A DNA stretch of 64,000 nucleotides from NCBI GenBank assembly GCA_029260215.1, contig JAJDDQ010000076.1, positions 32,148 to 96,147 on the forward strand, given 5' to 3'. Below the pieces are notes generated by a model, which saw only the letters and a program-made list of their open reading frames with translations, was not told the origin of the DNA and searched no databases. Below, in pieces: positions 1-64,000 of this stretch. This stretch comes from Phycisphaerae bacterium. GTDB lineage: Bacteria > Planctomycetota > Phycisphaerae > UBA1845. The translations under genes were made by a program, and so were the position numbers. Position 1 is the stretch's first letter; each line of letters opens with the position of its first letter.

Positions 1-538
1 CGTCCGCCCCCTGCGTCATTTCCTCCCGATCGCGCGGCGGCAGGTTTCCCCAGCCGCGTCGCCACTCGCGTACCGGTCCTTGCGGGCGCTTTCGCGGTGC
101 ATTCGCGTCCGCCGAGGTCGGCTTGGCTGACTCGCCGCCTTCGCCCCCGCGACCGCCCGGCGACCGCGCTGACTTGGCATCGGTTGACGCCGCCTCTTTC
201 CGCTTGCGTTTGTCGCCCGACTGAGGCTGACCGTCGCCTGACGATCCGCGTCGCACAGCATCGCGAATGGCTGACTCAAGCTCTTCGATGGCCTTCTTTT
301 GTGCGGCTTGGGTGAATTCTCCCGAGTTGAAATCGCCGAGCAACGCATCCTCCGCTTCGGTCATCCGATTCAGAATGCGGTCCATCACGTCGTCCTCGTC
401 CGGCGAGCCGCCGAGCAGACGTTTGGCCAAGTCCTGCTCGCGGTTCCGCTTCGCGGCGTCGGGTTCGGAAGTCTGGGCTGAGACGGTCAGGCATGTTCCG
501 AATATCACGACCGCACCCAGCGCAACAACACGCTTCAT
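1..538 (-). CDS. Secreted hypothetical protein with WGxLP motif (partial, runs off the window start); downstream member of the MoxR/vWA operon
   Basis: Not in the ORF track because no stop codon lies in the window. Manual translation from ATG at 538 gives MKRVVALGAVVIFGTCLTVSAQ (signal peptide)...RRGWGNLPPRDREEMTQGAD, open to position 1. WGxLPxxxR-type proteins are typical of planctomycete MoxR clusters. Confidence 0.75.
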   Translation of the reverse strand, partial: MKRVVALGAVVIFGTCLTVSAQTSEPDAAKRNREQDLAKRLLGGSPDEDDVMDRILNRMTEAEDALLGDFNSGEFTQAAQKKAIEELESAIRDAVRRGSSGDGQPQSGDKRKRKEAASTDAKSARSPGGRGGEGGESAKPTSADANAPRKRPQGPVREWRRGWGNLPPRDREEMTQGAD

Positions 539-591
539 TCGATGGGTGGCACGGTCTGCCAGCGAAGTCGGGAGGTCGTGGTTGCTGAGAG

Positions 592-784
592 GCAACAGGT
601 CAGCAATCTGCAATGGCGGTGTTTCGGCATGGAGGCGTGCCGGTTGAGAATAGTGTCGGATGGGTCTAGGGGCGTCCGCGCGGACTGAAGTCCGCGGCTC
701 GTTGGGGCGTACTCGAAATCTGCGTGGAGTGCGGGCGAATGCAGTCCTTGAATGGATTGGCATTGCACACGGCTGACCTGTTGC
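592..784 (+). mobile_element. MITE copy 1 (193 bp), IS66-like ends, internal REP-like hairpin
   Basis: Perfect 13-bp terminal inverted repeat GCAACAGGTCAGC / GCTGACCTGTTGC. 8-bp direct repeat GCTGAGAG at 584-591 and 785-792. Closely related copy at 52601-52792. Confidence 0.9.
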
Positions 785-942
785 GCTGAGAGAATCCACG
801 GCCTGTCTGCGCCAGACCGTGCCACCCAGAGCACTATTTGCGTAGCGTCTGAACGATCGAGCATGCTTCAAGACCCTTATCAAAGCCGCGATACGAAGTG
901 CCGGTGCGAATCTACCGACGAGGCGAAGTTCTTTGCACATTC

Positions 943-3900
943 TCATCGTTGACCCTCCCTTGCTTTTTCGACGACTGCGCGCGTCAAGAGGCGAACCTCT
1001 CGTTGGCGCACGCCCAAACGCTCCGCTGCTGTCAACTCCGCTTCGGTCGGTGTTCCGGTTGAAGCGCGGCGCGACGCGTCAAGGGCCGCCGTGTCCGCCA
1101 TCACACCCATCTGCATCGTCTTGAGCATGATCAACTCCGCCGCCGTCGGGATGGGCGGGCCGTTCTTGCTGGATTGGCCACCCGATCCGCCTCCACCGGA
1201 GGCTACGAACTCGTCAGTGGGCGGCAACTCTGCGGCTGTCCGAAGCGCCTCAATCAACTGCGACAGGCGGCGCAAAACGTCGTCCTGTGTTGTGCGAAGC
1301 TCGTCGTCGAGTCGTCGCGCTCGAAAGGCTGTCTCCGACGCTCGCATGCCACGCAACACCTGCGTCAGTGTGGCTGCGTACACGATCGAGTCGGACACGT
1401 CTTTGGCTACGTCGTCCGCCTCCGCCAGAATCTCCCTCTGACGCAAGGCCAACTTTGAGACCCTGCGCGCGTCGGCGCGACGCAATCGTCTCGTTTCCGA
1501 GAGTGCCACAAGTACGTCACCCGTTGTGTCGCGCACTTCCTGCTGATCGTGATGAATCGCACTCAGACGCCCGCGAATGTGCTCCATCCGCGCTCGAAAC
1601 GCCTGCTGCCCCGCACGACGCGCCTGCTCCGCCAGCACTTCGTAGGCCTCGCGCAGGAGTCGCACCGCCTCCTGCTCGAACTCGACGGCCAACACGCCGT
1701 TCACATCGGCCAACGCTCCCGCTGCGTCGCGCATTTCGCGGGCTGCCTGCGCCACCCGATCCGCAGCCTCAGCCGCTTCGCGCTCCTGCAGTAAGTCCGT
1801 CAAGATACCGTCCGCGTTCCGGCGCACGCGCGACTGATCCTGCGACAGGTTTGTGTAAACCGCATCGTCGGCCTTAACCGCGTCGGCCTCTGCGGTAACC
1901 GTGACCAGTTCCTCTTCCGCTCCGAGCAGCTCTGCTACCGCGCGGTCGGCTCGCTCCAGCTTTTTGGCTAGCTCCGCCAACCGGCGCATCTCCTGTTCCT
2001 GAAGCGCCCCGACCATTTTCCCGAGGCCGCGAACGATCTGCTCCTGCTCCAACCCAGCGCCGGCCAATCTGTTTTGGCGAACGGCGGCGCCGGCTTTTTG
2101 CATGCGCTGGGCGATTTCATGTGCAGCCGCCTCCCGAGCGGCACGCCCCATGGCCGCGGACTCGGCTGCTCCGTCGCGCATGCCGGTGCGGGACATTCTG
2201 GCGACCAGCGCGTCGAACTCCTCGCGCAGTCGCTGCTGACGCAACTCGATACGCGCCAGTGCGGCGCGCTCGGTTTCGTTCAGTTCGTCGATGGATCGTC
2301 CGACCGTTCCGGACGCCGTGGATGCGGTGGCTTCGCGCAGTTGCGTCTGACGGTCCATCAAGTCGCGCGTTTTGTTCACGACTACGCGAAAATCGCCCCA
2401 TTCGTCCAAACGCGAGAGCGCTTTGCTGAGTGTAGTCGCCACCCCTGTTTGAGCGTTCATTGCTTCAGTCAGGTTGACGGCGGGATCAGCCTCAAGCTCG
2501 GCTGCGCGGCGCAACAGTTCCGCCGCTTCGGACGACGCGCCGGCTGCGGGACCGGCCAAATCCGCCCGAACACGATCAACCGTCGCGATCCAGGCTGCGT
2601 CCGAAACGCCGTTCAGTCGCAGTCGCTCCTCGACATCGGCAAACCGCTGGGACAGTTCCTCGACGCTGCGCCCCAGACGCGATTGGCGACGGGCCATGTC
2701 TATGATTGAGCGTCCGCGATCGTGCCCGGCTGCCCTCGCGGAGTCGATTCGGCGGGTGCTTTCGACCATCTCCTGCTGGCGAAAAAGTATCTGACGCAAA
2801 CGTCGCCCCAGAGTCACCAGGGTGTCGTGCGACAGGCTCTCGAATTCATCCTGACCAATGATCTTCAAGAGCATCCAGGCCGATGCACCGACCTGCCCGC
2901 GAACATCGCCGATCGCGAAATCGTCGGCGGCCTCCACGCGGTAACGCACGGTCGCGGGGGAAGCGAGTCCCAGTTTTGCGACAGGCCACGTGTAATCAAC
3001 ATCGATGGTCGTGCGGCGATTGCCTGGGGAAGACGTATCGGAATCCATCAATGATGCGCGCCAGATTTCGTCGCCCGATTCGTCGGTCGCGATCAGCCGC
3101 ACGCCGGACACGCCGAAGTCATCCTTCACCGTGGCCCGCAACCGTAACGCTCCGCTCGCGGTTGTCTCCACCGTCGAGGTTGGTTGAATCAGCGTGACAT
3201 TCGGTGCGTCGTCCGGCGAGACGGACAGTTCGTAGCCCTGGCCGCTGTGATTGGTGAACCCGTCGGCGTCCGCGATGAAAACTCTGATCGTCGTGTCGCT
3301 GCGCAGCTTTGTCACCGCGCGCAATGTGCGCGATTCGTTAGGTATCGGCTTCAACGGGAGTGTTTCCTCGGCCCCGTCGGCGTATGCTAGTTCGAGTCGG
3401 GCACGCCCTTGCTCGTCTCGCAACAGTGGCTTGGAGGAGCGTACGCGCAGCTCGACCGAACTGCCGATTACGCCGACGGCTGGCCCTGCGCGCAGGTCAA
3501 ATTCCGCCACCGTTTTGGACACCGCGTAATCGGGCGGCCCCACACGCGCTACAAATTCGGTTACGGCTGGCCGTGAGATCACCTGAATTAGGCCTGGGGT
3601 GCGCCGGGTGTCGTCGTCGCCGGCTTCGAACCAGAATGTCAGGTCGTTCGATAATGCGTCGATCGTGCAACGGAACGTGCCGTCGCGATCGCGGTGCATG
3701 GCCAGCTCGGATTTCTCGCCTCGTGCGTCCACCAGATGCACGACGCCCCGCAGGTGCGGACGGTCGCCGCGCGTCACACGCATCCGCAGATCGGTCGATT
3801 CGCCCAAGGGAACCTTGACGCGATGTGTCTCCGAAACGATTCGCACATTGTGAGGCCAATCCACTCCGGCAAAAGGTTGCGCGTACCGCACCAATCCGGT

Positions 3901-4416
3901 TCGCAGCCATTGTGGTGCGACGAAGGCGGTGCCCCACAGTGCGGTCACGCCCAGTATGAGCAGGCCGCCCTGTATCAGCAGCGGTCGGGATGTCAGCACC
4001 GAACGAATCGGCAAAACGTTCAGGACGCGATTGGTGTTGACGATTACCTGTCGCATCAACTCCACCGACGCAGCCTGACCGTGCGTGAGAAAATCCACGG
4101 CGCTGGTTAAACGATCGTCCATGCCGCCGAAATGCCGTTCCAGCCGGCCAGCCACTTGCGTCAGCGATAACGGCTTTTGCAACGGGCGAACGATCCAATG
4201 CAGCGACGCGAATCCGAAGCCCAGCACAAACAACACCGCGCCGAAAACACGGAGCAGCGGCGGCAGCTCCAGAAGCCAGTCGACGGCCAGGATCGTCAGC
4301 AGTGACAGGCATCCGCCAGCTAAGACCGTCAGCGCACCGTAACAACCCAATCGCGTTCGGATCGAGCGTCGCAAACGCGACAGATGCAACAGGATTTCAA
4401 CCGATTCAGATGCCAT
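943..4416 (-). CDS. Large membrane-anchored coiled-coil protein (DUF4175-like), MoxR/vWA operon
   Basis: 1157 aa. N-terminal TM helices, 'DDFGV' and 'Y.VEA.D' Ig-like segments, long Q/E/R/A-rich helical C-terminal half; operon context. Confidence 0.75.
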   Translation of the reverse strand: MASESVEILLHLSRLRRSIRTRLGCYGALTVLAGGCLSLLTILAVDWLLELPPLLRVFGAVLFVLGFGFASLHWIVRPLQKPLSLTQVAGRLERHFGGMDDRLTSAVDFLTHGQAASVELMRQVIVNTNRVLNVLPIRSVLTSRPLLIQGGLLILGVTALWGTAFVAPQWLRTGLVRYAQPFAGVDWPHNVRIVSETHRVKVPLGESTDLRMRVTRGDRPHLRGVVHLVDARGEKSELAMHRDRDGTFRCTIDALSNDLTFWFEAGDDDTRRTPGLIQVISRPAVTEFVARVGPPDYAVSKTVAEFDLRAGPAVGVIGSSVELRVRSSKPLLRDEQGRARLELAYADGAEETLPLKPIPNESRTLRAVTKLRSDTTIRVFIADADGFTNHSGQGYELSVSPDDAPNVTLIQPTSTVETTASGALRLRATVKDDFGVSGVRLIATDESGDEIWRASLMDSDTSSPGNRRTTIDVDYTWPVAKLGLASPATVRYRVEAADDFAIGDVRGQVGASAWMLLKIIGQDEFESLSHDTLVTLGRRLRQILFRQQEMVESTRRIDSARAAGHDRGRSIIDMARRQSRLGRSVEELSQRFADVEERLRLNGVSDAAWIATVDRVRADLAGPAAGASSEAAELLRRAAELEADPAVNLTEAMNAQTGVATTLSKALSRLDEWGDFRVVVNKTRDLMDRQTQLREATASTASGTVGRSIDELNETERAALARIELRQQRLREEFDALVARMSRTGMRDGAAESAAMGRAAREAAAHEIAQRMQKAGAAVRQNRLAGAGLEQEQIVRGLGKMVGALQEQEMRRLAELAKKLERADRAVAELLGAEEELVTVTAEADAVKADDAVYTNLSQDQSRVRRNADGILTDLLQEREAAEAADRVAQAAREMRDAAGALADVNGVLAVEFEQEAVRLLREAYEVLAEQARRAGQQAFRARMEHIRGRLSAIHHDQQEVRDTTGDVLVALSETRRLRRADARRVSKLALRQREILAEADDVAKDVSDSIVYAATLTQVLRGMRASETAFRARRLDDELRTTQDDVLRRLSQLIEALRTAAELPPTDEFVASGGGGSGGQSSKNGPPIPTAAELIMLKTMQMGVMADTAALDASRRASTGTPTEAELTAAERLGVRQREVRLLTRAVVEKAREGQR

Positions 4417-4467
4417 TCGACTCCATCAACCGCTCACGGTTTCATGCCGCATTCTTTCAACGGCCCG

Positions 4468-6810
4468 CTAAACCAAACCCATTGCCTTACGCACGATCCA
4501 CTCCGCCGAGATCAACGTCGCGAATAGAATCAGCGACAGTTTGGAATCCCAAAGCGGCTCGGACACGTCGTCCGGAATCCGCAAACTTCGATCCACGATG
4601 CCGGCCAACGAATTGGCCACGGTTTCACGCGTCAGGACTTCGCCGCCCGTTGCTGCCGCGATTCTTCGAAGCGATTCGTGATCCGCGCCCGGCTGCGACG
4701 ATTCGGGGTCCGCTCCGCCGACGAAAAACCGAGCCGACGCGGGCTGCACGTCGGGCTGATTCATCACGCCGCCGATCTCGACCGAGTACCAACCGTCCGC
4801 CGGCGGTGTGAAGCGTGCATCGAAATCAGCGGCTTCAAACCCGGTTCGCAGCAGTGGCAGCCGCGCGATGACCTGCCCCGCTTCATTCTTAATGATAGCC
4901 CTCACCGTATCGCCCGTGGCGGAAAGCATCTCCGAATCGAACACGCGCAGCCGGATTTCGACGACTTGGCCGTATCCGTAACGTCGCCGATCCGTGAAAA
5001 TCTCGTAGCGTCGGTCGATTCCGATCGATTCCGTGCGTGCCAGCGTTCTGCAAACCTGCGTCCAGAAAGCGTCGAACGCCCACTCGCCCGCACTGCGTCG
5101 CCACCGCCAAGTCTCGTCCGTACCGGAGAAAAACACGCGACCCGCACCCACGCGTCCGAGGACGAACAGCGGCTGTGCTTCTCCACGATCGAGACCCGGA
5201 TGATAGGCCAACACTTCCGCACCCGGTTTCGCGCCCGCTGTCGCGGCGAACCAGTACAACCCGCCCAACGCATCCCAATCATCGTCCGCATTCAGCGGAA
5301 ACAAGCCGCTCGTTCGACCCTCCGGTGTGAATTTCGGTACGTACGATTGCGTGATCGTCGCGCCTTCAAACGTGGCGGAATTCTCGTCAATCCGAATGGG
5401 CAGCAGTCGCGCGAGCGGCGACCCGGCGAAGCGGTGCGGCGCGAACCGGGGGCCAGCCAACAGGCCGAAACCTCCGCCGCGCTCCGACACGTACTCCACC
5501 AGCATCTCCGCCTGCAACGTACTCAGCCACGCGCCGTTGGGATCCACATCCCCCAGCAGCACGACGTCGTAGGCACTGAGCGCTTCGATATCGGTTGGAA
5601 ACCGTCGAAGCGGATCGGTCCCTTCCTGCACGAAGGCTTCGTCGGCGGAGAGCAGCAGGCAACTCGATCGCATGGTCGGCTCGCGCAGGAGCGTGTTTTT
5701 GAGGTAGCGGTATTCGTAACGCGGTTGGCCATCGACATAGAGCACGCGAATCACGTCATCGACCACGTCGATTCCCACTCGGGCCACGTTGTTGTCCAGC
5801 GCACGCTCGCCCTTCAGTTCTTCTATCTCCACGCGCATCGCCAATCGCCCCGTCGCCCCCGGCACGATCGCGAACACGATGTTAGCTTTGCCGTCTTCAG
5901 AAATCGTCACGACGCGTCGAGCCATCTCTTCGCCGGACGATTCGTTCAATAGTCTGACCTTTACCGGCTGTTCGGCTGCGCTGCCATCAACGCGGATTTC
6001 AACGCGCACAGCCGAGCGGTCCTTCAGAAAAGCTCGACTTGGGGCCGTCACCTGCACGATCACGGCATCGAGCAACGGCGATTCCGAACCCACCGGCAGG
6101 ACAAATATCGGCACCTGACGTGCCGTCGCCTTTTCAATGGCTGACTCCATCCCGCGCGCTACGGTGGCCCGCCCGTCGGAGACGATCACCACGGCTGACA
6201 GTCGCCCGCCGTCGCGCTGTGCGAGCACTGATTCCAGCGCCCCCCACGGGTCGGAAACGGAACCTTCGCACGGCCATCCGTCGATCGCCGCCGAAATCAG
6301 CGGGATGTCCTCCACGGAATCGCCGTCCAATTCCCGACGCTTGGACCCGGCGAATGAATGAACGACAAGATCGTTCCGCGACAACATGGCTGCGATGGCT
6401 GCACCGTCTTTTTCGGACAGAATCTGTTGCGCGCACTTCATGCGCGAATCACCACCGCAGCCGTCGGCGATCAGCATGCTGCGCGATGTATCAAACAGCA
6501 AGGCGACGTGCGACGACTCAACCCGTTCGCGCTGCAAGACCAGCGCGGGACGCCCCAACAACACAGCCAGCAGGAGAATCAGACTCGCCCGAGCGACAAA
6601 GAGCATGGATCGCCCGGCCGCGCTGCATCGCTCCCGCCGATACGCGATCAGCACAACGACCAGCCCCAGCAGCGTGAGCGGCGTGACCAGCCAGACCGGA
6701 AGCAGCGGCTGCCAATGAACGGACAGCGGCGCGTCCCGTCCCAGACGGATACGCTCCAAATCGAGCAGCCACTCCAGCAGGCCGATCATCCACGACTCCG
6801 TTCCGGTCAT
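4468..6810 (-). CDS. vWA domain + glutamine-amidotransferase-like domain membrane protein
   Basis: MIDAS-like DTSRSM and SDG motifs; 'VLYVDGQPRYEYRYL', 'YDVVLLGDV', 'TDETWRWRR'; C-terminal 'EWIVRK' TM. Confidence 0.85.
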   Translation of the reverse strand: MTGTESWMIGLLEWLLDLERIRLGRDAPLSVHWQPLLPVWLVTPLTLLGLVVVLIAYRRERCSAAGRSMLFVARASLILLLAVLLGRPALVLQRERVESSHVALLFDTSRSMLIADGCGGDSRMKCAQQILSEKDGAAIAAMLSRNDLVVHSFAGSKRRELDGDSVEDIPLISAAIDGWPCEGSVSDPWGALESVLAQRDGGRLSAVVIVSDGRATVARGMESAIEKATARQVPIFVLPVGSESPLLDAVIVQVTAPSRAFLKDRSAVRVEIRVDGSAAEQPVKVRLLNESSGEEMARRVVTISEDGKANIVFAIVPGATGRLAMRVEIEELKGERALDNNVARVGIDVVDDVIRVLYVDGQPRYEYRYLKNTLLREPTMRSSCLLLSADEAFVQEGTDPLRRFPTDIEALSAYDVVLLGDVDPNGAWLSTLQAEMLVEYVSERGGGFGLLAGPRFAPHRFAGSPLARLLPIRIDENSATFEGATITQSYVPKFTPEGRTSGLFPLNADDDWDALGGLYWFAATAGAKPGAEVLAYHPGLDRGEAQPLFVLGRVGAGRVFFSGTDETWRWRRSAGEWAFDAFWTQVCRTLARTESIGIDRRYEIFTDRRRYGYGQVVEIRLRVFDSEMLSATGDTVRAIIKNEAGQVIARLPLLRTGFEAADFDARFTPPADGWYSVEIGGVMNQPDVQPASARFFVGGADPESSQPGADHESLRRIAAATGGEVLTRETVANSLAGIVDRSLRIPDDVSEPLWDSKLSLILFATLISAEWIVRKAMGLV

Positions 6811-9014
6811 CGCAAGCCCCCGAAACGCGTCGCCATCCAGGTCTCAAGCACGACGGCGGCCAACACCAGCAGCAGCATCGAAGCCCCGACCTCGTTGAAC
6901 GATTGGCGCGACGTACCAACCGATTCGACCTTGGAGGACTCCACCACGCGAATCGGTGCGTCGGTCGACGCGCGCAACGTCTCTTCATCCGCGGAGCGCA
7001 AATCCGACTCAGCTGAATCGACATTGACCGCCCAGCGAATCTTACGCTCCCCAGTCGTCAGCACGTAAACGCCGCGTTCCTCCAACCGATCACTCTCGGA
7101 TACGAGGCCGCCCTCGTCCGGGATCAGCCGCACGCTCAAATCACGCCCACGCTCGAATTCCAGCCGAACCGGAGAGGACGATTCGGCGGCTGTGATGCGC
7201 TCGCGCACCGCATCTCCAACAAGGATATTTCGAAACGAAGCGTCAGCCTGCGCTACGTAGTGTGCTGCCGTCACCATCAACGAAACAAAATCGCCCTTGG
7301 CCGGCAGATTCGTCCAGCTCATGTCGGCTGAAAACCCGAACACCAGCACCCTGCCTGCTCCGTACCGTCCGGTCACGATCGCAGGCCGACCGTTTGTGAA
7401 GGAAAGAATCGTTTCGCCACGCGCCGCGTGCGGTGTCAGGCTAAGAATGCGGTGCATACGGGCACGAAACAACCCGCTCTCCGCATCGGACGCAATCCCC
7501 GCCGCCAACGGATGGACCGCTTGGCCACGCGCCAGATACACCGGACCACTTGTGGATTCATCGACCTCAATCACACCGTCAAGACGTACGGGCAACAGAC
7601 CATCGCCACCGAAGAGCATCGCGTTACCGTCGCGATCGATGTCGTCCGCGCCGAACACAAGCAGACCCTGCCCCGCACGAACGGAATCAGCCAGGCTGTC
7701 CCGTGCTTCAGCCGAGCGCGGTGTCACACCGCACAAGACCATAACGTCATATTCTCCGAGCGGCTCGAGGCCTAGATCATGCACCGCCGTCGCGCGCACC
7801 TCGAACGCATCGCCCGCCCCGCGCGGCGACAGCGCCGTCGAAAGATAGCGCGACGCGCGCCACCCGGTTTCGCGTTCTTCACCTCGATCGACAACCAGCA
7901 CACGAATCGGCCCATCCTGCTCGATGGCTGCGTATCGCAGGTCGTCAAGCTCAAATGCGTCGTCCGTGACGCTTTCCAAAATCGCCTTCAGCACATGCGA
8001 ACCAGTCCTCGGTGTATCCGCGGTAAAGCGCGTCACGACCGTTTCCCCGCCGCCCAGGGAATCGAGCCTCGCACGCCCGATCACACGATCGTCAAGCAGG
8101 AGTTTCAGTCGCGCCCCGCGCACTGCGTTACGATCGAAGTTGCGTACAGCCACTTCCACGCGCCGTGCGAGACGGCCTCGCGAGGGCGTCACACCGCCAT
8201 CGGCGACCTGCAACGCAACCACACCGACGTTTGGTGCCACGATGCTGGCACACCGAACAAGAACCAAGCCCGTTTCGCCGAGTGCGCCGGCTGCTTTGCC
8301 AAGCGATGCGACCTCGCCTCGCGCCTCGGCATCAGCAGAAAAGACCGATGCGGGAAAATCCGACAGCATATAGACTGTGCCACCCTCGTCGCCGGAACGC
8401 ACGAATCCGCCATCCGCCAGTATCTCACGTGCCGCACGCAGCCCACCCGCGAAATCGGCTGACCCCTGCCGCGGCGACAACTCCTCGATGGCGTCAACAA
8501 GACGCCGCCGATCGAACGATGCGTATCCGATCACCCGCGTGACGGGGCGCGACAGTGTGACAACGCTGACCGCGTCGGTATCCGCGAAGTTCTTCAGCAA
8601 ACTCAAAGCGGCTGCACGAGCCAAATCGAAGCGTGTCGAAGGCACGCCCGTATCGCCCTCACCTGCGCGTGCAAACATCGATGCGGAATCGTCGATCACC
8701 AGCACGCGATGCACGCCGGAATCGGCCAACCCGCCCAGCGCGGAGAACGGGAAATAGGGCCTCGCAATAGCCAGCCCGAAAAGCAGCAACACCATCGCGC
8801 GCAGGAGCAAGAGCGCCCAACGCTCAATCCGCACCCGTCGCGCCCCGCGCCGACTGGCTGAGCGCAGAAATCGCATCGCCGCCCACGGAACCCGCTTGTA
8901 GCGGCGGAGATTGATCAGATGAATAACGAACGGAATCGCAACGCATGCAGCGCCCGCCGCCGCCAGCGCAGGATGCACGAAAGGCCAAAACCATTGGCTT
9001 ACCAAAACAACCAA
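6807..9014 (-). CDS. BatA N-terminal domain + vWA domain protein
   Basis: 'PFVIHLINLRRYKRVPWAAMRFL...LLLLLRAM..LLFGLAIARP' BatA signature; MIDAS DDSASM. Start moved to TTG at ~9014 downstream of GGAGG; the ORF-track start at 9131 overlaps DUF58. Confidence 0.85.
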   Translation of the reverse strand: MVVLVSQWFWPFVHPALAAAGAACVAIPFVIHLINLRRYKRVPWAAMRFLRSASRRGARRVRIERWALLLLRAMVLLLFGLAIARPYFPFSALGGLADSGVHRVLVIDDSASMFARAGEGDTGVPSTRFDLARAAALSLLKNFADTDAVSVVTLSRPVTRVIGYASFDRRRLVDAIEELSPRQGSADFAGGLRAAREILADGGFVRSGDEGGTVYMLSDFPASVFSADAEARGEVASLGKAAGALGETGLVLVRCASIVAPNVGVVALQVADGGVTPSRGRLARRVEVAVRNFDRNAVRGARLKLLLDDRVIGRARLDSLGGGETVVTRFTADTPRTGSHVLKAILESVTDDAFELDDLRYAAIEQDGPIRVLVVDRGEERETGWRASRYLSTALSPRGAGDAFEVRATAVHDLGLEPLGEYDVMVLCGVTPRSAEARDSLADSVRAGQGLLVFGADDIDRDGNAMLFGGDGLLPVRLDGVIEVDESTSGPVYLARGQAVHPLAAGIASDAESGLFRARMHRILSLTPHAARGETILSFTNGRPAIVTGRYGAGRVLVFGFSADMSWTNLPAKGDFVSLMVTAAHYVAQADASFRNILVGDAVRERITAAESSSPVRLEFERGRDLSVRLIPDEGGLVSESDRLEERGVYVLTTGERKIRWAVNVDSAESDLRSADEETLRASTDAPIRVVESSKVESVGTSRQSFNEVGASMLLLVLAAVVLETWMATRFGGLR

Positions 9015-9021
9015 CCGCCCA

Positions 9022-9966
9022 TCAACCTCCCCCCAGCACGCGCGACGAACGGCTGCGAATGCGCGCGGCCCGGGTCGCGAGATAGGCGCTGATGGCCACA
9101 TCCAGACCGTGCGACGTATCGAACGGGACAAAATCGACGTGCATCTTGCGGCATTGCCCGCGCAGCGACGCGATAAATGATTCCACCTCCCGCGTGTACC
9201 GCTGCCGAAACGCCTGCGGCTCGACCATCAGCCGCCCCGACCCTTCCAATCCATCGAACAGCGTCGGACCATCGAAAGGAAGCGTCAGCTCAGCCGGATC
9301 CCAGACATTGCACATAATCACGTCGTTCTTGAGATAGCGCAGATGCTTGAGACCCAAAATCGTCTCGTCCGGATCGTCGAACAAATCACTGATAACGATC
9401 ACCAGCGTCCGCCGCCCCATCCGCTCAGCCAGGTCATCCAGAACCGCGCGAACGCCCGTCTTGCCCGGCCCAGGCCCGCGGGCCAGCGCTCCCGTCAGCG
9501 TCTTCCAATGCCCCGGATGACTCGACGGCTTAATGAAATGCGTGATCGCCTGATCGAAGAGCGCCATCCCGACCGCGTCGCCCTGTTGCAACGCAAGGTA
9601 CGCGAGCGAAGCAGCCACCGAGGCTGCGAAGTCGTGCTTGCTCATCGGCGCTGCCGGGGATTGGTATCCCATCGACGCACTGCAATCCACAACGAGCACA
9701 CAACTGAGATTGGTCTCCTCCTCGTATTGCTTGATGTAGTATTTGTCCGTGCGCGCGTAGAGCTTCCAATCCACGTGACGAATGTCGTCGCCCTGCACGT
9801 AGCTGCGATGATCGGCGAACTCGACGCTCACACCCTGATAGGGGCTTGCGTGGCCGCCGACTCTGAACCCCTCGACCGCCAGCCGCGCACGCAATTCCAA
9901 ACCGCTGATCTTCGCCAGCACTCTCGGGTCGAGAAACTTATGATGGGTCGGGACGGGTTGCGGCAT
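9022..9966 (-). CDS. DUF58 family protein
   Basis: 'G.SVEFADHRSYVQGDDIRHVDWKLYART', 'VDCSASM', 'VISDLFD'; adjacent to MoxR. Confidence 0.95.
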   Translation of the reverse strand: MPQPVPTHHKFLDPRVLAKISGLELRARLAVEGFRVGGHASPYQGVSVEFADHRSYVQGDDIRHVDWKLYARTDKYYIKQYEEETNLSCVLVVDCSASMGYQSPAAPMSKHDFAASVAASLAYLALQQGDAVGMALFDQAITHFIKPSSHPGHWKTLTGALARGPGPGKTGVRAVLDDLAERMGRRTLVIVISDLFDDPDETILGLKHLRYLKNDVIMCNVWDPAELTLPFDGPTLFDGLEGSGRLMVEPQAFRQRYTREVESFIASLRGQCRKMHVDFVPFDTSHGLDVAISAYLATRAARIRSRSSRVLGGG

Positions 9967-9996
9967 GCCGGTCTCTCAATGCGACACCTTCAAACG

Positions 9997-11085
9997 CTAC
10001 GATTCATCGTCAGACGCCTGCGCATTCTCCGCAAACACACGTCGCGCAAGACGATCGTCGATTGTGTCCGCCGGCCCGCTTGGCGCAGCCTCCAGAACCA
10101 TACGGATGATATCGTCGCGCCCAATGCCGTCGGCCTCCGCGTTGAAGTTCGTAATGACACGGTGCCGCAGAACGGGCAGCGCCATCTCGCGAACATCCTC
10201 CGTAGATACATAGTATCGCCCGTGCAGCAGTGCCCGCGCCTTGCCGGCCACCACCAGATGCTGCGAAGCACGAGGCCCGGCACCCCAGGCCACGAAATCC
10301 TCAACGAATTGCGGGCAGCCCTCCCGCCCGCGCCGCGTCATGCGCGTCAGCGTCGTCGCGTATTGAATCACATGATCGCTGCATGGCACGCGACGAACAA
10401 TCTCCTGCAAACGCAAAATTTCCTCCGCGCCGAGATGCGGCTGCACCGCCTCCGAATCGCCCGAGGTGGTCAGCTTGACGATTTCGCGCTCTTCTTCTTC
10501 CGTCGGATAGTCCACAAGAATCTTGAACATGAACCGATCGAGCTGCGCCTCGGGAAGCGGGTACGTGCCTTCCTGCTCGATCGGATTCTGGGTGGCCAAC
10601 ACAAAAAACGGCGACGGCAACGTGTGCGTCACCCCGCCGACCGTCACCTGCTGCTCCTGCATAGCCTCCAGCAACGCGGATTGCGTCTTCGGCGGCGTGC
10701 GGTTCACCTCATCAGCCAACACGACGTTGGCGAACAAAGGCCCTTTCACAAATCGCAACGATCGCTTGCCGCTGGACTTGTCCTCTTCGATGAGTTCCGT
10801 CCCGGTAATGTCCGACGGCATCAGGTCCGGCGTGAACTGTACGCGCGAGAACGACAACTCCAGCGTCTGAGCCACCGTGCGTATCAACAGCGTCTTCGCC
10901 AAGCCGGGCACGCCTTCCAAAATGCAGTGCCCGCGACAGAACAGCGCGATCAGCAATTCGTCGACGACGCGCTCCTGCCCGACGACGACCTTGCCCAACT
11001 CGCCGCGAATACGCTCGTACGCTTCACGCAGGCGCTCGACGGCGGCTACATCCCCTCCCGAGCCTTCCGGCATCGATTCAGCCAT
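9997..11085 (-). CDS. moxR: MoxR family AAA+ ATPase
   Basis: Walker A EGVPGLAKT, 'RVQFTPDLMPSDITG', Walker B LADEVNR, 'ATQNPIEQEGTYPLPEAQLDRF'. Confidence 0.95.
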   Translation of the reverse strand: MAESMPEGSGGDVAAVERLREAYERIRGELGKVVVGQERVVDELLIALFCRGHCILEGVPGLAKTLLIRTVAQTLELSFSRVQFTPDLMPSDITGTELIEEDKSSGKRSLRFVKGPLFANVVLADEVNRTPPKTQSALLEAMQEQQVTVGGVTHTLPSPFFVLATQNPIEQEGTYPLPEAQLDRFMFKILVDYPTEEEEREIVKLTTSGDSEAVQPHLGAEEILRLQEIVRRVPCSDHVIQYATTLTRMTRRGREGCPQFVEDFVAWGAGPRASQHLVVAGKARALLHGRYYVSTEDVREMALPVLRHRVITNFNAEADGIGRDDIIRMVLEAAPSGPADTIDDRLARRVFAENAQASDDES

Positions 11086-11472
11086 ATCTGATTCTCACTC
11101 CCGCTCGCACACCGCCCGGCGAACGAATTCCAAAAAAACAGCGACACTGATTCTATCGGGCGACAATGCCCCGGACCAACGCCGCTTTTCAGCGAATCCG
11201 CCGATTGCAGCCGGGCCGCTGTCCACCGGCACCTTGCGCAGCGCCTCGAAGTGCTCACAATTGCAACAAAAAGATCATCGCCTCACCTAACGTCATAGGG
11301 CGCAAGAGGTCGTCGCGAAGAAAAATTCTCGCGTCCGCCGCCGTTCTTCGCTAAAATTGCCGTGCATTGAAAGAAATCGTAACGGACCGCGTACCCCCGT
11401 TGTCTCGCGGTCTCGTCTACCAACGACGGGCGGGCAATTGATAAGAGTCTACTTTTCTCTCCGGGAGGAGCC

Positions 11473-13104
11473 TTGATCATGATCGTTCGTTTCACCATGT
11501 GCCTGTTTTGTTGCGCAGCCATCGCCGGTGCCGATACCTTCACACTCGATATCGTGCTCCCGTCTGGGAACAATGCGCAACTCGGCGTGCCGCTTCCGAT
11601 CGAAATCCGAGGCCTGCTGACCAATGACGCACCGGGCAACGACGGCTTGGCGTGCGTGACGCTCGACGTGACCATGAGCGGGCCCGAAGCGGTCAACCTC
11701 TCGCAGGCCATCATGTGGGGGCCGCCGGCGGATCAATCCATGGACAATTTCGCCCAACCGCTCGGTTACGACGCCAACTACAGTGGTACCGGAATCGGCG
11801 ATGATCTTGTACAAGCCGGCGGCGCACAAAACACATTCGGAAACAACCCCGGCCAATTTCCGAATCTCGCATTTCCCTCAGCCGAGTTCATCGACCTCAA
11901 CATAGGCCACTCAGAACAGGTGATTCTCGAAGGCACGATCACCTTTCCGCTGAGCTTGAACCCGATGGCGGGCGGCGACACCTACACGCTCAGCGTTCAG
12001 AGCATTCTTGCGAATGTCCTGGGCAGCGGCCAAATGGCTGGTTCGTTCGGTGTCTACGCGGTCGAATCCGCCACCGGCGTCGCGGGCGCTCCTGTCGATA
12101 TCGTCCTCGGTGGCGCGGGTGCGGGCTGTGCCGCGACGGCGGAGTGCGCTGACGTCGTGGACAACGACGGCACGTGCATGACACCGCCGTGCGGACCTGA
12201 CGCTACGACGGATGATGCCTGCCTGTGGTGGTCGTGCGGTGGCGGGACGTGTTCAAACGATCCGACGCAACCCTGTGACGCGGACAGCGATTGCGGCGCG
12301 GGCAACTCCTGCACACTGGGTGCTGCCAACGCCTGCACGTCGTTCGCATTGGTCGAGCCGTCAGATATGGGTGGGCCGTTCAACAACTGCGAGCCGGACG
12401 GATTCTGCAACAACGCGGACGCCAATCAGGCTCTGCTGTGCTTCGCGACGGCATCACCGTGCGAGAGTATCAACATTGACGCCGGCGGCCCGTTTGGCGA
12501 TTGCGCTCCCGACGGATTCTGCAACTTGTTCGATGCGAACCACGCACTGGCCTGTTTCGCAACCGACAATCCGTGCAATTGCACCGGCGGCCCGTCTCCG
12601 ACGATCGCGCCGAGCATCGCCAGCTCGACATCGCTGACTGCGAAAGCCGATAGTAAGCGCGTTTCGCCAGGGTCGCGCGTTTCGTTCGACGTCTTCACAG
12701 ACGCCGCCATCGGAAAATTGTCCGGGTACCAACTGCACGCCCAAATCAGTGGTGGCGATCAAGGCCAACTGGAACTCGTCGATATCGTCATTGACGACCG
12801 TCGCGATCATGTGTTCGCCGGCGCGCACGGTATCTTCGAATCGTTCAATGTCGCCAACGGCCAAATGCTCGCCGGGCTGTTCGACGAATCTGTTTCAACG
12901 AAGGCGAGCGGATATCTCGCAACCTTTGTCTACAGCGTATCGCCCCGAGCTTCCGGCACATTCGTGTTCGACGTGCTGCACGATTCCGCCATTGGGGATC
13001 AGACGTTCTTCGTCGGAGCCACGGATCGAGACAAGATCAGGATCGCCGGAACAAACCCTGCCGTCGTGGTGATCGCAAACACTCAGAAACTGTCGCGTCG
13101 TTAG
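11473..13104 (+). CDS. Secreted Cys-rich protein with duplicated dockerin-like Ca-binding loops and flanking beta-sandwich domains
   Basis: GGAGG RBS and signal peptide. Two repeats DMGGPFNNCEPDGFCNNADANQALLCFA / DAGGPFGDCAPDGFCNLFDANHALACFA; Cys-rich linker. Confidence 0.75.
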   Translation: MIMIVRFTMCLFCCAAIAGADTFTLDIVLPSGNNAQLGVPLPIEIRGLLTNDAPGNDGLACVTLDVTMSGPEAVNLSQAIMWGPPADQSMDNFAQPLGYDANYSGTGIGDDLVQAGGAQNTFGNNPGQFPNLAFPSAEFIDLNIGHSEQVILEGTITFPLSLNPMAGGDTYTLSVQSILANVLGSGQMAGSFGVYAVESATGVAGAPVDIVLGGAGAGCAATAECADVVDNDGTCMTPPCGPDATTDDACLWWSCGGGTCSNDPTQPCDADSDCGAGNSCTLGAANACTSFALVEPSDMGGPFNNCEPDGFCNNADANQALLCFATASPCESINIDAGGPFGDCAPDGFCNLFDANHALACFATDNPCNCTGGPSPTIAPSIASSTSLTAKADSKRVSPGSRVSFDVFTDAAIGKLSGYQLHAQISGGDQGQLELVDIVIDDRRDHVFAGAHGIFESFNVANGQMLAGLFDESVSTKASGYLATFVYSVSPRASGTFVFDVLHDSAIGDQTFFVGATDRDKIRIAGTNPAVVVIANTQKLSRR

Positions 13105-13125
13105 CAGGTTGCCGTCAGGCCAAGA

Positions 13126-13153
13126 CGGGGCATGCGACCGCTCGCCCCGCTAC
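13126..13153 (-). repeat. GTAG-type REP-like palindrome / possible terminator
   Basis: Minus strand reads GTAG-CGGGGC-GAGCGGTCGCAT-GCCCCG, located between convergent genes. Confidence 0.45.
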
Positions 13154-13226
13154 TCCGCCGTCGCCGTAATGCGATCCTGTGATTCGCTGACAGCATTCCG
13201 GGGGGCCATGCGATTGCGACTCGCGA

Positions 13227-13246
13227 GAAGTTCGCGGCTCGTTGGG
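13227..13246 (+). repeat. Isolated remnant of the REP carried by the MITEs
   Basis: GAAGTTCGCGGCTCGTTGGG matches GAAGTCCGCGGCTCGTTGGG of MITE copies 1 and 2 at 19 of 20 positions. Confidence 0.6.
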
Positions 13247-13263
13247 CTCAGATTGACGCTGCT

Positions 13264-14088
13264 TTAGCGTACGTTGGTTCGGCTGAACAGGACGCGACCT
13301 CGGTCGTCCTTTAGGTCAACGTCGGTGACAAGATCATAGACAAACTGGAATCCGAGCGATCGGGGGACGATCTGGTTGATGTAGCTGTCGACGAATTGTC
13401 CAACCTTTGCGATGGTGCTCTTGGGTACGAATACGACGTCGTACGGTTCCAGTATGAGGCCTGAAGCTTCGCCGCTTCGGATTTGTTTGAGATTGACGGC
13501 CAGCACACGGGGCGCTTCGCCGGGTGTTGCACGCAGCACGAGTACGTTGCTTTCCTCGGCGGTGGAACGCACGTTGCCGCTTTGAATCACGGCTTGGAGC
13601 AGGGTGGTAGGTCTGGAAAGCGAAATCATCTGCGGCACGTTGACCTCGCCGCCGATGTAGGCGACGTGGCCAAAGGACCGATGCACAATCACGGCGATTT
13701 CCGGCTCCTTCAATTCGCCGGAATAGGATACGACCAGTTCGCCGGCCAACGCCGTCGGCGTTTTTCCCGCAACCTCCACATCGTGCAACAACGGAAGCGA
13801 GATCCTGCCGTCCGGCCTGACTTCCATACGCTGATTGAAATTGGGGTGAAAAGCGAAGCTGATGACGAGTTCATCGCCGGGCGCGATGGCGTACTCCCGC
13901 TCCTGCTCGGGTGGCTTTTCCAGTACAGCCACCTCGCGCACGGCGGATTGGAACTTCGCGCCCTCTTTTTTGGTATTGGCGCATCCCGCGATGACCCAAA
14001 CCAGAGCCAAAGCCAATGTCAAACGTGCTGCATGACGCACTAGCATTCGTCCCTCGCTCTGAATCAAGCGGAAAATTCCGTCAAACAT
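13264..14088 (-). CDS. wza: Polysaccharide export lipoprotein (Wza/OPX-like, poly_export + SLBB)
   Basis: Lipobox IAGC; 'YAIAPGDEL', 'VRPDGRISLPLL', 'GGEVNVP', 'LEPYDVVFVP'; last gene of the EPS operon. Confidence 0.9.
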   Translation of the reverse strand: MFDGIFRLIQSEGRMLVRHAARLTLALALVWVIAGCANTKKEGAKFQSAVREVAVLEKPPEQEREYAIAPGDELVISFAFHPNFNQRMEVRPDGRISLPLLHDVEVAGKTPTALAGELVVSYSGELKEPEIAVIVHRSFGHVAYIGGEVNVPQMISLSRPTTLLQAVIQSGNVRSTAEESNVLVLRATPGEAPRVLAVNLKQIRSGEASGLILEPYDVVFVPKSTIAKVGQFVDSYINQIVPRSLGFQFVYDLVTDVDLKDDRGRVLFSRTNVR

Positions 14089-15385
14089 CCTTGAATTTCA
14101 ACATCCGGCGAAGGATCGTACGGCGATTGGCACCGAGCCCCTTCGTTCCGCCAAGCTGGACCAGGCTGTGAAAGACCGCATTCTTGGTCACGTAGTTGCA
14201 GTTGTCGCATTCGCAACCACCAATCGATTGTATTCCGTTTTTCGGGATATCGCGACACGCCTTGCGATAGGCTTCGTAGGTCGGCCCGTTCCAAATCTCT
14301 CGGAACGACTGCTTGCTGAGTTCCCCGAGCACGTCCTTGCATTGGCAGCAGCCGCGTACGTATCCCTCGCAGGTAATCAGGCAAAAATACCAGGGCACGT
14401 AGCAGGGCGTGTGTTCGTAAACCAGGGCGCTCGCCTCGCGATAGTCCAACTGCTCCAGCGGAAGCACGTCCTTGATATCGAGATTCGTGTTGATGCCGAG
14501 GCGGAGCGCTTCCTCCTTGGCCTCCGCCATGCAGGCTTCGAGGGCTTTTTCGTCGCGCGGGGCGTGCGGCGTGCTCACCTCATGCTTGAGCAGCCGCTTG
14601 AAAAGAACCGCGTTCATGCCCGCTTCGGCGGCATGCTGGACGGCTAGTTTTGCGTCGCGGTAGTTCTGCTCCATGACGACGAATCCGTAGAGCAGATAGG
14701 GCACAGGTGTGCCTGCCCGTTCTCGCGCATCGGCGATGGCCCGTGCGGAGGTGAGGATCTTCTCGAAATCCCCCTGAGCGCTGCCGTCGATTTCGACGTG
14801 TGAATCCGGGGTTGCGGCGTTGAGACTCAGGCGGAGCGTTCTCACGCCGAGTTGAACCAGCGTCTTGGCCCACTCCTCATTCAGCAGCGCTCCGTGCGTA
14901 TAGAGGTTGACTTCGATGTTGCGGCGGCGGAACAACTCGATGAACTCCGCAGCGTGCGGATGCAAAAGGGGTTCGCCGCGTCCGATCAGCTCAACGCTTA
15001 AAGTACCCATGCGCGCCAAATCGGCGGCCAACTCCTCAGCCACCTCCAGCGGCATGATCTTTCGACCGTCACCGATGGTTGTGGCGGTGAGTTCCGCGTC
15101 GGCGTGGTCGCGACAGAATTTGCAGGAGTAGTTGCAGGCGCTGACCGGCTCGACCTGCGCGTACAACGGGCCTCCGAAAGCCTTTGAGCGTGTTTTGGCG
15201 CCGCACCAGACTCTGGCGAACGAGCCGAGCCGGCGTGCGTGCCGTCCGAGCTTGCCAAACCCGCCGGACGAGTTGTATTTGACCACAAGCGGGCTGCCGT
15301 TTTCCGTGTGCGCCGCACGCTTTGGTCTCGCGTCCTTATCCAACCGAAGCGACTCAGAGCTGTGATCTAAGATGCCATCCGACAT
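14081..15385 (-). CDS. Radical SAM protein with SPASM/twitch domain
   Basis: CxxxCxxC (CNYSCKFC), 'GRGEPLLHP', C-terminal 'CYVPW...GCCQC...GEL...FREIWNG...CDNC'. Start at ATG 15385 after an AGGGGG RBS. Confidence 0.9.
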   Translation of the reverse strand: MSDGILDHSSESLRLDKDARPKRAAHTENGSPLVVKYNSSGGFGKLGRHARRLGSFARVWCGAKTRSKAFGGPLYAQVEPVSACNYSCKFCRDHADAELTATTIGDGRKIMPLEVAEELAADLARMGTLSVELIGRGEPLLHPHAAEFIELFRRRNIEVNLYTHGALLNEEWAKTLVQLGVRTLRLSLNAATPDSHVEIDGSAQGDFEKILTSARAIADARERAGTPVPYLLYGFVVMEQNYRDAKLAVQHAAEAGMNAVLFKRLLKHEVSTPHAPRDEKALEACMAEAKEEALRLGINTNLDIKDVLPLEQLDYREASALVYEHTPCYVPWYFCLITCEGYVRGCCQCKDVLGELSKQSFREIWNGPTYEAYRKACRDIPKNGIQSIGGCECDNCNYVTKNAVFHSLVQLGGTKGLGANRRTILRRMLKFKDV

Positions 15386-15598
15386 TATCCATACCCCCCT
15401 TGGACCGCCGCCGTTGAATCCAGCGCCAGTACCCCATCGACAGGTTTTTCGCGGTAGCGGCCCGACCCAAGATTGCACCGCACACCACCCAGTATCCCCC
15501 CAGAGTACAGCATACGCCTGCGAAATGGTAGCGGCGGCGTGCGAATCAGGTCACCGTCGCCCCGGCGGACGCATCATGAGCGGTTAGACGTTTCCGCA

Positions 15599-17950
15599 TT
15601 ATTCATCCACATTCCGTGTAACGCGTCCCGAGCGATCCCGCGTAACTTGCCACGAATCGCCATCCTCGAGCGCAATACGGTACGTGCCGGGCATCGTCGG
15701 CAGACGAAGCCCTCCGCTGGAATCAACGGTTACACGGGTGCTTCGCTTGAGTTTGGAAATCACCGATTCCAGCTGCGAGAGGACCGGTTTCGATCGTCGC
15801 GACGACGTGTATAGCCCTCCGTCGCGGTTCCAAGGCTCGCTGTCGGTGATGCTCCACCACACCCAGCCGATAATCTGCGGTTTGCTCATGGCGAGAAGAA
15901 GCGTCTCGACGGCGGCGTCGGCTTGTGACTGCTCGCTCCACGGCCCCCAGGCGAAGCCGTTTTTGTCGCCGCGTTTGGTGCTGCCGGGGAAGTTGCATTC
16001 GCTGATGATTATCGGAAGTCCCAAATCTGTAAGGCTGTCCCAATAACGGTTGGTGTCGAGCAAATCGCGACACGGCTCAGCTACGTCGAGTTTGAATTTC
16101 GGCTGATCCACGCGCAGGCCCGGGTACCATTCGAGACCGAACACGTCGGGCTTGTGTTTGGTCTGCAACAGGCGTGAAAAGAATTGCCGCGTGCTGAGCA
16201 CAATTCGGGCGGATGGCGGCCTGCTTGCTTCCAAGCCTCGCTCCCAATCATAATCGTTCACCATCATTTTCGCCCCGGGCAGGCGAGATCGAAGCTCGCC
16301 GACGAGATCGGAAACCATGTCGGCACGGTCGTGGAACATCATGTCGCCGTACGCGTTGCTGGACGGTTCGTTGATCGCCTCCCAAAGACAGATGGCGGAT
16401 CCCATGCGCCGGCCATAGTCGGCTGCGACAGTTTCCAACTGTTTTTTTGCAGCGTTTGTGAGGGATGCGCCTTTCAAACTTTTGACATTTTTGGGAAGGC
16501 TGGATTGAACGATGCTGTGCGCCTGAAGCCGATAGCCCAGCTCGACCAAGTTGGAGAAACACAGTGTCTTATCCCAATTTCGGGGATTGTATTGGCCATC
16601 GTCGCCGACGAGCTGGTCCCAAAACAGCGGGAGGACATAGAGATTGAAGCCGGCTTTGCGGAGTTGGGCGTAGTAGGATTCGACTTCTTTGGCTGGGGTG
16701 CGATCGAACACGAATCCGAAGGATTGGCCCATGCCGATGTGGAATTCCGGCTCGATAAGCTGAACGGTTGCGACGGTGCCCGGCTTCAGCATGCCCGGCT
16801 TGGGCGCGGGAATCCTAACCGATGGCCCTGGTTGGGTTTGCGCCTCGACCACGCGCTGCGATCGGCTTCGGACAGCTTCACGACTCAGGCGAAGCAATTT
16901 GTCCAGGATTCGGTCCGCAGCGGCTGCCTGTTGCTTCAGGGAAGTCAGGTTTTCGACGTCGGCCAGCTCGCGCGCTAATACGCGGATTTGCTTGGTATAG
17001 GGTGATGCGGAATCCCGGCTGTCGTAGTCTTGCAGGTGACGCAGGCGCGTGTGGGCCAACTCAAGGTTGAGCAAAACAACGCCGTCGCGACGAGCTTGCT
17101 GAACCCCCCTGCCGCGACCGTCGGCCTGGAGCCAGAGATTAAATTCAGAGCCAACGGGCCAAAACAAGACCTCAGCGACGGCGGGTTTCTTCATATCGAA
17201 TTTGAGCGTTGGAACGTTTGTGGCCCGCCCGTCGATGTCCACCGATCGCTCGACCACGCTCATTGAGACGGCGTCCCCTTGCATATCGGTCAGAAAACAC
17301 CACGCGCCCGCGGACGTCCCGCGCTGGACCATCTGCTGCAAGCTCAAAACGCGGCCATCGCCGTCAAACGCGACCAGCGGAACGACGTCCTCCCTGGCTG
17401 GCCGTGTGGACGCGGTTTTTCCGTGCGTTGACATGCCCTTGATCGCAATGAATCGTTTTCCGCGTGCACCGCCGTCCTTGCCTGAAAGATCGACGATGAA
17501 CACGCGGTCCAGCATCGCAGGATTAAGTCGGCCTGTGGTGCCGGCACCGAACGGGTTCAGGTCTGCGATTTTTAAGTGAACGCGCTGCCAAGTGCGTGAA
17601 ACGTTGAAATGCGTGAGGAATATCTTCTTGTCCGTCTGGTCGAATCGGATGAACAACGGCCCGTCGCGATCGCTCTTCACGTCGAAGGAAAGTTGCTTCA
17701 TCGCTTTCCACGAACGGTTGGCTGCACAGGTGATGGTCGAAGGCTCTTGGCTGTAGTCGAATCGCCAGTTGAGTACGCGCGCGTTGCCGTCGCGGTCCGC
17801 CGCCAACTTTCCGGAGAGCGCGACCCATCCGTCAGCGGGGTCGTCTCGATTATCGGACAAAGCGGGTTTGCAGCCGGTCAGGAGTACACACAGAAACCCC
17901 GTGCATACTTTAGCGCTCATGTTTTTTCGGGATCGTATCGCTTCGCGCAT
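15599..17950 (-). CDS. Lipoprotein glycoside hydrolase, clan GH-A (GH10-like), with N-terminal CBM11/CIA30-like module
   Basis: Lipobox LLTGC; intact 'WEAINEP' acid/base, 'VNDY', 'IIISECN' nucleophile, 'WWSITD', 'GLY...KP'. Confidence 0.75.
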   Translation of the reverse strand: MREAIRSRKNMSAKVCTGFLCVLLTGCKPALSDNRDDPADGWVALSGKLAADRDGNARVLNWRFDYSQEPSTITCAANRSWKAMKQLSFDVKSDRDGPLFIRFDQTDKKIFLTHFNVSRTWQRVHLKIADLNPFGAGTTGRLNPAMLDRVFIVDLSGKDGGARGKRFIAIKGMSTHGKTASTRPAREDVVPLVAFDGDGRVLSLQQMVQRGTSAGAWCFLTDMQGDAVSMSVVERSVDIDGRATNVPTLKFDMKKPAVAEVLFWPVGSEFNLWLQADGRGRGVQQARRDGVVLLNLELAHTRLRHLQDYDSRDSASPYTKQIRVLARELADVENLTSLKQQAAAADRILDKLLRLSREAVRSRSQRVVEAQTQPGPSVRIPAPKPGMLKPGTVATVQLIEPEFHIGMGQSFGFVFDRTPAKEVESYYAQLRKAGFNLYVLPLFWDQLVGDDGQYNPRNWDKTLCFSNLVELGYRLQAHSIVQSSLPKNVKSLKGASLTNAAKKQLETVAADYGRRMGSAICLWEAINEPSSNAYGDMMFHDRADMVSDLVGELRSRLPGAKMMVNDYDWERGLEASRPPSARIVLSTRQFFSRLLQTKHKPDVFGLEWYPGLRVDQPKFKLDVAEPCRDLLDTNRYWDSLTDLGLPIIISECNFPGSTKRGDKNGFAWGPWSEQSQADAAVETLLLAMSKPQIIGWVWWSITDSEPWNRDGGLYTSSRRSKPVLSQLESVISKLKRSTRVTVDSSGGLRLPTMPGTYRIALEDGDSWQVTRDRSGRVTRNVDE

Positions 17951-17998
17951 TCGGGGACTCCGCTGAATTTTTCACGATCCTCCGGGTAATTCTGTACG

Positions 17999-19042
17999 TT
18001 ACGCGCCGCCGGGTTTGACGCCCTTGATCAACGTCGTGACGCCCATGAATCGGCCTGGGAGCATCCACTCCAGCATGTTGATGATGCCCATCCCCAGTTT
18101 TTCGGGGAACATCAGGAGAATCCGCTTGGACATGGGCACTTTGATTCCGAACTCGATCCGCTCGACGCGGAACCCCGCAACTCTCAGGTAGTTGGCCAAC
18201 TCCTTGTGGTCCAACGGGTTGTCGAAAAAATCCTCGCTGGGGCCTGGGTCTCTGCGCAGGAGTGCCCGCAGGGCGATTCGGATGCGGTGAAAACGCTCGT
18301 ATGGGCCTCGGTTGGGCGTGCTGATCAAGACCTGTCCGTTGGGTGTGAGCACGCGGAACATCTCGTTGGCACAGGTTTGGGGATTGGGCACGTGTTCCAT
18401 GCACTCGGCGCTGAGAATCCCGTTGATGCTGCCGTCTTTCAGCGGCAGATTTTCGCCGTCGCCCAGGGCGGGCATGATGTCGGCGTTGGATTCGTCCTTC
18501 TGCCGCGCACGCACGAACTGCACATGCTCCGGAAGAACATCCACGCAGACGCCCTGAATCCCCATATCCGGATTCTTATTCAGGAGATCGAAGGTCAGGT
18601 AGCCCACGCCGCTGCCGAGATCGAGTACCGTGTCGCCGCGTGCGACGGCGAGAAGCTCGAGCATGCGTCCTTTGGTGTATTTGGATTCGTACTCGCTCAC
18701 CAGTTGTGCGACGCGCGGCGGATACCCCAGCCTCTTTTCGAGCCACTCGGCATGCGAGGTGTATAGGCCGCTGTCGGGCATCAGGTTCACGAATTCCGAC
18801 GCGATCCAGGTTTCGCCGTGATCGGACTTTTGGCCATCGGCGCCGATATGGAAGCAGTAGACGCCGCCCTTGATCGGATAGCGCTCGCCGCACCCTCGAC
18901 ACTTCAACTCACCCTCGACCACGCCGGCTTTGTCTTCGGACTGCACATTGAGGTCGATGGAGTCTGCGTGACACTTGCAACAGCGCAGTTTCTCTGTCCA
19001 GCGACTGTGAATCGAATTTGCTTTCTGTTCGTTTTGACTCAT
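17999..19042 (-). CDS. Class I SAM-dependent methyltransferase with N-terminal Trm112-like Zn ribbon
   Basis: CCKC...CRGC 'YPIKGGV'; 'VLDLGSGVG', 'MEHVPNP', 'ISTPN'. ATGA overlap with the upstream gene. Confidence 0.9.
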   Translation of the reverse strand: MSQNEQKANSIHSRWTEKLRCCKCHADSIDLNVQSEDKAGVVEGELKCRGCGERYPIKGGVYCFHIGADGQKSDHGETWIASEFVNLMPDSGLYTSHAEWLEKRLGYPPRVAQLVSEYESKYTKGRMLELLAVARGDTVLDLGSGVGYLTFDLLNKNPDMGIQGVCVDVLPEHVQFVRARQKDESNADIMPALGDGENLPLKDGSINGILSAECMEHVPNPQTCANEMFRVLTPNGQVLISTPNRGPYERFHRIRIALRALLRRDPGPSEDFFDNPLDHKELANYLRVAGFRVERIEFGIKVPMSKRILLMFPEKLGMGIINMLEWMLPGRFMGVTTLIKGVKPGGA

Positions 19043-19956
19043 TTTGTTACCAAGACACATAACCAGGGGTTGGCGAAACTCCCGCGCAAGACGGGCCAGC
19101 TTCCAATCGTGTTGAAATACAAGTTTGCGGCTTTACAGCCGAGACGCTGCGTGAGCGTGCGGTTGAGTCGCAGAAAACCCCAGTACCCGCGAATGGGCAG
19201 GGCACGCAGCGATTCACACCCGCACTGCTCGACAAAAAGGTAACGGAAATCCTTCATGCTTTGCAGGAACGGATCCCAAGGCCAATGAAACCTGAAGGGG
19301 TTGGATTCGGTGTTTCGATGAAACAGATCGAACGGGAACAGGCGGTTGGGGCCTGTATAATTTATCATGCCTCCGGGTCGTGTGACGCGCACGCTGCCCG
19401 AAACGAAATCCAACCGGGCCTGCTCGTGACCCGGTGACGGACTCCGCGCGTCGCCGTCGCAACCGACATGCTCAAGAACGCCGGCGGAGAAGATGAAATC
19501 GAACGTGTCGTCGGGGAACGGCATGGCTTGCCCGTTGGCGATCACGAGGTTCTGCGGGTACTTCCTCCGTTTCCAGTGCATCGCCCGGTGCCCCGAATCG
19601 ACACCCCACGCGTCGTACCCCGCATCGCGAAGCAGATCGACACTTTTTGCGACGCCGCTGCCGACATCCAACACCCGAACACTGCCCGACGGCGCGTTCG
19701 GGAAAAGCTCGTTGAGCAGCGGAATCAGGTAGCCCGTCATGGTGACTTCGGCGGTTTTCTCCTCGTGCAAAGCCCGCTCGACGTTGTCCTGATCCGCGAA
19801 CCCTTCGCCTTCCAGGAAGTTCGTGTAGCCCAGCTTGGCTGTCTCGTAGGTCTTTTCGCAGCCGGGACACTGCCACCCGCGCTCGACTTTTGTCAGCGGG
19901 CCGCAGCAGATGGGGCAGGCGAACTCGACCGTGCTTGTTACGCACTCGTTGCTCAT
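19039..19956 (-). CDS. Class I SAM-dependent methyltransferase with N-terminal Zn ribbon
   Basis: CPIC...CPGC; 'VLDVGSG', 'MPFPDDTFD', 'VLEHV', 'RPGG'. Confidence 0.9.
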   Translation of the reverse strand: MSNECVTSTVEFACPICCGPLTKVERGWQCPGCEKTYETAKLGYTNFLEGEGFADQDNVERALHEEKTAEVTMTGYLIPLLNELFPNAPSGSVRVLDVGSGVAKSVDLLRDAGYDAWGVDSGHRAMHWKRRKYPQNLVIANGQAMPFPDDTFDFIFSAGVLEHVGCDGDARSPSPGHEQARLDFVSGSVRVTRPGGMINYTGPNRLFPFDLFHRNTESNPFRFHWPWDPFLQSMKDFRYLFVEQCGCESLRALPIRGYWGFLRLNRTLTQRLGCKAANLYFNTIGSWPVLRGSFANPWLCVLVTK

Positions 19957-21134
19957 GGTGCAATCATCTCCGGTTGGCGATCTCTTGAATGCGCGTGACG
20001 ATGCGCCAACTCGCGGTAAAGGTCAAGAAACTGCTCGGCGGCCCGTCGCCACGTAAATTGCGCGACGCGATCATGCCCTTTGGCAATCATCTCTCGCCGA
20101 AGCACCTGATCGTTGACCACTCTGGCCAACGCGTCGGCCACACAGCTGGGATCGTGCGGGTCCACCAGCAGCCCCGCATCGCCGGCGATCTCCGGCAAAC
20201 TCGTGGTGTTGCTGCATACAACCGGTAGTCCGTAGGCCATCGCTTCCAAAACGGGAAGACCGAACCCCTCGTACAGTGAAATCAACACCAGCGCCGATGC
20301 ACCGGCGTAAAAAGACGGCACCATCTCATCGGGAACGTGGCCCGGTTGAATGATATCGTCTCGTTGCGGCGAACGGTCGATTCGCGCCTGCGTCGCTTCG
20401 CACATGAATGTCCGCGTGGCCCCCAGGAGGACAAGCTGCCCGTCGAAACGACCCGACGCACGCAATTTTTCGTAGGCTTCGATCAATACGGGGACGTTCT
20501 TTCGCGGCTCCAGTCGCCCGGTGTAGAGAATGTAAGGCTGTCGAATCCCGCATCGCTCCAGGAATGCAAGGTCGGGTTTTATCGCACCATTGCACTGGAA
20601 ATGACTGTCCAGTCCGTTGTGGATCGTTTGTATTCTCTGTCGCGTGCCGCCTGTTACGTCGAGAATATCCGACTTGGTGGCCTCTGACACGGTGACGATC
20701 ATGTCCGCACGACGCAGTGTCCAGTAGAATGTCTTTTTCAATTTCCAGGCCAACATTCGCGGATAGTGCTCTTTGAAATGCAGGAACCCCAGATCGTGAA
20801 CAGTGGCCACCACGGGGACTTTGCCCAAGAGCAGCGGTGTGACAAAGCAGGAGTGAAATACATCCGCCCCTATTTTTTTCAGCAGCTTTCCGGTCGAAAA
20901 CATGGTGCCGAGCTTGCCGCCGGGTTTCAGCAACTGGCAGGACGAACGGATGGATGGCGGGAGGACGTCCATCGCCTCCGCACGCGCCAGCACGGGAATG
21001 ATGCGAATGTCCCCGCCGCGAAACTCGTCGTCCAACAGAGCTGTGAGAAGGCACCGCTCGTACACTTCCGTGCCGCCCGCACTCGTGCCCAGCCGTTCAG
21101 CCAATACCGCTACCTTGATTGGGGCGTTCGTCAT
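19953..21134 (-). CDS. Glycosyltransferase family 4
   Basis: 'TVHDL', 'GRLEPRKNV', 'EGFGLPVLEAMAYG', 'SLPEIAGDAG'. Start at ATG 21134 (ATGA overlap). Confidence 0.95.
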   Translation of the reverse strand: MTNAPIKVAVLAERLGTSAGGTEVYERCLLTALLDDEFRGGDIRIIPVLARAEAMDVLPPSIRSSCQLLKPGGKLGTMFSTGKLLKKIGADVFHSCFVTPLLLGKVPVVATVHDLGFLHFKEHYPRMLAWKLKKTFYWTLRRADMIVTVSEATKSDILDVTGGTRQRIQTIHNGLDSHFQCNGAIKPDLAFLERCGIRQPYILYTGRLEPRKNVPVLIEAYEKLRASGRFDGQLVLLGATRTFMCEATQARIDRSPQRDDIIQPGHVPDEMVPSFYAGASALVLISLYEGFGLPVLEAMAYGLPVVCSNTTSLPEIAGDAGLLVDPHDPSCVADALARVVNDQVLRREMIAKGHDRVAQFTWRRAAEQFLDLYRELAHRHAHSRDRQPEMIAP

Positions 21135-22024
21135 GTTGGGCGCTCGTGTCGCATCCGCCGACGGTTGATCGCCAGGTGAATTCGTGTCCGCCCCCAAAGG
21201 CCCACAGCCGCAATCCACAGCAGTGGGTTCAATCCGCCCCACCCGTGGTGTTTGTAGAAATAACGCAGAGCGCCGCGATGAAAATCCCGAATGCCCAGCG
21301 GGCTGCGCACGCGCTTCGGCTGGTTCTGCTCGACGTGCAAAATCTCGGCGGAGGGGAAGCACCACACCTCCCACCCGGCATTGCGCACGCGCCGGAAGAA
21401 GTCTGCATCCACCCAATAGACGAAAAAATTCGGATCGATCCCGCCGGCTTCAAACAACGCCGAGCGCCGGACCAGAACAGCCGCAAACGCTGTCCAGTCG
21501 CACGGGAACGGAGTATTGCTGTCCTGCTCCGGAGCTTTCAGAAATCGTCGCGTGATTGGGTTCTCAGGCCACAGACGGCTCAGCAATGTCTGTCGGCCAA
21601 ACAGAGCGTTGAGCGGACTGGGAAACCGCCTTGCGGTCATCTGGATATCGCCGGTCACATCGCGAATGCGTGGTGCCACCGCGCCGAGACAGGGTTTGGA
21701 TTGCGCAAATTCCATAATGGCATCGATGCACCCCGGCTGAATGATCGTGTCACTGTCGAGAATGAACAGCCATTCGCCCTTCGACTCTCCGATCAGGTAG
21801 TGCAGACCGGGTGCCAACCCCCGATTCTCATCCCAGCGAGTCAGACGCACAGCCGGGTATTCTTCAGCGATCAGTTCGGGTGCGCCGTCCGTGGAGCGGT
21901 TGTCTACCACGAGCACTTCGGACTTCCCTTCGGGCAGATACTCGTAGAGGCTTTTGAGGCAGCGCGAGACATCGTCCTTGTGGTTGAAATTCACCATAAT
22001 GACGGAGATTAAGCAATCACTCAT
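21131..22024 (-). CDS. Glycosyltransferase family 2
   Basis: 'ISVIMVNFN', 'VVDNRSTDG', 'LDSD', 'FFVYWVDADF'. Confidence 0.95.
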   Translation of the reverse strand: MSDCLISVIMVNFNHKDDVSRCLKSLYEYLPEGKSEVLVVDNRSTDGAPELIAEEYPAVRLTRWDENRGLAPGLHYLIGESKGEWLFILDSDTIIQPGCIDAIMEFAQSKPCLGAVAPRIRDVTGDIQMTARRFPSPLNALFGRQTLLSRLWPENPITRRFLKAPEQDSNTPFPCDWTAFAAVLVRRSALFEAGGIDPNFFVYWVDADFFRRVRNAGWEVWCFPSAEILHVEQNQPKRVRSPLGIRDFHRGALRYFYKHHGWGGLNPLLWIAAVGLWGRTRIHLAINRRRMRHERPT

Positions 22025-22027
22025 GAC

Positions 22028-23506
22028 TTACCCCATTGCAAGTGCGGACGCTGCGGTTGCATCGTTCGGGCCGACTTCGAGATTCGGCTCGCCGGCTTTT
22101 GCCGCACTCATCTCGGCGGACAGCAGGCCATAAGCCCCGCACATCCCGGCGACCAGCCAGGCGTGCGGCATCCCTTTGTCGAACAGGTCCATCGCAAGAC
22201 CCGACACAAGAAAGACCAGTACGCTGATGTTCAACCCATGACCCACGCGGGCCATATCGGGCCTACCCAGTTTCACAAACTCCGCGATCGATCTGCGCAT
22301 CTGACGATGCAACATCCAATAGAATAACATCAGAACAACCAGCCCGGTAATGCCCGTTTGAGAAGCCACCTGAAAGTACGCGTTGTGCGGCGAAACGGCG
22401 TGTTCCTTGTCCGGATAACTGGTGAAATAATCGAAAATGCCGTAACGGTTGCCGTACCCCACACCGAGAAACGGATGGTCCACATACTGCCGCCAGGCGG
22501 CATCCAAAACCTGAATCCGCGTGGCGATGCTGGTTTCTTTTTTGCTGAACGCTGCCCCACTCAGAACCCGCTCACGATAACTCTTGGGCGCTGCGACGGC
22601 AAGCACGCAAACAGCCGCAAACATCACCATGATCGCCGCCGGTGTGATACGAATCAGTCGGCGCTTGACCATCAGTGCCACACACGCGGCGATAAGCACG
22701 ATGCCCGTTCGCGCATAGGTGGCCATGATCGTGCCCAGGAAAACAGCCAGCAAAATCGGGGGCAGGAGTTGCCGCGCGTCTCCTTTCTTTGCGTTCATCC
22801 CCAAGACAACGGTCGGGGCGAATACCAGGCAAATGTTGAGCGCGAGCATGATCGAGTGCGCACTCGCCCCGCTCGATCGTTCGACGTTGACACCGCTCAT
22901 AACGCCGACACCGACGTTCCGCTCCACGCCGGATTTTCTGTCGCCTTTGTCTTCCCATCCGTAGCGAACGTTGAACGCGGCTCGGGGTGTGAATCTCTGT
23001 ACAAGCGCATACCCCGAAAACGCGCCCGAAACGAGTATGAACAGCGTCAGGCATATATTGAGCACTTTGACACTGTCGATCAGTTGTACGACCAGAAAGA
23101 AAAATACAACCGTGGTCGATAGTCGAAAGAGCGCCTCGACACCGTTCTTTGTCTCCGCCCCACCGATGAGACTCAGTGCGCAAACACACAGGAACCCCGG
23201 CAGCAGATACATCCAGGGGAGACTACGAAACCGGATTCTGCGCAGGGCGAAATGTATCACCCAGGCTGCGAGCGTCACCACGGTCAGAACTTTTGAAACC
23301 GTCAATGCCAAGTGCTCGGTCAGATACCCCACACGCCCCGCAGTCTCCATCGGAATCGAGCAGGCGGTCAGGATGAGCCCCAACCGCGGATCACGCATGA
23401 TGAGCAGGCTCACGCCCAGCCCGCCGCACGCCCCCAGGACAAGGATCAGAAGTTTGGTTGTCCCAATCGCAGCCAGCATTATGACCTCTGCAACCTTCCG
23501 CGACAC
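22028..23506 (-). CDS. O-antigen ligase / Wzy polymerase family membrane protein
   Basis: Multiple TM helices; 'TYARTG', 'HPFLGVGYGN', 'PHNAYFQVASQTGITG'. Confidence 0.9.
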   Translation of the reverse strand: MSRKVAEVIMLAAIGTTKLLILVLGACGGLGVSLLIMRDPRLGLILTACSIPMETAGRVGYLTEHLALTVSKVLTVVTLAAWVIHFALRRIRFRSLPWMYLLPGFLCVCALSLIGGAETKNGVEALFRLSTTVVFFFLVVQLIDSVKVLNICLTLFILVSGAFSGYALVQRFTPRAAFNVRYGWEDKGDRKSGVERNVGVGVMSGVNVERSSGASAHSIMLALNICLVFAPTVVLGMNAKKGDARQLLPPILLAVFLGTIMATYARTGIVLIAACVALMVKRRLIRITPAAIMVMFAAVCVLAVAAPKSYRERVLSGAAFSKKETSIATRIQVLDAAWRQYVDHPFLGVGYGNRYGIFDYFTSYPDKEHAVSPHNAYFQVASQTGITGLVVLMLFYWMLHRQMRRSIAEFVKLGRPDMARVGHGLNISVLVFLVSGLAMDLFDKGMPHAWLVAGMCGAYGLLSAEMSAAKAGEPNLEVGPNDATAASALAMG

Positions 23507-24759
23507 ATATCGCCCAGAAAGGCGGCCACCACTCCGATCATCAGCACGTCAAACGGCAGACGAAGCCGGATCCGCGTAATAAAGGCCGCGTAAATAAGCG
23601 CACTGGCTAAGTAGACAACAATGAAGAGCACCTCCACACTGGATGCCTTGTATCGCGTCAACAGCAGAACGCGAATGACGAAAGCGGCCAGCAGCGGACC
23701 ATACGTCATGAGCATGAGAATATCCTTCAGGCTCGATGATTCCTTCTGGGCGCCCAAAGTGTTGCGGTAGTTGAAGTAGTTCAAGAATTTCTTGAAATAC
23801 AACTCCACCGTCCGCATCTTGTTGTGCAGCATGTACTCGATGGCCTTGGTTCTGTAAAAAGCGTCCCGCACGACCTCGTTCATTCCCAAGTCCGCAGCCT
23901 CACGATCGTAGTCCGACATGTCCAGTCTCGCACCGGTTGTCGCCGTCGTGTCCTTCGAATTGCCGAACAGAAGATTTAACCCGCTGTTGCATGACACATA
24001 GGCGAACGCATCGAAGACAACGTAGTTTCTCACGCTCCACGCACCCGCCGGTAACGCCGAAATCAGGAGCATGAGCACGAGCCCCTTCCAGCTCACCACC
24101 ACCTTCGAGCACATAAGGAATGCGGCGGTCACCACAAGCATGAACGTGAAGAATGGACACGCGAGAATCAAGAATCCGCCAAGAATTCCGGGCAAAATGA
24201 ATCGCCGCAAAGAATGACCGGCCTTTAACAGGAGCAATACGATCAATAAGAACACAGTGGCTGAGATGGTCTGCGGGTACAGCGTGCCCGCGGAATAGAA
24301 CAGAACCGGATAGCAGAGAATGAGCACGGCGCTCATGCCAGCCGCACAAGCAGAGGAATAGGTCTTGAGCAGCTTGTGCAGAAAATAAATACCAACCGCC
24401 ATCGCCAGGAAATTGAGAATGCGCAGATGCACAACGTCGGCACCACAACGAACCAGCAACGCGAGCAATGCAGGATAGCCCGGCGGTCGAAACGCCGTGA
24501 GATTCTCTCCGTCAACGGTGAATCGGCCTTCCTGTGCGATGTTCACCGCCAGCCGGTAGTAGTCCCGCTCGTCCGGAAAACGCAGTGTGTCGCCGAGGAA
24601 TATGGAGTATGCTGCGCCAGCCAGCATCACAATCGCAATAACAATGAAAAGGATCGCCTGGGATCTGTGCTCGACGAAGTGGCTGAACCTCTGCGCAAGC
24701 GCTTCCTTCGCCCCGCCGGACTCGTTCGTCGCAATCGTGTTGTGCCAATTCTCAGTCAT
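23479..24759 (-). CDS. GT-C fold (ArnT/PMT-like) membrane glycosyltransferase
   Basis: 'PDERDYYRLA', 'TAFRPPGYP', 'WSVRNY', 'RLRLP'; polytopic membrane protein. Confidence 0.8.
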   Translation of the reverse strand: MTENWHNTIATNESGGAKEALAQRFSHFVEHRSQAILFIVIAIVMLAGAAYSIFLGDTLRFPDERDYYRLAVNIAQEGRFTVDGENLTAFRPPGYPALLALLVRCGADVVHLRILNFLAMAVGIYFLHKLLKTYSSACAAGMSAVLILCYPVLFYSAGTLYPQTISATVFLLIVLLLLKAGHSLRRFILPGILGGFLILACPFFTFMLVVTAAFLMCSKVVVSWKGLVLMLLISALPAGAWSVRNYVVFDAFAYVSCNSGLNLLFGNSKDTTATTGARLDMSDYDREAADLGMNEVVRDAFYRTKAIEYMLHNKMRTVELYFKKFLNYFNYRNTLGAQKESSSLKDILMLMTYGPLLAAFVIRVLLLTRYKASSVEVLFIVVYLASALIYAAFITRIRLRLPFDVLMIGVVAAFLGDMCRGRLQRS

Positions 24760-24785
24760 TCCGAATTCAATTTGACAGCGTCATG

Positions 24786-27389
24786 TTAATTGGGCCGTAT
24801 CTTTATCCAGTCAAGCCCAAACAAATAAGAATCGCCGGCGGCCTGATTGGCTCCGACGATCGCAACAAACAGCTTGTGGTCTCCCTGGCTCAGGCGATGC
24901 GTACCGAGGGAGAGCGTTCCGCCCGGTGTCACGCTCGGGTAGTATTGATCGAAAGTGTCGCCAATCTTCTTGCCATCCAACATGAAGCGGACGATCCCGT
25001 AGTCGTTGGCTTTGGTCAAGCGAACTTCGATCGCGTACTTGCCGGCCTTGGGTACGGGCAGCGCCAACGTGAGACGATCGCCCGGGCGCCCGCCGCCCCA
25101 GAATAGCTGCGCATCGCCGCTCCAATCGCCGTCATAGTTGAACAATTCCTGCCGCTCAGCCACACCGCGTGTAGTCTCAAGAACGCGCAACTGCTCGCCC
25201 TCTATCGCGTCACGCTCTGTATACGAACGCGGCTCGATGTAGTACCCGCTGCGCCGGCCAACGGGTACGGGCGAATATGGATCAACCCCGCCCGCGTCCA
25301 GATACCAGTACACCGTCGCGTCGTACAGTGTTTGACTTCGGTTTAGGAAATACTTCTCAATAACACCGTCAAAGGATTCCTGGAACGGAACACTGTCGGA
25401 AATGTGCCAGCGGTTGACGGAAATGTGACCTCGGTTCTCACCATCGTTACGTGTTTGACTGTGAAAGGCCTTGTGGAAAATGTCCGGGCTGCACCATGCG
25501 TAACCGAAATAGTCCTCAGAGCCTGTTCCAAATGTTGACGGAAATTTCTCGCCATCGACAAAGAACTTCTCATCCCCCTCACCCCACCAGTGCCCGCGCG
25601 GGTTCCAGATGTGCAGAGCCACGCCGCAATAACGCCCCCGCCCGCTCGTTTCAAGCAGCGTCCAGTCCATCCATCGCGTAGCCTCACGCGGCGCGAAGGC
25701 ATCACGATGCCACTTGACATGAAACCGCCCGAGTTGATTCAGCGGGCGTGTGGTCGGAGCGTGCGTAATCCGAAATGCGAAGGATCGAGACCGCGCACCA
25801 TCGTTCGTCAGGGTGATGGCCGCTTTTTTTGAAAACGGCATATACCAGTACGAATAGAACCCATCTTTGGTCATTCCGCACGGAAGCGATCGGTAATTAT
25901 TAACACCCGGAGCCGTCCCGAAAAAGTCTCCTAGCGGAGTCCATACTGCTGGGCTACGATCATCGTCCCAGGTAATACTCAGCGTGACTTCTCGCAGTGC
26001 AGCACCCATTTCATCCGGCGGCACATCGACAGGTGTCACCTTCAGAGCGGTGACGGCACGCGGGCCTTTCAGAGTGGCCACTGTAACGGTCTGCCCAGCA
26101 GGACATATGATATTGCGTGTCTCCGTTGCGCTCGCCGTACGCGACGATGCCGGATCAGTCCCGAGTCGATCCCGAAGAAAAGCGTCCGTAGCCACTAGAG
26201 CGCCCCTGCCGTCTTTGGAAAGTTGGCGTGTGAACGTCGGAACGATTGTGCCCGTGGGGAATGTCTTGTACGTAAAGTGATAATACATTCCCCAACCGGG
26301 GTCCGCAACTATTTTGCACGACTTCTGGTAGGGAATGGGCACGTAGCAATTCGCACCCTTGGCTGAGTGATAGACAAGCGAAGGAAAATCGAAGGGGGAA
26401 TTACGACCGTCAAAATACCCGGCAAACGGAAGATCAATCGCCGGCTGATCCGATCCGTCGAGATAAATCTTAACGTGCCCTTTGCCGGGCTGTGCGGTCC
26501 AGATGCGCGTGATACAACCCGGGCCTGCCATTTCCGCAAGAACAGCCCGATCGCCTTCCATGCGAATCACGCCGACGCCGTCTTCATTCGCGCCCCAACC
26601 GGCATACTGCGCAGTGTCAGCCGCGTAGCGACTCCGCCGATCGTAGCTCGACCACTGCGCGCTACGTTCGCCCGGCAGGGGTAAGACTGCCAATCGCTCC
26701 AGATGGGTCAAATCGCCTACAAGATCGGAATACGTCAGTCGATTCGTGTCGTTTGGCGCACTATTGGGAACAGGCAGGGCAACTGCCTTGTCCGTTTGAA
26801 GCAGCGCCTCTGTACCGACCGACATATCCCGCACCCATACGGTCCGTTCACCGCGTGCATCTCCGTCAGACCCGTTGAGATCGACAAGAAACACACGATC
26901 GATCAGTGCAGCATCCATCTGCCCGGTCGCACCGTCACCAAATGGACGAAGATCAGCAGAGGTAAGCGCAATGCGCTGCCACGACTGCGACACATCGAAA
27001 TAGGTGAGGAATATCTTCTTGTCCGACTGGTCAAACCGTATGAACAGCGGCCCGTCACGATCGCTCCTGACCTCGAACGACAGTCGGCCTATCGCTTTCC
27101 AGGCACTACCAGCCGTACAAGTGATGACCGTCGGCTCCTTGCCGTACACGATGTGCCATCGAAACCCCGCCACACCGCCAGCCTCGCGTTCCATCGTCAA
27201 TCGACCGCTCAGCGCAACCCACTGCTCAGGACCGATCACGTCACGCTGCGGGCCAGCCGATACGACCGAACCCAACAGAAGCACAGCCGCAATCACGCAC
27301 CGCGCGGCAGTCAGTGAAAATATCGATGTCCATGCCTCGCGCATCGAATGCACCCGTGAGGAAACAACTATGTTTGACAGTCGTTTCAA
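24786..27389 (-). CDS. DUF2961/GH172 family glycoside hydrolase with N-terminal CBM11-like and C-terminal CBM-like modules
   Basis: 'SSYDR', 'GPGCITRIW', 'PLGDFFG', 'WWGEGDEKFFVDGE..PSTFGTGSEDYFGYAW'. Confidence 0.85.
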   Translation of the reverse strand: MKRLSNIVVSSRVHSMREAWTSIFSLTAARCVIAAVLLLGSVVSAGPQRDVIGPEQWVALSGRLTMEREAGGVAGFRWHIVYGKEPTVITCTAGSAWKAIGRLSFEVRSDRDGPLFIRFDQSDKKIFLTYFDVSQSWQRIALTSADLRPFGDGATGQMDAALIDRVFLVDLNGSDGDARGERTVWVRDMSVGTEALLQTDKAVALPVPNSAPNDTNRLTYSDLVGDLTHLERLAVLPLPGERSAQWSSYDRRSRYAADTAQYAGWGANEDGVGVIRMEGDRAVLAEMAGPGCITRIWTAQPGKGHVKIYLDGSDQPAIDLPFAGYFDGRNSPFDFPSLVYHSAKGANCYVPIPYQKSCKIVADPGWGMYYHFTYKTFPTGTIVPTFTRQLSKDGRGALVATDAFLRDRLGTDPASSRTASATETRNIICPAGQTVTVATLKGPRAVTALKVTPVDVPPDEMGAALREVTLSITWDDDRSPAVWTPLGDFFGTAPGVNNYRSLPCGMTKDGFYSYWYMPFSKKAAITLTNDGARSRSFAFRITHAPTTRPLNQLGRFHVKWHRDAFAPREATRWMDWTLLETSGRGRYCGVALHIWNPRGHWWGEGDEKFFVDGEKFPSTFGTGSEDYFGYAWCSPDIFHKAFHSQTRNDGENRGHISVNRWHISDSVPFQESFDGVIEKYFLNRSQTLYDATVYWYLDAGGVDPYSPVPVGRRSGYYIEPRSYTERDAIEGEQLRVLETTRGVAERQELFNYDGDWSGDAQLFWGGGRPGDRLTLALPVPKAGKYAIEVRLTKANDYGIVRFMLDGKKIGDTFDQYYPSVTPGGTLSLGTHRLSQGDHKLFVAIVGANQAAGDSYLFGLDWIKIRPN

Positions 27390-28573
27390 ACCGCCTCCGA
27401 CTGAGATACTGAAGTCGCCAACGCAGGCTCCGCCCGATTCGACCTGCCCGTCAAAAGACGATCATAGACTGCCTCAAGTTTTTCCCGGGCAATATCCATG
27501 TTGTAGTGACTAAGCATCAACTCCCGTCCGTTGGCCCCGTACTGCTGACACAAATCGGGGCGAACGGCTGCCTCCGTCATCGCAGCCGCCAACGATTTAC
27601 TGTCCCCTGGAGGTACGAGCCACCCCGTTTCACCCGGAATGACTGCTTCCGGCGTCCCGTCAACATTGCTTCCGATGATCGGCAGCCCCGCCGCCATGCT
27701 CTCGTAAATCCCCGCGGGAAGCCCTTCCGCCAAGCTGGCATGGACCGTCACATCCATAGCCAAAAGTATGTCCGCGACGTCCGTCACGAAACCCGGAATG
27801 ACAACCCGGTCCGCAATTCCCAGCCGCAATGCATACTGCCACACCTGGTCTTCAAGAGGCCCCTTGCCGAGAAGAAGCAGCTTGGCGCGTGGCTGTTTCT
27901 CCAAGACTGTCTTCATTGCATCCATCAATACAAGATGCGCCTTTTCCGGATAGAAACGAGCCACATACACAAAAGCAATGTCATCCTCGCCAATACCGAA
28001 TCGCGATCTGATCTGATTGCGATCCACTTCCGACCGGAACCGACTTGAGGATATCCCCGATATCAGTAACTCTGTACGCTCCGCAGAGACACCCCGCGAC
28101 ACACACTGTTGACGTGTAGCGTCACAGATCACCGTCACGAGATCGAAATGGCGGATGTACCGCGCATCGATCCACTCACTGACGTATATTTTCAATGGAC
28201 GTTTGAACCACACATAGACTGTCGTCAAAATCGGAATACCGGTGCGCTTGGCTGCGTAATACCCCAGGACGTCGCTGCGCCAATCATGCGTGTGCAGCAG
28301 TTGTGCATTCGTTTCGCGAATGATCCGCACCAGTGTATCCACAGCGCGCCGAAACTGACGCCCAGGCCACCACGGAAGATCCAATATCTCGTGACCGTGT
28401 GCCGCGACGGGATCGCCGTACGCCCGTTCGATGCCGTCGCGGTTCTTGAACAGCGCAGTAGGACACCTGAACCGGCTCTGATCCATATGATCCAGCCAAC
28501 CCAGCATGGTCGTTTCAACACCGCCGAACGCGACGCTGTTTCGGACCCACAGGACCGTTGTCGGTTCAGTCAT
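27386..28573 (-). CDS. Glycosyltransferase family 4
   Basis: 'GGVE', 'HTHD', 'ARFYPEKAH', 'EGLPAGIYESMAAGLP'. Start at ATG 28573. Confidence 0.92.
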   Translation of the reverse strand: MTEPTTVLWVRNSVAFGGVETTMLGWLDHMDQSRFRCPTALFKNRDGIERAYGDPVAAHGHEILDLPWWPGRQFRRAVDTLVRIIRETNAQLLHTHDWRSDVLGYYAAKRTGIPILTTVYVWFKRPLKIYVSEWIDARYIRHFDLVTVICDATRQQCVSRGVSAERTELLISGISSSRFRSEVDRNQIRSRFGIGEDDIAFVYVARFYPEKAHLVLMDAMKTVLEKQPRAKLLLLGKGPLEDQVWQYALRLGIADRVVIPGFVTDVADILLAMDVTVHASLAEGLPAGIYESMAAGLPIIGSNVDGTPEAVIPGETGWLVPPGDSKSLAAAMTEAAVRPDLCQQYGANGRELMLSHYNMDIAREKLEAVYDRLLTGRSNRAEPALATSVSQSEAV

Positions 28574-28593
28574 GGCATACCCCTGCCCGATCT

Positions 28594-29976
28594 TCACGCC
28601 CCGGTTTTCGCCGCCGACAATGCACGCCGCGGCGCATTCCTCAAACACCACACGATCGCAACGACCAGCAACACAGACGCCACCGTACGCAACCCTACCG
28701 TAGTCCAGGCAGCCCCCACGATACCGCCGAACCCAACAGCCCACTTGTACGCGGGAAAGCTCAACGCGAGCAACGTCAGGTGCATCGCCGCAATCAAGTG
28801 AAAGTACCGCTTGGCATACAATATCCCGACCAGAGGAAAAACGATCAGCGAGACCGTATTCCCCCAGTACAGAATCCTCGCCACCGCAACAGCCCCCGTG
28901 TACTCAACACCAAAAAGCAACGGGATGTACCAGCCCGCCAGCAACACCAGCGGCAAACTCAGCAACGCCACTGCGGTAGTCAGTGTCAGTGTGCGTCGTG
29001 TCCACGAGACAAAGTCCTCGTAGTGAATTAGATGACAAACTTTTGGAATCATCACCGTCATGATCGTCACATTGCAAAGATCGACAATCGTCAATACCTG
29101 CCACGCAGCATTGTAAGTCGCGACCTCACTGTTGCTGGCCTGACTGGTCAAAACAAATATGTCCATCCGGCTGTAAGCCGTAAACGCGAAAGCAGCCAGC
29201 ATGTTCCAGCCGCCGCATCGCCAAACGTCCGCGACGGCGGCCAACACCGGACGCAACCGCCAATTCTGAAACAGCAGCTCGATCCAGTCGCCGATCCCTA
29301 CAATGAGCGCGCTCGTAAACAGGCATCCCGAAATAATCCAGATAGCCCGCGTCCATGTGAGGCTCCCCAGAAATAGAAAAACCAGCAACAGCGCGACCCT
29401 GAGCAAATTGCTGGCGGGCTGAATCATCGCCAGCGTCCCGAACTCCAGCCGTGCCTGCCGTCGCGTGAGGACGAAACTCCATAGGCCGAACCCGAGAATC
29501 GCGAGCATGACTCCCGGCAAACCATCCGCTAATTCCGGGCGACCCAACAAGCCTACAATGGCTTGCGGAAACGCCATCAGTCCGGCAAACGCGATCGAAC
29601 AGAAGAACACCTTCAAGATCAGTCCGGCGCGGAATACGTCGTTGGACCGTTCGACAGACCCCGCTGCCGCCTCAGTCCCCAACCGGATCATGCTGTCGTT
29701 TATGCCCCGCCCCACCAACTCCTGAGCCACAAGAAAAACCGCCAACGCAGAACTTACCAGGCCGTAATCCTCCTGCGACAAACCCTTGAGCAGCACCAAG
29801 CCGCCGATAAACCCCAAAGCGGCGTTCGCACCTGTCGAGAGCACCATCCATGACGTATGCTTGAAATCAACACGTAAGTCGCTCTTCAAACGCCACCGCT
29901 CCCACCGTCCGCAAAATCTGATGTTGTCTGTGGAGTGCTCCGCACCGAGCGAAGAATCAACATTTCTTCTCTGCAC
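28594..29976 (-). CDS. wzx: Wzx-type oligosaccharide flippase
   Basis: About 12 TM segments; 'EDYG', 'RMDIFVL', 'VATYNAA', 'LLFGVEY', 'GIVGAAW'. Confidence 0.88.
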   Translation of the reverse strand: MQRRNVDSSLGAEHSTDNIRFCGRWERWRLKSDLRVDFKHTSWMVLSTGANAALGFIGGLVLLKGLSQEDYGLVSSALAVFLVAQELVGRGINDSMIRLGTEAAAGSVERSNDVFRAGLILKVFFCSIAFAGLMAFPQAIVGLLGRPELADGLPGVMLAILGFGLWSFVLTRRQARLEFGTLAMIQPASNLLRVALLLVFLFLGSLTWTRAIWIISGCLFTSALIVGIGDWIELLFQNWRLRPVLAAVADVWRCGGWNMLAAFAFTAYSRMDIFVLTSQASNSEVATYNAAWQVLTIVDLCNVTIMTVMIPKVCHLIHYEDFVSWTRRTLTLTTAVALLSLPLVLLAGWYIPLLFGVEYTGAVAVARILYWGNTVSLIVFPLVGILYAKRYFHLIAAMHLTLLALSFPAYKWAVGFGGIVGAAWTTVGLRTVASVLLVVAIVWCLRNAPRRALSAAKTGA

Positions 29977-30024
29977 GCCGCATCATCGGCTGGACAACCC
30001 CATCAAGTCGCAGCTGTCACCGGT

Positions 30025-30750
30025 TTAACCCAGCCGATACAGAAACCCCGGAATAAAATACTCGCGCCCATTCAATACCGTCCCCAACAACTTGGCACCG
30101 TCGTAGTGTTGCAGTTCCTGCTTCGCCCTCTGCAGAACTTCACGACGTGTTCGATGCGCCGCAACCACCATCACCAACCCATCCCCAGCCGCCGACGCAC
30201 GTGCAGCCGCAGTCGAAGTCAGAATCGGCGGCATATCCAGAAAAACAACTTCTGCCCGCTCGCGCAACTTCGGCATTAACAGCGGCCAATCAACGTTGGA
30301 CAGCTCGGTGTCCTTGAAGTTTCCGGCGGGAACGACCGACAGCCCCTTCACATCGGAGGTGTGAACGACTTCCCCAATAGCCTCCCCCGCCGCGAGTTCC
30401 GCCAACCCCGGCCTGCCCGTCAACCCCACCATTTTGGTCAGGCTCATTTCCGGACTTGCATCCACAAGCAATATGCGACTGCGAATGCGCACGGTCACCA
30501 GAGCAAGCTTCAACAATACTGTCGTCGTTCCCTCCCCGTTCGTACTGGAAGCGAAACCAGCCGCAATGCTGTCATTCCCATCCAATTCCAGAAACAGACG
30601 ATCGCGTATAACCAGCAGGTCACCCGTCATCTGCTCAGGAATTACGAATGGAAAGCGGCCGAGGCTGCTGGCCTTCAATCGCTTGGTGGCAGGTTTCGCC
30701 AGCCCCTGCGCCTTGGCGGCGGAATCGTTGGAATCACTCATGGTGTTCAA
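30025..30750 (-). CDS. CpsD/CapB-like BY-kinase cytoplasmic domain (degenerate Walker A)
   Basis: 'SSTNGEGTTT', 'LLVDA', 'VFLDMPP', 'LLGTVLN'; follows the Wzc N-terminal gene. Confidence 0.85.
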   Translation of the reverse strand: MNTMSDSNDSAAKAQGLAKPATKRLKASSLGRFPFVIPEQMTGDLLVIRDRLFLELDGNDSIAAGFASSTNGEGTTTVLLKLALVTVRIRSRILLVDASPEMSLTKMVGLTGRPGLAELAAGEAIGEVVHTSDVKGLSVVPAGNFKDTELSNVDWPLLMPKLRERAEVVFLDMPPILTSTAAARASAAGDGLVMVVAAHRTRREVLQRAKQELQHYDGAKLLGTVLNGREYFIPGFLYRLG

Positions 30751-30779
30751 ATGTCAAAGCCCGCGCTCGGTTGGACATA

Positions 30780-32351
30780 TCACGTGCATCTTTGCAAGAC
30801 GCCGAGAACCGGACTGTCCAAATGCTCCTTCAGTTGCATCTCGTTTCCAACCGTCTCGTCATTCAATTCCACAGCGAACGACCAACAGATGCTCAGGAGC
30901 ATCGCACCCGCGGCGCTCAGCAAAATATAAAGCCACTTACGCGGCTTGATGGGCGACAGTGGCATGCCCGCCGACTCAATAACACCCAGGTTGGCCAACC
31001 GATTCCGCTGACGGTCCTCGCCCACACGCGCAATCTCCGCATTGCGAAGACACCGCTCGTACATCGTGGTCCGCGATTTTAGCTGCCGCTCAAGCTCATC
31101 AACGCGATACGTACGCTCGTTGAGCGCTCGCAGATCCACCCCAAACGCGGCAATCTGATTCTTAATCACTTCGCCCTCAGCCACCAACGCAGCACGCTCG
31201 GACGCCAGGTTGCTCAGACTCTGCCGCAAAGCCTGATGCACCGTATTCACACCCTCGACACGCTTGCCCTCAAGCCGAGGGTCGAGCCGATCCACCAGAT
31301 CACGCGCTCCGCCGAGCGCCCGATCCATGTCTTTCATAGTCCGGCCAGCCTCGGAAAACTTCGTCGCCGTTTCGCTCCGCTGCAAGTCCAACTCCGCCGC
31401 TTTCATGGACACGCTCTGCCACACCGGATTCGCGACGGTTTCCTGCGACAATGTGATCATCGCCGGTTCCGAAACCAACTGAGCCTCCAAAGCAGCGATT
31501 CCCGCATCCGAAGCAAAACGACGCGCCTCGATCTGGTTCAACCGAGCCTTGGCGCTAAGCTGATGCTGAACCAACAACGCCTTGCGAGAATCGGCTCCGA
31601 TAAGATTGAGGCTGCTCCTGGCCTCCGCCATCTCCTTTTCGAGATTCTCCACAGCCGACCTGGCGACCTCCGCCTGCTCCACATAGAACGACAAATTACC
31701 CGTCGGACGCAGTTTTTCGATGTGCCAACTGATCGCATGCTCGCACAGAGACCTCGCGAAAGCAGCGGCCAACGCAGGATCGCTGCATCGAAATCCAACC
31801 CGCACAACATCGCTCTCGGGAATCTGCTCCACAACCAGCGCAGCCGACACGTCCGATATAAGCGCCTCATGCTTTCGCACCGCGATTTCTTCCGCCGTAG
31901 GCCTGGTCGCAAGCCCGACGAAATACTTCACCTCCTGGACGGCCGACCTCATCGCCCCCCGCACGCTCTTGTACGCAGCCCGCACGTGACGGCGGTAGCC
32001 CAGAACGCGATCGAAACGCTTCCGCGTGAGGTCCATGTCGTCCATGACCTGGATGACCAGATCCCGACTCTTGATAATCGCGATCTCAGTGTTGATAACG
32101 TCGGCTTGGCTTAGCTGGCGAAAGATGGGCGAAGACTGACGCGCATCCTGCGAAAGAGACAGCTCCTCAACATCGGGCAGCGTCCGCCGGACCAGCACCT
32201 TGTTGGCCGCCTCGAAGGTCGGCGGCATCAGGTACACCACGACCGTACAGATTATTGTCGCCGCGATGGTGACCGTCAGAATGGGCCGTCCACGCCGGAA
32301 CAAGACCCTCAGCACGTCACGCACGCTGACGAAAGACTCTCCGTTCGTCAC
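30780..32351 (-). CDS. Wzc/GumC-like polysaccharide chain-length determinant (membrane part)
   Basis: Two TM helices flanking a coiled coil; 'INTEIAIIKSR', 'PLSPIKPRK', 'PVLGV'. Confidence 0.9.
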   Translation of the reverse strand: MTNGESFVSVRDVLRVLFRRGRPILTVTIAATIICTVVVYLMPPTFEAANKVLVRRTLPDVEELSLSQDARQSSPIFRQLSQADVINTEIAIIKSRDLVIQVMDDMDLTRKRFDRVLGYRRHVRAAYKSVRGAMRSAVQEVKYFVGLATRPTAEEIAVRKHEALISDVSAALVVEQIPESDVVRVGFRCSDPALAAAFARSLCEHAISWHIEKLRPTGNLSFYVEQAEVARSAVENLEKEMAEARSSLNLIGADSRKALLVQHQLSAKARLNQIEARRFASDAGIAALEAQLVSEPAMITLSQETVANPVWQSVSMKAAELDLQRSETATKFSEAGRTMKDMDRALGGARDLVDRLDPRLEGKRVEGVNTVHQALRQSLSNLASERAALVAEGEVIKNQIAAFGVDLRALNERTYRVDELERQLKSRTTMYERCLRNAEIARVGEDRQRNRLANLGVIESAGMPLSPIKPRKWLYILLSAAGAMLLSICWSFAVELNDETVGNEMQLKEHLDSPVLGVLQRCT

Positions 32352-32439
32352 TCGTTCTTCCCTGGATTGATCGCGGGCCCCGGGTCACGAGTGTCGCAGC
32401 CCGGATTGCGCCACTCCCACGCCATGATGACAGTATCGG

Positions 32440-32468
32440 AATCTACCACGGCCCAGTTTGAGCGCCAA
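32440..32468 (-). promoter_or_regulatory. Putative sigma70 promoter of the EPS operon
   Basis: Minus strand TTGGCG-17 bp-TAGATT with extended -10 TG. Confidence 0.4.
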
Positions 32469-32584
32469 GCGCAAGGCCAAATGAGCCGCACCGGCATGCG
32501 GGTCTTTTATCAGACCATACGCGGTAGAACGCACGACCAATCCGGACCCGGACCGACGTTGAAGCCACCGAAAAAAGCCTGAAC

Positions 32585-33676
32585 CTACGGCGCTTTTGCC
32601 CGACTCAGATCGTTGGCCTGACGCAGCGTCTGCAGCTCATCGGGCTGATCGTAGAGTTCCGGATGAAGAAAAGTGCCACGCTCCGCATCGGGTTTTTCTT
32701 CCTCAACGATGATTCGGTTCTCGTTGGCCCACGGATCGCTGCGAACGCCCGTAACCTGCCAAGAGACTTTGACGTTGGGCTTGTCCGTCCGAATCAGGAA
32801 ACGGTTGCCGCGAACCTCACGGGCGATAATAGCCTGCGCAAATTGCCCAATCACCGTAAGCTGATAGCGCACGTCCGAATTAAGCGTGTCAAAATAATCC
32901 GGGAGCGTTACCCAAGCAGTGCCCCGCCGACCGGTCGTGACGTTCCCGTTGTAAACATTCATCATGTCCGGGCTTTCGACGAACGAATGCGAGAGGTATC
33001 TGTTCGCAGGGTCCAGCGGGTGATCGATTTTGAAGGACCCGCCTGATTTGATAAGCGTACCAGCCACAAGCACATCGCCCAGAAACGCACCCGCGAAACC
33101 GCCGGGGTTGGCGACTCCGAGAATTCCCATTCCGGTTTCCGAGACTCCCGCGACAGCGAAACCCTGCGGCTCGATACCAACTATTGAGCCCGCCACATGC
33201 AGTTTGATACCGGGAGCCGACGTTCCAATCCCGACATTTCCGTTATTCGTCGCGAAAATATCCTCGCCTGAAACCGCCCAAGGGCCGTCGATCGGGGCGG
33301 CAGCGACGGTAATCGTACCGATCATGCCCACACCCACATGCGGCATGCAATAGTACGGATACGCGTTATTGGCCCGCGGGTTGGCATCCAGAAACGTCTG
33401 GTCAAAAATAACCTCAAACGTCGTGCCGACCACCGGAGTCGGATTGCCCGAACTGAAAACCCCGTCATGAGTTCCGCTGACACCGCTCTCAACGTTGTGA
33501 AAACCGTCGTCCCACACCCACCGAACGGAATCGCCAACAGTGACTGTCAGGTCAGCAGGTGTAAATGCGACTCCGGCCAAGCTCACTTCGTGAATCGCGA
33601 CTTCGCCCTCGGCAACCGGCGAATGCGCGCACACCGCACCTGCGACGACAAGTGCAACAATCATTCTCATAACCAT
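32585..33676 (-). CDS. Secreted cupredoxin (type-1 Cu) fused to GNVGIGT spacer and C-terminal 'IDHPLDP' domain, copy A
   Basis: Signal peptide; HNV...YYCMPHVGVGM (His/Cys/His/Met); 'GGSFKIDHPLDPANRYLSHSFVESPDMMNVYNG'. Confidence 0.85.
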   Translation of the reverse strand: MVMRMIVALVVAGAVCAHSPVAEGEVAIHEVSLAGVAFTPADLTVTVGDSVRWVWDDGFHNVESGVSGTHDGVFSSGNPTPVVGTTFEVIFDQTFLDANPRANNAYPYYCMPHVGVGMIGTITVAAAPIDGPWAVSGEDIFATNNGNVGIGTSAPGIKLHVAGSIVGIEPQGFAVAGVSETGMGILGVANPGGFAGAFLGDVLVAGTLIKSGGSFKIDHPLDPANRYLSHSFVESPDMMNVYNGNVTTGRRGTAWVTLPDYFDTLNSDVRYQLTVIGQFAQAIIAREVRGNRFLIRTDKPNVKVSWQVTGVRSDPWANENRIIVEEEKPDAERGTFLHPELYDQPDELQTLRQANDLSRAKAP

Positions 33677-33725
33677 TGACTATTTCCTTACAACACCATC
33701 CCCGTCTACGACTCTGTTTGCCCCA

Positions 33726-34835
33726 TTAGCCCCCGTGGAGAGAAGGTTTCCTTGCAATCCCCTTCTCCTCTTCGAAATCATTCATGCGAAACATCCGTGA
33801 TTCGTCCGACTTGTCGTATAATTCCGGATGCAGGTACTGCCCCCGGTTCTCGACATCCTTCATCTCTTCAACCGTAATCCTGTTGCTGTTCGCCCACGCA
33901 TCCATTCGTATGCCGGTGACTTGCCACGACACAGCCACATTGGGCTTATCCGTACGGATGAGAAAACGGTTATTCTGAATTCGCTGCCCGACAATAGCCT
34001 GGGCAAATTGCTCAATCACGGTCAATTGATACCGAAAGTCCCGATTAAGATCCCCGAAGTAGGTTGGCAATTCCACCCAGGCGTTCCCGCTTCTATCGGT
34101 CGTTATGTTGCCATTGTAGACATTCATCATGTCCGGGCTTTCGACGAACGAATGCGACAGGTACTTGTTGGCTGGATCAAGCGGATGATCGATCTTGAAA
34201 GAGCCGCCGGCTTTGGACAAGTTTCCCGTCACCACAACGTCCCCGACGAACGCGCCCGCAAGACCACCGCTGCCCGCAACGCCGATCACGCCAAGACCGG
34301 TTTCTGTAACACCCGCAATGGCGAAGTTCAGCGGCTCAAAAACAATGGCCGACCCAACAACTTCGAGCTTCTGTACCGGCGTTGCGGTTCCGATGCCAAC
34401 GTTGCCTGTGTTGGTGTTGTAGATGTCAACGCCACTGGTCATCCACGGCTGCGGGTCTGTAACAACCGTAATCGTCCCGATCATGCCCACACCCACGTGA
34501 ACAAAGCAGTAATACGGGTACGAATTGTTGGTCTGCGGGTTGGCATCAAGGAATGCTTGATCAAAAACCAACTCGAACGTTGTTCCTGCCGCAGCGGTTG
34601 GATCGCCCGATCTGAAAATGCCATCGTGCGTGCCCCCGACTCCGCTTTCTACATTGTGAAACCCGTCGATCCAAACCCATCGAACCGTGTCTCCCACAGT
34701 AACCGTCAGGTCCGGCGCAGAAAACGTGATTCCCGTCATCAATACCTGCAACGTATTCGCCCCTTGGGCAACAGACGCTTGCAACACGAAAGCCGACGCA
34801 ACAACGCACGAACCCAAAAATCGCCTATTCATCAA
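33726..34835 (-). CDS. Secreted cupredoxin (type-1 Cu) fused to GNVGIGT spacer and C-terminal 'IDHPLDP' domain, copy B
   Basis: Tandem paralog of 32585-33676; HNV...YYCFVHVGVGM; 'GGSFKIDHPLDPANKYLSHSFVESP'. Confidence 0.85.
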   Translation of the reverse strand: MMNRRFLGSCVVASAFVLQASVAQGANTLQVLMTGITFSAPDLTVTVGDTVRWVWIDGFHNVESGVGGTHDGIFRSGDPTAAAGTTFELVFDQAFLDANPQTNNSYPYYCFVHVGVGMIGTITVVTDPQPWMTSGVDIYNTNTGNVGIGTATPVQKLEVVGSAIVFEPLNFAIAGVTETGLGVIGVAGSGGLAGAFVGDVVVTGNLSKAGGSFKIDHPLDPANKYLSHSFVESPDMMNVYNGNITTDRSGNAWVELPTYFGDLNRDFRYQLTVIEQFAQAIVGQRIQNNRFLIRTDKPNVAVSWQVTGIRMDAWANSNRITVEEMKDVENRGQYLHPELYDKSDESRMFRMNDFEEEKGIARKPSLHGG

Positions 34836-34885
34836 AACATCCTTTTCCGTAAAAAAGCTGCCACTGATCTATCGCCAGCAACCCG

Positions 34886-35716
34886 TCACGGCGTGGCGCA
34901 ACAGGAACCCTGAACACCAAACGCCTGCACGCCGTCGAAAACACCATCGCGATCGCTGTCCTTGTCGAGCGGATCCATACTGTGCAGGTATTCGGCGATA
35001 TTGAGCAGACCGTCGCCGTCGGTATCGTCGAACGAATCGATGCGCGTCGGATCCAACCCAACGCGAATTTCCCAATCATCGGGCATCAGGTCCGCATCCG
35101 CATCCGCGAACGGCGGCTCAGCCACAAACGCACGATCACTGCCGCCCGCCCCTGCAAACTCCGGGTTCGGACTGCACTGACAGACGTTGGCCTGCGCATC
35201 TTCGTAAAATGTCTGCCCAAACACACGCACCAGCATGTAGTAAACAAACGCCAGATTATTGCACTGCGTGGCGTCTTCAGTACCCGGTGCGAAATCATCT
35301 TCGCAAACACTGAGCATCAAGAGCAGAAACAGAAAATCGCAGTTCAGTTGAGGCGTGCCGCAAATTCCGTAGCAAACATCATGGACGTTGCACGCCCCCT
35401 CAAAGCAGACCAGCCCGAACGGGCAATTGGCGATCGCCCCCAGGAAATCGACAGGCCCGCAACCATTGAACGACGGAGCACACGGGTTAGGCCCTTCCGC
35501 TGCATCGTTCCACAAGTCTTCTTCAACCACGTCAACAGTCAGGCCGGAATCAGCCACCCACTTCGCCAGCGGCGCATACGACACTTCGCCAGGCAAAAGC
35601 ACCACGGGCTTGGATGCCCGTTTTTCATCACGACCACGATCGACGCCGTAACCACTCGACCCAAGCACCAGCACCGCACACGAAAATACACGCAAAATCC
35701 GTTCCGCCGTCATCAC
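34886..35716 (-). CDS. Secreted phospholipase A2 (group XII-like) with C-terminal TSP3-like Ca-binding repeats
   Basis: NGCG...ACNVHDVCYGICG....CD..F catalytic His-Asp motif; 'YEDAQANVCQC'; DxDxD repeats (DADADLMPDDWE, DTDGDGL, DSDRDGV). Confidence 0.75.
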   Translation of the reverse strand: MMTAERILRVFSCAVLVLGSSGYGVDRGRDEKRASKPVVLLPGEVSYAPLAKWVADSGLTVDVVEEDLWNDAAEGPNPCAPSFNGCGPVDFLGAIANCPFGLVCFEGACNVHDVCYGICGTPQLNCDFLFLLLMLSVCEDDFAPGTEDATQCNNLAFVYYMLVRVFGQTFYEDAQANVCQCSPNPEFAGAGGSDRAFVAEPPFADADADLMPDDWEIRVGLDPTRIDSFDDTDGDGLLNIAEYLHSMDPLDKDSDRDGVFDGVQAFGVQGSCCATP

Positions 35717-35784
35717 ATTCTCCTTAATCCGTTACGTCCGTAGTCAATCCACAGATTCCGAGGCCTCGCAACACCGCCCCATTC

Positions 35785-36028
35785 GTAACTCTTCATCCAT
35801 GTGCAATGCCAAGCCACGACCTGCCCTCGCCTTGCGACAGGAAACGATTTTCCCCCCTTGCAAAGGGGGGAAACAGGGGGGTCTGGATCGGAGTATCGCT
35901 TCGGTTCAAAAAGAGATCCTCCCCCGGCCCCTCCTTCGCAAGGAGGGGAGAAAGAGGGTTACTACCGCATCCACGATATCCAAATAGTGTTTGTCGCCAT
36001 TCGACATTGCACATTACTGAACTCTTAC
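35785..36028 (-). mobile_element. MITE copy 3 (244 bp, degenerate, opposite orientation) carrying an inverted pair of CCCCCTT-N3-AAGGGGG palindromes
   Basis: Ends read inward GTAACTCTTCATCCATGTGCAATG and GTAAGAGTTCAGTAATGTGCAATG and resemble the ends of copies 1 and 2. Flanks CCCCATTC / CCTTACTC match at 5 of 8 positions. Confidence 0.65.
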
Positions 36029-36030
36029 CC

Positions 36031-38916
36031 TTACTCAATCGAACAAACGTTGAACAGGAAATCGCTATTGTCCAAAACCGCCAACCCCAACCAATCGCTG
36101 ACCCCGCATCCAACTGTATCGAAATTCCACAGGAACGTACATCGCGACAAAATGGGAATGCCCGCCCCGTTTGACAGCCCAGCCCCCGACACGGCCGAAT
36201 TGCCAATGAACGCACAATTCTTAATAGTCGCCCGCCCGCCCTGATGATGAACCGCCCCACCGTTGATCGCCGAATTCGAGGCGAACAGACACTGTGCGAT
36301 GCTCGGGCTGCTCTCGACACTCAACAATCCGCCGCCGCTGGAGAACGGAAATGCATTACCGTCCGCATTGCCGGATACAATCAAAAAACCATCCATCACC
36401 GCGGTCGGACCGTTGCTCGTACTGCTGACGACGTGGTAGCTGTTGTCTGCCGCCACGTCAGGCACACCGATATCACCGCTCAGAACCGTCGGGGACGCAT
36501 CCGTATCCCGTTCGGAACGCTTCGCTTCTCCCGCAAACCCATCGGTGCCATACGCGCCTCGAAAGCCGCCATACCAACCAACGCAGTCCTGCATGACAAA
36601 CGTCGCCTCCCGCAATCCGCTTCCGCGATCGGGATAGTAAACACCCGTCGCCACCCAGATTTCAATGGGATTCTCACGCGACGACGCAATATCCAAAGCA
36701 TCCTGAAAATCCCGGCAAGCACTGCCCCAGCTTAGACAATCCCCCGCAACCGGGGCGCGGCTGTCAACATACAAAACCTCCGTCGCACCCGCACAGTAAG
36801 GCCCCAACGCCCATCTGAATGCGTTGCCGAACAGCGACTTGCCCGCCGGCGTCATCGACAACCAGGAATCATCGTCCAGAAAAAGAAACACACGCCGACT
36901 AAGTGCCACGTGTCCGCCAAGCAAAGCAGCACCGACGTCGGCCGTCATCAACGCAATCGCATCGGGATCGGCACCGCTCATCGCAAGAACGCGAACACCG
37001 TCACCAATCGGACCACGCACGCCATTCACGTTGCCCGGCGCACCGTAAACTTGCAGAGAACCCAAGTCGAGTCCCTCGGTAATCGCGTGGGTGGTGTCAA
37101 TGATGGACACCGCCGCCGATGAACCGGGCACATCCGCGAACGCCGCCAAAGGCTCGCGTTCCAAAGCGTTGAGCTGCGACGCCCAATAAGCGACCGGAAC
37201 GGTCAAATACCTGAAATCACCCCCGATGTTGGCAGGATCAACGCTCGAAGACACGAACACCGCGTCGTACGTAGCAGCCAACGCAGCCGACGTAGGCCTT
37301 GAACCCACTTCGTCGTCGTGAAAATCAACCACCCATCCAAGCGCCCGCACAAAGTCCGCCACGGCTGAATCGCCCGCAGCCGGGGGTAACCCGCCCACAA
37401 CGAACGCCACCCGGGGAACATTGCCAACTTCGATAAAGCCGGACTTTTTGATCACGCTCGTACCCTCGGCGGATGTCACCGAAAGTTCAACGCTGTAAAG
37501 GCCGTCGCTGGTGTAGGTGTGCTGCGGATGTTGTTCGACGGACGTGGCTCCGTCGCCAAAATCCCACGCCCATGAAGTCGGGGCAGCCACCATCGAAAGG
37601 TCGGAAAACTGCACAGTCAACGGTGCGACACCGCTGGTAACGTCGGCGGTGAAGTCAGCCGACCCCACGAACCGCACACGCAAAACGTTGGCACCCCGTT
37701 CGGTCGGTGCGCTGGAATCCTGATCCTTGTAAAAATCACTGAAGTACAGCCCGTCAGGCCCCGCAGCCAGTGCGACCGTCGACGCCCTTCCGGTCCCGGT
37801 GTACTCCACAAACGGACGCGGACCGTCGAGGAGTGTCCCGTCCGCCGCCAGCGTGAATTCGCTGATGCGTTTTCCCCGACCAGCCGGCCCCGCCACCCAC
37901 GGCAGGCCCGACTCCGTCACATACGCACGCCCCAACTTCCCAAGCGGAAATCCACTGCCGCCAAACGACTCCGCCTGAACAAATGCGAGATTGACCGGTG
38001 CGCTCGCGGGATACCACGAGTACAGCGCGAAGTTCAGCATGCTCGCGTCCGTACCGTCCCAAGCGAAATTGCGACCGGGAATCACCTGCGCAAAACGGTC
38101 GATGAACGGCCCGTTCCCGACGTAGTACAAAATCCCGTCCGCCGCACGCCACGCACCCCCGAACGGGTTGCGAAAACCGTAAGCGTAAATGTAATCCGTC
38201 GCGTTGATACCGTCAGGCGAGAAGAAGAAAGGATTGTCAGCCGCCGGCGATCCATCAGGATGCATCCGCAGGATTTTCCCGCGAAACGAACTGATATCCT
38301 GTCCCGTTGACGAAATAAACCCGTCACCCATATGCACATACAGCATGCCGTCCGGACCGAACGATAACTTCGAAACCTGGTGGGCCTCGCCCTGCGCTTC
38401 GCCGAACATATCCAGAACGACCGACGCCGACGAAGCCGTCATCCCCCCGTCAACGCTGTGAAGCCGCAGCACCATCGGATAGTGAATGCCCGGCTCGAAC
38501 GGCGAGTCGTACAGTTTGCTGATGAACAGATCGCCCGTCGCGGGATCGATGACAATTCCGGTCAGGCCCTGCTCGCCCGAACCCGGAATGACGCCCGAAG
38601 GCAAAAAATCCAGCAGATCAACGGCGTAATCACTTACGGTGAAGTCGCGTGTCACGACCTTGATCGAACCGTACAGCTCCGTAACGTAGAAGTAAGGGTC
38701 CGACGGGGCATTACCCGGATTGGGCAGAAAGGCGATATTGACCGGCAGTTGAAACCCGGTCGCCACCACTTCGACCTTGAATCCGGGTTCGACCGACCAC
38801 GGCAAATCAAGGCCGGAAACACCTTGCCCGTTGGTCGAAACTCCCGGCGGCAACTCCGCCGCACCCACCGTAAGCGAAATCCACGCAAACGCCGTTGTGA
38901 ACAGGATTGTCTTCAC
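36031..38916 (-). CDS. PQQ-dependent sugar dehydrogenase (GSDH beta-propeller) + PKD domain + C-terminal beta-helix
   Basis: 'GEQGLTGI', 'FGPDGMLYV.MGDG', 'RGKILR', 'YAYGFRNPF'; PKD 'SWAWDFGDG...HTY'; 'DNSYHVV...GGG' beta-helix start. Start set at GTG 38916. Confidence 0.85.
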   Translation of the reverse strand: MKTILFTTAFAWISLTVGAAELPPGVSTNGQGVSGLDLPWSVEPGFKVEVVATGFQLPVNIAFLPNPGNAPSDPYFYVTELYGSIKVVTRDFTVSDYAVDLLDFLPSGVIPGSGEQGLTGIVIDPATGDLFISKLYDSPFEPGIHYPMVLRLHSVDGGMTASSASVVLDMFGEAQGEAHQVSKLSFGPDGMLYVHMGDGFISSTGQDISSFRGKILRMHPDGSPAADNPFFFSPDGINATDYIYAYGFRNPFGGAWRAADGILYYVGNGPFIDRFAQVIPGRNFAWDGTDASMLNFALYSWYPASAPVNLAFVQAESFGGSGFPLGKLGRAYVTESGLPWVAGPAGRGKRISEFTLAADGTLLDGPRPFVEYTGTGRASTVALAAGPDGLYFSDFYKDQDSSAPTERGANVLRVRFVGSADFTADVTSGVAPLTVQFSDLSMVAAPTSWAWDFGDGATSVEQHPQHTYTSDGLYSVELSVTSAEGTSVIKKSGFIEVGNVPRVAFVVGGLPPAAGDSAVADFVRALGWVVDFHDDEVGSRPTSAALAATYDAVFVSSSVDPANIGGDFRYLTVPVAYWASQLNALEREPLAAFADVPGSSAAVSIIDTTHAITEGLDLGSLQVYGAPGNVNGVRGPIGDGVRVLAMSGADPDAIALMTADVGAALLGGHVALSRRVFLFLDDDSWLSMTPAGKSLFGNAFRWALGPYCAGATEVLYVDSRAPVAGDCLSWGSACRDFQDALDIASSRENPIEIWVATGVYYPDRGSGLREATFVMQDCVGWYGGFRGAYGTDGFAGEAKRSERDTDASPTVLSGDIGVPDVAADNSYHVVSSTSNGPTAVMDGFLIVSGNADGNAFPFSSGGGLLSVESSPSIAQCLFASNSAINGGAVHHQGGRATIKNCAFIGNSAVSGAGLSNGAGIPILSRCTFLWNFDTVGCGVSDWLGLAVLDNSDFLFNVCSIE

Positions 38917-39126
38917 CGTAAATCCCCACATTGATCCAAAGGCAGGGGGCATACCGAGGGTGGACGAACGTCCGCACGTGTCGACAACAACGCGCACCCA
39001 CTGCGCCCCACAGGCTTCGCCAACCCCGTCCCCACGGGGTCCACCGCATCATAACAGAACCCGCGCGCGTCGATCAACCGTAATCGGCACGCGCGAAATG
39101 AGATTTGTAAGGAGCCGTATGAGCAC

Positions 39127-39149
39127 CCCAGGGCAATGCCCTGGGCTAC
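39127..39149 (-). repeat. GTAG-type REP-like palindrome overlapping a stop codon
   Basis: Minus strand GTAG-CCCAGGGC-ATT-GCCCTGGG; the TAG is the stop codon of 39146-39331. Confidence 0.6.
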
Positions 39150-39331
39150 ATGGGCCGAGGCAGCACGAGGTCCAATAACGTGAACACAACGTCACCGACA
39201 ATGGCGGACGCGGTGCTGGTCACCAAATCGCGTCCCAAACCACTCGGAATGCATCCACCGCCGGAAAACGTCGTCGCGCCCAATATCACGAACACCGACA
39301 ACGTCCTGCGAATCAATCGAACCTTTGACAT
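39146..39331 (-). CDS. Small putative lipoprotein (61 aa)
   Basis: Basic N-terminus, hydrophobic core, GGGC lipobox-like motif, amphipathic tail; GGAAGG RBS just after the upstream stop. Confidence 0.6.
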   Translation of the reverse strand: MSKVRLIRRTLSVFVILGATTFSGGGCIPSGLGRDLVTSTASAIVGDVVFTLLDLVLPRPM

Positions 39332-39346
39332 ACGCCGAAGACCTTC

Positions 39347-40003
39347 CTAACCGATCCGGGCACCGCCGCGAACGCGCCGCGACGATCGACGCGCAAAACA
39401 CATCGAAAGCCCGATTCCCATAATCACGAAACTGCTCGGCTCGGGCACAACGACGAAGCCAATACCCGTGAAACCAGCCAGCCCGGTAGCGCCAGAGTAA
39501 ACGACTTCCTCATTCGCGATCGCCAAAGCGCTGCCGTCTTCGTTGACTGCCAACACCAGATCGACGGACGCCGCCGCCGGCAACGGCACCAACCCGAGAA
39601 GGCCCTGTGCATGATCCGCCAGGAACGCAAACCCGGGCACCACGCCGAGAAACAACGACGTGTCATCGTCACCCAGAACAACCATCGACGCAAGCGACCC
39701 TTCGTCGAAGGTGGTCAACTCCATACGCGTCCACGCGATCGTGGTTTCCGCGGAATTGGTCGCTACCGGCGCCACGATGAAATTACCTTCGCGCATCTCC
39801 ACAGCGCTGCCCGTTTCCGTCATCGGGGTGTCGCCCACGCCCAGCCACGGCGGCGCGCCCAACTGCTCGTCATCGAAATCGTCGGCGAAAGCCACCTGCC
39901 CGTCGACGAAAACTGCCGCGAGATCCAGACGAACAACGGTCTCAGCCGACGCTGAGCGCAGACCCGCAGCCAGTAAAAAAACCAGCACATATTGAATTCG
40001 CAC
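39347..40003 (-). CDS. PEP-CTERM sorting-domain protein
   Basis: Signal peptide from GTG 40003 (AGGAG RBS); C-terminal VVPEPSS-TM-RRSSRR. Confidence 0.88.
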   Translation of the reverse strand: MRIQYVLVFLLAAGLRSASAETVVRLDLAAVFVDGQVAFADDFDDEQLGAPPWLGVGDTPMTETGSAVEMREGNFIVAPVATNSAETTIAWTRMELTTFDEGSLASMVVLGDDDTSLFLGVVPGFAFLADHAQGLLGLVPLPAAASVDLVLAVNEDGSALAIANEEVVYSGATGLAGFTGIGFVVVPEPSSFVIMGIGLSMCFARRSSRRVRGGARIG

Positions 40004-40431
40004 TTTATTCTCTCCTCTTTCCCTTTCAACGTCCGCCAAAGGCGCGCGCCGCATCGGGCAGACACCCGGTGCGATAACGTACGGTAGATTATCCCGTGCG
40101 GACTTTTCAGATTCTCCCAACCCGCCTTTTTACCAGAAATACCCCGCCGATGTCAACGATAATCCAGCACCGCCAGCCCCTGAATTCAGCCAAATCGCGA
40201 AATCATCCCATTTCGGGTCTCGCCCACCCCTTGAACGCGGAAAACAGGGGTCATCGCCCCATTTTCCGCGTGCGATGGTTGAGTCTCGGGTTGAAAATGC
40301 ATAGACTATCCAGTGGGCCAGCAGCTTCTCCAGACGCCAAAAATTTGGGATCATCGTCGGAGTCCTGCTTCCCTTTCCTTCCAAACCTGGGCTTACAGGG
40401 GTACGTAAAACTGGTGCGATGGAGCGAAACC

Positions 40432-43400
40432 ATGAGCGGGAAGTGGCTAGTCGTCGTTTTGGCGACGGCTGGGACGGTTTGCGCGATGCCGCCGGTCGGC
40501 CTCGAAACGTGGGAACAGTTTGGCCGGCTTGGCGAGTTGAGGACTTCCGTCCGCACCCACCAAGTTTCCAGCTACGAGCGATTCGGGGGCAATAAGGATT
40601 CCGCGAATTTTCTCGAAACCGTCGGTTCCGAAAACGTGCTCATGGACGTCAAGGGGCCTGGCTGCATCTATCGAATCTGGATGACGGGCATCAACCCCAA
40701 CGCCATGATCCGCATCTACTTCGACGGCTCAGCAACTCCTGCGGTGGAGATGACGCTGGGTGATTTTTTCAGCGGTCTGAACGCTCCGTTTCTGCGGCCT
40801 CTGGTCGGTGACGACGATTATTCATCCGGCGCGTTTATTTGCTATCTTCCGATGGAATTCGAGTCCGGCTGCCGGGTGACCACCGAAAGCCCAACGCAGT
40901 TCTACAACATTACCTACCAAAAACATGCGGACGCGACCGGCTTGACGACTTTCACGGGTACTGAAGATGACACGCTCGCCAGGGAAATTTGGCGACAGCA
41001 CGGTCGCGACCCGAAAAGTGACACTGGAACACTGGAGCTGGCTGCCACCAAGACCCTTCAGCCGGGTGAATCCCTCACTCTTGCGGAGATCGACGGTCCG
41101 GCTTCGATTCAGCAAATCGAGCTGACGATTCCCGGAATGAATGCCACAGCGGTTGAGCCGGTCTGGGACAATGGTCGCGCATACTTGGGATTCAGCCAAT
41201 TCCGCGTGGCGATCGACCCTGCCAACGTGGGCGTCCGCTTGACCCGCCGTCTGGACTACGGCGTTCGGGATCAGAAAGCAGACGTTTCCGTGGACGGCAT
41301 CCCGGCTGGCACCTGGCTCACGCCCGGCAGTGTTGCGGGTTGGCTGGACGACACTTTCGAGATTCCGGACAGGCTCACGACCGGAAAATCCGAAATCACT
41401 GTGAGGGTAACCTTCATCAGCTCGGCCTTCGACTGGAACGAGTTTTACTACTGGATCGACAGCATCGTTGCCGGCGAAGCCCGGCGGACAGATGAGATCG
41501 ATGTGGGCGACGCCGAGGATGAAGCGAACCACGGCTATAGCGTCAGCGGCCAAACATGGGAGGGCGCGCGAACCCTGTACTATTCGGACGATGACGTCGC
41601 CACGGAAGTTGGCAAGAGCACCCGGAATCGGGTCAATTTCGAGGTAGCGATCGACCCGGACAACACCGGCGTCGTGCTCACGCGCCGCCTGGACTACACG
41701 GTCGCCGATCAGCGCGGCAACGTGTTCGTCGACAATCAGCCGGTCGGAGCATGGAACACGCCGGGAATGATCGATGCCTTTTTCCACGACGACACCTTCG
41801 ACATCCCATCCGAATTCACCGCCGACAAATCGAAAATCACGGTGGTCATCTTCCCCAACAACGTCGATTCCCAATGGACCGAATTTCGCTATTGGGTTGA
41901 TACCAAGACCGCCGACGGCCTGGTGCGAACCGACACAATGAATATCGGTGACCCAACCGACGAAGCGGCCCACAACTACGAAATCGTGCAACCTGACGCG
42001 ATCGGCGCACGCACGCAACCGCTCTATCGCAAGCCCGATCCCGTGTTCGCGGATATCCTCCGGGACTCACGCATCGTCGCGACGTGGGACAATGCCGACA
42101 GGCCTCAGGTCGATGTTCCGCTGGGCGGCTTTTTCGGCTCACAATTCGGCGCGAAGAAAATCAACGGGCTTCCCGTCGGAATCAACGTTGATCGCCTGTA
42201 CTGTTTTTTCCCGATGCCCTTCGCCGACAACGCCCGCATCACGCTCGTGAACGAGAGCGATCACGCGATCAAGGGTTTGCGATATCGCGTCGCTTACTCG
42301 CACCGGTCATCCTCTGAACTCGACGGCGCGGCTCGCTTTTACGCCAAATACAACGAGGCCCGGCCTGCCATCGCCCGACGCGACTTCGTCATCCTCGAAG
42401 AAACCGGAGCCGGTCATCTCGTAGGGGTAGTGCTGGCGATGCACGGCCCCAGTCGCGGATACCTCGAAGGAGACGAGCGTATCTACATCGACGACAGTCT
42501 CACGCCCGCGCTCTACGGCACGGGAACCGAAGATTTCTTCAACGGCGGGTTCTATTTCAACCGGGGTCGGTTCTCCCTGCCCACACACGGCAACCCCACG
42601 ATGGAAGGAATGCCGATCGCGACGGACATGTACCGCTTTCTCGTCGGCGACATCATCCCCTTCGCGATGTCGATCAGGGTTGGGATGCAACATGGCGGCG
42701 ACAACGATACGACGGATACGGACATTTCCAGCATCGCCTTCTACTACAAGCGCAGCGAGCCGCTCTCTGTTCTTACTGACGAGTTCGACGTGGGTGAAAC
42801 CAACTCTGAAGCCGATCACGAATACACGCACTCAGGTTCCGTCTGGCGGGGCAGTCTGGTCGACAAATACGAAGGCGATGACGACGACATCGCCGTGCAG
42901 GACGATGGCCGGCGATTCGGGACAGAAAGCGACGCGGGAAGCTCTTTCAAAGTCGCGATTGATCCCTGCAATGACGGCGTTCTGTTGCGACGACGCATGA
43001 ATTATTTCTACCCGAGACAGGAAGCGATGGTTCTTGTGGACGGAGTTGAGGCGGGCCTGTGGTACGACGCGGGAAACAACACGACGCTCAGGTTCCGAGA
43101 CTCCGAGTTTCAGATTCCCGCATCACTGACGCAGGGCAAAAGTGAATTGTCCATTGAAATTCGCAATGCTTCGGCCAGCGCGCGCTGGACAGAATACCGC
43201 TACTGGGTCTATACATTGCTTCCGAAATCCGAATCGCAACGCGGCGACATCGCGGAGTGCCCACGCGTCATTGCCCCCCCGCCGGATGGCGACGGGGAAG
43301 GCGACTTGTCGGCTGAGGACAGCGACGCCGATGTCGCAAACATGAACGACAACGCCGGCGACGGCGAAGAGTCGCCGGACGTGCCCGTGATACTCCTGCC

Positions 43401-43566
43401 GACGTGCGGCCAGGGCGTGCTGCCGTTTGTTGCGTTTTCGATGCTGCTGTGCACCGTGGTTGCGGGATTGAGCAATGCAGAAATCGGAAAACAGAAAGTC
43501 GAAAGACGAAAATCGAAAGTAATGCAGTCAACGGTCGCAACACCAGAGGGGATCGCCGGGGGATGA
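40432..43566 (+). CDS. DUF2961/GH172 family glycoside hydrolase with three internal beta-repeat modules and C-terminal CGxG-TM anchor
   Basis: 'SSYER', 'GPGCIYRIW', 'LEGDERIYID...GTGTEDFFNGGFYF'; acidic linker, then PTCGQG-TM-basic tail. Start at ATG 40432 after GGAG. Confidence 0.85.
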   Translation: MSGKWLVVVLATAGTVCAMPPVGLETWEQFGRLGELRTSVRTHQVSSYERFGGNKDSANFLETVGSENVLMDVKGPGCIYRIWMTGINPNAMIRIYFDGSATPAVEMTLGDFFSGLNAPFLRPLVGDDDYSSGAFICYLPMEFESGCRVTTESPTQFYNITYQKHADATGLTTFTGTEDDTLAREIWRQHGRDPKSDTGTLELAATKTLQPGESLTLAEIDGPASIQQIELTIPGMNATAVEPVWDNGRAYLGFSQFRVAIDPANVGVRLTRRLDYGVRDQKADVSVDGIPAGTWLTPGSVAGWLDDTFEIPDRLTTGKSEITVRVTFISSAFDWNEFYYWIDSIVAGEARRTDEIDVGDAEDEANHGYSVSGQTWEGARTLYYSDDDVATEVGKSTRNRVNFEVAIDPDNTGVVLTRRLDYTVADQRGNVFVDNQPVGAWNTPGMIDAFFHDDTFDIPSEFTADKSKITVVIFPNNVDSQWTEFRYWVDTKTADGLVRTDTMNIGDPTDEAAHNYEIVQPDAIGARTQPLYRKPDPVFADILRDSRIVATWDNADRPQVDVPLGGFFGSQFGAKKINGLPVGINVDRLYCFFPMPFADNARITLVNESDHAIKGLRYRVAYSHRSSSELDGAARFYAKYNEARPAIARRDFVILEETGAGHLVGVVLAMHGPSRGYLEGDERIYIDDSLTPALYGTGTEDFFNGGFYFNRGRFSLPTHGNPTMEGMPIATDMYRFLVGDIIPFAMSIRVGMQHGGDNDTTDTDISSIAFYYKRSEPLSVLTDEFDVGETNSEADHEYTHSGSVWRGSLVDKYEGDDDDIAVQDDGRRFGTESDAGSSFKVAIDPCNDGVLLRRRMNYFYPRQEAMVLVDGVEAGLWYDAGNNTTLRFRDSEFQIPASLTQGKSELSIEIRNASASARWTEYRYWVYTLLPKSESQRGDIAECPRVIAPPPDGDGEGDLSAEDSDADVANMNDNAGDGEESPDVPVILLPTCGQGVLPFVAFSMLLCTVVAGLSNAEIGKQKVERRKSKVMQSTVATPEGIAGG

Positions 43567-46460
43567 AGAGTAGAACTTTTGTGCAACCAATGTCCACTGA
43601 CTCGAAAAGTCGCAGCTTTGCGTGGCGGAGGATTGCGCTCGTTGGGCTTTGCCTTGGCGGGCTGTCGTTCATGCCGTGCTTCGCCGGTGAGCGTATCGAG
43701 CTTGACGGCGAATGGAACCACTGGATCGACGCCCAGACGAACGTGCCGGTCAACGTGCCGTTTTCCGTCGAACCCATGAACACAACCAGCGTTTACCAAA
43801 GGAGTTTTACGGTACCTGCCGACATGTGTGAGGACGTTGTGCTGCTTCGTTTCGACGGGGTCGGCGGACAGGCGACGATCTTCCTTAACGGAGTCGAACT
43901 GGGGCAGCACGGATCGTTTACACCATTTTTCTTCGATGTCGCCGCCCTTATCAACATCGGTGGTGAAAACGATCTCGTCGTCACCATCAACGACCTCCAC
44001 GACGCGACGACCATCCCGTTCGACGGCATTGCCTGGGTGGACTTTTCCGGCATTATTCGGAGCGTGTACCTGGAGTGCGCCGATCAGGCCATCCTGCTTT
44101 CAAGCCAGCCGCAATACCAGATTTCCGAGGATTACTCCGTCGTCAACGGCGAGGTGTTTGTCGAGGCGCACGCAGCGCCGGGTGCGACGGTTTCGTTTTT
44201 CGGTGCGATTGTCGATGGCGAGGTGGGCACGTGGGACGTCCTGGCTTCGATGGACTGGGTCGTCGCGACGGCCGACGCTACGGGGCTGGCTTCGTCAACG
44301 CTTGCGTTTTCAATGCCGGACCCGGAACTCTGGTCGCCGGATTCGCCAAGACTGTACGGTCTTTACGTTGTGGCGAACGTCGACGGTTTGACCGCTGACG
44401 AGCGTTTCGTATCGACCGGATTTCGCAACATCAGCGTCAGCGGCAACGATGTTCTGCTCAACGGTCAGCCGCTCCTGCTCAAAGGTGTCTCGCGTCACGA
44501 CATCTACCCCGACACCGGGTACGTCGGAACTGACGCACAGATTCTGGAAGACTTGCAGCGTATCAAAAACACGGGGGCCAACTACCTTCGCACGATCCAC
44601 TACCCGCAAGACCCTCGGGTGCTGGACATCGCCGACCAGATCGGGCTTCTCGTTTCTGAAGAGGTGCCGGCTTGGGCGAATTTCTTCGATCCACAGATCA
44701 GACAGAGACTTTACACGCTTCTGGAGGAGATGATCCGGCGGGACATGCACCACCCGTCGATCTTCCTGTGGATCACCGGCAATGCGACGGTGCGCCCGAT
44801 GCCCTACGCACTGGAAGCCCAGCAGATCGCCAAGGGCCTCGATCAAAATCGCCTGGCGTCCTACATCATTGACATCAACGAAGCTGAGGCTGAGGACATC
44901 GCCCTGGACGTTGCGTTCTTCGAGGATGCCCAACTCGATCTCTTTATGAAAATCGGCTGGTGGTTCCAATACCTCGCGGAGCTTCAGGAGAATTGGGCGC
45001 GCATGCCCAAGGACATCCCCGTCATCATGGTGGAGTTCGGGCAGGAAGGTAACGATCGTGAGCCGCTCGTTGTGGGCGGCCCGAATCCGTGTTGGTGGAG
45101 TGAGGCGAGTCAGGCCAGCGACGTGAACGTGATGCTCGAAGCATGGCGACCGCATCTGCCTCAGTACAACGCGCAGGAACACCTCGCGGGCATGGTCTAT
45201 TTTAACTTCACAGATTTGGATTGGCCTGGAATTGTCGAGCAGCAACCCGACCACATCCCGTCCATCCATACGGGACTTGTCTACGAAGATCGCATTCCCA
45301 AGCTCGTGATACAAACACTCACGAATTTCTATTCGACATTGCCGACCAGCTTTGTGGGCGTGCCGGAGATCGGCGACGACGGTGTCGAGCCGGTGTTCGA
45401 TACGGCGACCAATTTGGGGCCGGTGGTCAACGACCTGTATCGGGACACCGGCCTGTCGATCAATGCGGACGGCGACACGATCTATTACGCCTCGAATGGG
45501 TCAAGCAACGACGATGCCGCCCAGCGCAAGCTGTTCTTCTCAACGAAAGAGAGTGGAGCGTGGACGGCTCCTGTGCTCGTTGACATGCTGCAGGAAACAG
45601 AGGCGGTCGCGTTCCGAAGATCGCCGTGCATTTCCTACGATGGGCAAACTCTCTATTACACGCGCGGGGAAGTCGACGTCGTTTGTTTCACCTGGCCTGT
45701 CATCAACGTCCGCGTGGTTCAGTCCCGCATCTGGAAGACGGAATTCGTGCAGGGCAACTGGTCCGACCCCGTGGACCTGGGGGACGTCGTCAACGGCGTC
45801 GATGACGAGCGGTCAGCCTCCGACCCGAGCATCTCAGCCGATGGTAACACGCTGTTTTTCAGCTCGGATCGGGACGGCGGCAACGGCCAACTCGACCTTT
45901 GGATGAGCACGCGCGTGGGCGGCGTATGGACCTCGCCGGTTAACCTCGGCCCGGACATCAATTCCGGCTTCGACGACCACGAACCGGCAGTCTCGCCGGA
46001 CGGCACGACGCTCTATTTCGCCTCGAATCGCCCCGGCGGGTACGGCAACGGTGATATCTGGGTCAGCCGATGGGTTGACGGGCAATGGGCATCGCCCAGG
46101 AATCTCGGTCCGGGAATCAACACGAGCGGCGGCGAAAATGAGCCGGAGATTTCGAAAGACGGTCGCCACCTCTACTTCACCGGGGTTCGGACGGGCGGGG
46201 TTGGAATCGACGACCTGTGGTTCGCCACGTCTGTATTCGCCCCGGCGGACTTCGATCAGGACGGCGACGCGGACTTGCTGGACTTTTGGCACATGCAACA
46301 ATGCTTTTCGGGAGACGGCGTTCCGCAGAACGATCCGATCTGCATGAACGCGCGGCTGGACATGGACACCGATGTTGATTTGGACGACTATGAGTTGTTC
46401 CAATCCTGTGTCCTCGGTCCGATAATGCCGGTCGATGCGGGCTGTCTTGTTACGGAGTAG
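43563..46460 (+). CDS. GH2-family protein (acid/base Glu replaced by Ala) + PD40 repeats + dockerin-like domain
   Basis: 'LRFDGV', 'GIIRSV', 'LWSPDSPRLY', 'GFR', 'LNGQPLLLKGVSRH', 'RTIHYP', 'HHPSIFLWITGNA', 'VEFG'; PD40 'PSISADGNTLFFSSDR'; 'DFDQDGDADLLDF'. ATGA overlap with the upstream gene. Confidence 0.88.
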   Translation: MKSRTFVQPMSTDSKSRSFAWRRIALVGLCLGGLSFMPCFAGERIELDGEWNHWIDAQTNVPVNVPFSVEPMNTTSVYQRSFTVPADMCEDVVLLRFDGVGGQATIFLNGVELGQHGSFTPFFFDVAALINIGGENDLVVTINDLHDATTIPFDGIAWVDFSGIIRSVYLECADQAILLSSQPQYQISEDYSVVNGEVFVEAHAAPGATVSFFGAIVDGEVGTWDVLASMDWVVATADATGLASSTLAFSMPDPELWSPDSPRLYGLYVVANVDGLTADERFVSTGFRNISVSGNDVLLNGQPLLLKGVSRHDIYPDTGYVGTDAQILEDLQRIKNTGANYLRTIHYPQDPRVLDIADQIGLLVSEEVPAWANFFDPQIRQRLYTLLEEMIRRDMHHPSIFLWITGNATVRPMPYALEAQQIAKGLDQNRLASYIIDINEAEAEDIALDVAFFEDAQLDLFMKIGWWFQYLAELQENWARMPKDIPVIMVEFGQEGNDREPLVVGGPNPCWWSEASQASDVNVMLEAWRPHLPQYNAQEHLAGMVYFNFTDLDWPGIVEQQPDHIPSIHTGLVYEDRIPKLVIQTLTNFYSTLPTSFVGVPEIGDDGVEPVFDTATNLGPVVNDLYRDTGLSINADGDTIYYASNGSSNDDAAQRKLFFSTKESGAWTAPVLVDMLQETEAVAFRRSPCISYDGQTLYYTRGEVDVVCFTWPVINVRVVQSRIWKTEFVQGNWSDPVDLGDVVNGVDDERSASDPSISADGNTLFFSSDRDGGNGQLDLWMSTRVGGVWTSPVNLGPDINSGFDDHEPAVSPDGTTLYFASNRPGGYGNGDIWVSRWVDGQWASPRNLGPGINTSGGENEPEISKDGRHLYFTGVRTGGVGIDDLWFATSVFAPADFDQDGDADLLDFWHMQQCFSGDGVPQNDPICMNARLDMDTDVDLDDYELFQSCVLGPIMPVDAGCLVTE

Positions 46461-48429
46461 AGCACTGGTGAAATCCGCATACACGCGAACCGCGCCCGCC
46501 TCGGCTGCGTTTGCCCGACTTGTGCGCAGGTCGCCATCGTTCTGCCTGCTGGTCATCCTGAGCCTGGGCGTCTGGGGATGTCCGGGATCGCCCCTCGCGG
46601 AAATGCTCGGCATCCCCCGTAACCAGGACTCCGATTCCGACGGTGGAGCGATGGACGGCATGCCCGGCGACGGGGAGGATTCGGAAACCGTCGAGATGGC
46701 GGAAATTCCGATTCCGGTCATTGTGGCGTTCAATGTTCAGGACGGGGCTACCAGCCTGGAGTGGGTAATCTCCGACGCGCTCGAGGCAGAAACGGTTTCC
46801 AGCTACATCGTGCAGCGCTCCGAGGAGCCTGACACCGGATTTACCGGTACACGTGTCATCGCCCGGTTTGACCAGCCGCCGTTTATCGACACAGACATCC
46901 GACCCGGCACGACGTATTACTATCGCGTGGTGGCTGTCGGACTCGCTGGTGATGAGGGTCAGCCGTCCGAGACGATCATGTTGACCGTGCCCAGTTCTCC
47001 GGGGCAAATTTTCATCGCGGCGGGTGACATTGTCGGCATCGTCGATCTGAACATTCTGGGGGTTTCCGATCTCAACGGGGCGAATCCGGACTTCGCCAGC
47101 GAAAACGTCCAGAATATTGTTCGGGCGCAAGGCTCACAACTCTGGCGAATCGGCACGACCAGATGGAACCCAGGCGACGTGCTCGTTGAAGCGGAACTGT
47201 TCGATCGCGAAATTTTCTTCGGCACCACGATCGAGCACGCCCGCGATCCGCAGTTCTACAACTTCGATTACATCGATCGCGCCGTTACCAACGTCATCGG
47301 CAGCGGCGGTTCGCCGATCATCACCATCGACAGCATGCCCAATTCGCTTGCACGAAACACCGGCCTGCTGTTTCGCAGCCCGAATCTGAGCTGGTCGGAT
47401 AACCTGCGTAACAGCCCCCCGCGCGATGCGGAAGTCTTCGCCGAGGTAGTCGTCCAGATTATCGCACATTTCCGACGCGGTTTTGCCGGTGGTTTTGAAT
47501 TCGATCTGCCGATTTGGGAACTGTGGAATGCGCCCGATCTCACCCAATCCACCGATGGCACAAACGGAATCTACTGGACCGGAACCCTGGATGAGTTCAG
47601 CGACATGTTCGCCGTCGTGTACAACAGGGTTAAGGAAGAGTATGGCGACGGCGTGTCTTTCGGCGGCGCGGGTTTTGTTAAGCCGGTGTCTGTTGGAAGT
47701 TTTCTGGACCAGCTCGCAGCCCGCGACGTCACGCCCGATTTCGTGTCCTATTCCGCCTACGACGATCAGATTGCCGGGCTTGCGGAATTCGCGTCCGCCG
47801 TCCAGACCGAAGTTGTCAGCCGAGGGTTGGACAACCTCGACGTGATGCTCTCCGGCTGGAATCTCGCACTGCCCCGGCTGGGCATTGACCCGGACTTCTT
47901 CTTTGTCACCAATCAGCCCAAATTCGACAGCACAGGGCACGCGATTCAATATCTGGCGGTTTTCCAGACCGCTCTGGACCTCGAAGTAGACATCGTGCTG
48001 CATGAGGGATTGCGCGACTACTCAACGGGTCTCAACCTCGGGCTGATTACCACGACGAATCTCAAAAAACCAGTGACCAGTCTGGTCGAAGCGTTGCAAA
48101 GCTACCGAAATCGTAAAGATCGCCTGCGACTTGAACCGGAGGAGACGATCGGATTGGCTGGCGTTAACGAAGATCGAACCGAGGTCACGGTGATCGTAGC
48201 TAATCCCCAAGACAGCGAAACCGAGTTTTCCGTGGATATCGACGATCTGCCGTGGGACGAGGAGACGGGCTACAGTTGGACGTTGACGATTTTGAACGAC
48301 GCCTTTTTCGGCATCAACGGCGGCTTCGCGGGCGACGTCGCCGGCGGCGGCAGCGGAACGCGTTTGCGCATCGTGGACGTCGAAATGGCTCCACAGAGCA
48401 TCATGCGACTCGACGTTGTGCGCGACTAA
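46435..48429 (+). CDS. Lipoprotein with FN3 domain + GH39-like TIM barrel lacking catalytic Glu residues
   Basis: VWGC lipobox; FN3 'PGTTYYYRVVAV'; 'YNFDYIDRAV', 'WELWNAPD', 'DFVSYS.Y', 'LSGWN'. True start may be GTG at 46468 or 46522. Confidence 0.75.
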   Translation: MRAVLLRSRALVKSAYTRTAPASAAFARLVRRSPSFCLLVILSLGVWGCPGSPLAEMLGIPRNQDSDSDGGAMDGMPGDGEDSETVEMAEIPIPVIVAFNVQDGATSLEWVISDALEAETVSSYIVQRSEEPDTGFTGTRVIARFDQPPFIDTDIRPGTTYYYRVVAVGLAGDEGQPSETIMLTVPSSPGQIFIAAGDIVGIVDLNILGVSDLNGANPDFASENVQNIVRAQGSQLWRIGTTRWNPGDVLVEAELFDREIFFGTTIEHARDPQFYNFDYIDRAVTNVIGSGGSPIITIDSMPNSLARNTGLLFRSPNLSWSDNLRNSPPRDAEVFAEVVVQIIAHFRRGFAGGFEFDLPIWELWNAPDLTQSTDGTNGIYWTGTLDEFSDMFAVVYNRVKEEYGDGVSFGGAGFVKPVSVGSFLDQLAARDVTPDFVSYSAYDDQIAGLAEFASAVQTEVVSRGLDNLDVMLSGWNLALPRLGIDPDFFFVTNQPKFDSTGHAIQYLAVFQTALDLEVDIVLHEGLRDYSTGLNLGLITTTNLKKPVTSLVEALQSYRNRKDRLRLEPEETIGLAGVNEDRTEVTVIVANPQDSETEFSVDIDDLPWDEETGYSWTLTILNDAFFGINGGFAGDVAGGGSGTRLRIVDVEMAPQSIMRLDVVRD

Positions 48430-48702
48430 TACGTAACCACACCTGCACTACGCGTTTTCAGGCTGGTGATCGGCGAAACCGTCCTTGTCGCAATCCACGC
48501 TATTTTTTGAATGTTACACTTGACGGGAAACTCATCGTCGCCGAACAATCCGAAATCACCGGTCGATCTGCGGAATCGGACGGGTGAAACGTCGCTCGGG
48601 AATCGTCCGGAATAATCAGCCGGACGTCTCGAATACCGCGTTTGGCGACGCGGCTGAAAGCAAGGCGCGCACGCTCAGGAAAAAGCGAATTGGAGGAAAG
48701 CG

Positions 48703-50187
48703 ATGGTTGTTTGCAAACCCACGCGGCGACAGATGCTGGCGACGATGGGTGTCGGCGGGACGCTGGCAGCGTGGTCCGGGTGCTCGGGTACAATGCCCGG
48801 CCCGGACACCACCGGGCAGCCGCTCACGCCGCCCGAGATGCCCGACGACCTCGACCTGCGGCTTCTGAACCGTATCACGTTCGGGCCGACGGCCGATCAG
48901 TTCGAGGAAATCGCACAAATCGGATACGACGCTTTTCTGGAAGAGCAACTGAATCCGGAGCGCATCGCGGACACGGCGACGGACGACGCGTTGCGTTCTC
49001 TGCCGACGCTGCGACAACCACTCGCCGAGCTTGCCCAGGCGGAGGAACCGGATTTCGTCGCCGAAGAACTCGTCCTGGCCCGCGTCATCCGTGCAACGCA
49101 AAGTAACCGCCAGCTTCTCGAACGCGTCGTGGAATTCTGGACCGACCACTTCAACATTTATCACGCCGGCGACGCCATCAAGATATTGAAAACCATCGAC
49201 GATCGCGAGGTCATTCGCGCCAACGCGCTTGGAAATTTCCGCGATATGCTACACGCCTCATCGCGCAGCCCAGCCATGCTTGTCTATCTGGACAATGCCA
49301 CGAACCTCGCGGGCGCACCGAACGAGAATTACGCGCGTGAACTGCTCGAACTTCACACCGTTGGCCGAAACAGCGGCTACGTGCAAGAAGACGTTGAAGA
49401 ACTGGCCCGAGCGTTGACCGGGTGGAGCGTTGTCCAGGACGGCCTCGCTGCGGGTTCATTCGTTTTTCGAGCGAACCTTCACGACGACGGCCCGAAGCAA
49501 GTCATAGACCTGTCGCTGCCCGCCAGCGGCGGGATGGACGACGGGCGCATGGTATTCGATTACCTGGCTGGTCTGCCGCAAACGGCGCGATTCATCGCGA
49601 CCAAACTCGTCAAACATTTTGTGGCTGAGAGCGCACCGCAATCCGTGGTCGATCGCGTGACCGACGCGTTTCTCACATCCGACGGGGATATGAAAACAAT
49701 CCTGCGTGAGGTGTTCGCCCGCGAGTCCATGAGATTGGCTGAGCCTAAATTCAAGCGTCCGCTCCACTTCATCAGCGACATCATCCGCCGCACGGGTGCC
49801 CGCATCGACGAGAGTGAAGAGCTCGGGTTCTGGCTGTATGTTCTGGGCCACGTGCCCTTCCTCTGGCCCGCGCCGGACGGTTACCCCGACGTCGCCGAGC
49901 ATTGGGCACCGGGTTTGCTCAACCGCTGGAACTTCGCGACGGCGTACAGCTTCGGCGATCTGGTGGGCGCTCGGTTCGATGTGCTCGCGCGCGTGCAGCG
50001 TGAAGGGGATTACGCTCCTGCCGCCGTCGTTGACCTTTGGGATCGCATGTTTTTCGCCGGCCAAATGCCTCGGGACGAACGGGCTGCACTGCATGCCTAC
50101 ATCACGGACGATCCCGAGGACGAGGGTCGTTTGATCTATGAATCATTCGCGATGGCCATCTCGATGCCGTCCTTTCAGTGGCATTAG
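48703..50187 (+). CDS. DUF1800 family protein (Tat lipoprotein)
   Basis: TRRQML...WSGC signal; 'EFWTDHFN', 'PAMLVYLDN', 'PNENYARELLELHT', 'PDGY'. Confidence 0.92.
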   Translation: MVVCKPTRRQMLATMGVGGTLAAWSGCSGTMPGPDTTGQPLTPPEMPDDLDLRLLNRITFGPTADQFEEIAQIGYDAFLEEQLNPERIADTATDDALRSLPTLRQPLAELAQAEEPDFVAEELVLARVIRATQSNRQLLERVVEFWTDHFNIYHAGDAIKILKTIDDREVIRANALGNFRDMLHASSRSPAMLVYLDNATNLAGAPNENYARELLELHTVGRNSGYVQEDVEELARALTGWSVVQDGLAAGSFVFRANLHDDGPKQVIDLSLPASGGMDDGRMVFDYLAGLPQTARFIATKLVKHFVAESAPQSVVDRVTDAFLTSDGDMKTILREVFARESMRLAEPKFKRPLHFISDIIRRTGARIDESEELGFWLYVLGHVPFLWPAPDGYPDVAEHWAPGLLNRWNFATAYSFGDLVGARFDVLARVQREGDYAPAAVVDLWDRMFFAGQMPRDERAALHAYITDDPEDEGRLIYESFAMAISMPSFQWH

Positions 50188-50199
50188 GAGCAAAGATCG

Positions 50200-51486
50200 A
50201 TGCAAACCAAGACACCCACAAAGAACGGCTGCCCGGAATATCACGCGTTGCAGAGGCGATCCTTTCTCCGAACTCTGGGCCAAGCCAGCGCAGCGGCCGC
50301 TTTGGTTACGCCGGTCTGGCTGCCGAAACTGGTTTTCGCTCAAAGTGAGAACAGTGAGCGCGACTTGTTGGTATGCGTTTTTCTTCGCGGCGGCGCGGAC
50401 GGGCTGACGCTTTGCGTTCCGCACGCCGAGCAAGCCTATTACGACGCCCGCCCCACGCTGGCAATCCCGGCCCCCGACTCCGTCCTATCCAACCGCGCGA
50501 CCGACCTGGACGGCTTCTTCGGACTGCCGCCGGCGCTCGCTCGGCTGAAACCGATTTACGACGCGCGGCAGCTCGCCATCGTGCATGCCACCGGTTCGTC
50601 ACACCCGACGCGTTCGCATTTTGAAGCTCAGGATTTCATGGAAGCCGGCACGCCGGGCGACTCCACAGTCGTCACCGGTTGGCTCGCCCGACATCTCCAT
50701 AGCGTGCGGGAGGCTGACGACGTCGTGCTCCGCGGCATGGCAGCCTCAACGACTATTCCGCGAACCCTGGGTGGAGCACCCAAGACCGTCGCCATCACAT
50801 CCATCGACGAATACGGACTCGTCGGGCGGGAGGAAACGCGCGATGCGCAGCTCGACCTGTTCCGCGAAGTCTACGGCTCATCGAACGACGTCTTGAGCGC
50901 GGCTGCCAACAACATAACTACCACAACGAGCCTGATCGACCGCATCAAATCCAGTCCTTACACACCCGCCGGCGGTGCAGCCTACCCGACCGACGGGTGG
51001 GGTGAGGGGTTGAAGACCATCGCGCGATTGGCCAAGGCGGATGTCGGTCTCGAGGCGGCGTGCATCGATCTCGACGGGTGGGACACGCATGCCGAACAAG
51101 GGTCGCTCAACGGCGAACTCAACGGGCTTATGGATCGCTTCGCACGCGGGTTGGAAGCCTTCCACGCAGACATGGCTGACCGCATCGACAGGACTACGGT
51201 TGTCGTTCTCTCTGAATTCGGACGTCGTGTTGACGAGAACGGAAGCAAGGGCACGGATCATGGTCACGGAAACGCCATGTTCGTCATGGGCGGCCACGTC
51301 AACGGCGGGCAGGTTATTACGGATTGGCCTGAATTGTCGCCGGACGCGCTCGACGATCGTCGCGATCTCGCAATCACGATCGACTATCGCGACATACTCA
51401 GCGAAGTGCTCACCAAGCGCGCCGGCAACACGTCACTCGAAGCGGTGTTCCCCGGGTATGCGCCCGAATTTCGCGGCGTGGTGTAG
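50200..51486 (+). CDS. DUF1501 family protein (Tat-exported)
   Basis: QRRSFL signal; 'FLRGGADGL', 'RSHFEAQ', 'GWDTH', 'SEFGRR..ENG..GTDHG'. Confidence 0.92.
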   Translation: MQTKTPTKNGCPEYHALQRRSFLRTLGQASAAAALVTPVWLPKLVFAQSENSERDLLVCVFLRGGADGLTLCVPHAEQAYYDARPTLAIPAPDSVLSNRATDLDGFFGLPPALARLKPIYDARQLAIVHATGSSHPTRSHFEAQDFMEAGTPGDSTVVTGWLARHLHSVREADDVVLRGMAASTTIPRTLGGAPKTVAITSIDEYGLVGREETRDAQLDLFREVYGSSNDVLSAAANNITTTTSLIDRIKSSPYTPAGGAAYPTDGWGEGLKTIARLAKADVGLEAACIDLDGWDTHAEQGSLNGELNGLMDRFARGLEAFHADMADRIDRTTVVVLSEFGRRVDENGSKGTDHGHGNAMFVMGGHVNGGQVITDWPELSPDALDDRRDLAITIDYRDILSEVLTKRAGNTSLEAVFPGYAPEFRGVV

Positions 51487-51516
51487 CGCGGTTTCAGTGA
51501 AGTCGCGACGTGTCGC

Positions 51517-51999
51517 TTAACTCTTGCCGATTCGCACGAGGTGCTCGGTCATTTCTTCGCTCGACAAGTGCTCGGTGTCGAGTTCGACCAGCCGGCGAAT
51601 CTTGTCGCCGATCATCGCTGCGACGCGATCCGCCATCGTCACGCGGTCTTCCTCGGAGGCCGTCAACATCACCGGGTCTTGATGAGGCCAATGCGCCCGA
51701 ACCGGCGCTTCCATACCCACGGGGCATGTCTCGGCGGCGGCGTTGTCACAGAGCGTGATGATGATGTCCATCGGCTGGCCCGCGAATTCGTGCCAGCTCT
51801 TTGACCGGGCCTGCTCAATGGACAACCCCAGCTTTCGCATGGCTTTGATCGCCAGCGGGTGAACGAATCCAGCCGGGTGCGATCCCGCGCTGTACGCACA
51901 GAACCGCTGACCGCCGACATGCCGCAGCAGCGCTTCCGCCATCTGCGAGCGACAGGCGTTGCCGGTGCAGAGAAACAATACCTTGATTTGCGTGTTCAT
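51517..51999 (-). CDS. arsC: Arsenate reductase / LMW protein-tyrosine phosphatase family
   Basis: P-loop CTGNACRSQMAE; 'SAGS', 'ITLCD...CP', 'HW...DP'. Confidence 0.85.
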   Translation of the reverse strand: MNTQIKVLFLCTGNACRSQMAEALLRHVGGQRFCAYSAGSHPAGFVHPLAIKAMRKLGLSIEQARSKSWHEFAGQPMDIIITLCDNAAAETCPVGMEAPVRAHWPHQDPVMLTASEEDRVTMADRVAAMIGDKIRRLVELDTEHLSSEEMTEHLVRIGKS

Positions 52000-52073
52000 C
52001 GATCGTACCGTACCCCGTTCCCACAATGCGGGAAACGGAATTCCAAAAAAGCGCCTTTTGCGGAGCGACCGCC

Positions 52074-52562
52074 ATGACCGCTCAACACCGCTTCGGTATC
52101 GGATATGACATTCATCGCCTCGTCCGGGATCGTCCGCTCATACTCGGCGGTGTCGAGATCGACCACGACAAGGGCCTCCTCGGTCACAGCGACGGCGACG
52201 TCGTGCTCCACGCCGTCACCGACGCCCTGCTCGGGGCCGCCGGCATGGGCGACATCGGAGAATTATTTCCCGACACCGACGCACGCTACAAGGACGCCGA
52301 CAGCAAGCTCCTCCTGGCAGATGTCGTCAATCGCGTGCAGGAAGCCGGTTACAGTATCGGCAATGTGGATCTTATCATACACGCGGAGAGGCCTAACCTT
52401 TCCGCCCATAAGGTCCGAATACGCAATCGCATCGCAGACATCCTGCATTTGCCCGTCGGCAACCTCAACGTCAAAGCGAAAACCAACGAAGGCTTAGGCC
52501 CCGTAGGCACGCGTGAAGGCGTCGCCTGCACGGCCATCGCATCGCTCATGAAGATCGAGTGA
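52074..52562 (+). CDS. ispF: 2-C-methyl-D-erythritol 2,4-cyclodiphosphate synthase
   Basis: 'GIGYDIHRL', 'GHSDGDVVLHAVTDALLGA', 'DIGELFP', 'NVKAKTNEGLG'. Confidence 0.97.
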   Translation: MTAQHRFGIGYDIHRLVRDRPLILGGVEIDHDKGLLGHSDGDVVLHAVTDALLGAAGMGDIGELFPDTDARYKDADSKLLLADVVNRVQEAGYSIGNVDLIIHAERPNLSAHKVRIRNRIADILHLPVGNLNVKAKTNEGLGPVGTREGVACTAIASLMKIE

Positions 52563-52600
52563 ACGCACCATCGCGACGGTGCCATATTGCTTTGGAAATG

Positions 52601-52792
52601 GTAACAGGTCAGCAATCTGCAATGGCGATGTCTTGGCATGGAGGCGTGCTGGTTGAGAATAATGTTGGGTGGGCCTGGCGGCGTCCGCGCGGACTGAAGT
52701 CCGCGGCTCGTTGGGTGCATTTGAAAACCGAGCAGGTTACGTACGAATGCAGCCCTTGAGCGGATCGGCATTGCACACGGCTGACTTTTTAC
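52601..52792 (+). mobile_element. MITE copy 2 (192 bp), IS66-like ends
   Basis: Ends GTAACAGGTCAGC / GCTGACTTTTTAC; 8-bp direct repeat TGGAAATG at 52593-52600 and 52793-52800; shares identical 25-, 36- and 19-bp blocks with 592-784. Confidence 0.9.
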
Positions 52793-52831
52793 TGGAAATG
52801 AAAGGGATGCGCCCTTCAATCGCTCGGCTGT

Positions 52832-53845
52832 TCAAAACCGCTCGTCGGGACGGGTTTGGCGCGTGACTTGAACGGCCCGACTTTCGTTGTACTTGCCCAG
52901 CTTGCAAGCGTACTTCGGCTTACCAGCCACCTGCAACAGCATTTCCGACGAAATCGACTTGCCGGTCTGAATGATGTCACCCGGCTGAAGGTTGACCAGC
53001 TCCTGAATCGTGATATCCGTCTCAGCCAATACGGCGCGCAATTCCACACGCGCGTTTTGCAACTCGTTTGTCAGATCTTCGACGTTCGAATCCGCCGACG
53101 CACGACGTTTGTACGCCAGCCACCCCTGCGACGCCAGCTTGCCCATCACCGGTTCAATCACGTTGAACGGAATGCAAAAGCTCATCGTGCCGCTGCGCTG
53201 CCCCATTCGGATTTCGAACCCGATGACGACCACCACTTCGTTCGGTGCCACGATCTGCACAAGGTGCGGGTTGTTCTCGATATCGCCCAGCGTGAAGCAG
53301 ACCTCCACCATGCTGGACCACACTTCCGTCAGGCACTCCAGCGCACGATCCGTGATCCGGCGGACCAGACGCAACTCGATCAACGTCAGCGGCCTATGCG
53401 GGATGAACACCTCCGAATTCGATCCGCCCAAAAGCCTGTCGATAATCGGGTAGATAATGAGCGGGGTAATCTCCAGGCACATCTGCCCTTCGAGCGGTTC
53501 GACGTTCAGCAGATTGAAATTCGTCGGATTCGGCAACGAGTGGATGAATTCGCTGTAGGTGAGCTGTTCGACGGCAGCCACACGCACTTCGATAATCGTG
53601 CGCAAAAACCCCGACAGAGACGCCCCGAAATTTCGGGCGAAGCCTTCGTGGATGCTCTCCAGCGCCCGCATCTGATCCTTGCTGACCCGCTCCGGACGCT
53701 TGAAGTCGTAGGTCGAAACATCGCGATGCTGAAAATTCGATTTGGTGGACAGCGTGGAAGCCACTTGATCCACGGACTCAGTGCCGACAGTCTCAACGGC
53801 CGACAACAGGGCATCAACTTCAGATTGTTCCAGAACATCCGACAT
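52832..53845 (-). CDS. fliM: Flagellar motor switch protein FliM
   Basis: 'LEQSEVDALL' CheY-binding peptide, 'YDFKRPERVSKDQMR', 'IIDRLLGG', C-terminal SpoA domain. Confidence 0.95.
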   Translation of the reverse strand: MSDVLEQSEVDALLSAVETVGTESVDQVASTLSTKSNFQHRDVSTYDFKRPERVSKDQMRALESIHEGFARNFGASLSGFLRTIIEVRVAAVEQLTYSEFIHSLPNPTNFNLLNVEPLEGQMCLEITPLIIYPIIDRLLGGSNSEVFIPHRPLTLIELRLVRRITDRALECLTEVWSSMVEVCFTLGDIENNPHLVQIVAPNEVVVVIGFEIRMGQRSGTMSFCIPFNVIEPVMGKLASQGWLAYKRRASADSNVEDLTNELQNARVELRAVLAETDITIQELVNLQPGDIIQTGKSISSEMLLQVAGKPKYACKLGKYNESRAVQVTRQTRPDERF

Positions 53846-53958
53846 CGAAGCGCGGTCCCTCCGGATTGGCGCACACTGACCGCCTGTTTATCGGCACTGA
53901 CCGTGGCAGCCCTTGAGTCCGACGCAACTTTCCCACTCGTCTCACTACGATATCAGCG

Positions 53959-55272
53959 TCAACAAGGGCGAATCGAGCCGCACATCGCCTCCCACCGATC
54001 GAAAAAGTCCGGAAACGTCTTCCCCACGCAACCGGGGTCGCGAATCGTCACGCCAGGAACGCGCAGGCCGACCAACGCGAAACTCATGGCCATACGATGG
54101 TCCGCGTAGGTTTCGATTGCCGAGGGCTTGAGCGTAGTCGGCGGCTGGATCACGAGTCCGTCGTCAAGCTCCCGCACGTCCGCCCCCAAACGCGACAACT
54201 CCGTCATCAAGGCAACCAGTCGATCGGTTTCCTTGATCCGCAGATTGGCTACGTTGCGAATACGCGAAGGCCTATCGGCAAACAGCGCCAAAACCGCCAC
54301 CGTCTGCGCCATGTCGGGCATGTCGTTCAAGTCAACATCCACCGCTCGCAAACGCCCACCCGGTTCAGCCGACACTTTCAGAAAGTCCGGGCCACGCTCG
54401 ACCGAACAGCCCATCGCCTCCAGCACATCCACGAACCGCGCATCGCCCTGCACGGAATCCGTCCCCAAGCCTTCAACAACCACATTGCCCCCAGCCAACG
54501 ACGCAGCCGCAAGAAAATACGATGCGTTCGAGGCGTCAGGCTCCACCGCGTAGTTCACCGCCCGGTAGGCCTGCGGTGCGGGAACGACAAACTTGGCGTC
54601 GCACTCGCCGATTTCATCCACCACGGACACGCCGAACTGTTCCATCAAACGCAGCGTCATGCGCACATACGGCACACTCACCATGCCCCCGGTTACTTCG
54701 ATCATCACATCGCCGTTCGCACAGGGCGCTACCATCAACAACGCCGAGACGAACTGGCTCGATTGCGATCCGTCGATAGAAATCTCGCCCGAACCAAGAC
54801 GATCGGCATGGATAGCCAACGGGAGGAATCCCTCGTCGCCCAGGTACTCCACGCCCACGCCAAGACGGCGGAGCGCATGCATCAAGGGGCCGATCGGACG
54901 CTGACGCATCCGCGGAACACCGTCGAACTCGAACCGGCCCATTCCCAAAGATGAGAGCGCCGCCACAAACCTCGCCGTCGTCCCTGAATTTCCGCAAAAC
55001 AAGGTTGCATCCGTCGCGGGCACATGCCCGCTGCAACCCGTGACTTCGATCCGTTGAGAGGCCCGATCGGTCGAGACGGCAAACCCCAACTCAACCAACG
55101 CGTCAAGCATCACTTCGATATCTTCCGCCAAAAGCGCATTCGACAGTATCGACGTGCCGCGCGACAGCGAAGCCAGCACCAACGCGCGATTCGTAAGACT
55201 CTTGGATCCGGGAATGCGCACCACCGCGTCCAGCGGTCCAACCGGTTTCGGCAACTTGTAAAAGTCTTTCAC
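53959..55272 (-). CDS. aroA: 3-phosphoshikimate 1-carboxyvinyltransferase (EPSP synthase)
   Basis: 'PGSKSLTNRAL', 'GNSGTTARF', 'SSQFVSALL', 'RIKETDR', 'DHRMAM'. Confidence 0.97.
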   Translation of the reverse strand: MKDFYKLPKPVGPLDAVVRIPGSKSLTNRALVLASLSRGTSILSNALLAEDIEVMLDALVELGFAVSTDRASQRIEVTGCSGHVPATDATLFCGNSGTTARFVAALSSLGMGRFEFDGVPRMRQRPIGPLMHALRRLGVGVEYLGDEGFLPLAIHADRLGSGEISIDGSQSSQFVSALLMVAPCANGDVMIEVTGGMVSVPYVRMTLRLMEQFGVSVVDEIGECDAKFVVPAPQAYRAVNYAVEPDASNASYFLAAASLAGGNVVVEGLGTDSVQGDARFVDVLEAMGCSVERGPDFLKVSAEPGGRLRAVDVDLNDMPDMAQTVAVLALFADRPSRIRNVANLRIKETDRLVALMTELSRLGADVRELDDGLVIQPPTTLKPSAIETYADHRMAMSFALVGLRVPGVTIRDPGCVGKTFPDFFDRWEAMCGSIRPC

Positions 55273-55369
55273 CAGATAAACCCGAGATATCGTTTCAGAA
55301 TCATCATGGTTGAGTTTATACTGAACTCAGCAGACTGCACACGCTGGGACAAATCCACAGGAGGCGACC

Positions 55370-57088
55370 ATGTTTTCACGACGCGATGTACTTCGAGGCG
55401 GCTTGGGCGCCGCCGGAATAGGGCTGTTGGCCAAGCACGGTTTCGCACTGAACAGCGCGTCAGACCTGAATATCGGAAGCGGTGCGGTTGGGCTGGCGCG
55501 CACGCGCCCGTTCAGGTACATACCGTTTCATCCGCAGTCCGTCATGGTTGACGGCCTGCCCTTCGCCGAATGGTTTACGGGCGACTTCTTCTCGAACGAC
55601 GCGATCCCTTTCCACACATGCCAAAACTGTTTCGAGAACGGCGAGCCGCCCGCACCGACCGAAGAAACAGATCTCGTCATTGTCGGCGGAGGGCTTTCCG
55701 GACTGACCACCGCCTTTCTCGCCCGTGAATACAACCCCGTCCTGCTCGAACTGCGCCCGCGATTTGGTGGCGTCGCCCAAGGGGAAATCTGGGGCGGAAC
55801 ACCCTTCTCACTCGGCACCGCCTACGTCATCACGCCCGACTCAGGCTCGTACCTCGACTGGTTCTACGACCAACTCGGTTTGGCTGAGGTCATACGCAAA
55901 CACACGGACGCCAACCTGATCGAATACGAAGGGCAAATCTGGAGCGACTTCTGGACCGGGGCTGCCAAAAATCCCAAGGAAATGGCCGCCTATCAGCAAT
56001 ACGCTGCCATCGTCCAACAGATGGCCAACGTCGATTACCCCGACATCCCGCTTCCCGACGGCGACGTACAGTGGATCCTCGATCTCGATCGCAAGACGCT
56101 CAAGGAGGATATCGAGAGCAAAATGAACGGCTTCCAAATCCCGCCGCTGCTTGCCGGCGCGATACAGGCCTACTGCTACTCATCCTTCAACGCCGGTTGG
56201 GAAGAAATATCAGCCGCGGGCGGATGGAACTTTCTCGCAGCCGAGGAATTTGGCCGATGGGTGCCGCCCGGCGGGATCACCTACATGGTCGACGCGCTGT
56301 GGAAAAAACTCATCGAGCACGAACGCGCGCAAGGCCGAGGCGAACAGGACACGCGACTTCGCGCCGGATGCAAGGTCGTCGATGTGCGTCTCGTGGCCGG
56401 CAAACGCGCACAGGTGACCTACTACGGATGGGACGGAAAGCTGCGTTCACTCCTGGCCAAACGCGTCGCGATGTGCTGCCCCAAATACCTGTGCAAGTAC
56501 ATGATTCCCGGCCTTGAGAAAAGCGATCCGCAGCGCCTCAACGCCATGAACAGCGTTCTCACCCGCGCGTACATCGTCGGAAACGTCCTGCTCGATTCCT
56601 CAATCAAGCTCGATTTCTACGACATATTCCTGCTTCGCGACGGACATTTTCCGATGGCCGAAGATCAGGCCACCGATTACTTCAAAGTTGTGGACATGCT
56701 CAGCGGGCATTACGCGCGTCGCCGCACCGCCGACCGCAGCGTTCTGACGCTCTATTTCCCGCTCCCGTTCGATACGGGTCGCTTCACCCTCGTGACCGAA
56801 GACCCCTGGACCGAGTACGCCGAACGCTTCGCCCCGCAGATCAGATCCATGCTCGATTTGCTCAACGTCCCCCATTCCGCCGTCAAACAGGTCCGCATGG
56901 CGCGCTGGGGGCATTCCATGCCGATAAATTACCGAGGACTGATCGCCGACGGCATCACGGACACCCTCCGCCGCCCCATCGACGAAACCATTTACTTCAT
57001 CAATCAGGACAACTGGGCCTTGCCCGCCGTGGAGAATTGCATCCTTGACGCGGAAATCTTCGTCCCCCGCATGACCCAAGGCCTGTGA
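55370..57088 (+). CDS. Tat-exported FAD-dependent oxidoreductase (amine-oxidase-like)
   Basis: SRRDVL signal; 'VIVGGGLSGL' dinucleotide fold, 'FGG', 'RWGHSM'; GGAGG RBS. Confidence 0.85.
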   Translation: MFSRRDVLRGGLGAAGIGLLAKHGFALNSASDLNIGSGAVGLARTRPFRYIPFHPQSVMVDGLPFAEWFTGDFFSNDAIPFHTCQNCFENGEPPAPTEETDLVIVGGGLSGLTTAFLAREYNPVLLELRPRFGGVAQGEIWGGTPFSLGTAYVITPDSGSYLDWFYDQLGLAEVIRKHTDANLIEYEGQIWSDFWTGAAKNPKEMAAYQQYAAIVQQMANVDYPDIPLPDGDVQWILDLDRKTLKEDIESKMNGFQIPPLLAGAIQAYCYSSFNAGWEEISAAGGWNFLAAEEFGRWVPPGGITYMVDALWKKLIEHERAQGRGEQDTRLRAGCKVVDVRLVAGKRAQVTYYGWDGKLRSLLAKRVAMCCPKYLCKYMIPGLEKSDPQRLNAMNSVLTRAYIVGNVLLDSSIKLDFYDIFLLRDGHFPMAEDQATDYFKVVDMLSGHYARRRTADRSVLTLYFPLPFDTGRFTLVTEDPWTEYAERFAPQIRSMLDLLNVPHSAVKQVRMARWGHSMPINYRGLIADGITDTLRRPIDETIYFINQDNWALPAVENCILDAEIFVPRMTQGL

Positions 57089-57144
57089 CCGGCGGCCGGA
57101 TTCGCCGCTCAAACGCGGACGAATCACATGGCCGTCGAAGCCCT

Positions 57145-57172
57145 TTGCCACCCGCGCAGGTAATGGTATAGT
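57145..57172 (+). promoter_or_regulatory. sigma70-type promoter for tRNA-Cys
   Basis: TTGCCA-16 bp-TATAGT with extended -10 TG, about 40 bp upstream of the tRNA. Confidence 0.65.
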
Positions 57173-57213
57173 ACCCCGCTCGGGTCGGCTCGCGATTGCA
57201 GCCGACACCACCC

Positions 57214-57287
57214 GGCGGCGTACCCAAGTGGCCTAAGGGGACGGATTGCAAATCCGTTATACGTGGGTTCGAATCCCACCGCCGCCT
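57214..57287 (+). tRNA. trnC: tRNA-Cys (GCA)
   Basis: Acceptor stem GGCGGCG/CGCCGCC, anticodon arm ACGGA-TTGCAAA-TCCGT, T-loop GGTTCGAATCC; CCA not encoded. Confidence 0.97.
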
Positions 57288-57444
57288 TTGCCGTGATCCG
57301 CGAAAAACATGCTCTTTGTCTTGGCTGTTTCGGGGTTCTCCCCGCGCAGGCCGGACTACCAATCTCCAAGCCGGAATCGAAATCGGAGGATCGTGTCGCT
57401 GCAGTCTGCGGATGCGGATGATCCTTGTGGCATACCCGGATCGG

Positions 57445-57469
57445 AAAACGGCTGTCTCGAATGCCGTTT
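57445..57469. terminator. Hairpin between the convergent tRNA and lptD-like gene
   Basis: AAACGGC-10 nt-GCCGTTT stem. Confidence 0.4.
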
Positions 57470-57503
57470 CGTGATGTGATTGGGGTCGAAGCCCGACAGG
57501 CTC

Positions 57504-60368
57504 TTAGCCCCCAGGCTTCATGACCGTGGTTCCCGCCAGCCCCGTAAAACGGCGCGATCCCAAAGCAGCCTGCGGCAGACCCTCAGGCCAAAGCGAGAAC
57601 GACACGCCCACGTTGTCGTCGGCTTCGTTGATTTCGAAAATCACGGCTGCGTTCCAGCCCGGGTAGCGACGAACATACGCCACCGTCGAATCGAGCAGCC
57701 GGCCGTTCTGCAGGTCAACCAGTTCCCGCAACGCCAGCGAGTGCTTGGGATCAATCCGATAGGTCATGCCGAAACCAAGAAGGTTCGAGTTCGATTCCTC
57801 GATAAACCGGTAATCGACGCCGTAACTCAAACTCGGCGACCGATCCACCTGAAAACCAACGTCGAAAATGTCGATCTCGGCGTCATTCAGATCGTAGTTC
57901 ATCTCGCTCAGGAACATCGTCGTATCGCTCATCCGCCAGACGTACGACGTGTTGAGGAAATTCCGCGACACGCTGTTCTCAGGACGCGTGTACGAAACAT
58001 ACCCGTTCGTGAAATCACGCGACCGGCCGTCGTTGAACAACCCAAGTTCAATATCCAGCGTCATCCAATCCACCACACGCCTATTGTCAGGACCACCACG
58101 TTTGGTCTGCAATTTCTGCGACACGCCGATTTTCACACCGTCGAAATCGTCAATACCCTCCACCGAACGATCGTTCAAAAACAATTCGCCCGACACCCGA
58201 TTTGAATGCGACATCCAAGCCACCACCTCCGGCTTGATCACATGCCGAATCCCGCTGATATCGAGCGCCTCATTACGCACATTCGGATAGACCTTCGAAA
58301 AGTACATGCTCCCGCGCACGCCGTAAGACAGAAACAACCGCGATGCCCCACCCTCCGGTTGAGCCACAATCAAATTGCTCCACGCATCGTTCGACCGCGT
58401 CTCATCCCACGCCGAACCGCGCAACACCAGGAACGGCGCAAGACGCACCGGCCCGACATCAATCGGCACGCTCAACTCCTGGCGCGAATCGATCCGCGCA
58501 GTCGTGGACGACGACGGACCGTCGGTTCCTTCGGTGATCAGAATGAAGAACTCCTTCTCCGCCGCACGATAACGTGTAAGACCCGCCCGATTCTCACTGT
58601 ACCAGGACGCCCAGTCTCCTACCGGCTCACCCACAACCCGAAAACTCAATTCCGGCAATCGCTCAACCTGCGTGTAAAAATCATTAGTACGCCACTGCGT
58701 CAGCGCCGTAAATGCCCAGTTCTCTCGCTGTTTCTTCAGATAAATCAGAGATTCCTGATCCTTGTCTTCTTCAAATTCCGTCTTGTAATACTCTTCCAGA
58801 AAGGCCCGATCACTGATGTAGGACGCCTCCACCGTCAGTTCCCAATCCTCGGGCAGGTAATGCCGGTGACGCCATCGAGCACGCCCGCGCGTACCGAAAT
58901 CGTTGCGATTCGAACGAAATTTCCCCAGCTTGTCTCGCCCGCTGTCGTTGACCACGTAGCTGTCGAGGTACCCGAAGTAGGTGTCGCGCTCGTAGTCCAG
59001 ATCCAAACCCGCCGCCGGACCACGATCCGTCAACAAATCCAGCGACAACCGTGCGTCGAAACCGTCCGGTGCCTGCAAACTCGCCAGACTGAAAAAGTCC
59101 CAATCCGTCTCCAGGCGAAACCCGAACGTGCCGTCGTACCCGGTGCCAAGCTGCCGCAACGCCCGATCCGACACCCCCATACGCCCGGTCAACGAAGGCC
59201 AACGAAAAATCGGAGTGTTGTAAACATTGAACGTTGGGCTTTCGATGCGGTAACGCGATCGGCTGAACCGGCCCGAATCCTCGAACAAATTCGAGACCGA
59301 CTGATCCTCGACCACGATGCGATTCGAACCAATGTGATAATGCGGCGTGTGATACGTACTCGTGGTCAGCTCAGCCCCCGTCGCCTCGAAAGCCCCACTG
59401 CCAAGCTGACGAATCTCTTCCGCACGAAGCACGATCGAAACGTTCGTACCCGGCATGTCCGCACGAGCCACCGCATCCAGAATCAACGCCCGATCCTGAT
59501 CGAGATCATAGTAAAGACGTTCGGCTGACACACGACGATCGCCGAACGTCATGCGAATGTCCCCTTCGAGGTACACCGACTCCAGATCCCCCCCACCCGA
59601 TCCTGACGACGACGCTTCACCTTTTGCGGAATCCGCCGCCCGCAGAAAAACGACCGCAGTCTCAGCCCGCAACTCCAGCCAGTCGTGCCCGATCCCGCCA
59701 CGGGAAAGATTGATCCCACCGTCACAGACGATGACGCGCCGGCCGTCGTCCAGCACCTTGAGCGTCGTGGAGGCTGCGTCGAAGTGAAGTTCCGGTGGGT
59801 CAGGCGGAGACTCCACCTGCTTGGGCGTCACCGTCAGCGGAGGTCGCGATTCGACGGACCCGGTATCCACCAGCCCCGCACGCACCCGATCCCGCAATGC
59901 CATCGCATCCTGATAGACAGCCGTGTCCGCCGACGAACCGAACGCCTTCCGATCCGCCGAAAGAAAAACTTCACCAAAACTCGACAGCGTCACGAAAAGA
60001 AGCGGAGCCTCCGTCACCGTGCCAGCCGGCTCGACAACCATCGCCTCCCGATAAAGGAAAATCTCAAAGGTGTGATACGTGCGACCGCGATAGTCGCGCG
60101 GCGTCATCCAGACAATAGCCTGCTTCGCCGCCAGCGAACGGTCGCCAATTTCCATCTCGAAATCGCCGACGACGTGCATGACATGCGCATCACCGTCGTC
60201 GAAAAGGTAGGCCAACTGCCCCGAAATCGATGCGCCCGCACGGGATATCCCCGTCGGCAAAAGGGGGCTACCCACTTCGTCCTGCAAGGGCACCAGCGGT
60301 TGGCCGACCGCAACGCCAGCCAACCCCACCAGCGCCGCGCAAAGCATGCGTGCTTTCCCGACGGGCAT
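57504..60368 (-). CDS. lptD: LPS-assembly protein LptD/OstA-like outer-membrane beta-barrel
   Basis: OstA-like 'VYLEGDI...AERLYYD', 'YISDRAFLEEYY', 'ERLPEL', 'RHVIKP'. Start placed at ATG 60368 (or 60347) because a promoter lies at 60461-60488. Confidence 0.75.
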   Translation of the reverse strand: MPVGKARMLCAALVGLAGVAVGQPLVPLQDEVGSPLLPTGISRAGASISGQLAYLFDDGDAHVMHVVGDFEMEIGDRSLAAKQAIVWMTPRDYRGRTYHTFEIFLYREAMVVEPAGTVTEAPLLFVTLSSFGEVFLSADRKAFGSSADTAVYQDAMALRDRVRAGLVDTGSVESRPPLTVTPKQVESPPDPPELHFDAASTTLKVLDDGRRVIVCDGGINLSRGGIGHDWLELRAETAVVFLRAADSAKGEASSSGSGGGDLESVYLEGDIRMTFGDRRVSAERLYYDLDQDRALILDAVARADMPGTNVSIVLRAEEIRQLGSGAFEATGAELTTSTYHTPHYHIGSNRIVVEDQSVSNLFEDSGRFSRSRYRIESPTFNVYNTPIFRWPSLTGRMGVSDRALRQLGTGYDGTFGFRLETDWDFFSLASLQAPDGFDARLSLDLLTDRGPAAGLDLDYERDTYFGYLDSYVVNDSGRDKLGKFRSNRNDFGTRGRARWRHRHYLPEDWELTVEASYISDRAFLEEYYKTEFEEDKDQESLIYLKKQRENWAFTALTQWRTNDFYTQVERLPELSFRVVGEPVGDWASWYSENRAGLTRYRAAEKEFFILITEGTDGPSSSTTARIDSRQELSVPIDVGPVRLAPFLVLRGSAWDETRSNDAWSNLIVAQPEGGASRLFLSYGVRGSMYFSKVYPNVRNEALDISGIRHVIKPEVVAWMSHSNRVSGELFLNDRSVEGIDDFDGVKIGVSQKLQTKRGGPDNRRVVDWMTLDIELGLFNDGRSRDFTNGYVSYTRPENSVSRNFLNTSYVWRMSDTTMFLSEMNYDLNDAEIDIFDVGFQVDRSPSLSYGVDYRFIEESNSNLLGFGMTYRIDPKHSLALRELVDLQNGRLLDSTVAYVRRYPGWNAAVIFEINEADDNVGVSFSLWPEGLPQAALGSRRFTGLAGTTVMKPGG

Positions 60369-60460
60369 CAGTCCGTAGGCCACCTTCTGTTGGAGAATCG
60401 AAGCGCCGAACCGGTCGGAACGGGGTCCGCGCCTGTTAGTCGCCGACCGGATTCGCCGCC

Positions 60461-60488
60461 AGTATAGCGCAGCCCCAAACACTGTCAA
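60461..60488 (-). promoter_or_regulatory. Near-consensus sigma70 promoter for the lptD-like gene
   Basis: Minus strand TTGACA-16 bp-TATACT. Confidence 0.7.
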
Positions 60489-60895
60489 TTCAACATCCGC
60501 AGTCCGAACGCCCGGCTTGGCGAAACGCAAATGTCGATAGCAAAGCTACTTACGCAAAAATCGCAGCACACGCACACCCAACCCGCACCACGCCCGCAGG
60601 AAAGCTCGCTTTGGTTCGCAACCCGAATGGAATCGCGAGCAGCGCAACATGAGAGTCTTTTTTCGGGGCGGGGTTTCCAGGCTCGCCGATGCTGTTACGG
60701 GATCGCACGAAGCTGTTACAATCCGCGATTCAGGTTCTAACAGCCAATCGTGCGAGAATCAGGCATAATAGATGTAGTGGCAGATTCCGATTCCTCGGGA
60801 CAGATTCCGATATCCTGGACAATTCGATCGGGTAGCGAGACGATAACGGGGTGCATACAACACGCGTTCGGACAGAACACAAAAGGAGGTAGACG

Positions 60896-61996
60896 ATGGG
60901 TCTTCTCGACATGCTACGCGGCGAACTCATTGACATCATCGAATGGGTCGACCACACGCGCGACACGCTCGTTTGGCGATTCCCGCGCTACCGCAACGAG
61001 ATCAAGAACGGCGCACAACTCATCGTCCGCCCCGGGCAGATGGCCGTTTTCGTCCATCGCGGACAATTGGCCGACGTGTTCGAACCGGGCGCGTACCTGG
61101 TCTCCACGCAGAATCTGCCAATTCTCAGCACGCTCCAGGGCTGGAAACACGGATTTGAAAGCCCGTTCAAATCCGAGGTTTACTTCGTCAACACAACGCA
61201 GGTCACCGATCTGAAATGGGGCACGCCCAACCCCATCATGCTCCGCGACCCGGATTTCGGCCCCATTCGCCTGCGCGCGTTCGGCACCTACACAATCAAA
61301 GCCACCGACCCCGGCGCGCTGCTCAAGGAACTCGTCGGTACGGACGCATCCTTTGAAGCCGATGAAATCACCGAACTGCTCCGCTCCATCATCAACTCCT
61401 GCCTCGCCGATGTGCTCGGAAAATCACAGATAGCCGCCCTCGACCTCGCAGCCAACTATCAGTCGCTGGCTGAGGAGGTCCGCACCGCCACGGTTCAACG
61501 CGTGGACGACGAATACGGGCTTGACATACCACAGCTCTACATCGTGAACATTTCCCTGCCGGCTGAGGTCGAAAAGGCGCTCGACACACGCACCAGCATG
61601 GGCGTCATCGGGGACATGAACCGATTCCAGCAATACCAGATGGGCACAGCCATGACCGCCGCCGCCAACAACCCCGCCGGCGGAGGCGCTTCGGAAGGCA
61701 TGGGACTCGGCATGGGGTTCGCGATGGCCAATCAGATGATGCACGGTATGCAAAACGCAGGCAGCCCGTCGCCACCCCCGGTTCCGGGCGGTCAACCTGT
61801 CTGGCACGTCGCTATCGACGGTCTAACACAAGGCCCGCTCAACGCCCAGCAGTTTGGTGCGGCTGCCGCTCAGGGGAAATTCACACCGACAACACTGGTC
61901 TGGACCGCAGGAATGCAGGATTGGGCACCGGCGGGACAGGTTCAACCGCTCGCCGCGTCGTTTTCAATGACCCCACCGCCGCCGCCCAAGAGCTGA
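60896..61996 (+). CDS. SPFH/band-7 domain protein (YdjI-like) with C-terminal GYF_2 domain
   Basis: 'DIIEW', 'LSTLQGWKHGFESPFKSEVYF', 'KWGTPNP', 'ISLP.EVEKALD'; 'WHVAIDG...GP...VW..GM.DW'; AGGAGG RBS. Confidence 0.9.
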   Translation: MGLLDMLRGELIDIIEWVDHTRDTLVWRFPRYRNEIKNGAQLIVRPGQMAVFVHRGQLADVFEPGAYLVSTQNLPILSTLQGWKHGFESPFKSEVYFVNTTQVTDLKWGTPNPIMLRDPDFGPIRLRAFGTYTIKATDPGALLKELVGTDASFEADEITELLRSIINSCLADVLGKSQIAALDLAANYQSLAEEVRTATVQRVDDEYGLDIPQLYIVNISLPAEVEKALDTRTSMGVIGDMNRFQQYQMGTAMTAAANNPAGGGASEGMGLGMGFAMANQMMHGMQNAGSPSPPPVPGGQPVWHVAIDGLTQGPLNAQQFGAAAAQGKFTPTTLVWTAGMQDWAPAGQVQPLAASFSMTPPPPPKS

Positions 61997-62024
61997 CGCC
62001 GGCACCAATTGCCCCAAGAACCCT

Positions 62025-63191
62025 ATGCCGGACGCGCCAACACCGATTTCCTCCAACGAACCACCAGCCCCGCCCAAGGACGGTGGTGCGGATTCGGCGG
62101 AAACAGCCAAAGGCCGGGTATTTCCCTGCCTGGGTTGCGGGGCGGATCTTACATTCCATATCGGTCTTCAGAAGCTAAAATGCCCATTCTGCGGCCACAC
62201 CGAATCGATTGACCTCGACCCAACTGCCGAGGTCGTGGAAAAAGATTTCACAGCCCTCATCGAGCGACTGGTGGAACTGCGGGGCACACACGGTGCCGAT
62301 CGCGAACGCGGCTTGAAAGAAGTATCATGCAACGCTTGCGGTGCGAAGATTCGATTCACCGGAACGCTCACAAGCAGCGAATGTGCCCATTGCGGCGGTC
62401 CGGTGCAGCTCGAAAACGCCCACCAAGCCGATAACCGCGTGCCCACCGACGGTTTGCTGCCATTCACGGTTGACCGCAAGACCGCGACGAAAAACCTCGC
62501 CGCCTGGGTACGTTCTTTGTGGTTCGCGCCCAATGAATTCAAACGGCGGGGCGCGCACGGAAAATTCAACGGCCTGTATCTGCCCTATTGGACGTTCGAT
62601 TCTCTGACGCACACGCAATTCTCCGGCATGCGCGGGACGACGTACATGGTTACGGTCGGCAGCGGAAAGAATCGCCGCACTGTCACACGCATACGCTGGA
62701 CGCCCGTTTCAGGCCAATTCCAGCGGTTTTTCGACGATGTTCTGGTTCCCGCCGCAGGCAAATTCCCACCCGACCGCATTCGCGATCTTGAGCCGTGGCC
62801 CTTGAAAGACACCGTGCCGTTTGATGAAAAAATGCTTGCGGGGCTGATGGCCATGACTTACGATCTGCCCCCCGATGTCGGGTTCATTCAGGCAAAGCAG
62901 CGAATAGACTCTCTGATTCGGGAAGAAATATGTCAGCGAATCGGCGGAAATCTCCAGAAAGTTCTGTCGGTTCGGACAAGCGTCGACGCCGTCACCTACA
63001 AGCACTTGCTCCTGCCTCTGTGGATGTTGGCCTATCGTTACAAACAGAAAACTTTCCAGATTCTTGTCAACGCGGTAACAGGTGAAGTCCAGGGCGATCG
63101 CCCGTTCAGTTGGGTTAAGATAGCCCTCGCCGTACTCGCGGGCACCGCATTGGCAACCGGTATCGCCCTTTTCGCCGCCTCGAACAGCTAA
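62025..63191 (+). CDS. Double Zn-ribbon membrane protein (YdjG-like)
   Basis: CLGCG, CPFCG, CNACG, CAHCG; 'GLYLPYWTFD', 'LLPLW', 'VNAVTGEVQG.RP.SW.KI' + C-terminal TM. Confidence 0.85.
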   Translation: MPDAPTPISSNEPPAPPKDGGADSAETAKGRVFPCLGCGADLTFHIGLQKLKCPFCGHTESIDLDPTAEVVEKDFTALIERLVELRGTHGADRERGLKEVSCNACGAKIRFTGTLTSSECAHCGGPVQLENAHQADNRVPTDGLLPFTVDRKTATKNLAAWVRSLWFAPNEFKRRGAHGKFNGLYLPYWTFDSLTHTQFSGMRGTTYMVTVGSGKNRRTVTRIRWTPVSGQFQRFFDDVLVPAAGKFPPDRIRDLEPWPLKDTVPFDEKMLAGLMAMTYDLPPDVGFIQAKQRIDSLIREEICQRIGGNLQKVLSVRTSVDAVTYKHLLLPLWMLAYRYKQKTFQILVNAVTGEVQGDRPFSWVKIALAVLAGTALATGIALFAASNS

Positions 63192-63195
63192 AATT

Positions 63196-63340
63196 GCAAT
63201 CCCCTATGACCCCCGCTCCAACTCCTGAGAATCAATAGAAAACGGCCATTCCGCCACTGGCCATACGCCCAGCCACTCCGTGAGACACTTCAAATCGTTG
63301 ACACAGGCTGACATTACGTGGACCGAAGATAGGGGATTGC
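63196..63340. repeat. 145-bp segment bounded by a perfect 12-bp inverted repeat
   Basis: GCAATCCCCTAT (63196-63207) / ATAGGGGATTGC (63329-63340); no target duplication seen. Confidence 0.55.
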
Positions 63341-63566
63341 CCGCATTTACGCAGTCGATATGTGCTGTGAACCGCGAGACCGGCAAGCGATGCAACTGCA
63401 TCTGCCAATGCAATTAGCCGGCATCGCGGGCACCGGGGGAATACGCCCTGCGAGCCGTCGGCTTAAACCAGAGCAGGACTTGAACAATCCGCGCGCACAA
63501 GATGCAGCGGAACCCGTCACCCGAAATACAGAATCACGATCCACGATCATTCAGTGAATTTATCTC

Positions 63567-63594
63567 TTGCACACTCATGCGTGCTTGGTATATT
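63567..63594 (+). promoter_or_regulatory. Putative sigma70 promoter for the zinc-finger gene
   Basis: TTGCAC-16 bp-TATATT with extended -10 TG. Confidence 0.55.
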
Positions 63595-63652
63595 CAGGAT
63601 GTGGAGATTGTTTAAGTCCCAATGAATAGGCCAGAAAATAGGGAGAAGCCTA

Positions 63653-63952
63653 ATGGGTCGAAAAAGAGCGAAGGGCACATTCAATTGCCCAAAATGTGAA
63701 CGGGTATTCGGTATGCAGGCGCATCTCGCGCGGCACTTGAGCACCATTCACGCTTCTGCTGCCGACAAAGCGGCGAAGGCGCGTGCCAAGGTAACCAAGA
63801 AGACGCACAGCGCGCCGGTCGGGCGACCGTCCGGACTGGTGTCGCGGCTTGGGCTTCGCGACATGACGCTTGAGCAACTGGGCGAAGTCATTCGCCTGGC
63901 ACGCATCGAAGCTCAGCGCAAACTCGTAGAGTTGCAGGCCACGTTCAACTAG
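63653..63952 (+). CDS. Small basic protein with Kruppel-type C2H2 zinc finger
   Basis: FNCPKCERVFGMQAHLARHLSTIH fits F-x-C-x2-C-x3-F-x5-L-x2-H-x4-H; GGGAG RBS and promoter upstream. Confidence 0.8.
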   Translation: MGRKRAKGTFNCPKCERVFGMQAHLARHLSTIHASAADKAAKARAKVTKKTHSAPVGRPSGLVSRLGLRDMTLEQLGEVIRLARIEAQRKLVELQATFN

Positions 63953-64000
63953 CGTAGTCGAATCGCAATTCCGTCTGACCTTGCGTCAGGCGGGATTGCT

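Follow-up and report, generated by a model that had tools for sequence, protein, structure and literature searches.

REPs, which depend on HUH tyrosine transposases, and MITEs, which depend on DDE transposases, are treated as separate classes of repeat with separate machineries. In type II MITEs the terminal inverted repeats alone resemble the parent insertion sequence (IS), and truncated MITEs can resemble REPs (review PMC10969869); the term IS66 has no occurrence in the available text of that review. In the CGTC-tagged REP superfamily, a unit has a CGTC head that is unpaired, a stem of 8-9 bp whose first pairs are A/T, and a loop of 4-5 (Di Nocera 2013, PMC3733652). The same work describes, for Anabaena variabilis and Halothiobacillus neapolitanus, REP dimers that are regularly embedded in longer palindromic tracts and, in the portion available, reports that REP-free target palindromes were not found. 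A link between REPs and insertion sequences is known from IS621, ISPpu9 and IS1397, which target REPs (Tobes and Pareja 2006, as cited in PMC3184786). Within the IS66 family, the ISBst12 group includes ISDge4, whose end is GTAACTGCTCAGCA; its transposase measures 449 aa and its repeat 8 bp (PMC12898284).

Here we describe short elements of a 4.97-Mb Phycisphaerae-type draft genome in which one set of DDE-type ends surrounds two REP-type units, each composite being present at dozens of copies. The window is a 64,000-nt stretch of this genome and holds three of them (copies 1 to 3). A search of the literature, in so far as the texts were available, returned no description of REP-cored IS66 MITEs.

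Results

Copy 3 is a non-coding element of 244 bp (35785-36028) with 24-nt inverted ends and two perfect hairpins, and is thus as real as the preliminary description had proposed, down to the flanking duplication that has decayed to 5/8 (Table 1). Its two 24-nt arms (35785-35808 and 36005-36028) show 75% complementarity, the left arm being of a sub-type with CTCT at positions 6-9. The hairpins are TTTCCCCCCTT-GCA-AAGGGGGGAAA in unit A (35849-35873) and CCCCTCCTT-CGC-AAGGAGGGG in unit B (35928-35948), and the two units form a tail-to-tail inverted doublet. Copy 3 starts 2 bp past a stop codon, and the right copy of its duplication overlaps the stop codon (36031-36033) of a 988-aa gene on the minus strand. 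A promoter and terminator scan of 35600-36200 placed no site within copy 3, and a search of Rfam gave no family at its gathering score, the top match being whalefall-1 (19.4 bits vs 37).

Table 1. Positions of the elements and their parts in the window.
Feature	Position	Strand	Remark
Copy 1, family-1 element, 193 bp, REP-1 core ~672-705	592..784	+	perfect 8-bp duplication
Copy 3, left target-site duplication copy, decayed, 8 bp, CCCCATTC	35777..35784	.	5/8 identity with 36029-36036
Copy 3, left terminal inverted repeat GTAACTCTTCATCCATGTGCAATG, IS66/ISBst12 type	35785..35808	+	4 mismatches vs 24-nt genome consensus
Copy 3, left subterminal region, family-2-specific	35809..35848	+	alignment of 24 complete family-2 copies
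Copy 3, C6/G6 unit A: 11-bp-stem hairpin, spacer AAACA, G6 run	35849..35881	+	24-copy alignment
Copy 3, spacer between the hairpin units	35882..35920	+	family-2 alignment
Copy 3, C6/G6 unit B, orientation opposite to unit A: C5 run, GG, hairpin	35921..35948	-	family-2 alignment
Copy 3, right subterminal region, family-2-specific	35949..36004	+	family-2 alignment
Copy 3, right terminal inverted repeat, reverse complement GTAAGAGTTCAGTAATGTGCAATG	36005..36028	-	4 mismatches vs consensus
Copy 3, right target duplication copy CCTTACTC	36029..36036	.	5/8 match to 35777-35784
Copy 2, family-1 element, 192 bp, REP-1 core around 52688-52705	52601..52792	+	perfect duplication

The duplications of copies 1 and 2 are GCTGAGAG (584-591 and 785-792) and TGGAAATG (52593-52600 and 52793-52800), and both elements contain CGCGGACTGAAGTCCGCG (679-696 and 52688-52705). 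The end 20-mer of copy 3, TCATCCATGTGCAATGCCAA, recurs on the minus strand at 757-776 with 2 mismatches, which is the 18/20 match to copy 1 reported earlier, and at 52765-52784 with 3 mismatches. Its three matches in the window compare with 0.01 expected, and the similarity exceeds the shuffled control, as none of 100 shuffles reached three. Each copy lies 3' of a gene, again in line with the first description; copy 2 is situated between convergent ORFs, and in the case of copies 1 and 3, the next gene in the same orientation also lies downstream of the element.

Across the whole genome, 140 sites match the 24-nt end consensus at up to 6 mismatches, compared with 2 in the reversed genome. These include 44 end pairs, of which 42 are short. 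Among the short pairs, 9 have identical 8-bp flanks and 14 have flanks that agree at 7/8 positions, so that 23/42 carry a duplication of 7-8/8. Two copies are 99.2% identical yet have different duplications, and copies that are 100% identical over 141 nt break contigs; both features point to activity that may be recent. Examples of young copies are C68:51091-51335, C15:17213-17449 and copy 1. Around 100 loci of this kind break up the genome assembly. Contigs from three DNA runs of one study also break inside elements; none joins across an empty site, and they showed neither an empty site nor a polymorphic insertion.

The same ends are carried by an insertion sequence that is present in the genome as several broken copies. 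At contig edges its right ends encode the C-terminus of a PF03050 transposase, and its left ends are 100% identical on four contigs; contig-end sites that join IS ends to transposase coding sequence number 7 on the right and 4 on the left. Only such contig-end pieces, and no whole copy, were found in this genome and five relatives. Because no complete copy is assembled here, the partner IS was pieced together from contig ends and a relative. A scan of named genomes located the complete element in a related MAG (L048:2819-4416, 1,598 bp), where it is flanked by the perfect 8-bp duplication CCTGGATC. Its sole long sense ORF (P0002, 492 aa) encodes zf-IS66 (PF13005) and DDE_Tnp_IS66 (PF03050, 2.8e-38) domains, with no tnpA or tnpB in the element. 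A GTAA start is known as a general trait of IS66 ends. On sequence grounds, the GTAA start, the 8-bp duplication and an IS66/ISBst12 transposase gene with the same ends assign the ends of our elements to a single-ORF IS66-family (ISBst12-group) insertion sequence, and the earlier naming of the ends as IS66-type is upheld.

The complete elements span 191-288 bp, with no conserved ORF seen and an interior that varies by indels, and form two families with an interior cross-coverage of 0.0. Family 1, which includes copies 1 and 2, has 16 complete copies of ~192 bp; family 2, which includes copy 3, has 24 complete copies of 236-288 bp. Whole elements are ~70% identical. Loci at which a profile match covers at least part of an element number 27 for family 1 and 99 for family 2, 43 of the latter retaining one end only and 25 none. 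The hairpin core occupies one fixed place in 16/16 and 24/24 complete copies, respectively, and no core-less member occurs among them. Family-2 hairpin stems are conserved at 0.96-1.0 across the 24 copies and the loop is conserved less. Neither family was found complete in the five relatives. Elements with the same ends and other contents are a 67-bp ends-only element at C63:176057-176123 and, in one relative (G015), a 172-bp element with a non-repeated interior, both single-copy.

The core of family 1 is a palindromic unit of ~35 nt, REP-1, with 161 cores in the genome, 130 of them outside a family-1 context. Its consensus, gcgTCCG-CGCGGAC-TGAA-GTCCGCG, has a CGTC-like head, a 4-nt loop and a 7-bp stem that opens with G/C pairs, and its stem variants are compensatory between genera. 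The family-1 profile matches 148 loci, 121 of which cover model positions ~76-120 only, with sharp shared boundaries and no family-1 arms. By crude, script-made ORF calls, which define the gene context throughout, 80 of the 130 stand-alone copies are intergenic, 47 overlap ORFs and 3 lie at contig edges; the intergenic ones are found mostly after 3' ends (39 convergent, 36 tandem and 5 divergent). We scanned 30 relatives with fixed patterns, and across them repeat counts and end counts are decoupled. REP-1 occurs in 31 copies in G010 and 70 in G014, each with 0 ends, and in five relatives the family-1 query matched the REP part alone or an end alone, never both together. Inverted REP-1 copies flank a Y1/HUH (RAYT) ORF in three relatives (L060, L061 and L067). 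This RAYT of the relatives is embedded in valS and was not found in the present genome.

The C6/G6 unit, which forms the core of family 2, has 68 matches in this genome. It is also present in relatives with 0 ends (22 matches in G005, 12 in G007 and 15 in G010). End-less singlets and inverted doublets occur both here and in relatives, including ~10 single copies of the unit-B type, a compact doublet at C33:146314-146405 and a further doublet in G005. The doublets have a spacer that is shorter than and different from that of copy 3, and the short spacer within the unit reads ATTGA/ATCGA in stand-alone units, as in the relatives, but mostly ATACA in those borne by elements. With two inverted units and a spacer, the family-2 core has the layout of a REPIN. 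No Y1 gene flanked by C6/G6 units was found in this genome or among 22 Y1 loci of five relatives; one unit lies ~800 bp from a Y1 match in L066. As the C6/G6 unit has no link to a transposase, we class it as a REP by its form, copy number and distribution. Some family-2 pieces that lack ends could have arisen by decay of elements and would then not represent ancestral units.

A cognate RAYT for either cargo hairpin was not found in this genome. Its four PF01797 loci have no cargo hairpin within 1.5 kb, and two types of PF01797 locus are flanked by repeats of their own, with 44 and 19 genome copies. A hairpin beside a Y1-like gene on contig C58 (GCCCACSG..CSGTGGGC) was considered as a further genome-wide repeat and rejected, having 2 matches.

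Discussion

We consider it very probable that copy 3 is an aged member of a type II MITE family of ~245 bp, whose core consists of captured REP-type hairpins and which was moved by an IS66-family transposase. The two families share ends, target duplications and a matching insertion sequence; their interiors are unrelated, and the hairpin units of these exist independently and have a separate phylogenetic spread. The core of copy 3 is not derived from the insertion sequence. Most likely, intergenic DNA with a REP-type element would have come to lie between two IS ends, once per family, and the IS transposase would then have amplified the element in trans, with 8 bp duplicated at each insertion. 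That each family goes back to one capture and later amplification is suggested by the constant position of the hairpin in every copy, and the hairpins would ride along because the transposase amplified the element that encloses them. We infer the mobilisation in trans, the single capture and any benefit of the hairpin core. The preliminary description had proposed that IS66-type ends hold different interiors, and indeed they enclose two without mutual similarity. Its view that DDE ends carry REP-type repeats as cargo also gains support, because both cores are hairpin repeats that exist without the ends as well.

That description had gone further, to interchangeable hairpin modules, to IS66-type ends as a preferred landing site of REPs and to an active coupling of DDE and HUH mobility, in which REP classes would be swapped in a common chassis. 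Such a reading gains from the presence of different REP-type cores in two unrelated families that share their ends, when a random 145-nt intergenic piece would include REP-1 in an estimated few percent of cases (the 621 kb of non-coding DNA contain 130 copies), and from the single-copy state of the end-bounded elements that have no REP core. However, interchangeable modules gain no support, the hairpin position being fixed within each family with no core-less member found, and insertions are not enriched near stand-alone REP-1: 1/41 lies within 50 bp of one, against an expectation of 0.58, a count that is equalled or exceeded in 44% of 1000 random placements. The coupling likewise finds no footing, since the RAYT-like genes here are flanked by non-cargo repeats and the RAYT of REP-1 was not found; nor do repeat and end numbers go together across relatives. 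We therefore regard landing-site preference or coupling as improbable. In our opinion it is less probable still that the elements are MITEs of the ordinary kind, in which the internal hairpins are incidental, and that the stand-alone hairpins are their decayed remnants. MITEs commonly fold into hairpins, their truncated forms can look like REPs (PMC10969869), and many family-2 loci have lost one or both ends. Against this, the 121 REP-1-only loci have sharp boundaries and no trace of family-1 arms, relatives carry dozens of REP-1 or C6/G6 units and no ends, the REP part and the end of the family-1 query were never matched together in five of them, REP-1 brackets a RAYT in relatives, and the spacer of stand-alone C6/G6 units differs from that in the elements.

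The hairpins might instead be host regulatory modules, terminators or RNA-stability elements, which are maintained by selection and have no ancestry in mobile elements. Their stems are far better conserved than the elements as a whole, copy 3 folds much more strongly than its shuffles (z = -4.6), and the 3' bias of stand-alone REP-1 recurs in 31 elements (11 convergent, 19 tandem and 1 divergent). Yet the element holds no terminator-like site, its hairpins are without a T tract and no Rfam family reaches its threshold, while purifying selection against promoter disruption gives a 3'-end bias too. We give this explanation very little credence, and a MITE with a captured REP-type core remains our preferred reading.

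These elements provide a testable case of one selfish DNA class hitch-hiking on another, and bear on how REPs persist where a cognate RAYT is not found. Rather tentatively, we suggest that REP/REPIN populations might switch their mode of spread, being amplified by a DDE transposase once inside IS66/ISBst12 ends. In this genome such a switch may have saved REP-1 once its RAYT was lost, and the strongly folding core may in turn let otherwise inert IS ends amplify. Among the genomes examined, only REP-cored elements reached high copy number, the ends-only and non-REP elements being single-copy; this offers a natural test of whether a MITE spreads better with a structured core.

Our elements resemble type II MITEs in several respects: they are short and do not code for protein, have inverted ends of 24 nt and a duplicated target site, and occur in many, mostly intergenic copies alongside a matching IS of the same genome. 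They differ in that one end set holds two unrelated interiors, each built on a REP-type repeat that exists independently. With the ISBst12 group (ISDge4) they share ends that begin GTAAC..TCAGC and an 8-bp direct repeat, and the IS in L048 also shares the single transposase ORF; unlike that group, copy 3 has no transposase, and no IS copy is assembled whole in this genome. REP-1 is like the units of REP/REPIN-RAYT systems (Nunvar 2010; Bertels and Rainey 2011) in being palindromic, present in >100 copies, mostly 3' of genes, with compensatory stem variants and inverted copies that flank a Y1/HUH gene in relatives, and the inverted doublet of family 2 is like a REPIN. As far as the available accounts describe them, REPs and REPINs are without DDE-type ends and 8-bp duplications, whereas the units here lie inside both. 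Nested REPs and BIMEs (PMC3733652) also have REP-type units enclosed by outer inverted sequence; in the text available, neither an IS nor target duplications are linked to these palindromes, while the outer sequences of our elements are bona fide IS66 ends. Lastly, IS621, ISPpu9 and IS1397 are similar in linking an IS with REP sequences. There the IS enters the REP, whereas the present elements show no preference for REP neighbourhoods and carry the REP within their own IS ends.

Structure and setting of copy 3

Copy 3 (244 bp, window positions 35785-36028) carries paired terminal arms and two hairpins in its interior (see table), and the 8-mers flanking it are identical at 5/8 positions. A 20-mer from its end is found again at 757-776 (18/20) and 52765-52784 (17/20), within copies 1 and 2, giving three matches in the window compared with 0.01 expected from 100 shuffles. 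The preliminary description of this stretch, with its arms, hairpins, related ends and imperfect flanks, was therefore accurate. On the - strand, copy 3 starts 2 bp past the stop codon of a 988-aa GSDH/PKD-domain gene, and a 276-aa PLA2G12-like gene on the same strand begins 68 bp beyond its end. We note that the - strand gene starts directly downstream of copies 3 and 1 (35716-35636 and 538-450) read as signal-peptide-like N-termini. Copy 3 folds far more stably than its shuffles (z = -4.6 as RNA, -3.9 as DNA), and it showed neither a terminator-like site nor a known RNA family.

Coordinates of features (C, contig; G, genome, G000 being the genome studied here; L, locus; bare numbers are window positions)
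Feature	Location	Remarks
Copy 3 terminal arms	35785-35808 / 36005-36028	24 nt, 75% complementary
Copy 3 hairpins	35849-35873 and 35928-35948	both perfect
Hairpin CGCGGAC-TGAA-GTCCGCG	679-696 and 52688-52705	copies 1 and 2
Compact end-less A-B doublets	C33:146314-146405; C23:32990-33104	examples, G000
valS-embedded Y1/HUH ORFs	L061 (G015:C159); L067 (G014:C931); L060 (G005:C9)	
RAYT-like gene L008	C6:38735-39076	own inverted repeats AAAGGGGTCGGGAGTCGTTT, 44 genome matches
RAYT-like genes L009, L010	C34:25608-25952; C63:157152-157496	own inverted repeats GAAACGGGGACGCAGCTAGT, 19 genome matches

The ends and their IS66-family partner

Across the genome (a draft assembly of 4.97 Mb in 88 contigs, 59% G+C, in which the window spans C74:32148-96147) the 24-nt end consensus occurs exactly three times and, with up to 6 mismatches, 140 times, compared with 2 matches in the reversed genome. 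Facing ends form 44 pairs, of which 42 span 67-288 bp and 2 are long-range artefacts. The outer 8-bp flanks of these pairs are identical in 9 cases and match at 7/8 in 14; therefore, the elements are transposon-like and generate an 8-bp target duplication. The 31 elements whose intergenic setting could be classified lie in 11 convergent, 19 tandem and 1 divergent gap, divergent gaps making up 26% of intergenic bases. At C51:697-1189 and C74:18619-19481, members of both families, or a pair of family-2 copies, are separated by no more than a few hundred bp, which may reflect local hopping or insertion hot spots.

One end class is found at contig edges, where the sequence read inwards codes for the C-terminal part of a protein with DDE_Tnp_IS66 (PF03050), and the other, 100% identical across four contigs, leads into the start of an ORF. 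No whole IS copy is assembled in this genome or in five relatives. A related MAG contains a complete 1,598-bp IS (L048:2819-4416). It has the same ends and a single 492-aa ORF with zf-IS66 and DDE_Tnp_IS66, and it is flanked by the perfect duplication CCTGGATC. According to the accessible text of PMC12898284, ISDge4, an IS66 element of the ISBst12 group, has one transposase and an 8-bp repeat, and its end reads GTAACTGCTCAGCA. The earlier assignment of the ends to IS66 is thus upheld by the PF03050 coding sequence behind them, the complete IS and the match to ISDge4. The partner of the elements is an IS66-family insertion sequence, and copy 3 and its kin belong to the type II MITEs, their parent being an IS66 element of the ISBst12 group. 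Longer elements with the same ends are present in related MAGs (L038:82-3558, 3,477 bp; L039:519-3769, 3,251 bp); these contain a transposase ORF and a second ORF of ~447 aa, differ in the right subterminal region and may be a passenger-carrying variant.

Two families with common ends

When clustered, the 41 complete elements with lengths of 100-400 bp in this genome gave family 2 (24 copies of 236-288 bp, including copy 3), family 1 (16 copies of 191-194 bp, including copies 1 and 2) and one 155-bp piece. Mean cross-coverage between the interiors of the two families is 0.0. That the same ends carry different cargo, as had been proposed, is therefore correct: the end pairs enclose more than one interior type, in two unrelated families, and a single type was the outcome named beforehand as refuting the idea. 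Family 2 is old and its copies are diverse (median pairwise identity 0.70; 0.88 between copy 3 and the copy most similar to it). All 24 copies have both hairpins, conservation being 0.96-1.0 in stems and 0.54-0.83 in loops, and a subset has an additional hairpin insertion of 24 alignment columns. Young copies also exist: two are 99.2% identical with differing duplications, and another group shows 100% identity over 141 nt at which contigs are broken. Profile searches recovered 99 family-2 loci, both ends being kept in 31, one in 43 and neither in 25, and 27 family-1 loci bearing one or both ends. Two end-bounded elements without a REP core, a 67-bp ends-only element (C63:176057-176123) and a 172-bp element with a unique interior in G015, are single-copy, a tiny sample hinting that elements may amplify better with a REP core.

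The cores as independent repeats

The core of family 1 is a bona fide REP. Its consensus (REP-1), gcgTCCG-CGCGGACTGAAGTCCGCG-GCTCGttg, has 161 instances in this genome, 130 of them outside a family-1 context, and 121 of the 148 loci matched by the family-1 profile span only model positions ~76-120. By crude ORF calls, 80 stand-alone instances are intergenic (39 convergent, 36 tandem, 5 divergent) and 47 overlap called ORFs, with 3 more at contig edges. Stem variants are compensatory and genus-specific. In G015, G014 and G005 a RAYT-like Y1/HUH ORF of ~170 aa lies between inverted REP-1 copies, and the whole sits in frame within valS; in the 1073-aa frame of L061, tRNA-synt_1 is split into two stretches with Y1_Tnp between them. 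Homologues of this ORF occur in 17/101 genomes of the family, 12 of the 17 in open frames of 989-1561 aa, with valS identity of the host frame checked for three. In G000, valS (C64:~74576-77035) is without such an insertion. In G013, REP-1 also forms head-to-head doublets sharing the palindrome GTCCGCGCGGAC, resulting in 44-nt perfect palindromes (e.g. C321:10385-10428 and C350:14358-14401).

At the core of family 2 lie two C6/G6 units arranged as an inverted doublet. In unit A, a C6TT-loop-AAG6 hairpin is separated by a 5-nt spacer from the G6 run that follows, and unit B has the same build on the opposite strand. Without ends, this genome has units A and B singly (B ~10 times) as well as compact A-B doublets. 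The spacer is mostly ATTGA or ATCGA in stand-alone units, here and in relatives, and mostly ATACA in element-borne units.

In a scan of 30 relatives, the 28-nt REP-1 pattern was counted 126 times in G000, 70 in G014, 53 in G013, 31 in G010, 27 in G015 and 3 in G008. Unit A matched 68 times in G000, 22 in G005, 12 each in G007 and G008, and 15 in G010, and the end pattern 101 times in G000, 31 in G008, 21 in G015 and 0 in G005, G007, G010 and G014. Therefore, genomes exist with either hairpin class and without the ends, while G008 has the ends and almost no REP-1. In five relatives, moreover, a family-1 query matched the REP part alone or an end alone, and a family-2 query unit A alone or an end alone. 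Taken together, the decoupled distributions and part-only matches show the hairpin units to be independent entities that ended up between IS ends in the lineage of G000.

Proposed landing site, HUH coupling and interchange

Stronger claims had been attached to this arrangement. Were the ends a preferred landing site, elements should gather near stand-alone REP-1; of the 41 complete elements just 1 is at most 50 bp from such a copy, compared with 0.58 in random intergenic placement (44% of 1000 trials reach 1), so there is no enrichment. Coupling to HUH mobility finds no support in this genome either. No cargo hairpin of either family was found within 1.5 kb of its four PF01797 loci, and the homologue here of the relatives' REP-1 RAYT, at C58, is just 30% identical with different flanks. 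The RAYT-like genes L008, L009 and L010, which score under the NCBIfam RayT cut-off, are flanked by repeats of their own, and thus at least four dispersed short-repeat classes exist here. Finally, the REP or C6/G6 core occupies one fixed position within each family, which argues against interchangeable modules and fits one capture per family.

Relation to known systems

We found no description, in those parts of the literature available, of IS-ended, duplication-flanked elements with independently existing REP classes as cores, nor of IS66-derived MITEs; IS66 does not occur in the accessible portion of the review PMC10969869. REP, REPIN and RAYT are already known, as are, from the available text of the respective papers, REPs nested in longer palindromes (PMC3733652) and IS elements inserting into REPs (PMC3184786). 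The REP-1 consensus begins with a CGTC-like head. CGTC-tagged REPs are described by Di Nocera et al. (PMC3733652, accessible text) as having no dedicated transposase; were REP-1 a member of this superfamily, the RAYT that it flanks in relatives would be an exception.
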